Notes: generated from the letters alone by a model not told the origin. 64,000 nt of DNA from Octopus sinensis (GCF_006345805.1 NW_021824847.1:1-64000), one strand, 5' to 3'; positions 1 through 64,000 are shown, counted from the first letter of the stretch. Translations and numbers: made by a program.

Positions 1-259
1 ATATATATATATATATATATATATATTAATATATATATATATATATACATACATACATATAATATATAAGTTCAGCAAAATTTAGATTCAGATGAATATG
101 GTACTTAAGTTAAAGGCACCAGAATTTGGTATGGTATTATCCATATAATTCAAATGGGGGATTATAATCAAAGAAGCAACAAGGATATCCAAGGTAGTGT
201 AGTACATCGTACTACACACAACACCACACACACACACACACACAACCACACACACCCAC

Positions 260-296
<37 letters not shown>

Positions 297-686
297 CATG
301 CAGCGTATATAGAGAGTGTGTTGTATGTATATATATATATATATATATCTATATTATATATATATATATATATATGTTGTGTGTGTGTGTGTGTGTTGTG
401 TGTTTATGTTATCAATACATTATGTCACGTTAATATATGTGTATATAGATGTATAGACATGCACACACATATGCATATACACATATATAAATGAAAAATA
501 TCCTTGGACCCTAATAATTTCAGGTTTCTTAAGAAGCATTAGCAAGGCCGAAAATCGAATTAACTGATAAAACGTGTTCCGAAATATTCGCAAATTGTTT
601 TAATTACCAGGTGATCAATCACCGTGTAAAGACCCAGGGGCAATGATTGTTATCTATTTTAAGACATTTTTCAACCCCCGTCTTCA

Positions 687-1010
687 ATGAACCTTATTCT
701 TTTACTTTTTACTGATGATTGTTTATTAACAATCATCATAGATGAAGTGGACACAAATTCAACTGCTGGTCCTGATTGTTTCCCAGCAATCCTCCTCAAA
801 GCGTGTAAGTATGCCCTGGCAAAACCCCTCAAGATTCTCTTCCAGAGCTTTCTTACAAATGGCAAACTGCCAAGCAAGCTGAAGTGACGATGGGAGAGGT
901 ATGCAGTAATATATATCTGGAAGTTCCTGGAAGGAACTGCGCCAAATTTTGGCATTGTAAGCTACACCAATGCTAGAACGGAACGACACTGAGGTGCAAA
1001 TGAGGGTAGC
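687..1010 (+). mobile_element. CR1/Jockey-group LINE ORF2 fragments (internally deleted)
   Basis: IDEVDTNSTAGPDCFPAILLKACKYALAKPLKILFQSFLTNGKLP (RT N-terminal GPD motif) joined to ERYAVIYIWKFLEGTAPNFGI (C-terminal motif), similar to the fragment at ~49.0-49.3 kb. Confidence 0.8.
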
Positions 1011-1290
1011 TATATCAAACTCCATTCTTCACCAAGTGCCACATATTAGAGGAGGCTCTTAGTAATAACAGTGTAGCAGAAAACGGCGGTGCATCAGCAT
1101 GGACGCAGCTCTGAGCTGAAACTAGAAAGGAAAAGGAAAGGAAAAATGAAACTATTGAGGTGGTGCTCCAGCATGGCCACAGTCAAATGACTGAAACAAG
1201 TAAAAGGGTAAGACAATAAATAATAAATAAGAGAAACACTATATTGTTACTGAATCCTTTTCCCCTCGTTTGCGAAATCAAACACACACA

Positions 1291-1333
<43 letters not shown>

Positions 1334-1499
1334 ATATACATCCAACGCGTATTTACAGAGAGAGAGGGGGTGAAAAGGAGGCGCAATTTAAGACGCTGAT
1401 GTTGAATATGTCTAAGACGATGTTTATAATACTGATGTTGATTAATAAAAACTATTTAAACAGTCAAATAATTGTCCGTGTTTATTTTTCTATTGTTTT

Positions 1500-1735
1500 A
1501 TGTTCGACATGGGCTGGACACGTCGCCCGGCTCACCGATAATCGGTGGACGCTCGCAGTTGCCGAGTGGTACCCGCGCGAGCGGAAAAGACCACCCGGAA
1601 GACCTCCACGACGGTGGAGTTACGATTTCAGGAGGACGATTGGGATCACGTGGATGAGAAAGGCGCGATCCAGAGAGGAGTGGACAGTGTGCTGTGACCA
1701 GTGGTGTCAGATGGACGCCTGATGGACGGGTCGGT
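1500..1735 (+). mobile_element. RTE-clade LINE 3' end
   Basis: TWAGHVARLTDNRWTLAVAEWYPRERKRPPGRPPRRW...W is the characteristic RTE C-terminus. Confidence 0.88.
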
Positions 1736-2192
1736 CAAGGTGATCAAGGGGATATTCGACATATTTTTTTGCATTTGTGTACATTTAAACTAATTAAATG
1801 TGGAGGCGCAATGGCCCAGTGGTTAGGGCAGCGGACTCGCGGTCGGAGGATCGCAGTTTCGATTCCCAGACCGGGCGTTGTGTGTGTTTATTGAGCGAAA
1901 ACACCTAAAAGCTCCACGGGGCTCCGGCAGGGGATGGTGGCGACCCCTCTTGTACTCTTGTCACAAATATAGGTTTGGTACTACACAGCGTCTGAGTTTA
2001 AACATTCAGAAGTCCAACTATGTCCCACTCCTACATTTTCTGTCAATAAACTTACATTTAGAGAAACCGACCTCCTGCCGACATCAGTATATGTTAAACG
2101 TAAATTTTACTGTGGCTGAGATTTTTGTGATTACATTTGTACTTACTGAAGTTAAGTGTAAATTCAAATACGGATGATTCATTTATAAAATA

Positions 2193-2556
2193 CTAGCACT
2201 ATGACCCGGCGTTGCCGGGTCATAGTGCTAGTGCATGCATATACAGCTGCGTGCGTGGGCACATACACGCGAGTACTGTCCAAATCTCCGACCAATCACA
2301 TACAGCTAGTTGGCATTCAATTGGCGTATCAAGTTTCGGGCATTTTGATTGGGTTTCGGATAGAAAATTGACAAAAAAGTCACTTCTGATTTTTTAATGG
2401 CTTCGCGGGGTGACTGGGGAAATGTAAAGATGTGCACGACCACCCTTGGACGGGTTTGAATGACCATAGAGAGTGCGAGCCTCTAACTGAAACTTTGTGG
2501 ATTTGTATAAAGGACACACACACAGACAGACATTTTGCTGTTTATATATAGAGAGA
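2193..2556 (-). mobile_element. Non-autonomous Helitron, family 2
   Basis: A|TC 5' end at 2556, CTAG|T 3' end at 2193, subterminal hairpin CCCGGC-AAC-GCCGGG. Confidence 0.8.
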
Positions 2557-3718
2557 TAAAAATTAACGTCTCTAGTAATGATGATGATGATGATATTGAT
2601 TTTAAGGGAGGGCTGCAGACACTGGCACTTCATCTATTACGATGACGAGTGTTCCAGTTAAATCGATCAACAGAACAGCCAGCTCCTGAAATAAACGTGC
2701 AAGTGGCTGAGTACCTCACAGACACATGTACCCTTAACGGCGGCGGCGAGCTGGCAGAAACGTTAGCACGCCGGGGCGAAATGCTTGGCAGTATTTCGTC
2801 TGCCGCTACGTTCTGAGTTCAAATTCCGCCGAGGTCGACTTTGCCTTTCCTCCTTTCGGAGTCGATTAATTTAAGTACCAGTTACGCACTGGGGTCAATG
2901 TAATCGACTTAATCCCTTTATCTGTCCTTGTTTGTCCTCTCTATGTTTAGCCCCTTGTAGGCAATAAAGAAATAAGAAACATTAGCACGCCGGGCGAAAT
3001 GCTTAGCAATATTTCGTCTGCCGTTACATTCTGAGTTCAAATTCCACCGAAGTCGACTTCGCCTTTCATCCTTTCGGGGTCGATAAATTAAGTATCAGTT
3101 ACGAACTGGGATCGATGTAATCGACTTATTCCGTTTGTCTATCCTCGTTTGTCCCCTCTATGTTTAGCCCCTTGTGGGCAATAAAGGAATAAGACACATG
3201 TACCCTTAATGTACTTCTTGGGGAGATTCAGCGTGACACAGAATGTGACAAGGCTGACCCTTTGAGTTAAAGGTACTATTCATTTTTGTCAGCTAAGTGG
3301 ACTGGAGCAACTTGAAATAAAGTGTCTTGCTTAAGATCACAGCGCGCCGCCAGGAATCGAGCTCATGGCCTTACGACCGCGAACCGAATACCCTAATCAC
3401 TAAATCATTCACCGTCATTTTAACTGAGTTATATGATATTTTGTAGAGATTTAACTCCGAATTTAAGTGAAACAAAGACCTCGCATCAACAAATGCAGAA
3501 AGCGAAAGAACATGGTCCAGCCATTTAAATATATGAACAGACGCCTGTTTATAGGCGCAGGAGTGGCTGTGTGGTAAATAGCTTGTTTACCAACCACATG
3601 GTTCTGGGTTCAGTCCCACTGCCTGGCACCTTGGGCAAGTGTCTCTTACTATTGTCTCGGGTCTACCAAAGCCTTGTGAGTGGATTTGGTAGACGGAAAC
3701 TGAAAGAAGCCTGTCGTA

Positions 3719-3763
<45 letters not shown>

Positions 3764-3861
3764 ATAACGGAAGGTTTACAAAAATAAACAAAAGACGAAG
3801 GCAGGTGGAGTACAAACAAACAATGTATTAGCATGGCGCTCAGGAATAGAAATAAAACAAG

Positions 3862-3899
3862 TCTTTTACGTTTCGAGCCTACGCTCTTCGACAGAAAGA
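3862..3899 (-). ncRNA. Minimal (dimer-type) hammerhead variant in a Penelope-like LTR remnant (~3765-3975)
   Basis: TCTTT CTGTCGA A GAGC GTAG GCTC GAAAC GTA AAAGA: 5-bp stem I, A6U core variant, loop-less palindromic ACGT stem III. Confidence 0.65.
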
Positions 3900-4439
3900 T
3901 ACACAGAAAAGAAACAAGGAGAGAAACAAGGAGAGAAAAAAATTGCGTGTAGGGGCTAACGATCCAACATGGCGTTCCATGTATATATATATATGTATGT
4001 GTGTATATGTTTGTTTGTTTGTGTTTGTCCCCCCCCTAGCATTGCTTGACAACCGATGCTGGTGTGTTTACATCCCCGTAACTTAGCGATTCAGCAAAAG
4101 AGTCAGATAGAATATGTACTAGGCTTACAAAGAATAAGTACTGGAGTCGGTCGATTTGCTCGACTAAAGGCGGTGCTCCAGCATGGCCGCAGTCAAATGA
4201 CCGAAACAAGTAAAAGAGTAAAAAAAACGATGGAAAATGTCGAATTCTAAAATATTCGAATACAGTAGCTGTATACAAATGCTTGAAAATTTAATTGCTG
4301 TACGCAAGTGCTGTCTCGATCGATAAAAATAGAGGAACGTACAGAGGTGATAATTAATTAATAATAAATGTGGTCTTTGTTGGTGTATTCGTTCGTGTAT
4401 TTTTTTTTTAGTCAACTCGGCACAGACAAGCAGATTAAT

Positions 4440-5441
4440 GAGTGTGGGGTGTGCTGCGTGCGTGTGGTGTGAAACTGTGTGTGTGTGTGTCTCTGTGCGA
4501 ATGTGCGTGCGTGTATGTGTGCATGTACATGTGTGCGTGTCTGTGTATGTCAGTGTATGTGAGTATGTGTGTGTAGTATGTGTGTGTGCGTGCGTTTGTG
4601 TATGTGTCTGTGTGGTGTATACGTGTGGGTGGGTGTTTGTCTGTGCGAGTGTGCGTGCGTGTATGTGTGTATGTACATGTGTGCGTGACTGTGTATGTCA
4701 GTGTATGTGAGTATGTGTGTGAGTGTTCACGCATGTGTGCGTGCGTCTGTGTATGCGTGTGTGTGTATACGTGTGGGTATGTGAATGTGTGTGTGTCTGT
4801 GCGAGTGTGCGTGCGTGTATGTGTGTATGTGCATGTGTGCGTGTCTGTGTATGTCTGTGTATGTGAGTATGTGTGTGTGTGTTCGCGCATGTGTGCGTGC
4901 GTCTGTGTATGTGTGTATGTGTGTGTGTGTATACCTGTGGGTGTGTGAATGTGTGTATGTGTCTGTGCGAGTGAGGTGCGTGTATATGTGTATGTGCGTG
5001 TGTCTGTGTATGTCCATGTGAGTATGTGTGTGTCTGTTCGCGCATGTGTGCGTGCGTATGTGTGTGTATACGTGTCGGTGTGTGAGTGTGTGTGCGTCTG
5101 TGTCTGTGCGAGTGTGCGTGCGTGTATGTGTGTATGTGCATGTGTACGTGTCTGTGTATGTCAGTGTATGTGTGTGTGTGTGTGTTCGCGCGTGTGTGCG
5201 TGCGTCTATGTATGTGTGTGCATGTGTGTGTGTATGTGTATACGTGTGGGTGTGTGAGTGTGTGTGTGTGTGCGTCTGTGTCTGTGCGAGTGTGTGTGTG
5301 TATGTATTCATATATGTATGTATGTATGTCTGTCTGTATGTATATATGTATGTATGTACGTGCGTGTCTGTGTGTGTGCGTCTGTGTGTGTACGTCTGTG
5401 TGTCTCTGGATATCAGTGTATGTGAGTATATATATGTGTGT

Positions 5442-5488
<47 letters not shown>

Positions 5489-5560
5489 CTGTGTATGTGT
5501 GTTCGTGCCTGCCTATGCATGTATGTATCGATATATATATGTACGTATGTGTGTGCGCTT
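4440..5560. repeat. Complex (GT)-based satellite with ~150-bp higher-order period
   Basis: CTGTGCGA.TGTGCGTGCGTGTATGTGT-like marker recurs near 4492, 4641, 4796, 4963, 5103 and 5282. Confidence 0.85.
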
Positions 5561-5860
5561 ATGTTATTTATTTCGTGTCTCTTTAAGCCAATTGCAGCTA
5601 CGAACTTGGCGGTGTGGTTAAGAAGCTCGCTTTGCAATCACGTAATTTTGAGTTCAGTTCCACTAAGTGGCACCTTGAATTAGTGTCTCCTTTTATAACA
5701 CCCGGGTTAATCAATGCCATCTGAGTAAATTTGTTAAACCGAAAATGTGCAGAATCCCTTCACGTATATATATGTGTGTGTGTGTCTGTGTGTGTGTGTG
5801 TGTATGTCCATGTGAGTATGTGTGTGTGTGTTCGCGCATGTGTGCATGCGTATGTGTGTG

Positions 5861-5892
<32 letters not shown>

Positions 5893-6099
5893 CATATATA
5901 TATATACATATATATATATATATTTGAGTAGTTGAATGAATTATCTTATTAAGGATAATTCGAAAGATAACCGATACCTGGGTAGCAAATTCACATCAGA
6001 AAGAACACGGTGAAGCTACGTCCCTAGGGCATAGACTACGTGTCTTCGTGCGGAAATTTGTATGTTTATTTTAAAATTATAAGTATATGAAATAATATA

Positions 6100-6145
<46 letters not shown>

Positions 6146-6449
6146 TGTGTGGTGTGTCTGTGTTTGTTCTTCACCACGACTGACAACTGCTATTAATTTG
6201 TTCACGTCCCCGTAACTTAGTGGTTCGACAAAAGTAGCCGATTTAATAAGCACCAAACTTTAAAAATAAGCAATGAGATTGATCTGTGGGAACTATACTC
6301 GTCAAGGCGGTGCCCCAGTATAACCGCAGTCCAATAAACGAAACATGTAGAAGATAAAAAAATAAATGAAGGGAGGTCACTCTAATTTTATTATTTTGGT
6401 CTTGAAACGATCGGTGAAGAAGAAAATATGATAGAAACTAGAATATACA

Positions 6450-6974
6450 TCAGGTCATCCCATAAGTTCTGTCCGAATTTTGAATAAAGAAAACAAGTGA
6501 TCACATGTTATATTTAATTGAAATTTAATCATCAATGTACTTTCCCCGATTATCTACGACTTCCTCCCATTTATTTACAAGCTTTTTAATCCCATCAATA
6601 TAACACTCTTTTGGTTTCAAAGCGAAGAACTCTGAAATGTCAGTTTCGACCTCCACTTCTGAATTTTGCAAACCATCTTCTGCAAGTTCTTTCATTCAAA
6701 CATTCTTTCCCATAAACTGAGTGTATGTTTCAAGTCGCTTCGGCTGCAGAGTTTCCCTTTTTGTACTCATAAAGCATTATGTGCCATTAATGTTCTTTGG
6801 ATACTTCCATGTTAAAAAGGATTTTAATCAAAGAAATTTAAATTCTATTATTCTGTAAAATAATATTTAATTGCATAAAATTATTTTTTAATTCCATTAG
6901 ACATTCTAAAATACTATTAAATTTTATTCAGTTTTAAAAAGGTAAAATCGAACAGAACTTATGGGATGACCTGA
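6450..6974 (-). mobile_element. Internally deleted mariner element
   Basis: TIRs TCAGGTCATCCCATAAGTTCTGTCCGA / TCGAACAGAACTTATGGGATGACCTGA, TA at the right end, transposase C-terminal remnant ...FFALKPKECYIDGIKKLVNKWEEVVDNRGKYIDD. Confidence 0.88.
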
Positions 6975-7157
6975 TACATTAAAAGGAAATGTAAAAGGCG
7001 CATGAGTAGCTGTGTGGTAAGTAGCTTGCCTACCAACCACATGGTTCCGGGTTCAGTCCCACTGCGTGGCACCTTCGGCAAGTGTCTTCTACTATAGCCT
7101 CGGGCCGACCAAAGCCTTGTGAGTGGATTTGTAGACGGAAACTGAAAGAAGACCGTC

Positions 7158-7197
<40 letters not shown>

Positions 7198-7615
7198 TAT
7201 ATGTGTGTGTGTGTGCGTGTGTGTTTGTGTGTCTGTGTCTGTCCCCCTAGCATTGCTTGACAACCAATGCTGGTGTGTTTATGTCCCCGCCACTTTGCGG
7301 TTGGGCAAAAAGAGACCGATAGAATAAGTACTGGGCTTACAAAGAAATAAGTCCCGGGGTCGAGTTGTTCGACTAAAGGCGGTGCTCCAGCATGGCTGCA
7401 GTCAAATGACTGAAACAAGTAAAAGAGTAAAAGAGAGAGTAACTTGTATCCGAAGAGGTTTTCCATCTCTACTCTTATGATATCTGTTTCTGTGTAACTA
7501 CTCATACATTTATTTACTAAATGCGGTTTCTCAAAATGAACTATTGAATTTATTAGACGTTGGATAATTTAAAGAAAAATGGATTCTAGTAAATGAGAAC
7601 TAAATTGAATATATA

Positions 7616-8050
7616 GGCGCAGGAGTGGCTGTGTGGTAAGTAGCTTGCTTGCCAACCACATGGTTCCGGGTTCAGTCCCACTGCGTGGCACCTTGGGCAA
7701 GTGTCTTCTACTATAGCCTCGGGCCGACCAAAGCCTTGTGAGTGGATTTGGTAGACGGAAACTGAAAGAAACCCGTCGTATATATATGTATATATATATA
7801 TATATGTGTGTGCGTGTGTGTGTGTGTGTGTGTGTATGCTTGTGTGTCTGTGTCTGTCCCCCTAGCATTGCTTGACAACCAATGCTGGTGTGTTTATGTC
7901 CCAGTCACCTAGCGGTTGGGCAAAAAGAGACCGATAGAATAAGTACTGGGCTTACAAAGAATAAGTCCCGGGGTCGAGTTGTTCGACTGAAGGCGGTGCT
8001 CCAGTATGGCTGCAGTCAAATGACTGCAACAAGTAAAAGAGAAAAAGAGA
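7616..8050 (+). mobile_element. Bipartite tRNA-derived SINE with internal (TA)n(TG)n microsatellite (octopus OK-like)
   Basis: Head GGCGCAGGAGTGGCTGTGTGGTAAG...GAAGCCCGTCG, microsatellite, body ending GGTGCTCCAGCATGGCCGCAGTCAAATGACTGAAACAAGTAAAAGAG. Many copies, e.g. 3555-4222, 7000-7440, 19083-19488, 27926-28347 (-), 31946-32350, 34733-35130 (-), 39161-39550, 46611-47007 (-), 59951-60350. Confidence 0.9.
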
Positions 8051-8624
8051 GTATGAATATATATAAGACTTCATTTTTCTGGGTACCTTCATATATGAGA
8101 GCATGGAGAAAATAATTCTGTGCGTTTGCACACTTTAATCATTATTATAAAAGGTGGCGAGCTGGCAGAATCGTTAGTACGCCCGGCGAAATGCTTAGTA
8201 GTATTTCTTCCGTCTTTATGTTCTGAGTTCAAGTTCTGCCGAGGTTCACTCTGCCTTTCATCCTTTCAGGGTCGATAAAATAAGTACCAGTTAAATACTG
8301 GATTCGATGTAATCAACTTACCCCTCACCCGAAATTGCTAGCTTTATACAAAAAATTTGAAACTAATATTATTGTATGACGTTTAAAATCCAATAGGGTT
8401 GCCATAGTTCAAATACTACAAAGAGAATTCGCTCGTGTGTACATAGACGCTTTATCTAAATAATTCTACTTCATGTTAGAAATGGATCTTATTATTTTTC
8501 AAGAATCACATATGTACTTCAAGTTTTGCCTCCATTCATTTTGGAACTGTTCTAAATATATAGCTATGTTGATGAAGTCGGTTCTTAAATTGTTTTGCGG
8601 TTATACCTGTTTAATCAGTGAGTT

Positions 8625-8695
8625 GCATCGGTGGTTCAGTGGAAGAATGCTTGCCTGCCACGCGGGCGGCCCGGGTTCGATTCCCGGTCGATCCA
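8625..8695 (+). tRNA. tRNA-Gly(GCC), probably a pseudogene or degenerate copy
   Basis: GCATCGGTGGTTCAGTGG..GCCTGCCACGCGGGCGGCCCGGGTTCGATTCCCGG matches the eukaryotic tRNA-Gly GCC cloverleaf. It has a C:C mismatch in the acceptor stem, GGA for GGT in the D-loop and no strong oligo-T terminator. Confidence 0.7.
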
Positions 8696-10118
8696 CTTGC
8701 ATTTAAAAATAGGGCGGCGAGCTGGCAGAATCGTTAGCACGCCGGGCGAAGTGCTTAGCCGTATTTCGTCTGCCGTTACGTTCTGAGTTCAAATTCCGCC
8801 GAGGTCGACTTTGCCTTTCATCCTTTCGGGGTCGATTAAATAAGTACCAGTTACGCACTGGGGTCGATATAATCGAATTAATCCGTTTGTCTGTCCTTGT
8901 TTGTCCTCTCTGTGTTTAGCCCCTTGTGGGTAGTAAAGAAATAGGTATTTCGTCTGAATTTAGGAATTCCCAATAAGTTATGAATACCCAAATTGTGAAG
9001 TCAGTTATGTAATAAGATGAAATTAGTTACCCGATAGTAAGAATTCAAATAAAGTAGCCCCGAAAAGGGCTTTAATGCGTTCCTAGAGTATATAGAACAT
9101 AGGAGGAAATACTAATAAGGCATGTATACTAAAATCACGAAGCATGTTACGTAATAACAGGCCAATCAGATATGAGATAATAACAATTCAAAACAAATAA
9201 CTCTGAAAAGGGCTTTTGTACGTTCCCAGAGAATATTCTTTTCTACTATAGGGAAAAGGCCCGAAATTTTGGGGGAGGGGGCCAGCCGATTAGATCGACT
9301 CCAGTATGCGACTGGTACTTAATTTAACGACCCCGAAATGATGAAAGGTGAAGTCGACCTCGGCTGAATTTGAACTCAGAACGTAAAGACAGACGAAATA
9401 CCTATTTCTTTACTACCCACAAGGGGCTAAACACAGAGAGGACAAACAAGGACAGACAAACGGATTAAGTTGATTATATCGACCCCAGTGCGTAACTGGT
9501 ATTTATTTAATCGACCCCCTAAAGGATGAAAGGCAAAGTCGACCTCGGCGGAATTTGAACTCAGAACGTAGCGGCAGACGAAATACCGCTAAGCATTTCT
9601 CCAAGCGTGCTAACGTTTCTCCAGCTCACCGCCCTGTTCCCAGAGAATATTATCCTCAGCGGCGATAGTGTTTATACATTCGTGAATAAGTCACTAACCG
9701 AAATAAGCGATTCTATTGCTTAGGAAAATGCTGTTTTTTCATTTTTAAGGATTGTACTGGATAATCTGAGAAAATAACTCTAACAGTTCAAATACTAAGA
9801 AATAAGCATACTCAATTTGATTTATACCAAATGATTTAGGAAAATGAATGGGTTATTTCCCTTGGCTGTTAAAATGAAATCTATCAGAGATATATAAGGA
9901 TCCTTTCAAGGGGCCAACAATCTGAGTATGACATGAGGTTTCCAGACGTGAGTTCTACGCACGTGTCAAGTTTCATCAAAATCGATAAAGCGATGTAGGA
10001 GGAGTTAGCTAACAACTCCACAAACACACACACACAGAATTTCCCACATATGTATATATATATATATGAAGAAAAAGAACATGGAGATTGGGAACTTAAG
10101 ACAACCTCTAATCGAATT

Positions 10119-10151
<33 letters not shown>

Positions 10152-10271
10152 CACAATCAAGGAACGGCCATAATAGGCCATTCACCCACTAGAAATAACA
10201 GCCAAAGCTTCAACCGCAAAATAACATTAATTCCGTAAACCAGGAGAAAATTAAAAAACATTTACCCTGTA

Positions 10272-10378
10272 ATTTCTTATACGATGCACCGTTTCATCTA
10301 CTGTTTAATGGTAAACTAACCTGATTAAATTAAATCAAGCCAATCTTCCATAGGCCCTTAGATTCGTCAGTAAGAAAT
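10272..10378 (-). ncRNA. Type I hammerhead ribozyme (inverted copy 1 of the 10.1-11.7 kb element)
   Basis: Reverse complement of the copy-2 ribozyme; predicted cut between 10280 and 10279. Confidence 0.88.
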
Positions 10379-10871
10379 AGCCAGATCGGAACAGATATTT
10401 TCACGAGGCATTTCTGTCCCTGCCTCGGCAATATCTGACCTAAAATTTTCAAATCATCGCACTCGCGCCAAATTTATCGGCAGCAAATAAATATAAGCCG
10501 CCGATTCCATTACGGAATTAACCAGAAAATTCATAATTAATCAATATAGGGTGGCAAAAAATTTTGTAGAATTTTAAAAAAAAAAAAAAAAAAAAAATTC
10601 TACAAAAAATGGTCTATGACTATTAAAATTTTTCCCACTAGGTCGCTGGTGGCAAAAAAAAAAAAAAAAAAAAAAAAATTCTACAAAATTTTTTGCCACC
10701 CTATATTGATTAATTATGAATTTTCTGGTTAATTCCGTAATGGAATCGGCGGCTTATATTTATTGGCTGCCGATAAATTTGGCGCGAGTGCGATGATTTG
10801 AAAATTTTAGGTCAGATATTGCCGAGGCAGGGACAGAAATGCCTCGTGAAAATATCTGTTCCGATCTGGCT

Positions 10872-10978
10872 ATTTCTTACTGACGAATCTAAGGGCCTAT
10901 GGAAGATTGGCTTGATTTAATTTAATCAGGTTAGTTTACCATTAAACAGTAGATGAAACGGTGCATCGTATAAGAAAT
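10872..10978 (+). ncRNA. Type I hammerhead ribozyme with long helix II insertion (copy 2 of the 10.1-11.7 kb element)
   Basis: Stem I ATTTCTTA/TAAGAAAT (8 bp); core CTGACGA 10880-86; stem II ATCTA..TAGAT; GAAAC 10955-59; stem III in ACGGTGCATCGT; GTA cleavage triplet, cut after 10970. Confidence 0.9.
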
Positions 10979-11355
10979 TACAGGGTAAATGTTTTTTAAT
11001 TTTCTCCTGGTTTACGGAATTAATGTTATTTTGCGGTTGAAGCTTGGTGTTATTTCTAGTGGGTGAATGGCCTATTATGGCGTTCCTTGATTGTGATGTT
11101 GAACTTAAAAATGGTCTATGACTATTTAATTTTTTTCCCACTAGGCCGCTGGTGGCAAAAAAAATTCTACAAAATTTTTTGCCACCCTATATTGATTAAT
11201 TATGAATTTTCTGGTTAATTCCGTAATGGAATCGGCGGCTATATTTACTTGCTGCCGATAAATTTGGCGCGAGTGCGATGATTTGAAAATTTTAGGTCAG
11301 ATATTGGAGGCAGGGACAGAAATGCCTCGTGAAAATATTCTGTTCCGATCTAGCT

Positions 11356-11461
11356 ATTTCTTACTGATGAATCTAAGGGCCTATGGAAGATTGGCTTGAT
11401 TTAATTAATCAGGTTAGTTTACCATTAAACAGTAGATGAAACGATGCATCGTATAAGAAAT
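11356..11461 (+). ncRNA. Type I hammerhead ribozyme (copy 3 of the 10.1-11.7 kb element)
   Basis: Same fold with core CTGATGA and a perfect palindrome ACGATGCATCGT in stem III; GTA cut after 11453. Confidence 0.9.
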
Positions 11462-11711
11462 TACAGGGTAATGTTTTTTATTTTCTCCTGGTTTACGGAA
11501 TTAATGTTATTTTGCGGTTGAAACTTTGGCTTTATTTCTAGTGGGTGAATGGCCTATTATGGCCGTTCCTTGATTGTGATGTTGAACTTATAAAATAGTC
11601 TATGACTATTTAATTTTTTTCCCACTAGGCCGCTGGTGGCAAAAAAAAAAAAAAAAAAAAATTCTACAAAATTTTTTGGCCACCCTATATTGATTAATTA
11701 TATTATATATA

Positions 11712-11745
<34 letters not shown>

Positions 11746-11794
11746 TATATATATATATATACATATATATATATGTATATACATATATTATATA

Positions 11795-11858
<64 letters not shown>

Positions 11859-12025
11859 AATAATATATATAATATATATTATATATAGATACATATATAT
11901 ATACATATATATATATGTATATATTATATATATATATACATTAATATATAATTATATATATATCACATAATATACATATATATAATACATATATATATGT
12001 ATATAATATATTAATATTATTAATA

Positions 12026-12110
12026 CAGTAATCCTTCGCCATAATCGCGGTTCACTTATCGCGAGGGCGGTGGCTGGAACGTAACACCCGCGATAATCGA
12101 GGGATTATTC
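12026..12110. mobile_element. Short pogo/Tigger-like MITE remnant
   Basis: TA-CAGTAATCC(T)TCG..TCGCGG / CCGCGATAATCGAGGGATTA..-TA inverted ends. Confidence 0.55.
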
Positions 12111-12794
12111 TACACATATATGTGTGTGTGCGTGTATGTATGTATGTGTGTGTGTGTGTGTACATATATATGTGTATATTTATATACATATTTAAATATA
12201 TTGTATTTCCTTCCAAGACTTTTATAGACGATACTTCGTACCCAAAATTTCACGTGCCAAGGGAACACCGTAATCTATATGTCTGTCTGTCTCTCTCTCT
12301 GCCCCCCTCTCTCTCTCTCTCTCTCTCGGCGCACACGCGTATACATACCATTCTGTCTATCTACATCCATTATATCCATTATTATAGCAAGATAGGTAGG
12401 TATATAGACATTCAGGTAAAAACATAGCTAGAAAGATGTAAATGCGTAGAATTATATGTGTCTATGTATGTATTCTCTTGTTCTTTTAATTGTTTCAGTC
12501 ATTTCACTGCGGCCATGCTGGAGTACCACCTTAAATGGTTTTAGTCGAAGAAATCTATCCCAGAGCTTAGTCTCTGTATGCTTAGTACTTATTCAGTCGG
12601 TCTATTTTGCCGAACCGTTAAGTTACGGGGACGTAAACACACCAACATCGGTTGTCAAGCAATGGTAGGAGGACAAACACAGACACAAAGATAGACACAC
12701 ATAAATATATATATACATACATATACATACATATATATACATATACATACATATATGTACATATATATACATATACATACATACATACATATAC

Positions 12795-12835
<41 letters not shown>

Positions 12836-12918
12836 TACACTTATATAAATATATACGACGGGATTCTTTCAGTTTCCGTCTACCAAATCCACTCACAAGA
12901 CTTTGGTCGGCCCGAGGC

Positions 12919-12957
<39 letters not shown>

Positions 12958-12959
<2 letters not shown>

Positions 12960-13010
12960 CAAAACTGTCCGACGAACGGGAACGTGAAACTCCGTGTAAC
13001 AGGTTTTGTT
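12958..13010 (+). ncRNA. Type I hammerhead-like motif with U4C core change
   Basis: AACAAAA CTGT CCGACGA ACG GGAA CGT GAAAC TCCGT GTA ACAG G TTTTGTT; followed by AATAAA as in Penelope-type LTR ends. Confidence 0.65.
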
Positions 13011-13128
13011 GAATTTCTGCTGCTTTTAAATAAAGCATATTACTCTACCCCTGGTATTTGAGTACTCTTTTTTCCACCTTGTTTCACATTTATGTGTTTA
13101 CTCCGGTACATACATACATACATATATA

Positions 13129-13525
13129 TCTTTATATATAAAAGTGAGGTTGTGTGTCTGTCTCCTACGATTTAGATTCCTAACTACTCCCACATTTTGC
13201 GGTGCAGTTTAACCAAAACCGGGTATCTTATAGTCGTGGTTCATATCGAGCCCTTCTGGGTATTAGCGCGCGTCTACGATGAGTCTACGATTAAAAAAAA
13301 ATTTACCATCATTTTTTTCCATTTTAATGCATTTTTTCGCTATTATATAAGGGAAGTAACTCTCTAAAAATGTCTACGATGAGTCAACGATTCAAAAAAA
13401 AAATTACCATCATTTTTTTTCCATTTTTAATGCATTTTTTTGCTATTTTTTGGCTATAACTCTCTAAAAATGCATATATAATTATTTCCCTTACAAACCC
13501 GAGCAACGCCGGGTGATACTGCTAG
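13129..13525 (+). mobile_element. Non-autonomous Helitron, family 1 (also 21105-21409 -, 31351-31748 +, 38343-38740 +)
   Basis: All four copies begin TC(T/G)TTATATATAAAA, end CCCGAGCAACGCCGGG...CTRG|T and sit between A and T. Confidence 0.85.
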
Positions 13526-13575
13526 TATATATATATATGTATTGCTGGACGGTGAAATAAGATAGATGTAGTTAG

Positions 13576-13616
<41 letters not shown>

Positions 13617-13769
13617 TCTAATGAAAATAAAAATGCTTCCAGACACTCCAGCAATGTGAGAATGGATGCCATGTCCTCAGGTTACAAATTCTGCCGTTCC
13701 ACCTCGCAGACTTAACATTCGACTTAGGTTTCCTCTGTTTATTGTTTTTGCTGCTCTTGTTATTGATGT

Positions 13770-14011
13770 TATTTATTATATTATCATTATTATTATTATT
13801 ATTATTATTATCATTATTATCATTGTTGTTGTTGTTGTTATTATCACATCATCATCATCGTCGTCGTCGTTGTCATCATCATTATCACCATCATCGTCAT
13901 CATCACCACCACCACCGCCGCCGCCACCACCACCACCACCACCACCACCACTACTACTACTACAACTACCACTACCACTACTACTACTACTACTACTATT
14001 GCTGCTGCTGC
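13770..14011. repeat. Compound trinucleotide array
   Basis: Successive blocks of ATT, GTT, CAT, CGT, CAT, CAC, CGC, CAC, TAC, TGC. Confidence 0.92.
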
Positions 14012-14386
14012 ACCGATATACGGTATTTACTTAGGTTTCGGATTCCCGTGAATTCTTTTACCATTACACCTTTCAGAAAGCACCTCTTTCCAAGACTTGG
14101 AGTCCTCCCACAACTACGTGTTCGCCATTCCAAGACTTCTGAAATGGATTCCTTGTTGTTGTAGTTCTTATAGTAGAGAGAGTGGTTCATCGGTTTCGTC
14201 TTCCACAGAGATTCCTCTTTGCTCATCTCAGACACTGCTTATTTTTACTGGCATGACTTGCTCAAGAACAAATAAATGGCAACAATTTAATTAAAAACTA
14301 TATTTGATACGTTACATGCCAGTTTTTCCTTATAACATTTGTAATTTCAACACAAAGTCAAAGTTCATCGTGTGTGTGTGTGTATG

Positions 14387-14475
<89 letters not shown>

Positions 14476-14511
14476 CATATATATATATACATATATATAT
14501 TACATATATAT

Positions 14512-14667
14512 GGATCAAAACAGTTTCTTTCAAATTCGTTGGTATTCAGAGTTTCAAGAGTGATGCTAATCTTCAGCCACTTTGAATTTGAATTCGAAAT
14601 GGATGAAGATTAGAATCACGTTTGAAACTCGGAGTACAAACGAATCTGAATCAAACTGTTTTGATCC
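14512..14667. repeat. 156-bp imperfect palindrome
   Basis: GGATCAAAACAGTTT...AAACTGTTTTGATCC; the arms align end to end with scattered mismatches and almost no loop. Confidence 0.9.
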
Positions 14668-14919
14668 TTACGTGTAACCCCCAATAAGTGTGTTGAGTGC
14701 TCTTTTTGCGTTTGTCCACTCATTCGTGTGTGTATAATATATATATATATATATACATACATACATACATACATACATACATACATACATGCATGCATGC
14801 ATGCATGCATGCATGTATGTATGTATGTATAAACAACTAGGTGCCATATTATACCATAAAAAAATATTTAATCGCCGCTAATTGTAACTGAGGATGTCGA
14901 CACATACTATCATCGTTTA

Positions 14920-15560
14920 GCGTCCGCTTTCCATGCTAGCATGGGTTGGACGGTTCAACTGGGGTCTGGGAAGCCAGAAGGCTGCACCAGGCCCAGTCTG
15001 ATCTGGCAATGTTTCTACAGCTGGATGCCCTTCCTAACGCCAACCACTCCATGAGTGTAGTGGGTGCTTTTTACGTGCCAGACGAGTCTGGCAAACGGCC
15101 ACGATCGGATGGTGCTTTTTATGTGCCACCGGCACGGGGGCCAGGCGAGGCTGGCAACGGCCACGAACGGACGGTGCCTTTTACGTGCCACCGGCACGAG
15201 GCCAGTCGGGGCGGCGCTGGCAACGGCCACGTTCGGATGGTTCTCTTACGTGCCACCAGCACTGGTATCTCAGCTGCAATTTCCATTGATCGATTTCGAT
15301 TCTGTTTCTCACTTGCCTCAACAGGTCTTCACAAGTAGAGTTTTGTGTCCCAAGAAGGGAAGGTATGCATAAGTGGACTGGCTACATCCCGTGTAGAAGG
15401 CCACGGGTTATGGTCTCACTTGTCCTGCCGGGTCTTCTCACGCACAGCATACTTCCAGAGGTCTCGGTCTCTAGTCATTTCCTCAGTGAGACCTAAAGTT
15501 CGAAGGTCGTGCTTCACCACCTCGTCCCAGGTTTTCCTGGGTCTGCCTCTTCCACAGGGA
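14920..15560 (-). mobile_element. RTE LINE 3' end with long 3' UTR and (GAT)n tail
   Basis: GRGRPRKTWDEVVKHDLRTLGLTEEMTRDRDLWKYAVREKTRQDK* followed by the UTR. UTR-only copies at ~16295-16560, 23660-23910, 24580-25090, 32640-33060, 39955-40262, 41220-41380, 42285-42415, 42540-42850. Confidence 0.88.
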
Positions 15561-17221
15561 ATATATATATATACACTACTAGGTAGATAGCCATTTCATG
15601 AGCGTCTCTAGGATCACTAGTCTAGACTAGTTTCGCCCATCTCCAAAGGAGTTCAAGCTCAGTACATAAAGGGCCTAATGAATTACTGCTCTTCTGATTC
15701 ATTTCCCACCCCACCACTTGATAACCAGTACTGGTTTGTTTACATCCCCATAATTTAGCAGTCTGGCAAAAGAGCCCATCAGAATAAGTACCAAACTTTA
15801 GAAAAAAAAAAAAAGAATGCCGTAAGTACTGAGTGGAGGCACATGGGCTAGTGGTTAGAGCAGCAGACTTGTGGTTGATGGATCGCGGGTTCGAATCTCA
15901 GACAGGGCGATGTGTGTGTTTATGAGTGAAACACCTAGGCTCCACGTGGCTCTGGCAGAAGGTAATGGCGAAACTTCTGCTGATTCTTTCGCCACAACTT
16001 TCTCTCACTCTTTCCTCCTGCATCTTGCAGCTCACCTGCGACGGATCGGCTTCCCGTCCAGGTGGGGAACCTATACGCCAAGGAAACCAGCCCTTAAGAG
16101 CTATGCATGGCTCGAGAAGGAACAAACAAAAACAAACATAAGTACTGAGGGTCAACTAGTTTGACTACAAGCCCTTCAAGGCAGTGCGCCATCTAGCATG
16201 GTCCCAGTACAATGATCAAAACAAATGGAAGATAATAAAAAACAAATAAGTAAAAGATTAGATTATCATAAAAAAAAAGCTTTAACCCTTTAGTCATCAT
16301 CATCATCCTTTAGCGTCCGTTTTCCATTCTAGCATGGGTTGGACGGTTCAACTGGGGTCTGTGAAGCCAGGCTGCATCAGGCCCAGTCTGATCTGGCAGT
16401 GTTTATACAGCTGGATGCCCTTCCTAACGCCAACCACTCCGCGAGTGTAGTGGGTGCTTTTTACGTGCCACCCGCACAGGTGCCAGACGGAGCTGGCAAA
16501 CGGCCACGGACGGATGGTGCTTTTACGTGCCACCGGCATGGGGGCCAGGCGAGGCTGGATTAATTTACCAAATTCAATGCTTATGTATTCACACTGTTTT
16601 GAATTAATCATGCATTACCTTATAGTTTTGGGAATTCAATGGTGTGATTGTTTATTCTTAGAATGACATTGTAGGGTAGGTGTGAGAGGCCAGATCTGGC
16701 CAGTTTGAACTTAAAACAGGTAGAATATATGGGCCAGATATGGCTGGTTTAAATGCTAAAGGGTTAACGAACGATTGGAAGCACTCCGTCGGTTACAACG
16801 ACGAGGGTTCCGGTTGATCCAAAGCAACGGAACAGCCTGCTCGTGAAATTAACGTGTAAGTGGCTGAGCACTCCACAGACACGTGTACCCTTAACGTAGT
16901 TCTCGGGGATATTCAGCGTGACACAGAGAGTGGCAAGGCCGGCCCTTTGAAATACAGGTACAACAGAAACAGGAAGTAAGAGTGAGAGAAAGTTGTGGTG
17001 AAAGAGTACAGCAGGGATCACCACCATCCCCTGCCGGAGCCTCGTGGAGCTTTAGGTGTTTTCGCTCAATAAACACTCACAACGCCCAGTCTGGGAATCG
17101 AAACCGCGATCCTATGACCGCAAGTCCGCTGCCCTAACCACTGGGCCATTGCGCCTCCACTAATGAACGATTAATTAGACAGTAAACAGACGAACTCTCA
17201 ATGTGATTAAAGCATTATACA

Positions 17222-17227
17222 TTTATT
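17222..17227 (-). promoter_or_regulatory. Polyadenylation signal of the thioredoxin-domain gene
   Basis: AATAAA on the - strand about 60 nt after the stop codon. Confidence 0.6.
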
Positions 17228-17285
17228 TTCAAAATAAATAACTTGCACACTGAAAGACAAACAACAACACAATGTGAAATGGTGG

Positions 17286-17414
17286 TCAGTGGAATTTGTG
17301 TTTATCATATGTTGCTTGTTTGCGACAACAGAAGACACAGAGGAGCAGCATCGTGAGAGTCAGCAGCAGAATAGTGGGTAATATAATGTAGACTTTGGTG
17401 TGGTGATCACTCTC
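17286..17414 (-). CDS. Thioredoxin-domain protein, terminal exon 9
   Basis: TTTCAG acceptor. ESDHHTKVYIILPTILLLTLTMLLLCVFCCRKQATYDKHKFH*: TM helix and KxKxx C-terminus. The nine exons sum to 930 nt = 309 aa + stop. Confidence 0.92.
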   Translation of the reverse strand, partial: ESDHHTKVYIILPTILLLTLTMLLLCVFCCRKQATYDKHKFH

Positions 17415-17842
17415 CTGAAACGAAAGACGAAGAAGGGTTTCATTGAAAAGGCTTTCTCATTTGACTCTTCGCACACACACATACATATATGTTTCTTTAT
17501 TACCCACAGGGGGCTAAGCATAAAGGGGACAAACAAGGACAGACAAAGAGATTAAGTCGATTACATCGACCCCAGTGCGTAGCTGGTTCTTAATTTATCG
17601 ACCCCAAAAGGATGAAAGGCAAAGTCGACCTCGGCGGAATTTGAACTCGGAACGTAACGGCAGACGAAATACGGATACGCATTTTGCCCGGTTTGCTAAC
17701 GTTTCTGCCAGCTCGCCGCCTTACAAGCCCAAGTCAAACCATCCAACCCATGCCATGAATGCTAAATGATGATGATGATAATGATATCACTATGATATCA
17801 CTAACAACAGACTTTGTCTTAGCATGCAGTTGCTATGGATAC

Positions 17843-17887
17843 TTGCTAATGATGAAGCCCGGGGAGGCAGAAATATATGTTGAGCAA
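17843..17887 (+). pseudogene. Decayed hammerhead-like motif
   Basis: TTGCT A ATGATGA A GCC CGGGGA GGC A GAAAT ATAT GTT G AGCAA: stems I, II and III recognisable, several core substitutions. Confidence 0.4.
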
Positions 17888-19243
17888 TACCACTATGATT
17901 GTTCGATAAAGTTGCTACTGAGACACATTTGTGTCCTTAACACTGTACATCTATAAGAGATATTATCTGAGGGTGAAGACTGCAGTAAATTAGGCTTTCA
18001 CCGAGCTATCTGCTTTGAGTATGATACACAGATTGCTATATAATATGTGTGTGTGTGTACATATATATACTCATTTTACGTTTTTACTTGTTTCAGACAT
18101 TTGACTGTGGCCATACTGGAGCACTGCCTTTGGTCAAGCAAATTGACCCCGGATTTATTCTTTGTAAGCCTAGTACTTATTCTATCAGTCTCTTCTGCTG
18201 AACCGCTAAGTTATGGGGACGTAAACACACCAGCATTGGTTGTCAAGCGATGTTGGGGTGGGAGGGACAAACACAGACACACGCACATATATATATATAT
18301 ATATATACAGTAGAAGGAATAGCTAAGATTTTTTGGCTGCTATTTCTAAACTTCGGTATGTGGTAAAGCAAATCTTTGCTGAACCCTAATTATAAAGTAT
18401 TACTTAAGCTTACCATGAAATGGTCTTTTTCATGCTGAATTCTACTAGGTGAAATTACTGATTACTTCTTAATTAATTAATTTTACCCTTTGTTTTATAT
18501 ATATATACATATATACAACGGACTTCTTTTTTTATTTACTTTTTTTAACTGTTTCATTTCAGTCACTTGACTGCTACCATGCTGGAGCACTTCCTTGAAG
18601 GATTTTAGTTGAACAATTTGACCCCAGGACTTATTGTCTTTACGCCTAGTATTTATTCTATTGGTCTCTTTTGCTGAACTGTCAAGTTACAGTAATGTAA
18701 ACAAACCAACAGCAGTTGTCAAGCAATGATGGAGGGACGAACACAGAAATATACACACACATATACATTTACACAATGGGCTTCTTTCAGTTTCCATCTA
18801 CCAAATCCACTCACAAGGTTTTGGTCAGACCTAGGCTATAGTAGAAGACACCTGTCCCAGGTGCAACACAGTGAGACTGAACCCAGAACCAAATCGTTCA
18901 GAGGTTCAAGTTTATTAGGAACTTAATTATTATCAGAAAGTGACCATTGGTTCTGCACCTATAAGGCGCTTAACCATATAGGCAACTTGCCAGACTCGGA
19001 TGGCCGAATGCACCTAATCTTTCTACAACTGGAGGGAGAACATCACAATCAGTTAGTTTTGTAAACAAAAAATGTCTGTACAGGCGCAGGAGTGGCTGTG
19101 TGGTAAGTAGCTTGCTAACCAACCACATGGTTCCGGGTTCAGTCCCACTGCGTGACACCATGGGCAAGTGTCTTCTGCTATAGCCCCGGGCCGACCAATG
19201 CCTTGTGAGTGGATTTGGTAGACAGAAACTGAAAGAAGCCTGT

Positions 19244-19274
<31 letters not shown>

Positions 19275-19717
19275 TTGTGTGTCTGTGTTTGTCCCCCTAG
19301 CATTGCTTGACAACCGATGCTGGTGTGTTTACGTCCCCATCACTTAGCGGTTCGACAAAAAGAGACCGATAGAATAAGTATTGGGATTACAAAGAATAAG
19401 TCCCGAGGTCGAGTTGCTCGATTAAAGGCGGTGCTCCAGCATGGCCGCAGTCAAATGACTGAAACAAGTAAAAGAGTAAAAGAGAGAGTACAGGCTGGAT
19501 AGGGTTATTCCCTTACATCGGTTCCAGCCATAATTGGAGATTCTGCCGCGGGTCTATTCAACGAATAGGAAATTCCAAGCTTGTAGTAGGATATGCTTGT
19601 AACCTCCTGCACGGACAAATATTTTGTTTACAAAACAAACTGACCGTGACGATGGCCGGAGCCGATGCAAGGGGGATAATCCTGTCCTGCCACAGCACAG
19701 ACAATTATAGTTTGTTT

Positions 19718-20140
19718 GGATCTTTTCCGTTTGAACAGCAGTTTTTTCTAGCGGTGTCATGTGAAATTGTCACCCATAATTATGACCCTAGTATCGAACT
19801 ATTGCATTCCAATCTGTTTTAGGGTTAGGGTTTAGGTTAGGGTTAGGATGAAGGGTATCTTTTTTTCTTCACAAATGTAAATAAACCCAATCTGTTTCTT
19901 AAATGAGGAACATATTCATACAGCACATAATGTTTTTTACTTCAATAGACGTCATTGATTGGTTGAATTTGCAAAATTTGAAGAAAAAAACCAACAAATA
20001 TCTTACAAACCATAGAATTTTCTCAATAAAGCCAAGAGAAAAAGATGTTTTATAAACACATTCTACCAGTATACGAAGTTTAAAATTTTTTAGTTACCGA
20101 GAAATTATGTTAAAAACTGCCAGTCAAACGGAAAAGATCC
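19718..20140. mobile_element. GGATC-ended TIR MITE with ~8-bp TSD (also 37952-38327, 45380-46474 compound, 47394-47824)
   Basis: TIR GGATCTTTT(C)CG(G)TTTGAACGGCAGTTTT; flanks match over 8 bp, e.g. TCGACCTA/TAGACCTA and CACAGTTA/CTCAGTTA; internal TTAGGG-like repeats. Confidence 0.85.
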
Positions 20141-21406
20141 TTTTGTTTTAAAAAACCAACTGACAACAAGGTATTTCTCCCTCCAGTTTCTAGACAGGTT
20201 ATACGCCTTCCACTCTTTGAGTCGGACGGATCAAGTATTACTGCAAATCCCTTTATAGGTGTGAAACCAACGGTCACTCTATGAGCGGCCATAACTTTTA
20301 ACTTCCTAAACAAAATACATTATTGGTCTTATGCTTTATCTGTTTCAAGATATATGAACTACCGACGATTCTATTTCTTTACTACCCATAAGGGGCTAAA
20401 CACAGAGAGGACAAACAAGGACAGACAAACGGATTAAGTCGATTACATTGACCCCAGTGCGTAACTGGTACTTTATTTATCGACTCCGAAAGGATGAAAG
20501 GCAAAGTCGACCTCGGCGGAATTTGAACTCAGAACGTAACGACAGACAAAATACTTATTTCTTTACTACCCACAAGGGGCTAAACACAGAGAGGACAAAC
20601 AAGGACAGACAAACGGATTAAGTCGATTATATCGACCCCAGAAGGTAACTGGTACTTTATTTATCGACCCCGAAAGGATGAAAGGCAAAGTTGACCTCGG
20701 CGGAATTACATGCATAAAATCACGGAAGATGAAACACAACTCATCAATACAAGCATATAAGAAAAATGTGTGAATACAGTCCATCACGGTTAAAAGTTAA
20801 TGACTAATACTTTAGCGACTAAAAAAAATATATATTTTTTAAAAAACATTACATCTAGTATAATAAATACATAAAAATATAAAGAAATATATAAATATAT
20901 AGATATATAAAAAGATATAAAAATACATATATGTAGGAAATATATAAATAAATAATATATAATATATAAGGTAAGATAAGAGTTCATCGTTTAGAAAATT
21001 TTTCGATTAAAAATTACTTTTCAAGTTAAGGGAAACCTATTGTTAAAAGTCAGTGTCCAAACAAAATAGAAACAATCACTTTATTATTGATATATATATA
21101 TATACTAGCAGTATCGCCCGGCGTTGCTCGGGTTTGTAAGGGAAATAACTATATAAGCATTTTTAGAGAGTTGCTTCCCTTATATAAACCGAGCAAAAAA
21201 TGCATTAAAAATGCGGAAAAATGATGGTAAATTTTTTTTTAAATCATAGACTCATCATAGACGAGCGCTAATACCCAGAAGGGCTCGATATGAATGACAA
21301 CTGTAAGATACACGCTTTTGGTTAAACTGCACCGCAAAATGTGGGAGTAGTTAGGAATCTAAATCGGAGTAGACAGACACACACACAACTTCAGTTTTAT
21401 ATATAA

Positions 21407-21454
<48 letters not shown>

Positions 21455-21497
21455 TAGGTTACATCGATAGAAAGACGTGAAGTAATACAATACTTAC

Positions 21498-21534
21498 TTT
21501 CAATTTTTGGACTATATAATCAGTCAAAATGTCA
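21498..21534 (-). CDS. Thioredoxin-domain protein, exon 8
   Basis: TTTCAG acceptor, AAA|GTAAGT donor. 37 nt, phase 2/0: (F)DILTDYIVQKLK; this exon restores the frame between exons 7 and 9. Confidence 0.88.
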
Positions 21535-22576
21535 CTGAAAATAGAGAAAAGATATTTTAGTGCCTAAATACAATTGGTCTGCTGAGTGAAAAAACTTCAA
21601 GGGGCCTCCTATAAGCAATGTTCCCTTAGAGTTGTGGACTTGTGCATGCACTTATGTTTTGCAGCTAGGGGATGAAGGAAAACAAATGTGAACAACGATG
21701 GCGGCGGTGGCGGCGATCCTTTCTGCTGAAAGCACAAGGCCAGAAGTTTTTGGGGGAGGGGACTAGCTGATAACATTGACGCCAATGTTCCACTGGTACT
21801 TACTTTATCGACCCCGAAAGGATGAAAAGCAAAGTCGACCTCAGTGGAATTGAACTCAGAATGTATCAACAGATGAAATACTGCTAAGCATTTCACCCGG
21901 CATGCTAACAACTCTGCCAGCTCACTGCCTCTTAATAATGATAATAATAATAATAATAATCTTTTCTACTGGAAGCACAAGGCCTCAAATTTTGGGGGAA
22001 GGGGTTAAATTGATTACATTGACCCCAGTGTGTAACTGGTACTTGGTGAAATTTGAACTCAGAATGTAACAGCAGACAAAATACCTATTTCTTTATTACC
22101 CACAAGGGGCTAAACATAGAAGGGACAAGCAAGGACAAACAAACGGATTAAGTCGATTACATCGACCCCAGTGCGTAACCGGTACTTAATTTATCGACCC
22201 TGAAAGAATGAAAGGCAAAGTCGACCTCGGCGGAATTTGAACTCAGAACGTAGCGGCAGACGAAATACCGCTAAGCATTTTGCCCGGTGTGCTAACGTTT
22301 CTGCCAGCTCGCCGCCTTTCTGCAAGTTAATTTTAGGTGGAAGGGGATAGTTAATTACATCAATACTTGATTGGTGGCTGCTTTACTGACTCCCAAAGGG
22401 GTGAAAGACAAAGCTGACCTCAATGGAATTTGAACTCCAAACATAAAAAGCCAGATGAACTGCTGCCAGTTCAACAGCTTCACAACAACAATAATGACAC
22501 CATCACTAACAAGAACAACAACAATAACAGTAACAACATCGTAAAAACCTGGAGTAAAAGGATAAAAGAGACTCAC

Positions 22577-22702
22577 AAGGCACTTGGCTCAATAGGTACA
22601 ATCTCCGCCTTAACATTTCGATGCCAGCTCTCCACAAACACTTTCATAGACTTCACGTCAAATTGTTCTGGATCATAGCGGAACAGCTTACCATGCCGGA
22701 AG
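22577..22702 (-). CDS. Thioredoxin-domain protein, exon 7
   Basis: CTCCAG acceptor, TT|GTGAGT donor. 126 nt, phase 2/2: (Y)FRHGKLFRYDPEQFDVKSMKVFVESWHRNVKAEIVPIEPSA. Confidence 0.93.
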
Positions 22703-22792
22703 CTGGAGAAAGATATTTATTTGGGTTTTTATGAGAAAAAAAAAAAGAAAAAGAAAAAAAGGAGTAAAAAAAAAACAAAAAATAGAAATATG

Positions 22793-22823
<31 letters not shown>

Positions 22824-23991
22824 TTGTGTGTCTGTGTTTGTCCCCCTAGCATTGCTTGACAACCGATGCTGGTGTGTTTACGTCCCCGTCACTTAGCGCT
22901 TCGGCAAAAGAGACCGATAGAATAAGTACTGGGCTTACAAAGAATAAGTCCCAGGGTCGATTTGCTCGACTAAAGGCGGTGCTTCAGCATGGCCACAGTC
23001 AAAATGACTGAAGCAAGTAAAAGAGAGAAAGAGAGAGAAATAAAATAAATTAAGAATGAAGAGAAAGTGGGACTAAAAGTGACAAGTCTTGTTTTTGATC
23101 TCTTGTCCCTTTCTGCCCCCTCTGCTGCCCTGCCACACTCTAATCTTTCACCATCTGACACAATATCCACTCCCCTTATGGCCCCCTCCCCTCTCAAAAT
23201 TCCTTGTCTTGCAAGTTACTAGCTAGCCCTGCCAGTGCTGGTGCCAAGTAAAAGAGCATCCAGTCCACACTGTGTCTGGAAGCACTCCGTCGGTTCCGAC
23301 GACGAGGGTTCCGGTTGATCCGAATCAACGGAACAGCCTGCTCGTGAAATTAACGTGTAAGTGGTTGAGCACTCCACAGACACGTGTACCCTTAACGTAG
23401 TTCTCGGGGATATTCAGCGTGACACAGAGAGTGACAAGGCCGGCCCCTTGAAATACAGGTACAACAGAAACAGGAAGTAAGAGTGAGAGAAAGTTGTGGT
23501 GAAAGAGTACAGCAGGGATCACCATCATCCCCTGCCGGAGCCTCGTGGAGCTTTAGGTGTTTTCGCTCAATAAACACTCACAACGCCCGGTCTGGGAATC
23601 GAAACCGCGATCCTCCGACCGCGAGTCCGCTGCCCTAACCACTGGGCCATTGCGCCTCCACTCCAGTCCACACTATGAAGTGGTTGGCATTTCGAAGGGC
23701 ATCCAGTTGTAAAAACCCATGCCCAAACTGACCTCACCTGTGCTAGCACCATGCAAAAAGCACTCAGTCCACTATGAGGTGGCTGGTGTTAGGAAGGGCA
23801 TCCAACTACAAAAACCATGTCAAAACAGACATCGTTGCCTGGGCTTGTCTTCCACGCGGCTGGCTCCTGCCAAACTGTCCAACCCATGTCAGCATAGGGG
23901 ACAGACGTTAAATTAACATACTGAACTGTTAATCCCTACACATTTTTTACTCTCTGTTTTCATTCTCTCCCCATCTTTTTGCCTCTTAATC

Positions 23992-24027
23992 CTTTCTGTT
24001 GAAGAGCATAGGCTCGAAATGTAAAAG
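23992..24027 (+). ncRNA. Second copy of the same minimal hammerhead family (remnant ~23940-24115)
   Basis: CTTT CTGTTGA A GAGC ATAG GCTC GAAAT GTA AAAG; downstream flank similar to the 3.8 kb copy; ACGT decayed to ATGT. Confidence 0.55.
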
Positions 24028-24110
24028 ACTTTTCCATTCTCCCCAAGGATAAAACTAATGCACCTGCTAGTTCCTATACCTGTCTTCATCTTTTGTTTTC
24101 TGTAAATTTG

Positions 24111-24202
<92 letters not shown>

Positions 24203-26296
24203 GTGCATAACTGTCATACAATGGAGGCACATGGCCTAGTGGTTAGAGCAGCGGACTTGCGGTCGAGGGATCGCAGGTTCGAATCTCAGACCAGGCAATG
24301 TGTGTGTTTATGAGCGAAACACCTAAGCTCCACGTGGCCCCGAGAAGGAACAAACAACTGTCATACAAGCAAAGTTTGTTTCCAGTTTCTGTGAAAAACA
24401 TGTCCACCTCTGAGAAAATGCTACCTTCCTTGGAAACAGGTGAGGATTGGTGACAGGGAGGGTACCTAAGCATACAAACCCTTTCTCAACAAAATCAGTC
24501 TGACTCATGCAAGCATGGAAAAGTGCATCTTAAATTATATTCTATAACCAAAGCAATCAAAATCAAAGTGAAATTCGATGACGGGCATGAGCACCATACG
24601 AGCGTGATCGTTGACAGAGCAGCTAACCGGCTTCTGTGCCAGTGGCACATAAAAGGCACCATTCGAGTGTTATCATTACCAGCTTTGCCTCACTGGCACC
24701 TGTGCCCCGTGCTAGTAGGGTGCTAAGAGCACCATCTGAATGTGATCGTTGCCAGAGCAGCTAACTGGCTTCCGTGCCGGTGGCATGTAAGAGGCACCAT
24801 TCGAGCGTGATTGTTACCAGCATTGCCTTACTGGCACTGTGCCAGTGGCATGTGTAAAAAGATTTCAGCAAGGCCGTTGCCAGTACTGCCTGAGTGGACC
24901 CTGTGCCGGTGGCATGTAAAAGCACCCACTACACTCTCGGAGTGGTTGGCATTAGGAAGGGCATCAAGCTGTAGAAACTCTGCCAGATCAAGACTGGAGC
25001 CTGGTGCAGCCATCTGGTTCGCCAGCCCTCAGTCATTCGTCCAACCCATGCTAGCATGGAAAGCGGACGTTAAACAATGATGATGATGAAAGCAATCTAA
25101 ATGGTGGAATAAATTGTATGAATGTTGCATTTTGGGCAGGTCCCTTAATTGGAAAAAAATGCATGTTAACCAGCGTTAGTGGACAAACTGGGAGTTATGA
25201 GAGACCCACACTAATTTCTTCATATTCTAATATTACCCTGTTCTATAAACAGTTTTCCAGTTGTAATGTTCTTCTTATTTCTTTATTACCCACAAGGGGC
25301 TAAACAAGGACAGACAAAAGGATTAAGTCGATTAGATCGACCCCAGTGCGTAACTGGTACTTAATTTATCGACCCCGAAAGGATGAAAGGCAAAGTCGAC
25401 CTTGGCAGAATTTGAAGACTGCCTAAAATGGTTTGGTCACACAAATTGTCTCCAGCACTGATTTCTCTCTTTTAAGTCTGTTATTTATTGTATCAATCTC
25501 TTTTGTCAATCCTCTAAATCATGGGGACATAGAGAAACCAGCACCAGTAGTCAAATGGTTAGTGGGCAGGGAACAAACACAATCACACACACACACATAT
25601 CATTTAAGGTCTCCTTTCCATGCTGGCATGGGTTTGGCAGAGAGCTGCACCAGGCCCCAACTGGTAGTTTTGGCTAGGTTTCTACAGCTGGATGCCCTTC
25701 CTAACACCAACCACTGTACAGAGTGAATAGGGTGCTTTTTATATGGCCCAGGCACAGGCGTTTTCTATGTGACACTGGCATGGGTGATTTTGATAAGGCA
25801 CAACTTTCCACACAGCTTTCATTTACCAAATTCTCTCACAAGGCACTGGTTGGCCTGTAGTTATAATAGTAGAAGACACTTGCCCATGGTACAACACAGA
25901 GGGACAAAACTTAAAATCATGTGCTAGCAAAGTGAGTTTCTTAACCCTTTAGTCTTTAAACCGGCCACATCCAGCCAAAATATTCTACCTGTTTTATGTT
26001 CAAACTGGCCAAATGTGGCCCCTCACACCTGTTCTACAATGTCATTCTAAAATTTAATAGTTACCTCATAAAAATTTCAAAACTATCAGACAATACAGGA
26101 TTAATTCAGAACAATGATAATAAATAAATGATACATTAGACAAGATAATCTGAATGCTAAAAGGTTAAGCACTCGGTCAAGCCCCTAACCACTCAGATAC
26201 AATACTTTTGATCTGTAAATGATTCACTGAAGAAGTATGATAAACCCTAAACAGATAGTAATAACAACCAAATAGAAAAATTGCCTCCATACTTAC

Positions 26297-26392
26297 TAAA
26301 TGATGGAAGGACACTTCTTAATTTTAAATCGTTCGACTAATTTAGGATTGGAATTCATCTGTATTTTGGCAATGTTCAGAGTGTGGTGCATT
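26297..26392 (-). CDS. Thioredoxin-domain protein, exon 6
   Basis: TTACAG acceptor, TA|GTAAGT donor. 96 nt, phase 2/2: (R)MHHTLNIAKIQMNSNPKLVERFKIKKCPSII, with the RF.I...P cis-Pro motif. Confidence 0.93.
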
Positions 26393-26462
26393 CTGTAAGT
26401 AAAAGAAAATAACTTTCAAATCATATGACTATGTTTGTATGTCTGATTGCATATGTGTGATG

Positions 26463-26610
26463 AAATAATAATGATAATAATAATAATGATAATAATGATA
26501 ATAATGATAATAATAATAATAATAATAATGATAATAATAATGATAATAATAATAATATAATAATAATAATAATAATAACAATGGTGATAATAATAATAAT
26601 GATAATGATG

Positions 26611-26644
<34 letters not shown>

Positions 26645-26739
26645 TAATAATAATAATAATAATGATAATAATAATAATAATAATGATAATAATAATGATA
26701 ATAATAATAATAATAATGATAATAATAATAATAATAATG

Positions 26740-26773
<34 letters not shown>

Positions 26774-26873
26774 TAATAATGATAATAATAATAATAATAA
26801 TGATAATAATAATAATAATGATAATAATAATAATAATAGTAATAATGATAATAATAATGATAATAATAATAAT
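26463..26873. repeat. (AAT/GAT)n microsatellite, ~410 bp
   Basis: Direct reading; source of the poly-Ile, poly-Tyr and poly-Leu ORFs. Confidence 0.97.
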
Positions 26874-27396
26874 AGAAAAAAGATGGTATAAGCACACACC
26901 AGGAAAGGTCACAGAAAACGAGAAAGCAACCATACACTGGGATATGCCAATACACACAGAGATAGAGAAATTAAGGCCAACAGGCCAGATATAGTTGTCA
27001 GAGATCATGAAGAAAAAAAATGCTTTCTAATTGATGTATCAATACCGGCATATGACAACGGTTCTCTAAAAGAAATGGAGAAACTTTCAAAATACAAAGA
27101 TCTGGAAATAGAGGTAACTAGAATGTGGAATCTAAAAACAGAAACAATTCCTATCATAGTAGGTGCATTAGGTATGATTAAAAAACCTTCAGACAAATAC
27201 ATAACAAAAACACCAGGACTTAAAAACACATATAACATACAGAAAATTGCACCAATGGGCACTGCACACATCCTACACAAAACACTTTCAATACAGTAAC
27301 CATCAGAGCATCACAACAAATCACAGCACATACCCAAGGCACACAGAGCTGCGCTCGGTAGTGAAGTGAAAGCATGCTATAAAAATAAAACTACTG
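26874..27396 (+). mobile_element. R4/Dong-like non-LTR retrotransposon 3' end (restriction-like endonuclease domain)
   Basis: WYKHTPGKVTENEKATIHWDMPIHT/DREIKANRPDIVVRDHEEKKCFLIDVSIP...KLSKYKDL...IPIIVGALG, 5'-truncated, flanked by (TAA)n on both sides. Confidence 0.88.
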
Positions 27397-27414
27397 AATA
27401 ATAATAATAATAAA

Positions 27415-27925
27415 TGCCCTGATGCAGTACCAGGCAGTGGCTCTCATGGCTTCTGATCTTAACTGATTGGAAGTGTTATCAAGTACATTGTTTTGTCTTG
27501 GTATAAAAGATGGGCTACAGCAAATATTCTGCTCAATACCACAGATTTGCTTGTCAGTTGTTTGACCTTAACCAGTTGAGCATGTCCCTTAGTGGCTGAC
27601 GATATGTGCATCTCTGATCACGAGCAGAAGTAGTGGGGGAGCATCATAGCCATGTGTTGAGATGAATTCTTTGGGGTTTGAATAATTCACCTCTGGAAAC
27701 ATGGGTGGTTCTTTCAATCATCCTTAAACAACCCTTATTCAGGGACCTTTTGAGCAGGATGGGTTACTCGACCAGAAGAAAATTCTAACTGGGCCCCACC
27801 TGCAAGGTCATGTGCTGTTTATCTTGATAAGAGATCACCATGTCGCGCACATATGGTTGTGATGCATGTGCCTGGTGTACCCTTATCAGACAGGTAGTCA
27901 TGATGGGTATATTGGGCTTCATATA
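27415..27925. repeat. Unclassified interspersed repeat (second partial copy at ~54820-54990)
   Basis: Shared segment TAGCAAATATTCTGYTCAATACCACAGATTTGCT...CCCTTAGTGGCTGAC...ATAGCCATGTGTTG in both places. Confidence 0.7.
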
Positions 27926-28129
27926 TTTTACTTGTTTCAGTCATTTGACTGCGGGCATGCTGGAGCACCGCCTTTAGTCGAGCAAATCGACCCCGGGACT
28001 TATTCTTTGTAAGCCCAGTACTTATTCTATCGGTCTCTTTTGCCGAACCACTAAGTGACGGGGACATAAACACACCAGCATCGATTGTCAAGCAATGCTA
28101 GAGGGACAAACACAGACACACAAACATAT

Positions 28130-28182
<53 letters not shown>

Positions 28183-28650
28183 TATGACAGGCTTCTTTCA
28201 GTTTCTGTCTACCAAATTCACTCACAAGGTATTGGTCAGCCCGGGGTTATAGCAGAAGACAGTTGCCCAAGATTCCACGCAGTGGGACCGAACCCGGAAC
28301 CATGTGGTTGGTTAGCAAGCTACTTACCACACAGCCACTCCTGCGCCTATTCTCTGTTCATTAATTTTACATGTACGGCAAAGTCTGTGCTTCACTAAAA
28401 AGGGCTAATAAGACCAAAACTTGCCTGGAGTTTTCTCCCCTACTTACTAAAATTATTGATATAATATTAGTTATTTAACTATTGTTAACTTTTTCTTGTG
28501 GTATAATTATTTCAGATTAATTAATCAATTTTTGTCCTGTCGCACGTTCTATTAAATATGATAATATACACACAATTATGCAAAATAGGTCACCTTAATG
28601 AAGTACATTTGACAAAATATAATTTGTGGGGAGAAAATGAAAATGCTTAC

Positions 28651-28707
28651 CTCACTGCAACAGCTTCCATTGTTGCCATGGCAATTAATCCACAGCCTGG
28701 CTTGTAA
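28651..28707 (-). CDS. Thioredoxin-domain protein, exon 5
   Basis: TTGCAG acceptor, AG|GTAAGC donor. 57 nt, phase 2/2: (F)YKPGCGLIAMATMEAVAV, the active-site region with a single Cys. Confidence 0.92.
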
Positions 28708-29521
28708 CTGCAATGATAGAAACAGACATTTTGACAATTATACAGAACACAATCAGTAATGATAATTAGAAAAAGCACACACAAGCACACACCTATTCTA
28801 GCACAAACATATAGCACAAAATATAAGGTGGCGAGCTGGTAGAAACGTTAGCATGTCGGGCGAAATTCGTAGCCATATTTCATCTGTCGTTACGTTCCGA
28901 GTTCAAATTCCGCCGAGGTCAACTTTGCCTTTCATCCTTTCGGGGTCGATAAATTAAGTACCAGTTACGCACTGGGGTCGATGTTATCGACTTAATCCCT
29001 TTGTCTGTCCTTGTTTGTCCCCTCTGTGTTTAGCCCCTTGTGGGTAGTAAAGAAATATATTCTAGCACAAACAGTAAGTGGAGGTGCAATGGCCCAGTGG
29101 TTAGGGCAGCGGACTCGCGGTCGAAGGATCGCGGTTTCAATTCCCAGACCGGGCGTTGTGTGTGTTTATTGAGCGAAAACACATAAAGCTCCACGAGGCT
29201 CCGGCAGGGGGTGGTGGCGCCCCCTGTTGTACTCTTTCGCCACAACTTTCTCTCACTCTTTCTTCGTGTTTCTTGTCCCCGACTTCCTACGCAACCGCTG
29301 AGCCTGGATGCGCATTCATCCATCCATCGATGCTCTCTGTGTCGGGGGGTTGACCTGTTTTCTCTTGTGCGGGTCTTACGAATAGCAAAGGACCATGTTT
29401 CGGACTTCTCCCACAGATGGGACGAAGACCACTTCGCTCAACAAACAAACAGAAATACATACATACTTTGAAGAAACTTAATAACAACAACAACAACATC
29501 AACAACGACCAAACAACTTAC

Positions 29522-29663
29522 AACAACACCAGCCAGTCACCAGTGGTGGCTCCAGTTGAGGCTTGAGTCAAATGTTCGAAATTGTTTTCATTCAAAACCT
29601 TCATTGCTTCCTTCTGAGCAGCTTCCAACCATTCAGCAACATCTCCTGCATCTATAGTGTTAC
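29522..29663 (-). CDS. Thioredoxin-domain protein, exon 4
   Basis: TTTTTAG acceptor, TT|GTAAGT donor. 142 nt, phase 1/2: (G)NTIDAGDVAEWLEAAQKEAMKVLNENNFEHLTQASTGATTGDWLVL, start of second Trx domain. Confidence 0.95.
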
Positions 29664-29757
29664 CTAAAAAGAGAGAGGAAACCCGTCTTGTGTGACTGAG
29701 GGCTTGAGGAATGCGAAGATGTATGCACAATAAGCATTATCATCGGCGTCATCTTAA

Positions 29758-31065
29758 CCCTTTCGTTACCAACCCGGCCGAAACCGGCTCTGGTTCTGAA
29801 TACAAATGTCTTGTTTTCATAAGTTTTTAGTTAAAATCTTCCGCCATACCTTAGTCACAATTTATGTTCCAAACACTAGGTTAATGGTAACTAAGTTATT
29901 TTACTAAATTCTTTATTATGTTTAAAGTAATTGAAGGAAACACAGAGCATCTTAACCCTTTCATTACCAAACCGCCCAAAGCCGCCCGAAAAAAATTTTG
30001 GTTAATGTGACCAAACCGCCCAAAGCCTCCCGAATTTACCTATTCATATTTAAATGAGAATATCAGAGCAAATCTCTTTAGTACATTCGTAAAAACACGT
30101 GATTATGCTTCGTAAACAATTCATCTACAGTTTTGTACAACGATCGACGTGTAATTTTAATTCCCTGAATTTTGGGAGATTTTTTTCCACATTTTTTTCA
30201 GCATCGATTTTTCTTCAACTTTGAAAATGGATAGGAGTTTCATGTTATCAAGCATTGATTCCGAACTGGAAAATATGTGAAACAAATACTGGGTACTGTT
30301 GTGGATTTAGTTTTTATACAGGGAAACTAATGTTAGTCAGCATGGCTTAGGGTATGATGTGGTCTGGAAATTATTGTTTGAAGCAATCAATGTGGAAACA
30401 AACTTACGCAGATTGTAAACAAACACAAAATGGGGGTTCAAATTTCGGAAAATTTGTGAAGCAAATACTGGGTACTGCATGGATTTAGTTTTTATACAGG
30501 GAAAATAATGTTAGTCAGCATGGCCTAGGGAACGATGTGGTCTGGAATTTATCACTTCCATACCATAACCAGGGCCGTATATTATTTTTTGACCGATTTC
30601 TTCAGTTCGGTCAAACTTGCAGTGGATTCCAGTATTTCACTTTATTCCACCTTTATGGTACACCTGTTGTGCATTAAATTCAACTGATGATATAGTGATG
30701 TGCACAATTCTTCTTTATCAAAATTTTGTTGCATACCCATTTGAATATTAGTTGATGATTCATTTTCTATAGTGATGTTTAAACAAAATTTTAATATTTT
30801 TACCTTTTGCTCAATTTACCTGGATTTACCTGTAATTAAAGTCACTTTGAGACAAAAGTTATGCAATAGAATTGATTAAGTACCCTTTCTTTAATTATGT
30901 TCCAAATATCACATTAATATGTTGATAAGTAAAAAAGTTACAGTTATTTAATGAAACAAGCCTAAATTCATGATTATTTTAGAATTTAATTGAAACTCAT
31001 GAGGGGTGTATTTTGATCAAAAATATAGTAACAAAAGGGTTAAAATAAATACAGTAACAAAAGGG
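29758..31065. mobile_element. piggyBac-type MITE with a 1084-bp piggyBac derivative (29956-31039) nested in its internal TTAA
   Basis: TTAA|CCCTTT...AAAGGG|TTAA at both levels. Uninterrupted short copies lie at 35770-35989 and 36089-36309; a related TTAA MITE family lies at ~16286-16763 and ~25943-26164. Confidence 0.85.
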
Positions 31066-32469
31066 TTAATAACTGCTTCAAGCCACATGTATGGATCATC
31101 ATCACCATCACCACCATCTTTGTCCTCATCATCACTATCACTGTCATCATCATCATCGTTTAACATCTGGTCTCCATGCTGGCATGGAAAGGGCCAGCAG
31201 GGTGCTGTCTGGACTCCAACTCTCACTCTTTTGGCCTGCTCGCTTAGCCAGCGGGGTGGCATCATTTGAAGGCTAAAACAGTGCGAAGCACATTGTGACC
31301 AGCGATGTGTAGCAATGTCTGATAGTCTGGTTGGTCACGTGATATATATATCTTTATATATAAAAGTGAGGTTGTGCGTCTGTCTGTCTCCTATGATTTA
31401 GATTCCTAACTACTCCCACATTTTGCGGTGCAGTTTAACCAAAAGCGGGTATCTTATAGTCGTGATTCATATCGAGCCCTTCTGGGTATTAGCGCGCGTC
31501 TACGATGAGTCAACAATTTAAAAAAAATTTACCATCAATTTTTCCCATTTTTAATGCATTTTTGGCATATATAAGGGAAGTAACTCTCTAAAAATTTATT
31601 ATTAAATCTCAAAACATAAAAAGCTACAGTAACACCACCCCCCTTTGTGGTTAGCCATATTGAGATGGCTATTATACTTTACATCTCTAAAAATGCTTAT
31701 ATAGTTATTTCCCTTACAAACCCGAACAACGCCGGGCGATACTGCTAGTATATATATATATATATATATCTATATATAGACAGACATGCATGCACACACA
31801 GAAATTTGCATATACAGATAGAGAGAGAAGGAAAACATTACAGTGTATTGATTGGACACAATTGACATAAGCTCTTTCCATCTTGTATGAATAAAACAAA
31901 ATATACTCGCACACATAAAGGGAAAGAGAGAGAAAAAGAGAGAGAGGCGCAGGAGTGGCTGTGTGGTAACTAGCTTGCTAACCAGCCAGATGGTTCCGGG
32001 TTCAGTCCCACTGCGTGACACCTTGGGCAAGTGTCTTCTGCTATAGCCCTGGGCCAACCAATGCCTTGTGAGTGGATTTGGTAGACGGAAACTGAAAGAA
32101 GCCCGTCGTATATATGTATATATATATGTATGTGTGTGTATGTGTTTGTGTGTCTGTGTTTGTCCCCTTAGCATTGCTTGACAACCGATGCTGGTGTGTT
32201 TACGTCCCCGTCACTTAGCAGTTCGGCAAAAGAGACCGATAGAATAAGTACTGGGCTTACAGAGAATAAGTCCCAGGGTCGAGTTGCTCGACTTAAGGCG
32301 GTGCTCCAGCATGGCCGCAGTCAAATGACTTAAACAAGTAAAAGAGTAAAAACAGAGAGAGAGAGAGAAAGAGAGAGAAACATTGAAACATTTGTTGTCA
32401 AATCAACAACACCAAACATAGGATGCATAAAGAACAGAGCCAAAGTATCTTCTACCTGTTGTTACCTAC

Positions 32470-32577
32470 CGTCATATACTATGGGAGACTTCTGTCTGAA
32501 GAACACTAATGCTGGTATTACCTTCACACCATATTTGTCACCGAACGTTTGGCTTTGCAATTTCCCATAACGACAGT
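32470..32577 (-). CDS. Thioredoxin-domain protein, exon 3
   Basis: TTCCAG acceptor, G|GTAGGT donor. 108 nt, phase 1/1: (D)CRYGKLQSQTFGDKYGVKVIPALVFFRQKSPIVYD, a typical Trx-fold YGV..IP.LVFFR..P.VYDG segment. Confidence 0.93.
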
Positions 32578-33305
32578 CTGGAAGTAGAGAGAAGAGATAG
32601 AAGTGAGAAACTGACAAACAGGTTTCGTTGGTTGTGAAATCATCATCATCATCATCATTTAGCGTCCGCTTTCCATGCTAGCATGGGTTGGACAGTTCAA
32701 CTGGGGTCTGTGAAGCCGGAAGGCTGCATCAGGCCCAGTCAGATCTGGCAGTGTTTCTACGGCTGGATGCCCTTCCTAACGCCAACCACTCCGTGAGTGT
32801 AGTGGGTGCCTTTTACGTGCCACCTGCACAGGTGCCAGACAGAGCTGGCAAACGGCCACGAACGGATGGTGCTTTTACGTGCCACCGGCACGGGGGCCAG
32901 GTGAGGCTGGCAACGGACACGAACGGCTGGTGCTGTTACGTGCCACCGGCATGAGGCCAGTCAGGGCGGCGCTGGCAACGGTCACGAATGGATGGTTCTC
33001 TTACGTGCCACTGGCACTGGTAACTCATCTGCAATTTCCATTGATCGATTTCGATTCTGATCCTCTGAAATGCTAGCTTTTATGTATAACAGATTATAAG
33101 CAATAATAAATCTCTGAACGAGGTATACACAGTAACTGCACGACAATGTGAAGTATATTTACCACTTAAATGTGGCTGACCACTAAGGGTGGATGTTACT
33201 GTAGCTTGTAGCCCCAGGAGAACATCTTCTCCAGCTGGCTATAGGCACAATTTCTGTGACCTATCGGCATTTGCAAAGGGAGGTCATCCATCCCTCGTCA
33301 ACCTA

Positions 33306-33366
33306 AGTGATACGCACGGACTGCAGTTTCTGGGTATTGACCCGTCATCAGCGCACGACAATCACT
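33306..33366 (-). ncRNA. Type I hammerhead ribozyme (unit A of intronic element)
   Basis: - strand: AGTGAT TGT CGTGCG CTGATGA C GGGT CAAT ACCC A GAAAC TGCA GTC CGTGCG T ATCACT. Stem I is 6 bp + internal loop + 6 bp, stem III is the palindrome ACTGCAGT, GUC cut between 33319 and 33318. C.A mismatch at 10.1-11.1. Confidence 0.88.
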
Positions 33367-33660
33367 GGTTTTCGATGGAAGGGTCCCAATGCAAATATTT
33401 ATATCCTTTTTCCAGTGATTTTTCGTGACTGATCTTGAAAAAGTGTATACAAGCAATAATAAATCTCTGAACAAGGTATAGACATTAACTGCACGACAAT
33501 GTGAAGTACATTTGCCATCTAAATATGGCTAACCACTAAGGGTGGATGTTACTGTAGCTTGTAGCCCCAGGAGAACATCTTCTCCAGCTGGCTATTGACA
33601 CACTTTCTGTGCCCTATCGATATTTGCAAAGGGAGGTCATCCTTCCCATTGTCAATCTAC

Positions 33661-33719
33661 GTGATATGGCCAAACACGAGTTTCTGGGTATTGACCCGTC
33701 ATCAGTTCACGGCAATCAC
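33661..33719 (-). ncRNA. Second hammerhead copy (unit B) with mismatched proximal stem I
   Basis: CTGATGA, stem II, GAAAC-TCGT-GTT core are present 354 nt from unit A, but GTGAA does not pair with TGGCC; probably impaired. Confidence 0.6.
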
Positions 33720-34287
33720 CGGTTTTCGAGTTTCTGGGTATTGACTCGTCATCAGCTCACGGCAATCACCAGTTTTCGAGTTTCTGGGTATTGACCCGTC
33801 ATCAGCGCACGGCAATCACCGGTTTTCGAGTTTCTGGGTATTGACCCGTCATCAGCACATGGCAATCATCGGTTTTCGAGTTTTGGGTATTGACCCGTCA
33901 TCAGCTCACGGCAATCACCGGTTTTCGAGTTTCTGGGTATTGACCCGTCATCAGCGCACGGCAATCACCGGTTTTCAAGTTTCTGGGTATTGACCCGTCA
34001 TCAGCGCACGGCAATCACCGGTTTTCAAGTTTCTGGGTATTGACCCGTCATCAGCGCACGGCAATCACCGGTTTTCAAGTTTCTGGGTATTGACCCGTCA
34101 TCAGCGCACGGCAATCGCCGGTTTTCGAGTTTCTGGGTATTGACCCGTCATCAGCGCACGGCAATCACCGGTTTTCGAGTTTCTGGGTATTGACCCGTCA
34201 TCAGCGCATGGCAATCACCGGTTTTTGAGTTTCTGGGTATTGACCCGTCATCAGCGCACGGCAATCACCGGTTTCCGAGTTTCTAGG
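33678..34287 (-). repeat. Tandem array of 12 x 50-bp half-hammerhead units
   Basis: Unit (+) GAGTTTCTGGGTATTGACCCGTCATCAGCGCACGGCAATCACCGGTTTTC starts at 33678, 33728, 33778, 33828, 33878, 33927, 33977, 34027, 34077, 34127, 34177, 34227, with a partial unit at 34277. Confidence 0.97.
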
Positions 34288-34681
34288 TACAATAACATCC
34301 ACCCTTAGCGGTTAGCCGTATTTGGATGGCAAATATACTTCAGATTATACACAATTTGAAAGAAACAAATACATAAAGCAGGAGGGCAAATACATATAAC
34401 AGTAGTGTGGAGCAAACGAGAAGACAACATCGATAGAAACATGTGGTACATCATCATCATCACCATCTATTTTCCATGCTGGAGTGGCATGGATGGCTTG
34501 ACAGCAGCTGGTCAGCCAGAGCGTTGCACCAAGCACCGATTGCCTGGGTCCTTTTCCTAATGCCAACCACTTTACAGAGTGCACCAGAGGATATCCTTGT
34601 TGCTTATTTTGATTTTTATCCCCTTATTTCGAAATTGTACTAAATTCTGGTGCCTCAACTTAAGTACCATATTCATCTGAA

Positions 34682-34721
<40 letters not shown>

Positions 34722-35131
34722 TCTTTTCTCTTTTACTGGTTTCAGTCATTTGACTGCGGCCATGCTGGAGCACCGCCTTTAATCGAGCAACTCGACCCCG
34801 GGACTTATTCCTTTGTAAGCCCAGTACTTATTCTATCGGTCTCTTTTGCCGAAATGCTAAGTAACAGGGACATAAACACACCAGTATCGGTTGTCAAGCA
34901 ATGATAGGGGGACAAACACAGACACACAAACGCATATATATATATATATACATATATATATACATATATACGACAGGCTTCTTTTAGTTTCCGTCTACCA
35001 AATCCACTCACAAGGCTTTGGTCGGCCCGAAGCTATAGTAGAAGACACTTGTCCAAGGTGCCGCACAGTGGGACTGAACCCGGAACCATGTGGTTGGTAA
35101 GCAAGCTACTTACCACACAGCCACTCCTGCA

Positions 35132-35178
<47 letters not shown>

Positions 35179-36422
35179 GGCATAGGTGTGGCTGTGCTTC
35201 CCAACCACATGGTCCAGGGTTCAGTCCCACTCCATGCCACCTTGCGCAATCGTCTTCTACTATAGCTTCGGGCCGACCAAAGCCTTGTGAGTGGATTTGG
35301 TACACAAAAACTGAAAGACACACACAAATAGATATATGTGTGTGTGTGTGTCTCTGCTTGTCCCCCACCGTTACTTGACAACCGGTGTTAGTGTGTTTAC
35401 ACCCCCATAACTTAGCAGTTTGGCAAAATAGGCCGACAGAATAAGTACCAGGCTTTAAAATATAAGTCCTGGGGTTGATTTGTTCGACTAAAACCCTTCA
35501 AGGCAGCAGCCAAATTGCTAAAACAAGAAAAGATAAAAGAAAAGATGATATATATATATATGTGGAGGCGCAATGGCCCAGTGGTTAGGGCAGCGGACTC
35601 ATGGTCGTAGGATCGCGGTTTTGATTCCCAGACCGGGTATTGGCATTGGGAGCAAGCTACTTACCACACAGCCACTTCTATGCCTATGACTAAAATTTAT
35701 TAACATACTACAGAGCATATAAACGAATCATTTACTTACAGATGGACAAATATTTTAGTTTTGTTTGAACCCTTTCGTTACCAATCTGGCTGAAACCACC
35801 TCTGGCTCTGTAATACAAATGTCTTGTTTCCATAAGTCTTCAATTAAAATCTTCTACCAAACCTTAGTCACAATTTATGTTCCTAACACTAGCTTAATGA
35901 TAACTAAGTTATTTTACTAAATTCTTTATTATATTTAAAATTAATTGAAAGAAACAGAGCATCTCAAAATAAATACAGTAACAAAAGGGTTAAAGACATT
36001 CAGTCAAATGTGTCTTCAATTTGCACAAGATTTGACTGCTATTTCTAACAAGTCCAAACAACTATGTGAAACAAAATCTGCAAATTAACCCTTTTCATAC
36101 CAACCCGGTTGATACCGCTTCTGGCTCTGTAGTACAAATGTCTTGTTTCCATAAGTTTTGAATTAAAATCTTCCACCAAACTTTAGTCACAATTTATGTT
36201 CCTAACACTAGCTGAATGATAACCAAGTTATTTTACTAAATTCTTTGTTATATTTAAAGTAATTGAAAGAAACACAGAGCATCTTAACAGAAATACAGTA
36301 ACGAAAGGGTTACTAATTCCAAGAAGAAAATGCCTGCAGCAAGGAAAACAAGGAACAACAACGAAACAGTGGAGACAAGAAGATCTGGTAAATGGTTAAA
36401 GAACAAAAATGCTCAAAGTTAC

Positions 36423-36503
36423 CTTCCAGGAATGTCAAATCAGCCTTTAGTAATTTTTGCATTTCAAACAAAGCAGAATGGTACTCAGCATTTATTTCAT
36501 CGT
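36423..36503 (-). CDS. Thioredoxin-domain protein, exon 2
   Basis: Polypyrimidine tract + CACAG acceptor, GAAG|GTAACT donor. 81 nt, phase 1/1: (Y)DEINAEYHSALFEMQKLLKADLTFLE. Confidence 0.88.
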
Positions 36504-36545
36504 CTGTGAGGAAAAAAAAAGACAAGCAAAAAACAAAAAAAGTCA

Positions 36546-37320
36546 TTTAAGAAGAATTGGCAGATAATAAGGAATGGTTAAAGCAGAGGTTCCCACCCAA
36601 GGTCCATAGAGCCCTGAGGGGGGTCTACATAAGATTTTATAGTTACTCTTTTACTCTTTTACTTGTTTCAGTCATTTAACTGAAGCCATGCTGGAGCACC
36701 GCCTTTAGTCAATCGAGCAAATTGACCCCAGGACTTATTCCTTTTAAGAAGAATTGGCAGATAATAAGGAATGGTTAAAGCAGAGGTTCCCACCCAAGGT
36801 CCATAGAGCCCTGGGGGGGGGTCTACATAAGATTTAATAGTTACTCTTTTACTCTTTTACTTGTTTCAGTCATTTGACTGAGGCCATGCTGGAGCACCGC
36901 CTTTAGTCAATCGAGCAAACTGACCCCAGGACTTATTCCTTTTAAGAAGAATTGGCAGATAATAAGGAATGGTTAAAGCAGAGGTTCTTACCCAGGGTCC
37001 ATAGAGCCCTGGGGGTGGGGTCTAACATAAGATTTTATAGTTACTCTTTTACTCTTTTACTTGTTTCAGTCATTTGACTGTGGCCATGCTGGAGCACCGC
37101 CTTTAGTCAATGGAGCAAACTGACCCCAGGACTTATTCTTTTTAAGAAGAATTGGTAGATAATAAGGAATGGTTAAAGCAGGGGTTCTCACCCAGGGTCC
37201 ATAGAGCCCTGGGGGTGGGGTCTAACACAAGATTTTATAGTTACTCTTTTACTCTTTTACTTGTTTCAGTCATTTGAATGCGGCCATGCTGGAGCACCGC
37301 CTTTAGTCAAGCAAATTGAC
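36546..37320. repeat. Four tandem ~198-bp units (unique DNA + SINE 3' end)
   Basis: TTTAAGAAGAATTGG starts at 36546, 36743, 36941 and 37141. Confidence 0.92.
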
Positions 37321-37458
37321 CCCAGGACTTATTCTTTGTAAGCCTAATATTTATTCTATCAGTCTCTTTTGCCGAACCGCTAAGTTATGGGGACGTAAAA
37401 ACACCAGCATCGGTTGTCAAGCGATGTTGAGGGGACAAACACAGACACACAAACACAT

Positions 37459-37499
<41 letters not shown>

Positions 37500-39789
37500 T
37501 ATATATATATACATATATACGACAGGCTTCTTTCAGTTTCCGTCTACCAAATCCATTCTCAAGGCTCCAGCATGGCCACAGTCACATGACTGAAACAAGA
37601 GTAAAAGAGATGAGTAATAAGGAAATGATGTGGGAGTGTGGGGGAGAGAAGAGATGGACGGTGACAGCAATGGAGATCCAGAGGCATACATAAGGGAGGA
37701 AGGGCATCGATGGCAGATATGAGAGGGTTTTTCAGGGTAAAGAAGCATTCTGAAGTAGTGAGGGATGATATTGAGAGTATAGAATGGGTGTTAAAGGAAG
37801 TGGCTCCAAAACAAGGGATAACTGGTAACATGAAAATGGGGATGGAATATGTGCAGTTCTGCTTTCATATACCATATTTTAATGTGTATAATGAATCCCC
37901 TAATTTTGGTGGGTCTTAAAATCTGGAAAGAAAGGTTTTGACAGAAAAGGAGGATCTTTTCGGTTTGATCGGCAGTTTTTAACATAATTTCCATGTAACT
38001 AAAGTATTTTAAACTTCGTATACTGGTAGAATGTGTTTATAAAACATCTTTTTCTCTTGGCTTTATTGAGAAAATTCTATAGTTTGTAAGATATGACGTC
38101 CATTGAGGTAAAAAAAACATTCTGTGCCGTATGAATATGTCCCTCGTTTAAGAAACAGATTGGGTTTATTTATATTTCTTAAGAAAAAAAAGATACCCTT
38201 CCCCCCACCCCTAACCCTCACCCTAAAACAGATTGAAATGCAATAGATCGATACTAGGGTCATAATTATGGGTGACAATTTCATATGACACCACTAGAAA
38301 AAACTGCTGTTCAAACTGAAAAGATCCAAAAAGGGTTCCTTATCTTTATATATAAAAGTAAGGTTGTGTGTCTGTCTCCTCCGATTTAGATTCCTAACAA
38401 CTCCCACATTTTGCGGTGCAGTTTAACCAAAACCGGTATCTTATAGTCGTGATTCATATCGAGCCCTTCTGGGTATTAGCACGCATCTACAATGAGTCTA
38501 TGATTTAAAAAAAAATTTACCATCATTTTTTTCCATTTTAATGCATTTTTTCGCTATTATATAAGGGAAGTAACTCTCTAAAAATGTCTATGATGAGTCA
38601 ACGATTTAAAAAAAAATTTACCATCATTTTTTTTTCCATTTTTAATGCATTTTTTTGTTATCTTTTGACTATAACTCTCTAAAAATGCTTATATAGTTAT
38701 TTCCCTTGCAAACCCGAGCAACGCCGGGTGATACTGCTGGTATATGTTAAAATAGAAGGTATTCAAAAGTCTCCATACATAGGAACAATTTATTTTTTTT
38801 ATGAGAAACAGTTTATAAGAATAGTTTTTTTCAAAAAATTTAACAAGCTCTATATTGTTACCATTGTTTTGAATACACATTGCAATACGTTACCCCACTC
38901 ATTGTGAACTCGTAATAGCACATCTGGTAATACCTGTTGTCATTGATATATGGAGACCTTTGAATCACCCTGTACACTAATTATTGCACCTATGAAAGAG
39001 AAACAATCTTCTAAGTGCTCTTAGTATTTACCAATCTTGCATATCTTCCATAAAGTCTACTTTCTCTATTAATATTCCCGTGATTCCACTGAGCTTCTTA
39101 TGGGTCTACAGTTTGCACCAGACACCACCATACATAATTATTTTCAACACCCCTACATACAGGCGCAGGAGTGGCTGTGTGGTAAGTAGCTTGTTTACCA
39201 ACCACATGGTTCCAAGTTCAGTCCCACTGCGTGGCACCTTGGGCAAGTGTCTTCTACTATAGCCTTGTGAGTGGATTTGGTAGACGGAAACTGAAAGAAG
39301 CCTGTCGTATATATGTATATATATGTATGTGTGTGTATAAGTTTGTGTGTCTGTGTTTGTTCCCCTAGCATTGCTTGACTACCGATGCTGGGGTGTTTAT
39401 GTCCCCGTTACTTAGCGGTTCGGCAAAAGAGACCGATAGAATAAGTACTGGGCTTACAAAAGAATAAGTCCCAGGGTCGAGTTGCTCGATTAAAGGTGGT
39501 GCTCCAGCATGGCCACAGTCAAATGACTGAAACAAGTAAAACAGTAAAGAGAGAGTATAGAACAGGACCATTTTCATGACAAGATTAGTGGTTTGCCTGT
39601 TTTCCTGCTTATAATAACTTTGGTTTTTACTAAGACAACTTTCAGGCCCTTTTTCAGGCGACTTTTGAACACCTTCTATTTTAACATATATAAGGAACCC
39701 TTTTCTGTCAAAACCTTTCTTTCCAGATTTTCAGCCCCCAAAATTAGGGGATTCATTATACACGTTAAAGTATGGTATATGAAAGCAGA

Positions 39790-39960
39790 ACCTGAAATTT
39801 CTTTTCTAATTGTATTACAGATTCAGCTATAAGAACAAAGTTATCAGCATAGTGCGGCTCCCATAGACAACCAGTTTTAAACTCCTTTGTTATGGCCCGG
39901 AGGACAATGATAAACAGGAAGGCGTTGGGAGCTGTGTCCTGGTGAAATTCTACCTTCATG
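39790..39960 (-). mobile_element. RTE reverse transcriptase fragment
   Basis: VEFHQDTAPNAFLFIIVLRAITKEFKTGCLWEPHYADNFVLIAES is a decayed HQGS.LSP.LF...YADD region. Confidence 0.8.
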
Positions 39961-40555
39961 CTAAGAGCACCATCCGAGTGTGATCGTTACCAACGTCGCC
40001 TTACTGGCACCTGTGCCGGTGGCATGTGTAAAAAGATTTGAGCGAGGTCATTGCCAGTACCGCCTAACTGGCCCTCGTGCCGGTGACACGTAAAAAGTAC
40101 CCACTATACTCTCGGAGTGGTTGGCGTTAGGAAGAGCATCCAGCTGTAGAAACTCTGCCAAATCAAGATTGGAGCCTGGTGCAGCCATCTGGTTCGCCAG
40201 CCCTCAGTCAAAATCGTCCAACCCATGCTAGCATGGAAAGCAGACGTTAAACAATGATGATGATGCTAGTTTGTTGTGTACTCATTGCTAATTCTCTCCT
40301 TACTGACCACATCCCTGCATATGGCTCGGACAGCTCTTACCAGCCATTGACCTATTTCTAGCTCTTGCACTGTCCACCAGATCAGGGAGCAAGGGGCCTT
40401 GTTGAAGGCTTTCTCCAGGATGATGGAAACTAAATATAGTGGCTAAATATTTCTGTGGTTACCTTACTAGGAAGACATCATGAGCAGTGTCTCCCTGGCA
40501 CAAAAACCAAACTGCATCTCACCTAAGTTAATTCTCTTTCCTAATTAATTCATAT

Positions 40556-40890
40556 CAACTCATGGCTCAGTGGTTACAGCGTCAAACTTACAATCGTGAA
40601 GTTGTGAGTTCAAATCCCAGACCAGGCTGTGTGTTGTGTTCTCAAGCAAGATACTTTATTTCACGTTGCTCCAGTTCACTCACCTGTAGAAATGAGTTGC
40701 GACGTCACAGGTGCCAAGCTGTATCGGCCCTTTTGCCTTTCCCTTGGATAACATCGGTGGCGTGGAGAGGCAAGGCTAGTGTGCATGGGCAACTGTTGGT
40801 CTTCCATAAACAACCTTGCCCGGACTTGTGCCTTGGAGGGTAACTTTCTAGGTGCAATCCCATGGTCAGTCATGACCGAAGGGGGTCTCA
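40556..40890 (+). mobile_element. tRNA-headed CORE-like SINE
   Basis: GGCTCAGTGGTTA..GTTGTGAGTTCAAATCCC head followed by TGTGTTGTGTTCTCAAGCAAGATACTTTATTTCACGTTGCTCCAG. Confidence 0.65.
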
Positions 40891-41402
40891 GCTCAGCTCA
40901 GCTATTATCACACCCACTCAATTAAGGGGTCTTTATTGTGTTGTGAGTAAATTGGTGACCTCCCCGGGACTGCTGATGTCATGCAAAAAGCACCCAGTAA
41001 AATGAAAGTCCTTAGGAAAAGTATTGAGCCCTTGAAAACATGCCAACACAGACATTGGAGCTAAACACAGTCTTTCAGAGCATCAAATCCTATCAAACTG
41101 TCCAAAACGCTGCCAACATGGAAGTCAGATGTTCAATGATGATGACAGTGGTGATGATGAAGTTTGTGTGTATCTAAACATATATATATATGGAAATTGT
41201 AATTAAGATACCCATGCTGGTGACACCAATCGGAGTGGTTGGCATTAGGAAGGGCATCCAGCTGTAGAAACATTGCCAGATCAGACTGGGCCTGGTGCAG
41301 TCTCCTGACTTCCCAGACCCCGGTCGAACTGTCAAACCCATGCTAGCATGGAAACGGACGTTAAACGATGATGATGATGATATATATATATATATATGTT
41401 GG

Positions 41403-42240
41403 GCCTAAGAGGCATCAGATGTTGTGTGCAAGAGAGACTTTTGCGCTGGTATGGTCATGTGGCGAGAATGGACGAAGATAGGTGTGTGAAAAAGTGCCAC
41501 ACCCTGGCAGTTGAGGGGACCTGTGGAAGAGGTAACCCAGGAAAACCTGGGTCGAGGTGGTGAACACGACCTTCGAACTCTAGGTCTCACCAGGAAATGC
41601 TGACCTATGGAAGTATGCTGTGCGTGAGAAGACCCGGCAAGACCAGTGAGAACAATCGTCCGCTGCCAGCCTCGTCTGGCACCTGTGTCGGTGATACGTA
41701 AAAGCTCCATTCACTCGTGGCCGTTTGCCAGCTCTGTCTGGCCCCTGTGTCGGTGGCATGTAAAAGCACCATCCGTATGTGTTCGTTGCCAGCCTCGGCT
41801 GGCCCCCGTGCCGGTGACATGTAAAAGCACCGTCCATTCGTGGCCGTTTACCAGCTCTGTCTGGCCCCGTGCCGGTGACACGTAAAAGCACCATCCGCTC
41901 GTGTGCGTTGCCAGCCTCGGCTGGCCCCCGTGCCGGTGACACGTGAAAGCACCATCCGTTCGTGTTCGTTGCCAGCCTCGGCTGGCCCCCGTGCCGGTGA
42001 CACGTAAAAGCACCATCCGTTCATGGCCGTTGTGCCAGCTCTGTCTGCAACCTGCAGGTGGCACGTAAAAAACACCCACGACACTCGCGGAGTGGTTGGC
42101 GTTAGGAAGGGCATCCAGCCGTAGAACACTGCCAAATCACTGGGCCTGATGAAGCCTTCCGGCTTCACAGACCCCAGTTAAACCGTCCAACCCATGCTAG
42201 CATGGAAAACGGACGCTAAATGATGATGATGATGATGATG
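41403..42240 (+). mobile_element. RTE LINE 3' end with expanded ~61-bp UTR minisatellite
   Basis: LLRWYGHVARMDEDRCVKKCHTLAVEG... then about 7 units of GTGCCGGTGRCACGTAAAAGCACCATCCG..., ending in GATGATGAT. Confidence 0.88.
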
Positions 42241-42849
42241 ATACACATACACACACATACAACTCTCTCTCTCTATATATAGTGCATCCAGCTGTAGAAA
42301 CTATGCCAAGTCAAGATTGGAGCCTGGTGCAGCCATCTGGTTTGCCAGCTCCCAGGCAAAATCGTCCAACCTATGCTAGCATGGAAAGCGGACGTTAAAC
42401 GATGATGATGATGATATATATATATATATACACACACACACTTTTGTGTAGATTGTTTATCCACAAAATGCTGTGTCCAGCACTCATTCTTACTGTGTAT
42501 ATATAATATATATATATATATATATATGGAATTTGTAGTTGTGGTACCAGTGCCGGTGATACATAAGAGAACCATCCGAACGTGGCCGTTGCCAGCACCG
42601 CATCGACTGGCCTCCGTGCCGGAGGCACGTAAAAAGCACCATCCGAGCATGGCCGTTCGCCAGCCTCATCTGGCACCTGTGTCGGTGGCACATAAAAAGC
42701 ACCCACTACACTCACGGAGTGGTTGGCGTTAGGAAGGGCATCCAGCTGTAGAAACACCGCCAGATATGACTGGGCCTGGTGGAGCCTTCGGGCTTCCCAG
42801 ACCCCAGTTGAACCGGAAAAGCATGGAAAGCGGACGTTAAACGATGATG

Positions 42850-42888
<39 letters not shown>

Positions 42889-43144
42889 TATATATAAGTA
42901 GGTATGTTGATAGATAGATACATACATATACATAGAAAGAGAGAGAGAGTAGGTTTGCAAATGTGAGAGGGATATAAGGGATTCATACATAAGCGTGTTC
43001 TCATACATTACAGAGATTTCAATGACAGTTTGAGTTCCAAGTTTTGCGATCGCAGAGCGAGAAAGTCGAGTAATGGTTAACATTACTTTCTATTACTCTC
43101 TCTCTCTCCATGTGTCTGTCTGTCTCCGTACACACACACACATA

Positions 43145-43205
<61 letters not shown>

Positions 43206-43981
43206 ATCTTACCATTAACTTATAATTGTGGAATTTTATGCATGATATTATTATATCGCTGTAATCTATAAGATATATATTATCGTTGGATTCGACCCCC
43301 CAAACAAGCAATCAAATGTGATGACACATGCAGTGATGTCTACACGCATAGCATTCGTAGGATGTCGTATTTATGGTTATACATAATTTATAAACACACT
43401 GGGTGGTTCTGATTTCCAGAGTCATCAGTTTTTCATCCACAGACTTAACTGATTAATTATAATAGCTAGCTAGGCCTTGAAACAAAATGCGCAGATCGCA
43501 TTATATCTTGTATGTTTTGTAATAAAGAGGAAAATAAATGCCTTAGCTAGACAGATAAGCAAAGAGCTAAGTGAGCAAGTGATAAATAATATATTTGTTT
43601 TCTCTGCTCACTCCCGCCTTCTGCAATGTAAGCTAGCCATAGCTCCCCGTCTCCGCCCTCATCGCTATAGCAATTGCCGCAGAACCAAGGGACGTAACTC
43701 AAGATTGCTTACCTTTTTTTTGGTTCTTTTTCTTTTTCTTTTTTTTTTCTCCTAATGTCTCCACAGCAGCAATATAAATATATAAACAAGAGGAATGGGG
43801 GACGGAATGGATAGGAATATACCAGAATAGGAGAATAGGAATAGCGGAATGAAGTGAGAATTATTATTTTCCTTAGCAGGTGCTGTCTACTAAAGTGTTG
43901 CGAACAATAGCAACATACATACACGCACGCACCTACGTGTCTTTATACGCACATGTATAATATACATTCACACACACACAC

Positions 43982-44055
<74 letters not shown>

Positions 44056-44759
44056 GTGCATACATGCAGCTACTTAAACGTTTACACAAAAACATATTAC
44101 AAAACAAAACATAAATAAAAAATAGTCTTCCAACTAATCTCAATACTTCGTCTTTGTAGCTTTGTAGGGGGTGGGGGGAAAGGGTACATAATCGGTCGAA
44201 GTGACCGCAGTTTCTTACTGGTATTTATTTTATTTATCCCCAAAACACTGAAGAATGAATTAGTTAAAGTAAAAACGACAACAGATTTTGAAATCAGCGC
44301 AATGAGTCAGTCCGCCCATTTCTAATAATATCAATGTCTTAATTGTTTTTTTTAATTAGGCAGCAAAACCCCCCCAGAATTTATAATGCAAGGGGGGATG
44401 AGTTTGTATGAGGTGTGTGACATTTACAACATTAGTTATATTAAATTAAGAGATCCACCAGAAATCGAAACCGTGTTCGTAGAATTCGGGAACTAACGTA
44501 AACGATAATGTTTCCTCTCTGCCAAAACCTCCAAAATTTACAAGGGAGAAGAATGAAATTTTTCAACTTTCAGTTCTTTTTTAAAAGAGATAATAGCGAC
44601 AGAAGCGAAATAGCTACAATCAAATCACAAACTCAGTTTGTTTAAAAAAAAAAAAAAGAATGCTATATTAATTGATCATAATTAAAAAAAAAAAAAAACC
44701 CGGCTCCGGGAGAACTAATTGGATGTATGTATACAGGTCGGATTGGTTTTGGTACTTAC

Positions 44760-44913
44760 AAATAAGAATCAAGGAGTGTTGAGATGTGATGAAGCTGTGC
44801 ATGCTGTTTGGCGTGACATCTTCGATAATTCGAAGGCCTTCTCGAGATGCAATGGTTCGGAATAGCGTGGAAAATGCCAGGAGTAACGTTGGCCAGCCTA
44901 AGTAGGTTGCCAT
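44760..44913 (-). CDS. Thioredoxin-domain ER membrane protein (PDI/TMX-like), coding exon 1 of 9
   Basis: ATG in ACAAC-ATG-G context. Encodes MATYLGWPTLLLAFSTLFRTIAS (signal-peptide-like) then REGLRIIEDVTPNSMHSFITSQHSLILI. Ends at T|GTAAGT donor (phase 1). Lies in a CpG-rich region. Confidence 0.9.
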
Positions 44914-45310
44914 GTTGTAAAAGACCGAGTATTCACAAGAGACTCGACACCGGTAGACAGACAGCAGACGTGACACCGGTGCACGGAAAGGAGGCGGCAG
45001 CGACTATCATAAATAACAACAATAGTAGCAGCAGCAGCAGCAGTAGAAACAGTACTAGCAGTAGTAGTAGTCGCAGTAGCAGTAGCGGTGACGTACCTGA
45101 TCTGTCGTAATAATGTCCCCTTCATCGATTCAATTAATCATCGCTTATCGAACTTCCAGTGTCCTCTCTCTCTTCCCCCCCCCCCTTTTTCATGCGCATT
45201 CCATCAATAAATAAATAAAATTGTCAGCTCAGACGAGATTGACGCAGTTTTGTGGGAAGCAAAAACGGCAACACGCAGACAGAAATGTCTTGTTGACAGG
45301 GATTGACACA
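44914..45310 (-). promoter_or_regulatory. Probable 5' UTR/promoter region of the thioredoxin-domain gene
   Basis: Local CpG and GC enrichment directly upstream of the ATG. Candidate 93-nt UTR intron CAG|GTACGT (45096) to TTTATGATAG| (45004). Confidence 0.45.
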
Positions 45311-48300
45311 AAAGGTAGACACACACTGTTTGTTGTTGCTGCTGTTTAGCCCCAGGTCAGTCCTGACTGAGTCGACCTAGGATCTTTTCTGTTTGAACGG
45401 CAGTTTTTTCTAGCGGTTTACACGTAACTAAACACTTTTAAACTTCGTATACTGGTAGAATGTGTTTATAAAACATCTTTTTCTCTTGGCTTTATTGAGA
45501 AAATTCTATAGTTTGTAAGATATTTGTTGTTTTTTTTTTTCTGCAATTTCAACAAATCAATGGCGTCTATTGAGGTGAAAACATTCTATGCCGTTTAAGA
45601 AACAGATTGGGTTTATTTACATTTGTGAAGAAAAAAGTGATCTTTTCGGTTTGACCGGCAGTTTTTAAAAATGATTTCCACGTAACTTAAACACTTTTAA
45701 ACTTCGTATACTAGTAGAATGTGTTTACAAAACATCTTTTTCTCTTGGCTTTATTGAGAAAATTCTATAGTTTGTAAGATATTTGTTGGTTTGTTTTTTT
45801 CTTCAATTTCTGCAATTTCAACCAATCAATGGCGTCTATTGAGGTGAAAACATTCTATGCCGTTTAAGAAACAGATTGGGTTTATTTACATTTGTGAAGA
45901 AAAAAGTGATCTTTTCGTTTTGAACGGCAGTTTTTTCTAGCGGTATTATATGAAATTGTCACCTATAATTATGACCCTAGTATCGATCTATTGCATTTCA
46001 ATCTGTTTTAGGATTAGGGTTAGGGGTGGGGGGAAGAGTATCTTTTTTTCGGATCTTTTCGGTTTGAACGGCAGTTTTTAAAAATAATTTCCACGTAACT
46101 AAACACTTTTAAACTTCGTATACTGGTAGAATGTGTTTATAAAACATATTTTTCTCTTGGCTTTATTGAGAAAATTCTATGGTTTGTAAGATATTTGTTT
46201 TTTTGTTTTTTTTCCCATTTCTGCAATTTCAACCAATCAGTGGCGTCTATTGGGGTGAAAACATTCTATGCCGTATGAATATGTCTCTCGTTTAAGAAAC
46301 ACATTGGGTTTATTTACATTTCTGAAGAAAGAAAGATACCCTTCCCCCCACCCCTAACCAACCCTAACCCTAAAACAGATTGAAATGCAATAGATCGATA
46401 CTAGGGTCATAATTATAGGTGACATTTTCATATGACACCGCTAGAAAAAACTGCCGTTCAAACGGAAAAGATCCTAGACCTATACTGAGAGACATTACAA
46501 CCGAGAACATCCACTTTGTATATCTAGCATTGCATTGTTCAATATGTCCTTCCTGTTTTGTGGTACCAAAAGGCGGTGGGGTGGGGGTGTTATTATTCTT
46601 TTTTTTTTCCTTTTACATGTTTCAGTCATTTGACTGCGGCCATGCTGGAGCACCGCCTTTAGTCGAGCAAATCGACCCTAGGACTTATTCTTGTGTAAGC
46701 CCAGTACTTATTCTATCGGTCTGTTTTGCCGAACCGCTAAGTGACGGGGACGTAAACACACCAGCATCGGTTGTCAAGCAATGCTAGGGGGACAAACACA
46801 GACACACAAACACACACATACATACATATATATATACATATATACGACAGGCTTCTTTCAGTTTCCGTCTACCAAATCCACTCACAAGGCATTGGTCGGC
46901 CCGGGGCTATAACAGAAGACACTTGCCCAAGATGCCACGCAGTGGGGATGAACCCGGAACCATGTGGTTGGTTAGCAAGCTACTTACCACACAGCCACTC
47001 CTGCGCCTATGCTACTTTTTCCAGCAGATCGAGCGATCGCATGCATCTTTCTCGATGTATTCCGGCGTAGCTGTTCTTTCGCTTCAGACCAGCCCTGACC
47101 GAGCAATCCCAAGACTAAGGCATTCCCGTTTTATTTAAGAGTATGTAGAACTACATTATCTAATGTGTTCTTTCATTATGATTTCAAGGAGATTTGGCTG
47201 CAATTTCTAGCACACTGGACGACTATTTAGAGGCTTATTCTTTCATCCAACTGTTCTGCGATCCAAGACGATCCATTTGTGACTGTCTTTTACTCAGACA
47301 TGGTGTAACTATGACTTCATCATCATCCCTTGTGTTTTTATTTTTAAAAATTTTATGGTGGTTTGGCGTAATTTAAGGGTGAGTTCACAGTTAGGATCTT
47401 TTCGGTTTGAACGGCAGTTTTTTAAAATAATTTCCACGTAACTAAACACTTTTAAACTTCGTATACTGGTAGAATGTGTTTATAAAACATCTTTTTCTCT
47501 TGGCTTTATTGAGAAAATTCTATAGTTTGTAAGATATTTGTTGTTTTTTTTTCTTCAATTTCTGCAATTTCAACCAATCAATGACCGTCTATTGAGGTGA
47601 AAACATTCTGTGCCGTATGAAAATGCTCCTCGTTTAAGAAACAGATTGGGTTTATTTACATTTCTGAAGAAAAAAATATACCCTTCCCCCCACCCCTAAC
47701 CCTAACTCTAACCATAACCCTAAAATAGATTGAAATGCAATAGATCGATACTAGGGTCATAATTATGGGTAACTATTTCATATGACACCGCTAGAAAAAA
47801 CTGCCGTTCAAACCGAAGTGATCCCTCAGTTATTCCTGGCCAAGTTTTTGATAGGGGTTTCGAGTGAGATTATCTAGATAGGAAAAGGGAGGACAAATCG
47901 TTAGGTTTAATTAAACATGAACGTTTTCGAAATTTCTAAATTTGTTCAAATCGTAGCAAACAATATGTCTGTAGAGTTGTCTCCATTGCTTTAATGCAAT
48001 AGTCGGTGCATAAACGACGATAACATTTTCACTAGTTTTATACCCCGAACAATAACATGCAGTTCGACGATATATATGTAGTGGATCTTGCAAACATGAA
48101 GTGGATTCGATCCACCATAGCCAAATTTAAACTCTGCAACAGAACTTTTCCCACAGTGGAACAATGGTTTTTCTTTGACAGCAGTTTTACATTTTCCAGA
48201 TGCCTTTAGCTAGGCCGAAATAATGTCTTCGCCACTTGACCCACCCTTTCTAACTCCTTATACTTTACCAAAAGCTAGAATAGAGATAACAAGATCACCA

Positions 48301-48959
48301 ACTAAATCTATTGTTCTCAATGACATGTCTATCCTTCTGGATAGTTATAAAAGCAAGAACACCCCAAGCAAAAATCAGTCGCTGACGACTCGAGTCCAGT
48401 TACATGGTGACGACTCAACCAGGTAGTCACTTGGCGACAACGGAGTGAGGTGGCTCGTGACGACTCAACCAGTTACTAACTTCGGTGACAACGAAGTCTG
48501 GCTGACCAGTTAGAACCGTGGTCAGAGGGAGAAATGAAGTTTACTGTCAGCAACTGTGAGACAACACCCTACAACTCTCACTAGCTTCAATTCTGTTCTC
48601 TTACAACACCATTCTATCTCTCTCTGTAATTACTACTAACCAATGAAGAGGGCACAAACACAAACTTTCCTTCGCATGCTTTTGGATTTATCATAAGCTG
48701 CTCGTCGATGTATGGTTTTTTCAACGTAACGGTAAATAAATATTTCCTTAAAAACTTCATGCATTGTCCATCTTTCACATCTTACAACTTGCCGTTATAG
48801 CAACAGATTTTTATCGTCACAACTGCTGACTCCGACATTTCGTATTATTGTTTACTAATCAACATTTAACCGTTACATATATATTCTTTTACTCTTTTAT
48901 ATATTTCAGCCCTGCAGCTGTGGCCATGCTGGGACTCCGCCAGTGTAATCACCTTTTAA

Positions 48960-49640
48960 TTGGCCGATTCTATGTGATTGGCTTTTGGTGAAATAGGGAA
49001 TTCGATCCCGCTGCCTTCTTTTGAGTTTCCTGCCTTGATATTTGTTCATCTGGGACCTTGATTAGCAAGAAGTCATGTTGTTTCTTAAAAAGATCTACCC
49101 CCGCTCCATGGAGATCCCTCAGCTGCAGGCCCTTGAATCCCAAGCTTTTGCAGCACGTGGTTCTCGCCTTAGATGAAGCAACTGGGACTTTGGGAACAGT
49201 GCAGTGATGTCCAATTCGAGGTCTAGTATAACTCTCAATTTTTAAATTTGGAGCCAGTCCCTCCAGTATCTCCCACACATAATATCACTACATACCTCTC
49301 CCGTCTTTGCTCCAGGGAGTAGAGTCGTAGCATCAGGAGGCTCCTTGACTGCTTGTACTACTTTTGTATCGTCGGCATAGCTAGTAAGTGTGATTGCAAC
49401 TGATGGCATCTCTGAAAGAGACATCATGAACAGCAGCGGCCCCGATACAGTTCTCTGGGGCACACCACTTTCTATTACTGTCTCCGTGTAGAGGGCTCCG
49501 TTGGCTGCTGTCTTTTAAGAAGTCATGCAGCCACTATCCGACGTTCCCAGTTATGCTGAGTCTCCGTAGTTTGTGATATATCACCCCATGATCAACCTTG
49601 CCCTTATTAGAGGCCTTTGCAAAGTGGGTCGTTTCTCCGA
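48960..49640 (-). mobile_element. CR1/Jockey-group LINE RT and C-terminal fragment
   Basis: KVDHGVIYHKLRRLSITG, PQRTVSGPLLF...SYADDTKV and WEILEGLAPNL motifs, with frameshifts. Confidence 0.85.
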
Positions 49641-51260
49641 GTTTGATTGATGGTTCTCTTCTGGATGTATCATGTGGGGCTGGTCGGTACACAATCTGGG
49701 TCTTCCTAGATTTGACAGTGAGACAAAGGGCGCTGTATGCTCGCTTGAAGGCGTTCAGGATCTGCTAAAGGTTTCCACCCGAAAGAATTTTTTCAGCCAA
49801 TGGTTTTAAGCGATTGTTCATAATCCGAGCAAGTACCTTGCCAGCAGTTGCCAACAAGGAGATTCCTCAGCAATTTCCGTATTCAGATCATTCTCTCTTC
49901 CTCTTTTAGATAGTCACGTTGGTGAGGAGCTGGTACAGTTGATAATGGAATAGGCTTCCGCCGATTTTGTAAATCTCAGAGGGGATCCCGTCCAGCCAGC
50001 GGCCTTGTTGTCCTTCAGGGAGATGATGGTCTGTTTCACTTCAGCAATGGTTGGTAACTTGCTTAAGGAATCTAAGACGTCACTGTCAAATGTGGTATCT
50101 TGATTAAGCAGATCTTCGAAGTGTTCTCCCCACCTCGCGTTGATCTCGGCATTTTTCTTGAGGATCGTTGATCTGTCCTTACTTTTCAGTGGGGCTTGAC
50201 CACTGGCAGATGGTCCGAAGATTGCCTTCGTGGCATTAAAGTAGCCTCTGGTGTTGTTGGTATCTACAAGTTGTTGGATTTCTTTTGCTTTGTCCCTCCA
50301 CCATTCGTTTTTCAGGTTTTGAGTGGTTTTCTGAACTTCGGCTTCGTATTCTTGATATTGCTTGTGTTTTGCAGTGGATCTCTGGTCATTCTGGGAGGCG
50401 ATGAAGGCTTTTCTTTTTACATCGGTAAGTTGTTTGAGTTGCTCATCATTTTCATTGAACTAATCTTGATGTTTCTTGGACTTGAATCCGATGGTTTCTT
50501 TGCAGGTGTCCACAATGGCGGTTTTCAGTTGGTTTCAGTGTTCCCCAATGGGTAACAACGGTTTCACTTCCTGCTGTAATAGTTTTTCAAGTAGTGTTAG
50601 ACAGAGTTCCACTACTTTCTCGAAGTCTTGAAGGGTTTCAACATTGATATTTTGGTTTCGCTGTTTTCTCTTGGGTCGGATCATCATTCCCATGATTGAT
50701 GGAAACAGTCAATGGTCTGTCCAACATACATCGGCACCTATGATTGCAGTTGTCTCCATGACATCTTGTTGGTCTCTGGCATTACAATGACATAATCGAT
50801 CAGTTGACAATGTTTGGAACGTGGATGTTGCTAGCTAGACTTTGTGTTTGGCTTTCTGGCGAAATAAGATGTTAGTGATTACCAGGTCATGTTCTGCACA
50901 TTTTGCCATAAGGAGTGTTCCATTTGCGGTGATTTTGCCAACCCTTATCTTCCCGATGGTGCCTTTCCAGAGGTTGTGATCTCTTCCAACTCTGACATTG
51001 AAGTCTCCTAGTAAAATGATTTTGTCACTTTTGGGGATGGACGAGAGAATGTTGTCGAGGTGGGCATAGAAATCCTCCTTCACTTCATTTTTCCCGGTTG
51101 ACTGTTCGGTGAGTTTGTGTAGACAATTCTTGATGGCAAAATTCACTCCGTGGACTCTTGATTGTTTCGGATCTAGCCCATTCCAGAAAAAAGTATATTG
51201 GCCTTATTCTTCCCTCAGTCGACCCTCTCCAGCTCTGTCGATCATACTCAGAGCGACGAT
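49641..51260 (-). mobile_element. Decayed RTE-clade LINE (APE endonuclease and RT N-terminus)
   Basis: KEDFYAHLDNILSSIPKSDKIILLGDFNVRVG, WTDH, RWGEHFEDLLN and KAAGWDGIPSEIYK motifs, with many stops. Confidence 0.88.
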
Positions 51261-53739
51261 GTCAAAAAAAAAAAAAAAAAAAAACGCGCCCGGATAACCG
51301 ATAATGGTAAAATCAACAGAATATTAACGGAATAAACAGGGCCTCTTATGACTAGATACCTAATAAAATGTGTAATTTTAGGAACAAATGCCCCCTAAAT
51401 TACCGATGTCTAAATAAGGATATTAAATATTTAAGTGCACTGTAAAAACACACGAGGGTGTCTATTACTACATAGGTGCTTTCGCAACGAAATTCAAGGA
51501 ATACATGATCTTATTCACTCTTTAAAAAAATACACTGCCTGTCATTGGCCAAGTTCATCTCGGATTTCATAGGGAATAATATAAACTATTCTATCTCGTG
51601 GTCTATTATAGGCAGTGCTCTTCCATATAGAGGAGACGGTGGGAATTGCAATTTGTTCTTAATGGAGGCATTTGAATTACGTAATTGCAAATCAAACCGA
51701 ATAAACTTACCTGGGTATAAATAAAATCAATGCCTAGGTTATATTATTACTGGTCCTTCGTCTTCTTTCTTCATTTACCACCTATGTAATATACTGAGTA
51801 CGCTTTTACTAATTTGAAATCCTTAATATAATCCTTAATTATTGCACCTAACGTGATTTAATTTAATCTCATATTATAAAAGAGAAGCTGGTCACTATTT
51901 GTCTGACCGTAACAACATCTGTGTAGAGAGAAAGGGAAGAAGTGGTGGAGAAAAAGTTATTGTTCGGAGAGATACAGCGTGAGAGAGAGAAAGAGTGTGG
52001 TGTGTGTGTGAGTGTGTGTGCGTGTGCGTGTGCGTGCGTGTGCGTGTGCGTGCGTGTGTGTGTATGTGTGTAAGAAAGAGAGAGAGACAGTGAATGATAG
52101 ATAAGTAGGTAGTGTTGTCACCTTGGTAACTAACAAGTTTTGATTAAAACTGTAGGAATTTTAGGTGCAAGTCTGTCAACACAACACAACACAGGAAAAA
52201 AACTATATGTAGTAACGATCGGTTTTTTAAAAATTCATTTTAAACGTAGTAAATCTGGTATTTCTCGAAAGGAACAGAGAGGCAGATAATTTGGTTATAA
52301 ACTATATATAATATTACTTTGCACTCAGTTGACGTCCTCTCAATATCTGTTCTAGTAAAATTATCACGCATCCCTACTACAGTCTGGCTACCAAATAAAC
52401 TTGATAAGCAGCAATAATATTCCCTAAGCTAGGTTCTTATACATACATACACAACACAACTTTGCTAAGTATAGTAATGATAGGAATTTGAATGGGGATC
52501 AGTTTATTTTTTTGCAAATATAACTTGCAACTGTTAATCTTTGGATATGGAACTATTTATTAGGCAAAAGAAAGACCGTTTGGTAGTATTATGTTACAAA
52601 AACAACTGCCTACCTACTCGAGCTGTCGCACTGGTACGACAGAATAAGAAGGTAAGCTATCTTGTTTGAAAATACACAGAAACCTTCCTTTTGCTCTCCA
52701 AAGTACAGCTGAAAGCAGCGACCATAGATACATGAAATGGGATTTTCATTAGATGAGAAAAGGCATTTGGCACAAAATGTGTTGCTTTTAAAATTTGAGG
52801 ACATGGTAGAGACAAGTTCATTTAGTACATCGCACGCCAGCCCACAGACTATTCTTGCAGGATATGAAGCAAATAAGCAATTGGGTCATTGTAAAAGACA
52901 ACGTGACAGCATTGACTCCTTTGCTTGTGGTTATTTTGGCAGCGTGGAGGCGCAATGGCCCAGTGGTTAGGGCAGCGGACTCGCGGTCATAGGATCGCGG
53001 TTTCGATTCCCAGACCGGACGTTGTGAGTGTTTATTGAGCGAAAACACCTAAAGCTCCACGAGGCTCCGGCAGGGGATGGTGGTGATCCCTGCTGTACTC
53101 TTTCACCACAACTTTCTCTCACTTTTACTTCCTGTTTCTGTTGTACCTGTATTTCAAGAGGCCGGCCTTGTCACTCTCTGTGTCACGCTGAATATCCCCC
53201 GAGAACTACGTTAAGAGTGCACATGTCTGTGGAGTGCTCAGCCACTTACACGTTAATTTCACGAGCAGGCTGTTCCGTTGATCCTACGACCGCTTGCCCG
53301 CGATCCTACGACCGCTTGTCCGCTGCCCTAACCACTGGGCCATTACGCCTCCACTTAGCAAGAGTATAATACTCAAGCTAAATTGCTCTCCTCTTTTTTG
53401 GTAAATCGGCGCCAACTTCTATTTTCCTTCCTCTTCCCTCTTCACGCCGCCGAAGGAGAAGCAACACCTTTACGCGAGGGACAATGCAACCTTTACAGTT
53501 TCTATTTTGCCTTGACCTTCTTGCTCTCTCTCCCTATCTTGCTCTTGCTCTCTCTCTCTCTCTCCACTCTCTCTCTCCACTCTCTCTCTCCACTTTTTCT
53601 CTCTCTCCACTCTCTCTCTCTCTCCACTCTCTCTCTCTTCTCTCCACTCTCTCTCTCTCTCTCCACTCTCCCTCTCTCTCTAGTAGTCACAGAGATGAAA
53701 CTAACTACTAATTTTCATATAGAATGGACTGGAGATATA

Positions 53740-54286
53740 TTGGGTTGTCCGGAAAGTTCGTGCCGATTTTTAAAGGAAAGAAAAAGGGTCAATAAATACT
53801 TGCCATTAATTTTTAGTCAACCAAATATGAACCGTTTTGTTGCACAATCATCTCCATCCTTCCTTTAACTTGAAAATACCCTCTTCCCAGAATTGTGGTG
53901 GTTTCATGGCAAAGAATTCATCAAGGTATCTTTTTACGTCATCCAAGGAATTGAAATTTTTACCATTAAGACTATTCTGCAGAGACTTGAATAAGTGGAA
54001 ATCCGAAGGAGCAATATCTGGTGGATATGGGGGTGGGGTAATATATCTCAGCCGAGCTGCAGCAATTTTTGTCTGGTTCCCAAAGCATCAAGTGCCGAAA
54101 ATGAACTTTCTTGTCTTCCATTTACAGAATTACACAGGTTATAGGAACATAAACCTTCTTCCAGAGCTTAAACTGTGCTCTAAATGGAGGTGTAATCAAA
54201 TCCCATTTTATGGACTCAACAATGTTCTCAAATAAGTCGAAAGGCAAGCTACTATAAACCGGCACGAACTTTCCGGACAACCCCAA
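53740..54286 (-). mobile_element. Internally deleted mariner element
   Basis: TIRs TTGGGTTGTCCGGAAAGTTCGTGCCG at both ends; remnant PPYPPDIAPSDFHLFKSLQNSL (mariner YSPDLAP motif). Confidence 0.9.
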
Positions 54287-55280
54287 ACAAATAACTAATG
54301 TACACAAACAAGCATAAAATATTATTTTCCATATTCAAATGACTAACATTAGAACCATCACATAAATAAACGGCCATCTTAATAATTACTTAATATTAAG
54401 GTGGCGAGCGGGCAGAATCGTTAGCACGCCGAACGGAATGCTTAGCGCCATTTCGTTCGTCTTCACGTTCTGATTTCAAGTTCTGCCGTGGTCGACTTTA
54501 CCTTTCATCCTTTCATGGTCGTTAAAGTAAGTACCAGTGAAATACTGGGGTCGATGTAAGCGACTAGTCCCCATCCCCAAAATTTCAGGCCTTGTGTCTT
54601 TAGTAGAAAGGATTATTATTATCATTATTAATTAATTAATTATTTTGTCTTTGGTCAATAACTGTTATTTCCTATTTGCTTCTATTTAGAAATCAAAGGA
54701 AATGACTACTATTCCCTTCAAACATTGCTTTTGTGACCTGGACATCAATGCCTTGAAACTGACCTATTTTCCATTACACTTCAGACAGATTCAGCACTGA
54801 GTTGCTGAAGCAGAAATATCGTTATAGCAAATATTCTGTTCAATACCACAGATTTGCTGACCAGTTGCTTGACCGTAACCACTTGAGCAGGTCCCTTAGT
54901 GGCTGACAATATGTATATCTCTGATGATTAGCAAGAATAGTGGCGGAACATTATAGCCATGTGTTGTGGGTGATTCTTTGGGATTTGAATAAACGCAAGA
55001 AAAGCAAAATTTGAAGGAAATCTTAGCCATTTTTCGTACTTTTTAAGGATACGAAAATAGGAAATAACAATTGCTACCCAGGGGCAAAAATCGTTTTACG
55101 GTGTTTATCGTTAATTCATTATGCATGCAGTAAATTTTAGCTTTTAACTAGAAGGATGAATTTTATAGTATTATTTATTTGTTTTATTTTGTTTATTCAA
55201 TATATATATATTTTTTTCTTTGCCCTGACCACCTCATTTTGAATCGCTGTTCAAATTTCCTGCAGAAATCACAGATCATG

Positions 55281-56593
55281 CTATATCGAAGGTGAGAACG
55301 ATTGGCAGCTCGGTTTTTTGTAGCAGACGTAGATTGTTGACGTGTTAGAGCGGTCGTAGCCACTGGAATATTCACAGTAGGGCGGTGTCATTTCGCTGAC
55401 ACAAATCCTGCCTGAGCTGTCTCGGTTGATACTAACTTGGCTAAATACTGCTGACTGTTCACAGGAACACATGGAACATACTGAACACGAACACGAACAC
55501 GAAGGCGTCGACAAAGGAGACATATATGAATATCCTGACAAGCAGCTACAATAAGATATTGTCGAAGAATACAAGGGCGAGGAACTTCTGTCCCTTTCCT
55601 CCTTTTCAGCTTTTTTGCGCTCCTCTGAAGTATCACTTTCACCATCTTTTGAACCACGCCTTTTGCCGTCTTTGCGGCGTGATTTGCTGTCTTCGCGCCC
55701 TTTGCCGTCTTCGCGCCCTTTGCGCCCTTTGCGCGCCCTTTGCGGCCTTTGCGCCCTTTGCGACCCTTGCGTCCTTTGCGACCCTTTTTCCCACTTTTCC
55801 CACTTTTCCCTTCGCCTGTACCTTCTTCGCCTGAACCTTCTTCGCCTGAACCTTCTTCGCCTGAACCGTATTCATCGCTTGAACCGTATTCACCGCTTTC
55901 ACCTGAAGAACCACTCCCGTCTTCATCTGAAGAACCGCTTGCGCCTTCCTCCTCCTCATCCTCCCCCTCCCCCCCAGGTCCTAGTTCGCCCCTCGATTTC
56001 TGTTTTCTGCGTCTCTTTGAACTACGCTTTCTAGCACGTTTAGAACTTTTGTCCGTCCCCGAACCTGAACTTTCATCGCTGCCTTCCTCGTCTGTGAGTT
56101 GCGATTCGTCAACACTTCCTTCATCCGACGCCATTATGCCCCTGCCCTTCTTGCCTCTGCCTCTCCTTTTCTTTTTGCGTTTCTTGTCTGCAGAGCTGTC
56201 GACGGAAGCCGAGTCAGAAGCCTTCTTTCTCCCTTTCTTTTTCCTCCTCTTCTCCGCCAGTTTCTTTCTCCTTCTTTCTTCTTTCTCTTTCTCCTCTTTC
56301 TTTGCTGCCTTTTCTTTATCTTCCTGTCTTCTCATCATCAATTCGAACTTGTCCGGTACATAAACTTCCTCTTCCGGCATCTCTTCGTATGCGATACTCT
56401 GTTTGAAAAGTGGACATTCTTTTTTCGCAACACCGAACGGTGTACATTTTGTATAGTCCATGTAAAGATTGAACAACTGCCTTTCATTGTTTTTGGCCAC
56501 GGTGCGTGCATAGTAGGTTTTCCAGTGGTTGTAAGCTGCATAGTCGAAGGCCTCTTGTAACTGGGTTAAGTATTTGATACGGCATCGCCGATA
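55281..56593 (-). CDS. Large terminal exon of an unidentified gene (K/R/E/S/G-rich low-complexity protein) with apparent frameshift at 55731-55732
   Basis: TTTTGTTTTGACAG acceptor at 56594, phase 0: YRRCRIKYLTQLQEAFDYAAYNHWKTYY..., then basic and acidic blocks and (KGR)n. An extra GC in the AAA-GGG-CGC repeat shifts the frame; without it the protein continues KGREDGK...SCSCSCSVCSMCSC...SPSI*. AATAAA at 55192-55197. Confidence 0.8.
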
Positions 56594-56649
56594 CTGTCAA
56601 AACAAAACAAAAAAATAATAATAATAATAAAATCATTAAAAAATGAACT

Positions 56650-57660
56650 GTGTAGTAAGTAGCTTGCTAACCAACCACATGGTTCCGGGTTCAGTCCCAC
56701 TGCGTGGCATCTGGGGGGCAAGTGTCTTCTGCTATAGCCCCGGGCCGACCAATGCCTTGTGAGTGGATTTGGTAGACGGAAACTGAAAGAAACCCTCGTA
56801 TAATGTGTATATATATATATAGGCGAAGGAGTGGCTGTGTGGTACGTAGCTTGCTAACCAACCACATGGTTCCGGGTTCATCCCACTGCGTGGCATCTTG
56901 AGCAAGTGTCTTCTGCTATAGCCCCGGGCCGACCAATGCCTTGTGAGTGGATTTGGTAGACGGAAACTGAAAGAAGCCTGTCGTATATATATATATATAT
57001 ATACATGTAGGAGTGGCTGTGTGGTAAGTAGCTTGCTAACCAACCACATGGTTACGGGTTCAGTCCCACTGCGTGACATCTTGAGCAAGTGTCTTCTGCT
57101 ATAGCCCCGGCCGACCAATGCCTTGTGAGTGGATTTGGTAGACGAAACTGAAAGAAGCCTGTCGTATATATGTATATATATATATACATGTAGGAGTGGC
57201 TGAGTGGTAAGTAGCTTGCTAATCAACCACATGGTTCCGGTTCAGTCCCACTGCGTGGTATCTTGGGCAAGTGTCTTCTGCTATAGCCCCGGGCCGACCA
57301 ATGCCTTGGTGTGATTTGGTAGACGGAAAGTGAAAGAAGCCTGTCGTATATATGTATAATATATATATATATATATATAATATATATATCTATATATATA
57401 TATATATATATATATATTATGTATGTGTGTGGTGTTGGTGTGTCTGTGTTTGTCCCCCTAGCATTGCTTGACAACCGATGCTGGTGTGTTTACGTCCCCG
57501 TCACTTAGCGGTTCGGCAAAAGAGACCGATAGAATAAGTACTGGGCTTACAAAGAATAAGTCCCGGGGTCGATTTGCTCGACTATAAAGGCGGTGCTCCA
57601 GCATGGCCGCAGTCAAATGACTGAAACAAGTAAAAGAGTAAAAGAGTAAAAGAGTAAATA
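56650..57660 (+). repeat. Tandem array of SINE 5' halves ending in one complete SINE
   Basis: Head module repeated at ~56650, 56821, 57008 and 57190, separated by (TA)n. Confidence 0.88.
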
Positions 57661-57938
57661 AATGATGGCTGATCTATTACAAGTTCCTTTTTATATATTT
57701 ACAAAAAAAAAGCCTCTTGCAGCAGGCGTAGGTGTGCTTGTCAACCACATGGTTCTGGGTTCAGTCCCACTGCTCGCCATCTTGGGCAAGTGTGTTATAT
57801 GAGAGGATTTATGAGAGGGTTTGGTAGAGGGAAACTGAAGGAAGCCCTACACTTTTTACCGTCGGTGAATGATTTCCTTTTTGATTTTCAATTGCGTCTA
57901 GCCACCTTAATTATTTTATGTGTGAGTGTTTGTGCCTG

Positions 57939-57974
<36 letters not shown>

Positions 57975-58127
57975 TGTATGTATGTATGTATGTATGTATG
58001 TATGCATGCATGCATGCATGTATGTATGTATGTATGTATGTATGTATGTATTTATGTATGTATGTATGTATATATATATGTATGTTTGTATATGTGTATA
58101 TATATATACACATATATACATACATCG

Positions 58128-58303
58128 TAGCTTAGTTTTTCCTTGGGGCTGGCCGGATCGGAGCGATCTCAAGATTAATCTGCCGAAATTGCTAGGATGA
58201 TCCGGTTCTTGACTGAAGATTGAAGGCTTCGAATGTCCCGTCCGTGTTTTTTGTATCGTCTTCTAAATGTTTTACGTTCTTGTCCCAGTTTGTATTTTTC
58301 TAC

Positions 58304-58350
<47 letters not shown>

Positions 58351-58599
58351 CCAAAGTGTACGTACGCCGCTTTATATTTTTATATACTAAAAACAATGGG
58401 ACAAGAACGCAAAACATCCAGACAGTTAGGTGAAACAGAAAAGGGACAACAAAGCATCCAAGCAGACGATACAAAGAAAACAAGGACGGGTCATTCGGAG
58501 TTTTCTATCCTCAGTCGAGTTCCAAAATGTCTTTGCAATTTCGGCTGGTTATACTCGAGATTGCTCCAATCTGGCCAGCCCCAAGGAAAAACTAAGCTA
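58128..58599. mobile_element. Foldback/MITE-like element with long imperfect inverted arms around a (TA)n centre
   Basis: TAGCTTAGTTTTTCCTTGGGGCTGGCC.. at the left end, ..GGCCAGCCCCAAGGAAAAACTAAGCTA at the right; arm similarity continues inward for about 170 bp. Confidence 0.7.
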
Positions 58600-59167
58600 A
58601 GAGCATTAGATTCCTTGGAAGAAAGCAGCGAATGTATACGAAAACAAGGACGGAAAAAAACGGAGAATGTTACACAAATACAAATGCAAATAACAGGTCA
58701 TAGCAACAGGTGTCTTTCGACTAAGGGTGAGTTAAATTAAGCTGGCGTGTGTGGAAGTAAAGCCTTCAGGTAGGGACATAATATTTCACAGGGAGGAATA
58801 TAGATGTTGTACGGATGGTGGTCGAACCAAGAAAGGAAGATCAGGCTTGGCCGAACACTGGTCACGTGGCGAGAGAAGAGAGAGAGGTAGAGGCAGAGGG
58901 ATAGAAGACTTAAGGAGGGGCGGGGAGAAAAGGGGACACAGTGAAGTAAAAAGAGGAGGGAAAGTGAGCATGAAGAGAAGACGAGGAAATGTGAGAGAGG
59001 GGAACGAAGGAACGAAGAGTAGAATGAACGAAGTAAGCGTGAAAGGGCTGATAGAAAGAAGGAAAGAAAAAAGAATAAAAGAATAGTCGTACAAGACTTA
59101 GATAAATATATTACTTAAAGAGACCAAAGTGTACGTACGCCGCTCTACATTTTTTATATATAGAAAA

Positions 59168-59554
59168 GTGGAGGCGCAATGGCCCAGTGGTTAGGGCAGC
59201 GGACTCGCGGTCATAGGATCGCGGTTTCGATTCCCAGACCGGCCGTTGTGAGTGTTTATTGAGCGAAAACACCTAAAGCTCCACGAGGCTCCGGCAGGGG
59301 ATGGTGGTGATCCCTGCTGTACTCTTTCACCACAACTTCTCTCACTCCCTACTTCCTCCTGTTTCTGTTGTACCTGTATTTCAAAGGGCCGGCCTTGTCA
59401 CTCTCTGTGTCACGCTGGATATCCCCGAGAACTACGTTAAGGGTATACGTGTCTGTGGAGTGCTCAGCCACTTGCACGTTAATTTCACGAGCAGGCTGTT
59501 CCATTGATTCGGATCAACCGGAACCCTCGTCGTCGGAACCGACGGAGTGCTTCC
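59168..59554 (+). mobile_element. tRNA-Arg(TCG)-derived SINE, full length (octopus OR-like)
   Basis: Head GGAGGCGCAATGGCCCAGTGGTTAGGGCAGCGGACTCGCGGTC with A/B boxes; 12-bp TSD ATATATAGAAAA. Other copies: ~1801-1965, 16773-17160 (-), 23274-23660 (-), 29078-29450, 35563-35640, 52944-53280; head variants at 15835-16110 and 24223-24340. Confidence 0.9.
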
Positions 59555-59806
59555 ATATATAGAAAAAATGGGATAAGAACGCAAAACATCCGGACAAATA
59601 GGTGAAACAAAAAAAGGGACAACAAAACATCCAGACATGCGATACAAAGAAAACAAGGACGGGTCGTCCCTAAAGTGACTAAGGGCACTAATCAGCGGCA
59701 GCATTGCTAGAAATAAGAGTCAGAACAACTCAATATCCACAGCAAGCACTTGTCTGACAAAAGAATAAGACTGACAAGGGAGGCAAGTTCCCTACAGCCT
59801 GCAGAT

Positions 59807-59874
59807 ATAGCCAGACCATCGATGATTTTGTATTTTGATGCTCATGTATGTTAATACTCATCAGTGGTTCCTAT
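59807..59874 (-). pseudogene. Decayed type I hammerhead (G12A)
   Basis: ATAG GAA CCA CTGATGA GTATT..AATAC AAAA TCATCGATG GTC TGG CTAT: all helices are present but GAAA reads AAAA, consistent with CpG decay. Confidence 0.55.
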
Positions 59875-60357
59875 CGCGCCTTGGGTTAAACTCAGCTCAC
59901 CTTGTCAGCCGACAAATCGAGCTGAATATAATCAGTATTATATACATATAGGCGCAGGAGTGGCTGTGTGGTAAGTAGCTTGCTTACCAACCACATGGTT
60001 CCGGGTTCAGTCCCACTGCGTGGCATCTTGGGCAAGTGTTTTCTACTATAGCCTCGGGCCGACCAAAGCCTTGTGAGAGGATTTGGTAGACGGAAACTGA
60101 AAGAAGCCCATCATGTATATGTACATATATGCATGCTTGTGTCTGTTTGTGTGTCTGTGTTTGTCCCCCTAGCATTGCTTGACAACCTATGCTGGTGTGT
60201 TTATGTCCCCGTTACTTAGCGGTTCGGCAAAAGAGACCGATAGAATAAGTACTGGGCTTACAAAAGAATAAGTCCCGGGGTCGAGTTGCTCGACTAAAGG
60301 CGGTGATCCAGCATGGCCGCAGTCAAATGACTGAAACAAGTAAAAGAATATAGAATA

Positions 60358-60780
60358 AGGCTGCGAGCTGGCAGAACCGTTATCATACCGGGCGAAATGC
60401 TAAGCGGTATTTCGTCTGCCGTTACGTTCTGAGTTCAAATTCCGCCGAGGTCGACTTTGCCTTTCATCCTTTCGGGGTCGATAAATTAAGTACCAGTTAC
60501 GCACCGGGGTCGATGTAATCGACTTAATCCGTTTGTCTGTCCTTGTTTGTCCCCTCTGTGTTTAGCCCCTTGTGGGTAGTAAAGAAATAAGGTATTTTGT
60601 CTGCCTCTACGTTCTGAGTTCAAATTCCGCCGAGGTCGACTTTGCCTTTCGTCCTTTCGGGGTCGATAAATTAAGTACCAGTTACGCACTGGGATCGATG
60701 TAATCGACTTAATCCGTTTGTCTGTCCTTGTTTGTCCCCTCTGTGTTTAGCCCCTTGTGGGTAGTAAAGAAATAGGTATT
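60358..60780 (+). mobile_element. SINE family GGCGGCGAGCTGGCAGAA..., often as tandem dimers
   Basis: Conserved GAGGTCGACTTTGCCTTTCATCCTTTCGGGGTCGATAAATTAAGTACC core. Copies at ~2742-3200, 8152-8370, 8713-8960, 9240-9635 (-), 17490-17720 (-), 20354-20705 (-), 21730-22320 (-), 28826-29060, 54399-54620. Confidence 0.88.
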
Positions 60781-60982
60781 ATATATATATAGGATGTTCC
60801 CAGAGAAGCACTCGACCCGATTACAGGGCCATCAACACAGTCGGGTTCCAGGCCAAAGAGACCGATAGAATAAGTACTAGGCTTACAAAGTAAAAGTCCT
60901 GGGGTCGATTTGCTCGACTAAAGGCGGTGCTCCAGCATAACCAATCACATGACTGAAACAAGTAAAAGAGTATATATATATA

Positions 60983-61015
<33 letters not shown>

Positions 61016-61327
61016 TATATAGCACCAGGTGGTGCTATTAAGTTAGACATGGCCTGGGCCAATAATGGCCGAAACCTATCAAAGTATCAAAGTATATAAT
61101 ATATATATTATATATATATATATATTATATATATATATACACAAATATATGACGGGCTCCTTTCAGTATCCGTCTACCAAATCCACTCACAAGGCTTTGG
61201 TCGGTCTGAGGCTATAGTGGAAGACACTTGCCCAAGATGCCACACAGTAGGACTGAACCCGGAACTATGTGGTGGTAAGCAAGCTACTTACCACACAGCC
61301 ACTCCTACGCCTATATATATCTATCTA

Positions 61328-61435
<108 letters not shown>

Positions 61436-61701
61436 TTTGGCTTTTATACGTACATAGACATGTGCATGTGTGTGCATATGTGTATACGTGTGTGTGCGCG
61501 TGTGTGTGTACGTGCACGCAGATGTGTTGGGTCGGTGTGATGTTGGGAAGTTCGCGCGCGCAAATCACGTTTGTGTGGGTAAATGAATGGTTTTGTAGGG
61601 GATACGCAATGATGCGGGGGTCGGTCTGGGCTGTGTGTGGTGGGCATCGATCGTTAGGAATCCCGTTCTTGCTTGTGGAGGAGCCAGTGTTGAGGTGGTG
61701 T

Positions 61702-62322
61702 GAAAAAAGGAGGGAAGGAAGGAAGAAGGAAAGGAAGAAAGGAAGGAGGAAGGAAAGAAAGAAAGGAAAGAAATAAAGAAAGAAAGAAAGGATGAAAGGA
61801 GGAAGGAAGGAAGGAAGGAAGAAAGAAAGAAAGAAAGGAAGGAAGGAAGGAAGAAAGAAAGGAAAGAAATAAAGAAGGAAGGAAGGAAGGAAGAAAGAAA
61901 GGAAAGAAATAAAGAAATAAAGAAAGAAAGGAAGGAGGAAGGAAAGAAATAAAGGAAGGAAGGAAGGGAGGAGGAAGAAAGAAAGAAAGGAAGGAAGGAA
62001 GGAGGAAGGAAAGAGAGAAAGAAAGGAAGGAAGAAAGGAGGGAAGAAAAAGAAAGAAAGGAAGGAAGGAAGGAAGGAAGGAAGGAGGAAGGAAAGAAAGA
62101 AAGGAAGGAAGGAAGAAGGAAGGAAGGAAGGAAAGAAAGAAAGAAAGAAAGAAAGGAAGGAAGAAGGAAATACATAAAGAAAGAAAGGACGAAAGAAAGG
62201 AAGGAAGGAAGGAAGGAGAAAGAAAGAAAGGAAGGAAGGAAGGAAGGAGGAAGGAAAGAAAGAAAGAAAGAAAGGAAGGAAGGAGGAAGGAAGGAAGGAG
62301 GAAGGAAATAAATAGATGAATA

Positions 62323-62353
<31 letters not shown>

Positions 62354-63381
62354 GAGGAAAGAAAGAAAGGAAGAAAGAAAGAAATAAAGAAAGGAAGGAA
62401 GGAAGAAGGAAGAAGGAAAGGAAGAAAGGAAGGAGGAAGGAAAGAAAGAAAGGAAAGAAATAAAGAAATAAAGAAAGGAAGAAAGGAGGAAGGAAGGAAG
62501 GAAGGAAGAAAGAAAGGAAAGAAATAAAGAAATAAAGAAGGAAGGAAAGAAAGAAAGAAAGGAAGGAAGGAAGAAAGAAAGAAAGGAAGGAAGGAAGGAA
62601 GGAAGGAAGAAAGGAAGGAAGAAAGGAAGGAAGGAAGGAAGGAGGAAGGAAAGAAAGAAAAAAGAAAGAAGGAAGGAAGGAAGGAGAAAGAAAGGAAGAA
62701 ATAAAGAAATAAAGGAAGGAGGAAGGAAGGAAGGAAGGAAAAGAAAGAAAGAAAGAAGAAAGAAGAAAGAAAGAAGGAAAAGAAAAGGAAGGAAGAAAGG
62801 AAGGAAGAAGAGGGAAGGAAAGAAAAAAGAAAGGAGGAAGGAAGGCAGAAAAGAAAGGAAAGAAATAAAGAAATAAGAAAGAAAGGAAGAGAAGGAAAGA
62901 AATAAGGAAGGAAGGAAGGAAGGAAGAAAGAAAGAAAGGAAGGAAGGAAGGAGAAGGAAAGAGAGAAAGAAGGAAAGGAAGGAAGAAGGAGGGAAGAAAA
63001 GAAAGAAAGGAAGGAAGGAAGGAAGAAGGAGGAAGAAAAGAAAGAAAGGAAGGAAGGAAGAAGGAAGGAAGGGAGGAAAGAAGAAAGAAAGAAAGAAAGG
63101 AAGGAGGAAAGAACTACATAAAGAAAAAAGAAAGGAAGGAAGAAAGGAAGGAGGGAAAGAATGAAGGAGAAAAGAAAAGCAAGGAAGGAAGGAAGGAGGA
63201 AGGAAAGAAAGAAAGAAAGAAAGGAAGAAGAGGAAGGATAAATAAAGAATAAAGAAAGAAGAAGGAAAGAAAGAAAGAAGAAGAAGAAAGAGGAAAGAAA
63301 AGAAAGGAGGAAAGAAAAAAGGAGGAAAGAAGAAATAAAGGAAGGAAGGAAGGAAGAAGAAGAAGAAGGAAGAAGGAAGGA

Positions 63382-63440
<59 letters not shown>

Positions 63441-63662
63441 GTGGGAAGGAAGGAAGGAAGGAGAAAGAAAGAAAGGAAGGAAGGAAGGAAGGAAGGAAGG
63501 AAGGAAGGAAGGAAAGAAAGAAAAAAGAAAGAAAGGAGGAAGGAAATAAAGAAGGAAAGAGAGAAAGAAAGAAAGAAAGGAAAGGAGGAGAAAGAAAGAA
63601 AGAAAGAAAGAAAGAAAAGGAAGAAGGAAGATAGAAATATTAGAAAGAAAGAGTAAGAGGGG
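61702..63662. repeat. ~1.96-kb polypurine (GAAA/GGAA)n tract
   Basis: Almost pure A/G on the + strand; source of the spurious 703-aa ORF. Confidence 0.97.
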
Positions 63663-64000
63663 TAGAGAGATGTCATTGCATATTTAACCTTTTCATATCA
63701 TATCAATAGTGTCTTTGTTGAGTGTTGTGTCTGTCCCTGGCGGTGCCATACATGGATTCCTCCTCGGGAGGGAACCAAGGTATTTTGTTGCCTGATGGGA
63801 ATAAATAATGATATACAATTGAAACAAGCGTCGAAATAAACTGCTGAATGTGTAGGAGGCGCAGAGTGGCTGTGTGGTAAGTAGCTTGCTTACCAACCAC
63901 ATGTTCCGGTTCAGTCCCACTGCGGTGCACCTTGGGGCAAGTTTCTTCTGCTATAGCCCCCGGGCCGACCAGTGCCTTGTGAGTGGATTTGGTTAGACGG

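What the first reader, a model, noticed from the sequence alone, without database searches (positions are those of the whole stretch)
32578..36422. Self-cleaving ribozyme lies sense inside intron 2 of the thioredoxin-domain gene
The host gene and the HHR element are both on the - strand, so every pre-mRNA carries the half-ribozyme array followed by the GUC site ~740 nt upstream of the exon 3 acceptor. Inference: co-transcriptional cleavage could lower mRNA yield, force splicing across a cut intron, or release HHR RNA under the host promoter. The HHR-like motifs at 23992 and 17843 in the same gene are antisense.
Basis: inference. Interest (0 to 1): 0.7.

Follow-up and report, generated by a model that had tools for sequence, protein, structure and literature searches.

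The report
Hammerhead-bearing retroelement in octopus intron
A small mobile element carrying a hammerhead-ribozyme motif inserted, in the same orientation as the gene, into intron 2 of an Octopus sinensis thioredoxin-domain gene after the split from O. bimaculoides; it is an ordinary kind of animal repeat, and its single complete ribozyme looks too weak to matter much for the host gene.

Summary
The sequence facts hold. The window is Octopus sinensis contig VCDQ01004545.1. A 9-exon thioredoxin-domain gene (identical to XP_029653853.1) lies on the - strand, and intron 2 is exactly 36422..32578. It carries, in sense, a 50-nt array (12.3 units) of hammerhead 5' halves and then one complete type I hammerhead motif (33366..33306, cut site 33319|33318).

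The motif is beyond chance: 1 descriptor hit against 0.01 expected. It sits in a discrete 1,240-nt insertion (34340..33101) with an 11-bp target-site duplication. The insertion has a 5' inverted fragment, a 5'-truncated copy and a full 354-nt unit, which is the Penelope-like/non-LTR-retrozyme insertion pattern. O. vulgaris shares it (18 array units). O. bimaculoides and Argonauta have the empty site.

"Self-cleaving" is not shown:
- No Rfam hammerhead model matches.
- The most conserved pair, G10.1-C11.1, is a C.A mismatch.
- Helix III is the 2-bp palindromic type that works as a dimer, and no second complete copy is present.
- Conservation equals the neutral background.

With one cut site, no unit-length RNA can be released.

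Verdict: a new member of a known kind, probably nearly inert for the host. The empty and filled orthologues make this testable.

The parts
36423..36503 (-). Exon 2 of the thioredoxin-domain gene (81 nt; encodes ...YDEINAEYHSALFEMQKLLKADLTFLE)
   Evidence: tblastn of homologue P0002; read from the sequence; spliced model identical to XP_029653853.1
32578..36422 (-). Intron 2 (3,845 nt, GT..AG). It is 3.4 times longer than in O. bimaculoides (1,137 nt) because of lineage-specific repeat insertions
32470..32577 (-). Exon 3 (108 nt; ...CRYGKLQSQTFGDKYGVKVIPALVFFRQKSPIVYD)
34341..34351 (-). Left copy of the target-site duplication, TGTATAATCTG
   Evidence: Comparison with the uninterrupted O. bimaculoides site ...gtgtatgctctgttatac...
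33101..34340 (-). The inserted hammerhead-bearing element (1,240 nt). Present in O. sinensis and O. vulgaris, absent at the orthologous site in O. bimaculoides and Argonauta hians
33090..33100 (-). Right copy of the target-site duplication (CTTATAATCTG here; exact TGTATAATCTG in O. vulgaris)
34286..34340 (-). Inverted internal fragment of the element's own 3' region at the 5' edge of the insertion
   Evidence: Self-blast: 34346-34285 matches 33498-33559 and 33145-33206 in reverse orientation, 82-89%
33677..34289 (-). 50-nt minisatellite, 12.3 units here and 18.3 in O. vulgaris. Each unit is helix I 5' strand + CUGAUGA + helix II + GAAAC. It has no U16.1-H17 site and no helix I 3' strand, so these are ribozyme halves only
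   Evidence: Differences between units are mostly CpG transitions, and helix II-breaking changes are uncompensated
33448..33676 (-). Remainder of the 5'-truncated copy A, 88% identical to copy B. The 13 nt that should hold loop 3, GUC and the helix I 3' strand read TCGTGTTTGGCCA, so there is no cleavage site
33101..33447 (-). Full unit B. The period between A and B is 354 nt; the unit is 42% G+C, has no ORF, and is moderately structured as a circle (z = -2.6)
33306..33366 (-). Complete type I hammerhead motif. Helix I: AGUGAU/AUCACU, then internal loop UGU/U, then CGUGCG/CGUGCG (two G.U pairs). CUGAUGA at 33351-33345. Helix II: GGGU/ACCC with loop CAAU, closed by C33344.A33331. GAAA at 33330-33327. 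Helix III: AC/GU with palindromic loop UGCA. GUC with C17 at 33319
33318..33319 (-). Predicted scissile bond (3' of C17)
   Evidence: Position of GUC relative to the core; inference, not assayed
32641..33066 (-). Separate SINE-like insertion between the element and exon 3, specific to O. sinensis. It has 65-nt internal repeats, a (GAT)n end and an ATTTC duplication. It is not part of the hammerhead element but sets the 740-nt distance; the distance is about 310 nt in O. vulgaris

Best explanation
This is a lineage-specific insertion of a small non-coding retroelement that carries a type I hammerhead motif. It is of the kind described as animal non-LTR retrozymes, or Penelope-like-element (PLE) terminal-repeat derivatives.

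Shown: the element integrated into intron 2, by chance in the gene's orientation, in an ancestor of O. sinensis and O. vulgaris after the split from O. bimaculoides. It left an 11-bp target-site duplication and the PLE-style pattern: an inverted fragment, then a 5'-truncated copy, then a full 354-nt unit. The 5' half of the ribozyme in the truncated copy later expanded into a 50-nt minisatellite that differs in length between the two species.

Inferred: in the element's own life cycle the hammerhead cuts multimeric transcripts into units that can be circularised and reverse-transcribed. It works as a double hammerhead, in which two copies pair through the 8-nt palindrome ACUGCAGU.

Inferred: at this locus only one complete copy survives, and it has a C.A mismatch at the 10.1-11.1 position. 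Cleavage of the host pre-mRNA is therefore expected to be slow or absent. The insertion behaves as near-neutral intronic DNA, and no unit-length ribozyme RNA can be released.
For: Insertion and empty site:
- The window is identical to O. sinensis L003.
- The element is present in O. vulgaris at 95% identity.
- Intron 2 is 1,137 nt in O. bimaculoides and 710 nt in Argonauta, with no core motif and no blast hit to the element.
- The junctions show an 11-bp duplication.

Architecture:
- Two copies lie 354 nt apart, 88% identical, with an inverted fragment at the 5' edge.
- This matches published PLE insertion structure: partial tandems, an adjacent inverted copy, and variable target duplications (preprint 10.1101/2021.04.23.441226).
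- Unit size (354 nt), 42% G+C and absence of ORFs match non-LTR retrozymes: about 300-bp units below 45% G+C, and 350-390 bp in mussel (PMC7229834).

Motif:
- All core nucleotides are present, with helix I of 6 bp, helix II of 4 positions, and helix III of 2 bp with a palindromic 4-nt loop. This is as described for canonical metazoan type I hammerheads (PMC4209133).
- It is the only descriptor hit, with 0.01 expected.
- Cofolding two copies gives the double-hammerhead structure at -41.9 kcal/mol against 2 x -16.7 for monomers.

Weakness and neutrality:
- C.A at 10.1-11.1 (PMC3088659).
- No Rfam match.
- The hammerhead fold is not the monomer's minimum-energy fold.
- Single minimal PLE motifs gave no detectable cleavage, and a mussel retrozyme gave about 0.1 per minute.
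- The motif's divergence equals the background.
- Array units decay at CpG sites without compensation.
Against: - No assay of cleavage exists, so activity could be higher than predicted. Tertiary contacts between loop 2 (UCAAUA-like) and the helix I internal loop could offset the C.A mismatch.
- Both substitutions between O. sinensis and O. vulgaris inside the motif keep helix I pairing (A-U to G.U, and G.U to A-U). This is what constraint would also produce, although two transitions opposite U carry little weight.
- Transcripts of other family copies could supply the dimer partner in trans.
- I could not retrieve other genomic copies of the family. The family consensus at 10.1/11.1 is therefore unknown, and so is the link to an autonomous octopus PLE. 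The only PLEs the literature I read names for Octopus are Naiads, which lack hammerheads.
- The inverted fragment is internal rather than a clean 5'-truncated copy reaching the 3' end.
Confidence: 0.7

Rival explanations
1. One reading: the hammerhead is catalytically active in the nascent pre-mRNA. It cuts intron 2 before or during splicing and measurably lowers or modulates the output of the thioredoxin-domain mRNA.
For: The motif is sense, complete in its core, has a long helix I (6+6 bp) and lies upstream of the acceptor. There is precedent: the intronic CPEB3 ribozyme tunes mRNA maturation (PMC10919898), and the amniote RECK/CTCL intronic hammerheads cleave in vitro (PMC3088659). Both lineage substitutions in the motif keep pairing. 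Retrozymes are mildly depleted from Xenopus introns, which hints that such insertions can be costly.
Against: C.A sits at the most conserved helix pair. The motif is of the dimer-dependent helix III class and has no second complete copy in the transcript. No Rfam model matches. Conservation is at the neutral level. The insertion is retained in two species while the host protein remains under strong constraint. As a rough inference: at 0.1 per minute (the mussel rate) and Pol II at 1-4 kb per minute (established knowledge), only about 2-7% of transcripts would be cut before the acceptor 740 nt downstream is made.
Confidence: 0.15
2. A domesticated regulatory ribozyme, kept by selection in the O. 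sinensis/O. vulgaris lineage in the way HH9/HH10 are kept in amniote introns.
For: It is retained in two species with the core intact.
Against: It is young: absent from O. bimaculoides and Argonauta. Its divergence does not differ from the flanking insert (P=0.63). The neighbouring array changes length freely, 12 against 18 units. The distance to exon 3 changed by a 426-nt insertion in one species.
Confidence: 0.03
3. A chance match: the CUGAUGA...GAAAC...GUC arrangement is a coincidence inside an unrelated minisatellite.
For: Rfam finds no hammerhead. Twelve of the thirteen cores are copies of one another produced by tandem duplication.
Against: The full descriptor expects 0.01 hits per 64 kb. 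In addition there is a 6+6-bp helix I, an 8-nt palindrome at helix III, a 354-nt tandem unit, a target-site duplication and an inverted fragment. All of these are independent hallmarks of hammerhead-bearing retroelements.
Confidence: 0.02
4. Completely dead ribozyme: the family, or this copy, lost catalysis before or at insertion, and the motif is only a fossil.
For: A11.1 is present in all 32 core copies of both species, so the C.A state predates the A/B duplication. No Rfam model matches.
Against: Natural hammerheads with a mismatched 10.1-11.1 pair exist and cleave (U.U). The rest of the motif is intact after roughly 12% divergence between copies A and B.
Confidence: 0.1

Closest known systems
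Metazoan non-LTR retrozymes (Cervera & de la Pena 2020, PMC7229834), especially the Mytilus 350-390-bp repeats
   Same: Type I hammerhead in a non-coding, low-G+C (42%) unit of 354 nt arranged head-to-tail. The host is a mollusc. Helix III is short and palindromic.
   Different: Only 1.8 units are present and only one hammerhead is complete. There is a C.A instead of G-C at 10.1-11.1, and a 50-nt minisatellite of ribozyme halves. Neither circular RNA nor genome-wide copies could be checked.
Hammerheads in the pseudo-LTRs of Penelope-like elements (Cervera & de la Pena 2014, PMC4209133) and PLE insertion structure (Craig et al. 2021 preprint)
   Same: Partial tandem plus inverted fragment plus target-site duplication; dimer-type helix III; an extra or unpaired nucleotide right after A9.
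   Different: There is no RT/GIY-YIG ORF in 64 kb. Helix II is short (3-4 bp, not 6-8) and helix I long (6+6 bp, not 4-5), which is closer to the 'canonical' metazoan type I form. An extra A also sits before G12.
Intronic hammerheads HH9/HH10 of amniotes (RECK, CTCL/C10orf118, DTNB)
   Same: Type I hammerhead in an intron of a protein-coding gene, thought to derive from a retroelement.
   Different: Those are conserved over hundreds of millions of years and cleave in vitro. This one is restricted to two sister octopus species, evolves at the background rate and is untested.
CPEB3 HDV-like intronic ribozyme (PMC10919898)
   Different: It is a different ribozyme class, is conserved in mammals, and has measured kinetics and a phenotype.
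Newt satellite 2 / Schistosoma Sm-alpha double hammerheads
   Same: Activity depends on two copies pairing through an extended helix III (Forster et al. 1988, cited in PMC4209133 and PMC6155905).
   Different: Those occur as long arrays of complete ribozymes. Here the array repeats only the 5' half.

Membership tests
Hammerhead ribozyme (type I) | Core box C3-U4-G5-A6-N7-G8-A9 | tested here: met
   CUGAUGA at 33351-33345 (- strand)
Hammerhead ribozyme (type I) | G12-A13-A14, the A15.1-U16.1 pair, and cleavage after H17 (not G) | tested here: met
   GAAA at 33330-33327; A33327 pairs with U33320; C17 at 33319
Hammerhead ribozyme (type I) | Three helices around the core, with helix I open and helices II and III capped | tested here: met
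   Helix I is 6 bp + internal loop + 6 bp; helix II GGGU/ACCC; helix III AC/GU with loop UGCA. However, the monomer minimum-energy fold pairs CUG with CAG instead (-16.7 against -12.5 kcal/mol).
Hammerhead ribozyme (type I) | G10.1-C11.1 closing pair of helix II, the most conserved pair besides 15.1-16.1 | tested here: not met
   C33344 opposite A33331. A descriptor requiring a pair gives 0 hits. All 32 core copies in two species carry the A. Literature.
Hammerhead ribozyme (type I) | Match to the curated covariance models (Rfam Hammerhead_1, _3, _II, HH9, HH10) | tested here: not met
   No hit at gathering score, at E<=10 on 5 kb, or at E<=10 on 106 nt. No positive control was run for the tool.
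Hammerhead ribozyme (type I) | Covariation supporting the helices | tested here: inconclusive
   Only one orthologue was available. Two substitutions occur, both in helix I and both pair-preserving. No other family copies could be retrieved.
Hammerhead ribozyme (type I) | Site-specific self-cleavage | not testable with these tools
   Needs in vitro transcription or RNA end mapping.
Double (dimeric) hammerhead of metazoan repeats | Helix III of 1-2 bp with a palindromic loop, allowing an extended intermolecular helix III | tested here: met
   ACUGCAGU is an 8-nt palindrome with duplex energy -11.1 kcal/mol. The cofold minimum is the double hammerhead, -41.9 kcal/mol.
Double (dimeric) hammerhead of metazoan repeats | A second complete ribozyme nearby in the same transcript | tested here: not met
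   Copy A reads TCGTGTTTGGCCA where loop 3, GUC and the helix I 3' strand should be. Array units lack them. The same holds in O. vulgaris.
Non-LTR retrozyme | Head-to-tail non-coding units of about 150-450 bp, below 45% G+C, each with a type I hammerhead | tested here: inconclusive
   The period is 354 nt, G+C is 42% and there is no ORF. But there are only 1.8 units, and only one has a complete motif.
Non-LTR retrozyme | Many genomic copies, and expression as circular RNA | not testable with these tools
   No octopus genome or transcriptome could be searched by DNA. There were no matches in the metagenome or viral collections.
PLE-type retrotransposition product | Target-site duplication at a site that is empty in a relative | tested here: met
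   TGTATAATCTG flanks the insert. O. bimaculoides has the uninterrupted site.
PLE-type retrotransposition product | A full copy preceded by a 5'-truncated copy, with an inverted copy at the 5' edge | tested here: met
   described. The inverted piece is an internal fragment and does not reach the element's 3' end.
PLE-type retrotransposition product | A cognate autonomous PLE (RT + GIY-YIG) sharing the terminal sequence | not tested
   No RT ORF in the window or in loci L001, L002 and L004. A genome-wide search was not possible.
Domesticated intronic hammerhead (HH9/HH10 type) | Orthologous conservation across distant lineages, above the neutral rate | tested here: not met
   Absent in O. bimaculoides and Argonauta. 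2/61 substitutions against a 3.6% background, P=0.63.

The most novel reading that the evidence does not exclude
The single complete hammerhead is active in vivo despite its C.A mismatch. Activity could come from pairing in trans with transcripts of other family copies through the ACUGCAGU palindrome. It could also come from A-to-I editing of A11.1 opposite C, the mismatch that ADARs prefer in an animal with very heavy RNA editing, which would create a C-I pair. I regard the editing route as unlikely because helix II is far shorter than usual ADAR substrates. Either way, the result would be a lineage-specific, possibly tissue-dependent, ribozyme brake on a conserved thioredoxin-domain gene, present in O. 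sinensis and O. vulgaris but not in O. bimaculoides.
Probability: 0.08. Interest if true: 0.65.

Novelty: new member of a known kind. Interest (0 to 1): 0.3.

Why it matters
Hammerhead-bearing retroelements are widespread in animals, and about four in ten Xenopus copies sit in introns. The bare fact is therefore ordinary. My two-term full-text search ('hammerhead ribozyme' + 'octopus') returned no paper describing such an element in an octopus.

What this locus adds is a clean natural experiment. The same strongly conserved gene exists with the element (O. sinensis with 12 array units and 740 nt to exon 3; O. vulgaris with 18 units and about 310 nt to exon 3) and without it (O. bimaculoides, Argonauta). 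The insertion boundaries are exact. That makes the old question of whether a sense intronic retroelement ribozyme costs the host anything directly testable.

The locus also documents the PLE-style insertion signature for a short non-coding hammerhead element in a cephalopod, and shows how a ribozyme half can seed a minisatellite.

Tried and rejected
- Rfam at three stringencies gave no hammerhead. The apparent miRNA hits at 34910-35243 are (TA)n microsatellites inside inverted SINE copies, far below gathering scores, and were rejected.
- Exact and degenerate core patterns in metagenome contigs (both scans used) and an exact pattern in viral contigs found nothing. No family alignment or covariation test was therefore possible.
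- A search for a PLE reverse transcriptase found none. Neither ORFs of >=110 aa in the window nor stop-free segments of >=130 aa in the window, L001, L002 and L004 showed one. By inspection of the translations I saw only LINE-like fragments (for example window 50459-49917); these were not tested against Pfam.
- I asked whether the array could be a permuted (type II/III) hammerhead, or whether its units could serve as enzyme strands or dimer partners for the single substrate site. I rejected this by inspection. The units end in ACUCGAAAA, so there is no U16.1-H17. At most 3 bp of helix III could form with the copy B substrate, and there is no complementarity to ACUGCAGU.
- The 17843 motif was rejected because it lacks C3. 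The 23996 motif has U at position 6.
- An Argonauta core-like match (L004:31529) is one arm of a long inverted repeat, not a hammerhead.
- P0032 (O. bimaculoides isoform X2) was not on record. Isoform X1 (P0152) gave the locus instead.
- The EMBO Rep 2010 paper on intronic hammerheads is not held. I cite it only through reviews.
Full report
**Origin and host gene.** The window is the reverse complement of Octopus sinensis contig VCDQ01004545.1 (assembly GCA_006345805.1). Locus L003, fetched through the host protein, is identical to it over 47,628 nt.

A 63-residue peptide spliced from the two exons flanking the finding hit thioredoxin-like proteins. One homologue, P0002, maps in order onto the - strand from 44883 down to 17289. 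Reading splice sites by eye gave a 9-exon, 309-residue model. That model is identical to RefSeq XP_029653853.1 of O. sinensis. It differs at 2 positions from the O. vulgaris protein and at 5 from the O. bimaculoides protein.

Pfam places Thioredoxin_6 and Thioredoxin domains above their cut-offs. Exon 2 is 36503..36423 and exon 3 is 32577..32470.

**The observation.** On the - strand, Tandem Repeats Finder reports a 50-nt array at 33677-34289 with 12.3 units and 95% matches. CTGATGA-N(6-30)-GAAAC occurs 12 times, all on the - strand within 33326-34254, against 0.24 expected.

Each array unit reads TCGAAAACCGGTGATTGCCGTGCG-CTGATGA-CGGGTCAATACCCA-GAAAC and runs directly into the next unit. It therefore has the helix I 5' strand, both core boxes and helix II. 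It lacks loop 3, U16.1-H17 and the helix I 3' strand. 'Half-ribozyme' is an accurate description.

About 350 nt downstream lies one complete motif, 33366..33306:

AGUGAU-UGU-CGUGCG-CUGAUGA-C-GGGU-CAAU-ACCC-A-GAAA-C-UGCA-G-U-C | CGUGCG-U-AUCACU

- Helix I has 6 bp (CGUGCG pairs with CGUGCG, including two G.U pairs), an asymmetric internal loop, and 6 more bp.
- Helix III is A-U and C-G capped by UGCA.
- C17 is at 33319, so the scissile bond is 33319|33318, 740 nt upstream of the exon 3 acceptor.

I wrote a type I descriptor requiring CUGANGA, helix II of at least 3 bp, GAAA, the 15.1-16.1 and 15.2-16.2 pairs, H17, and helix I of at least 5 bp. It finds this site and nothing else in the window. 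It expects 0.01 hits per random 64 kb. It finds the site only if the first pair of helix II may be mismatched.

**What argues against calling it a proven ribozyme.**
- Rfam's hammerhead models give no match at gathering thresholds, at E<=10 on 5 kb, or at E<=10 on only 106 nt. I ran no positive control for that tool.
- The position where nearly all hammerheads have G10.1-C11.1 is C opposite A. Perreault et al. call this pair the most conserved of the consensus apart from A15.1-U16.1. They note that among mismatches U.U is the most active (PMC3088659).
- PLE hammerheads do carry an extra nucleotide after A9 (PMC4209133). Here there is also an extra A before G12, so the two readings amount to the same 1x1 internal loop.
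- All 32 core copies in the two species have that A, so this state is older than the local duplications.
- The monomer's minimum-energy fold (-16.7 kcal/mol) pairs CUG of the core with CAG of loop 3. The hammerhead fold costs -12.5 kcal/mol.

**The dimer signature.** ACUGCAGU (A15.1 to U16.1) is an 8-nt palindrome. Cofolding two copies gives the classic double hammerhead as the minimum: an 8-bp intermolecular helix III at -41.9 kcal/mol, against -33.4 for two monomers.

This matches Cervera and de la Pena's description of canonical metazoan type I hammerheads: helix I of 6 bp, helix II of 4 bp, and helix III of 1-2 bp with a 2-4-nt palindromic loop. They report such motifs to be inefficient as monomers and active when a second copy is near. 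Single minimal PLE motifs gave no detectable cleavage (PMC4209133).

At this locus the second copy is gone. In copy A the 13 nt after GAAAC read TCGTGTTTGGCCA instead of TGCAGTCCGTGCG. The same is true in O. vulgaris.

**What the thing is.** Self-comparison shows two long copies. Copy A is 33729-33448 and copy B is 33375-33095. They are 88% identical and 354 nt apart. A 62-nt piece of the element's own 3' region sits in inverted orientation at 34346-34285.

Through the host protein I fetched the orthologous loci of O. vulgaris (L001), O. bimaculoides (L002) and Argonauta hians (L004). Intron 2 measures 3,845 nt in O. sinensis, 3,687 in O. vulgaris, 1,137 in O. bimaculoides and 710 in Argonauta.

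O. vulgaris has the element at about 95% identity, with 18.3 array units. O. bimaculoides and Argonauta have no core motif in the intron and no blast hit to the element anywhere in their loci.

The junctions are clean:
- O. bimaculoides reads ...tttcaaattgtgtatgctctgttatacataaaagc... without interruption.
- O. sinensis reads ...aattgTGTATAATCTG|aagtatattt ... gatttattattg|cTTATAATCTGttatacataaaagc...
- O. vulgaris has the exact TGTATAATCTG on the right side.

The element is therefore a 1,240-nt insertion (34340..33101) with an 11-bp target-site duplication. It consists of an inverted fragment, then a 5'-truncated copy that begins inside the ribozyme, then a full unit. This is the structure described for Penelope-like elements and their non-autonomous derivatives: partial tandems, an adjacent inverted copy, and target duplications of variable length.

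The unit has no ORF and is 42% G+C. It folds moderately well as a circle, with z = -2.6. It is 354 nt long, within the 350-390 bp reported for mussel retrozymes and the roughly 300 bp, below 45% G+C, reported for metazoan non-LTR retrozymes (PMC7229834). A 2026 preprint argues that these retrozymes derive from PLE terminal repeats. No reverse transcriptase lies in the window or the other loci.

**Evolution after insertion.** Outside the array, the two species differ at 3.6% of sites in the element. The 61-nt motif has 2 differences (P = 0.63 for two or fewer), so there is no sign of extra constraint.

Both differences lie in the helix I 5' strand and keep pairing: A-U to G.U, and G.U to A-U. 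These are transitions opposite U, which preserve pairing by default, so I give them little weight.

Array units differ mainly by CpG transitions. Changes that break helix II (GGG to GAG or AGG) are not compensated, and one unit has lost G12. The array length differs between the species, 12 against 18 units. The array therefore behaves as a neutral minisatellite seeded by the ribozyme's 5' half.

A separate SINE-like element (33066..~32641) inserted between the ribozyme and exon 3 in O. sinensis only. The 740-nt spacing is thus not conserved either.

In the element's life cycle the hammerhead presumably trims multimeric transcripts to units that are ligated into circles and copied by a PLE enzyme. 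This is published inference (PMC4209133, PMC7229834), not something shown here.

For the host gene, every pre-mRNA does contain the motif in sense. Whether it cuts depends on rate. The following is my inference, not a measurement. I take the mussel retrozyme's co-transcriptional rate of about 0.1 per minute and Pol II at 1-4 kb per minute (established knowledge). On those figures, about 2-7% of transcripts would be cut before the acceptor is even synthesised. A monomer with a C.A mismatch should be slower still.

From memory, not from papers held here: work on ribozymes placed in introns found that only fast-cleaving variants disturb splicing, because exons stay tethered to the polymerase.

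Release of 'HHR RNA under the host promoter' is not possible from this locus, since a unit needs two cut sites. The insertion has been kept in two species while the protein stays 98-99% identical to that of the species lacking it. Intronic residence is common for such elements, about 43% of copies in Xenopus despite a mild depletion.

I therefore rate the element as a near-neutral passenger (0.7). I leave about 0.15 for measurable cleavage.

**Comparison and novelty.** The closest known systems are metazoan non-LTR retrozymes and PLE terminal-repeat hammerheads. The amniote intronic hammerheads and the CPEB3 ribozyme are functional analogies, not relatives by descent at this site.

It fails two hammerhead membership tests: the 10.1-11.1 pair and the Rfam models. 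It meets the others, so I describe it as a hammerhead motif of the dimeric metazoan type with an atypical helix II closure, not as a demonstrated ribozyme.

My full-text search for 'hammerhead ribozyme' together with 'octopus' returned no paper describing such an element in Octopus. It is a new member of a known kind. Its main value is the exact filled and empty orthologous pair, which allows the cost of a sense intronic ribozyme to be tested.

Noticed in passing
It is far better conserved than its flanks. It looks like a Penelope-type minimal hammerhead: an unpaired A after A9, a G10.1-C11.1 pair, GAGC/GCUC as helix II, the palindrome ACGU in GAAACGUA, and a 5-bp helix I (UCUUU/AAAGA). But it has U instead of the invariant A at position 6 in every copy seen.
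   Followed up: partly
window 31596-31684 (+), flanked by CTCTAAAAAT at 31586-31595 and 31685-31694: An 89-nt insertion in intron 3 with a 10-bp target-site duplication. It carries a 64-nt piece of the same hammerhead element family (78-84% identical to 33560-33499 and 33207-33146), antisense to the gene. It is also present in O. vulgaris (L001 22465-22528). This suggests the family made several small, truncated insertions.
   Followed up: partly
window 32641-33066: A SINE-like insertion with 65-nt internal tandem repeats (32805-33017), a (GAT)n end and an ATTTC duplication. It is present in O. sinensis and absent at the orthologous site in O. vulgaris. A related copy lies elsewhere (L001 39734-40130, 89%). 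This indicates retroposition after the two species diverged.
   Followed up: partly
window 32578-36422 compared with L002 15336-16472: Intron 2 grew 3.4-fold relative to O. bimaculoides through at least four separate repeat insertions: intron positions 57-916, 1276-1887, the hammerhead element, and the O. sinensis-only SINE. O. bimaculoides has its own ~425-nt insertion (its intron positions 524-949).
   Followed up: partly
window 34910-35243: Two inverted copies of a ~400-nt abundant repeat flank (TA)n microsatellites and form a long hairpin. This gave spurious sub-threshold miRNA-family hits in Rfam (44 bits against gathering scores of 81-110).
   Followed up: no
window 8625-8696 (+): A tRNA-Gly(GCC) gene or tRNA-derived repeat head: Rfam tRNA 49 bits, and ARAGORN agrees.
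   Followed up: no
window 55391-56596 (-); L004 4732-6381 (+): An open reading frame upstream of the thioredoxin-domain gene on the same strand. It is a K/E/G/S-rich low-complexity protein with a conserved N-terminal part (...ERQLFNLYMDYTKCTPFGV...) and no Pfam match. It has a clear counterpart next to the orthologous gene in Argonauta hians, so the neighbourhood is syntenic.
   Followed up: partly
window 49917-50459 (-); L001 1246-2707 (+): LINE-like ORF2 fragments upstream of the gene, judged by inspection of the translations and not tested against Pfam. They do not look like a Penelope-like reverse transcriptase.
   Followed up: no
L004 31470-31580: In Argonauta, CTGACGAAGGGGCTACTGACCCCGAAA resembles a minimal hammerhead core. 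It is in fact one arm of a ~45-nt inverted repeat (aaaatatcttaccaaattttcggggtc... / ...gaccccgaaaatttggtaagatatttt). It is a false positive for simple core-pattern scans.
   Followed up: yes
L001 20215, 20315, 20415, 20515 (O. vulgaris array units): Four array units carry CTGATGATGGG, a C-to-T change at a CpG. This turns the C.A mismatch into a U-A pair at 10.1-11.1. The complete copy B keeps C in both species.
   Followed up: no
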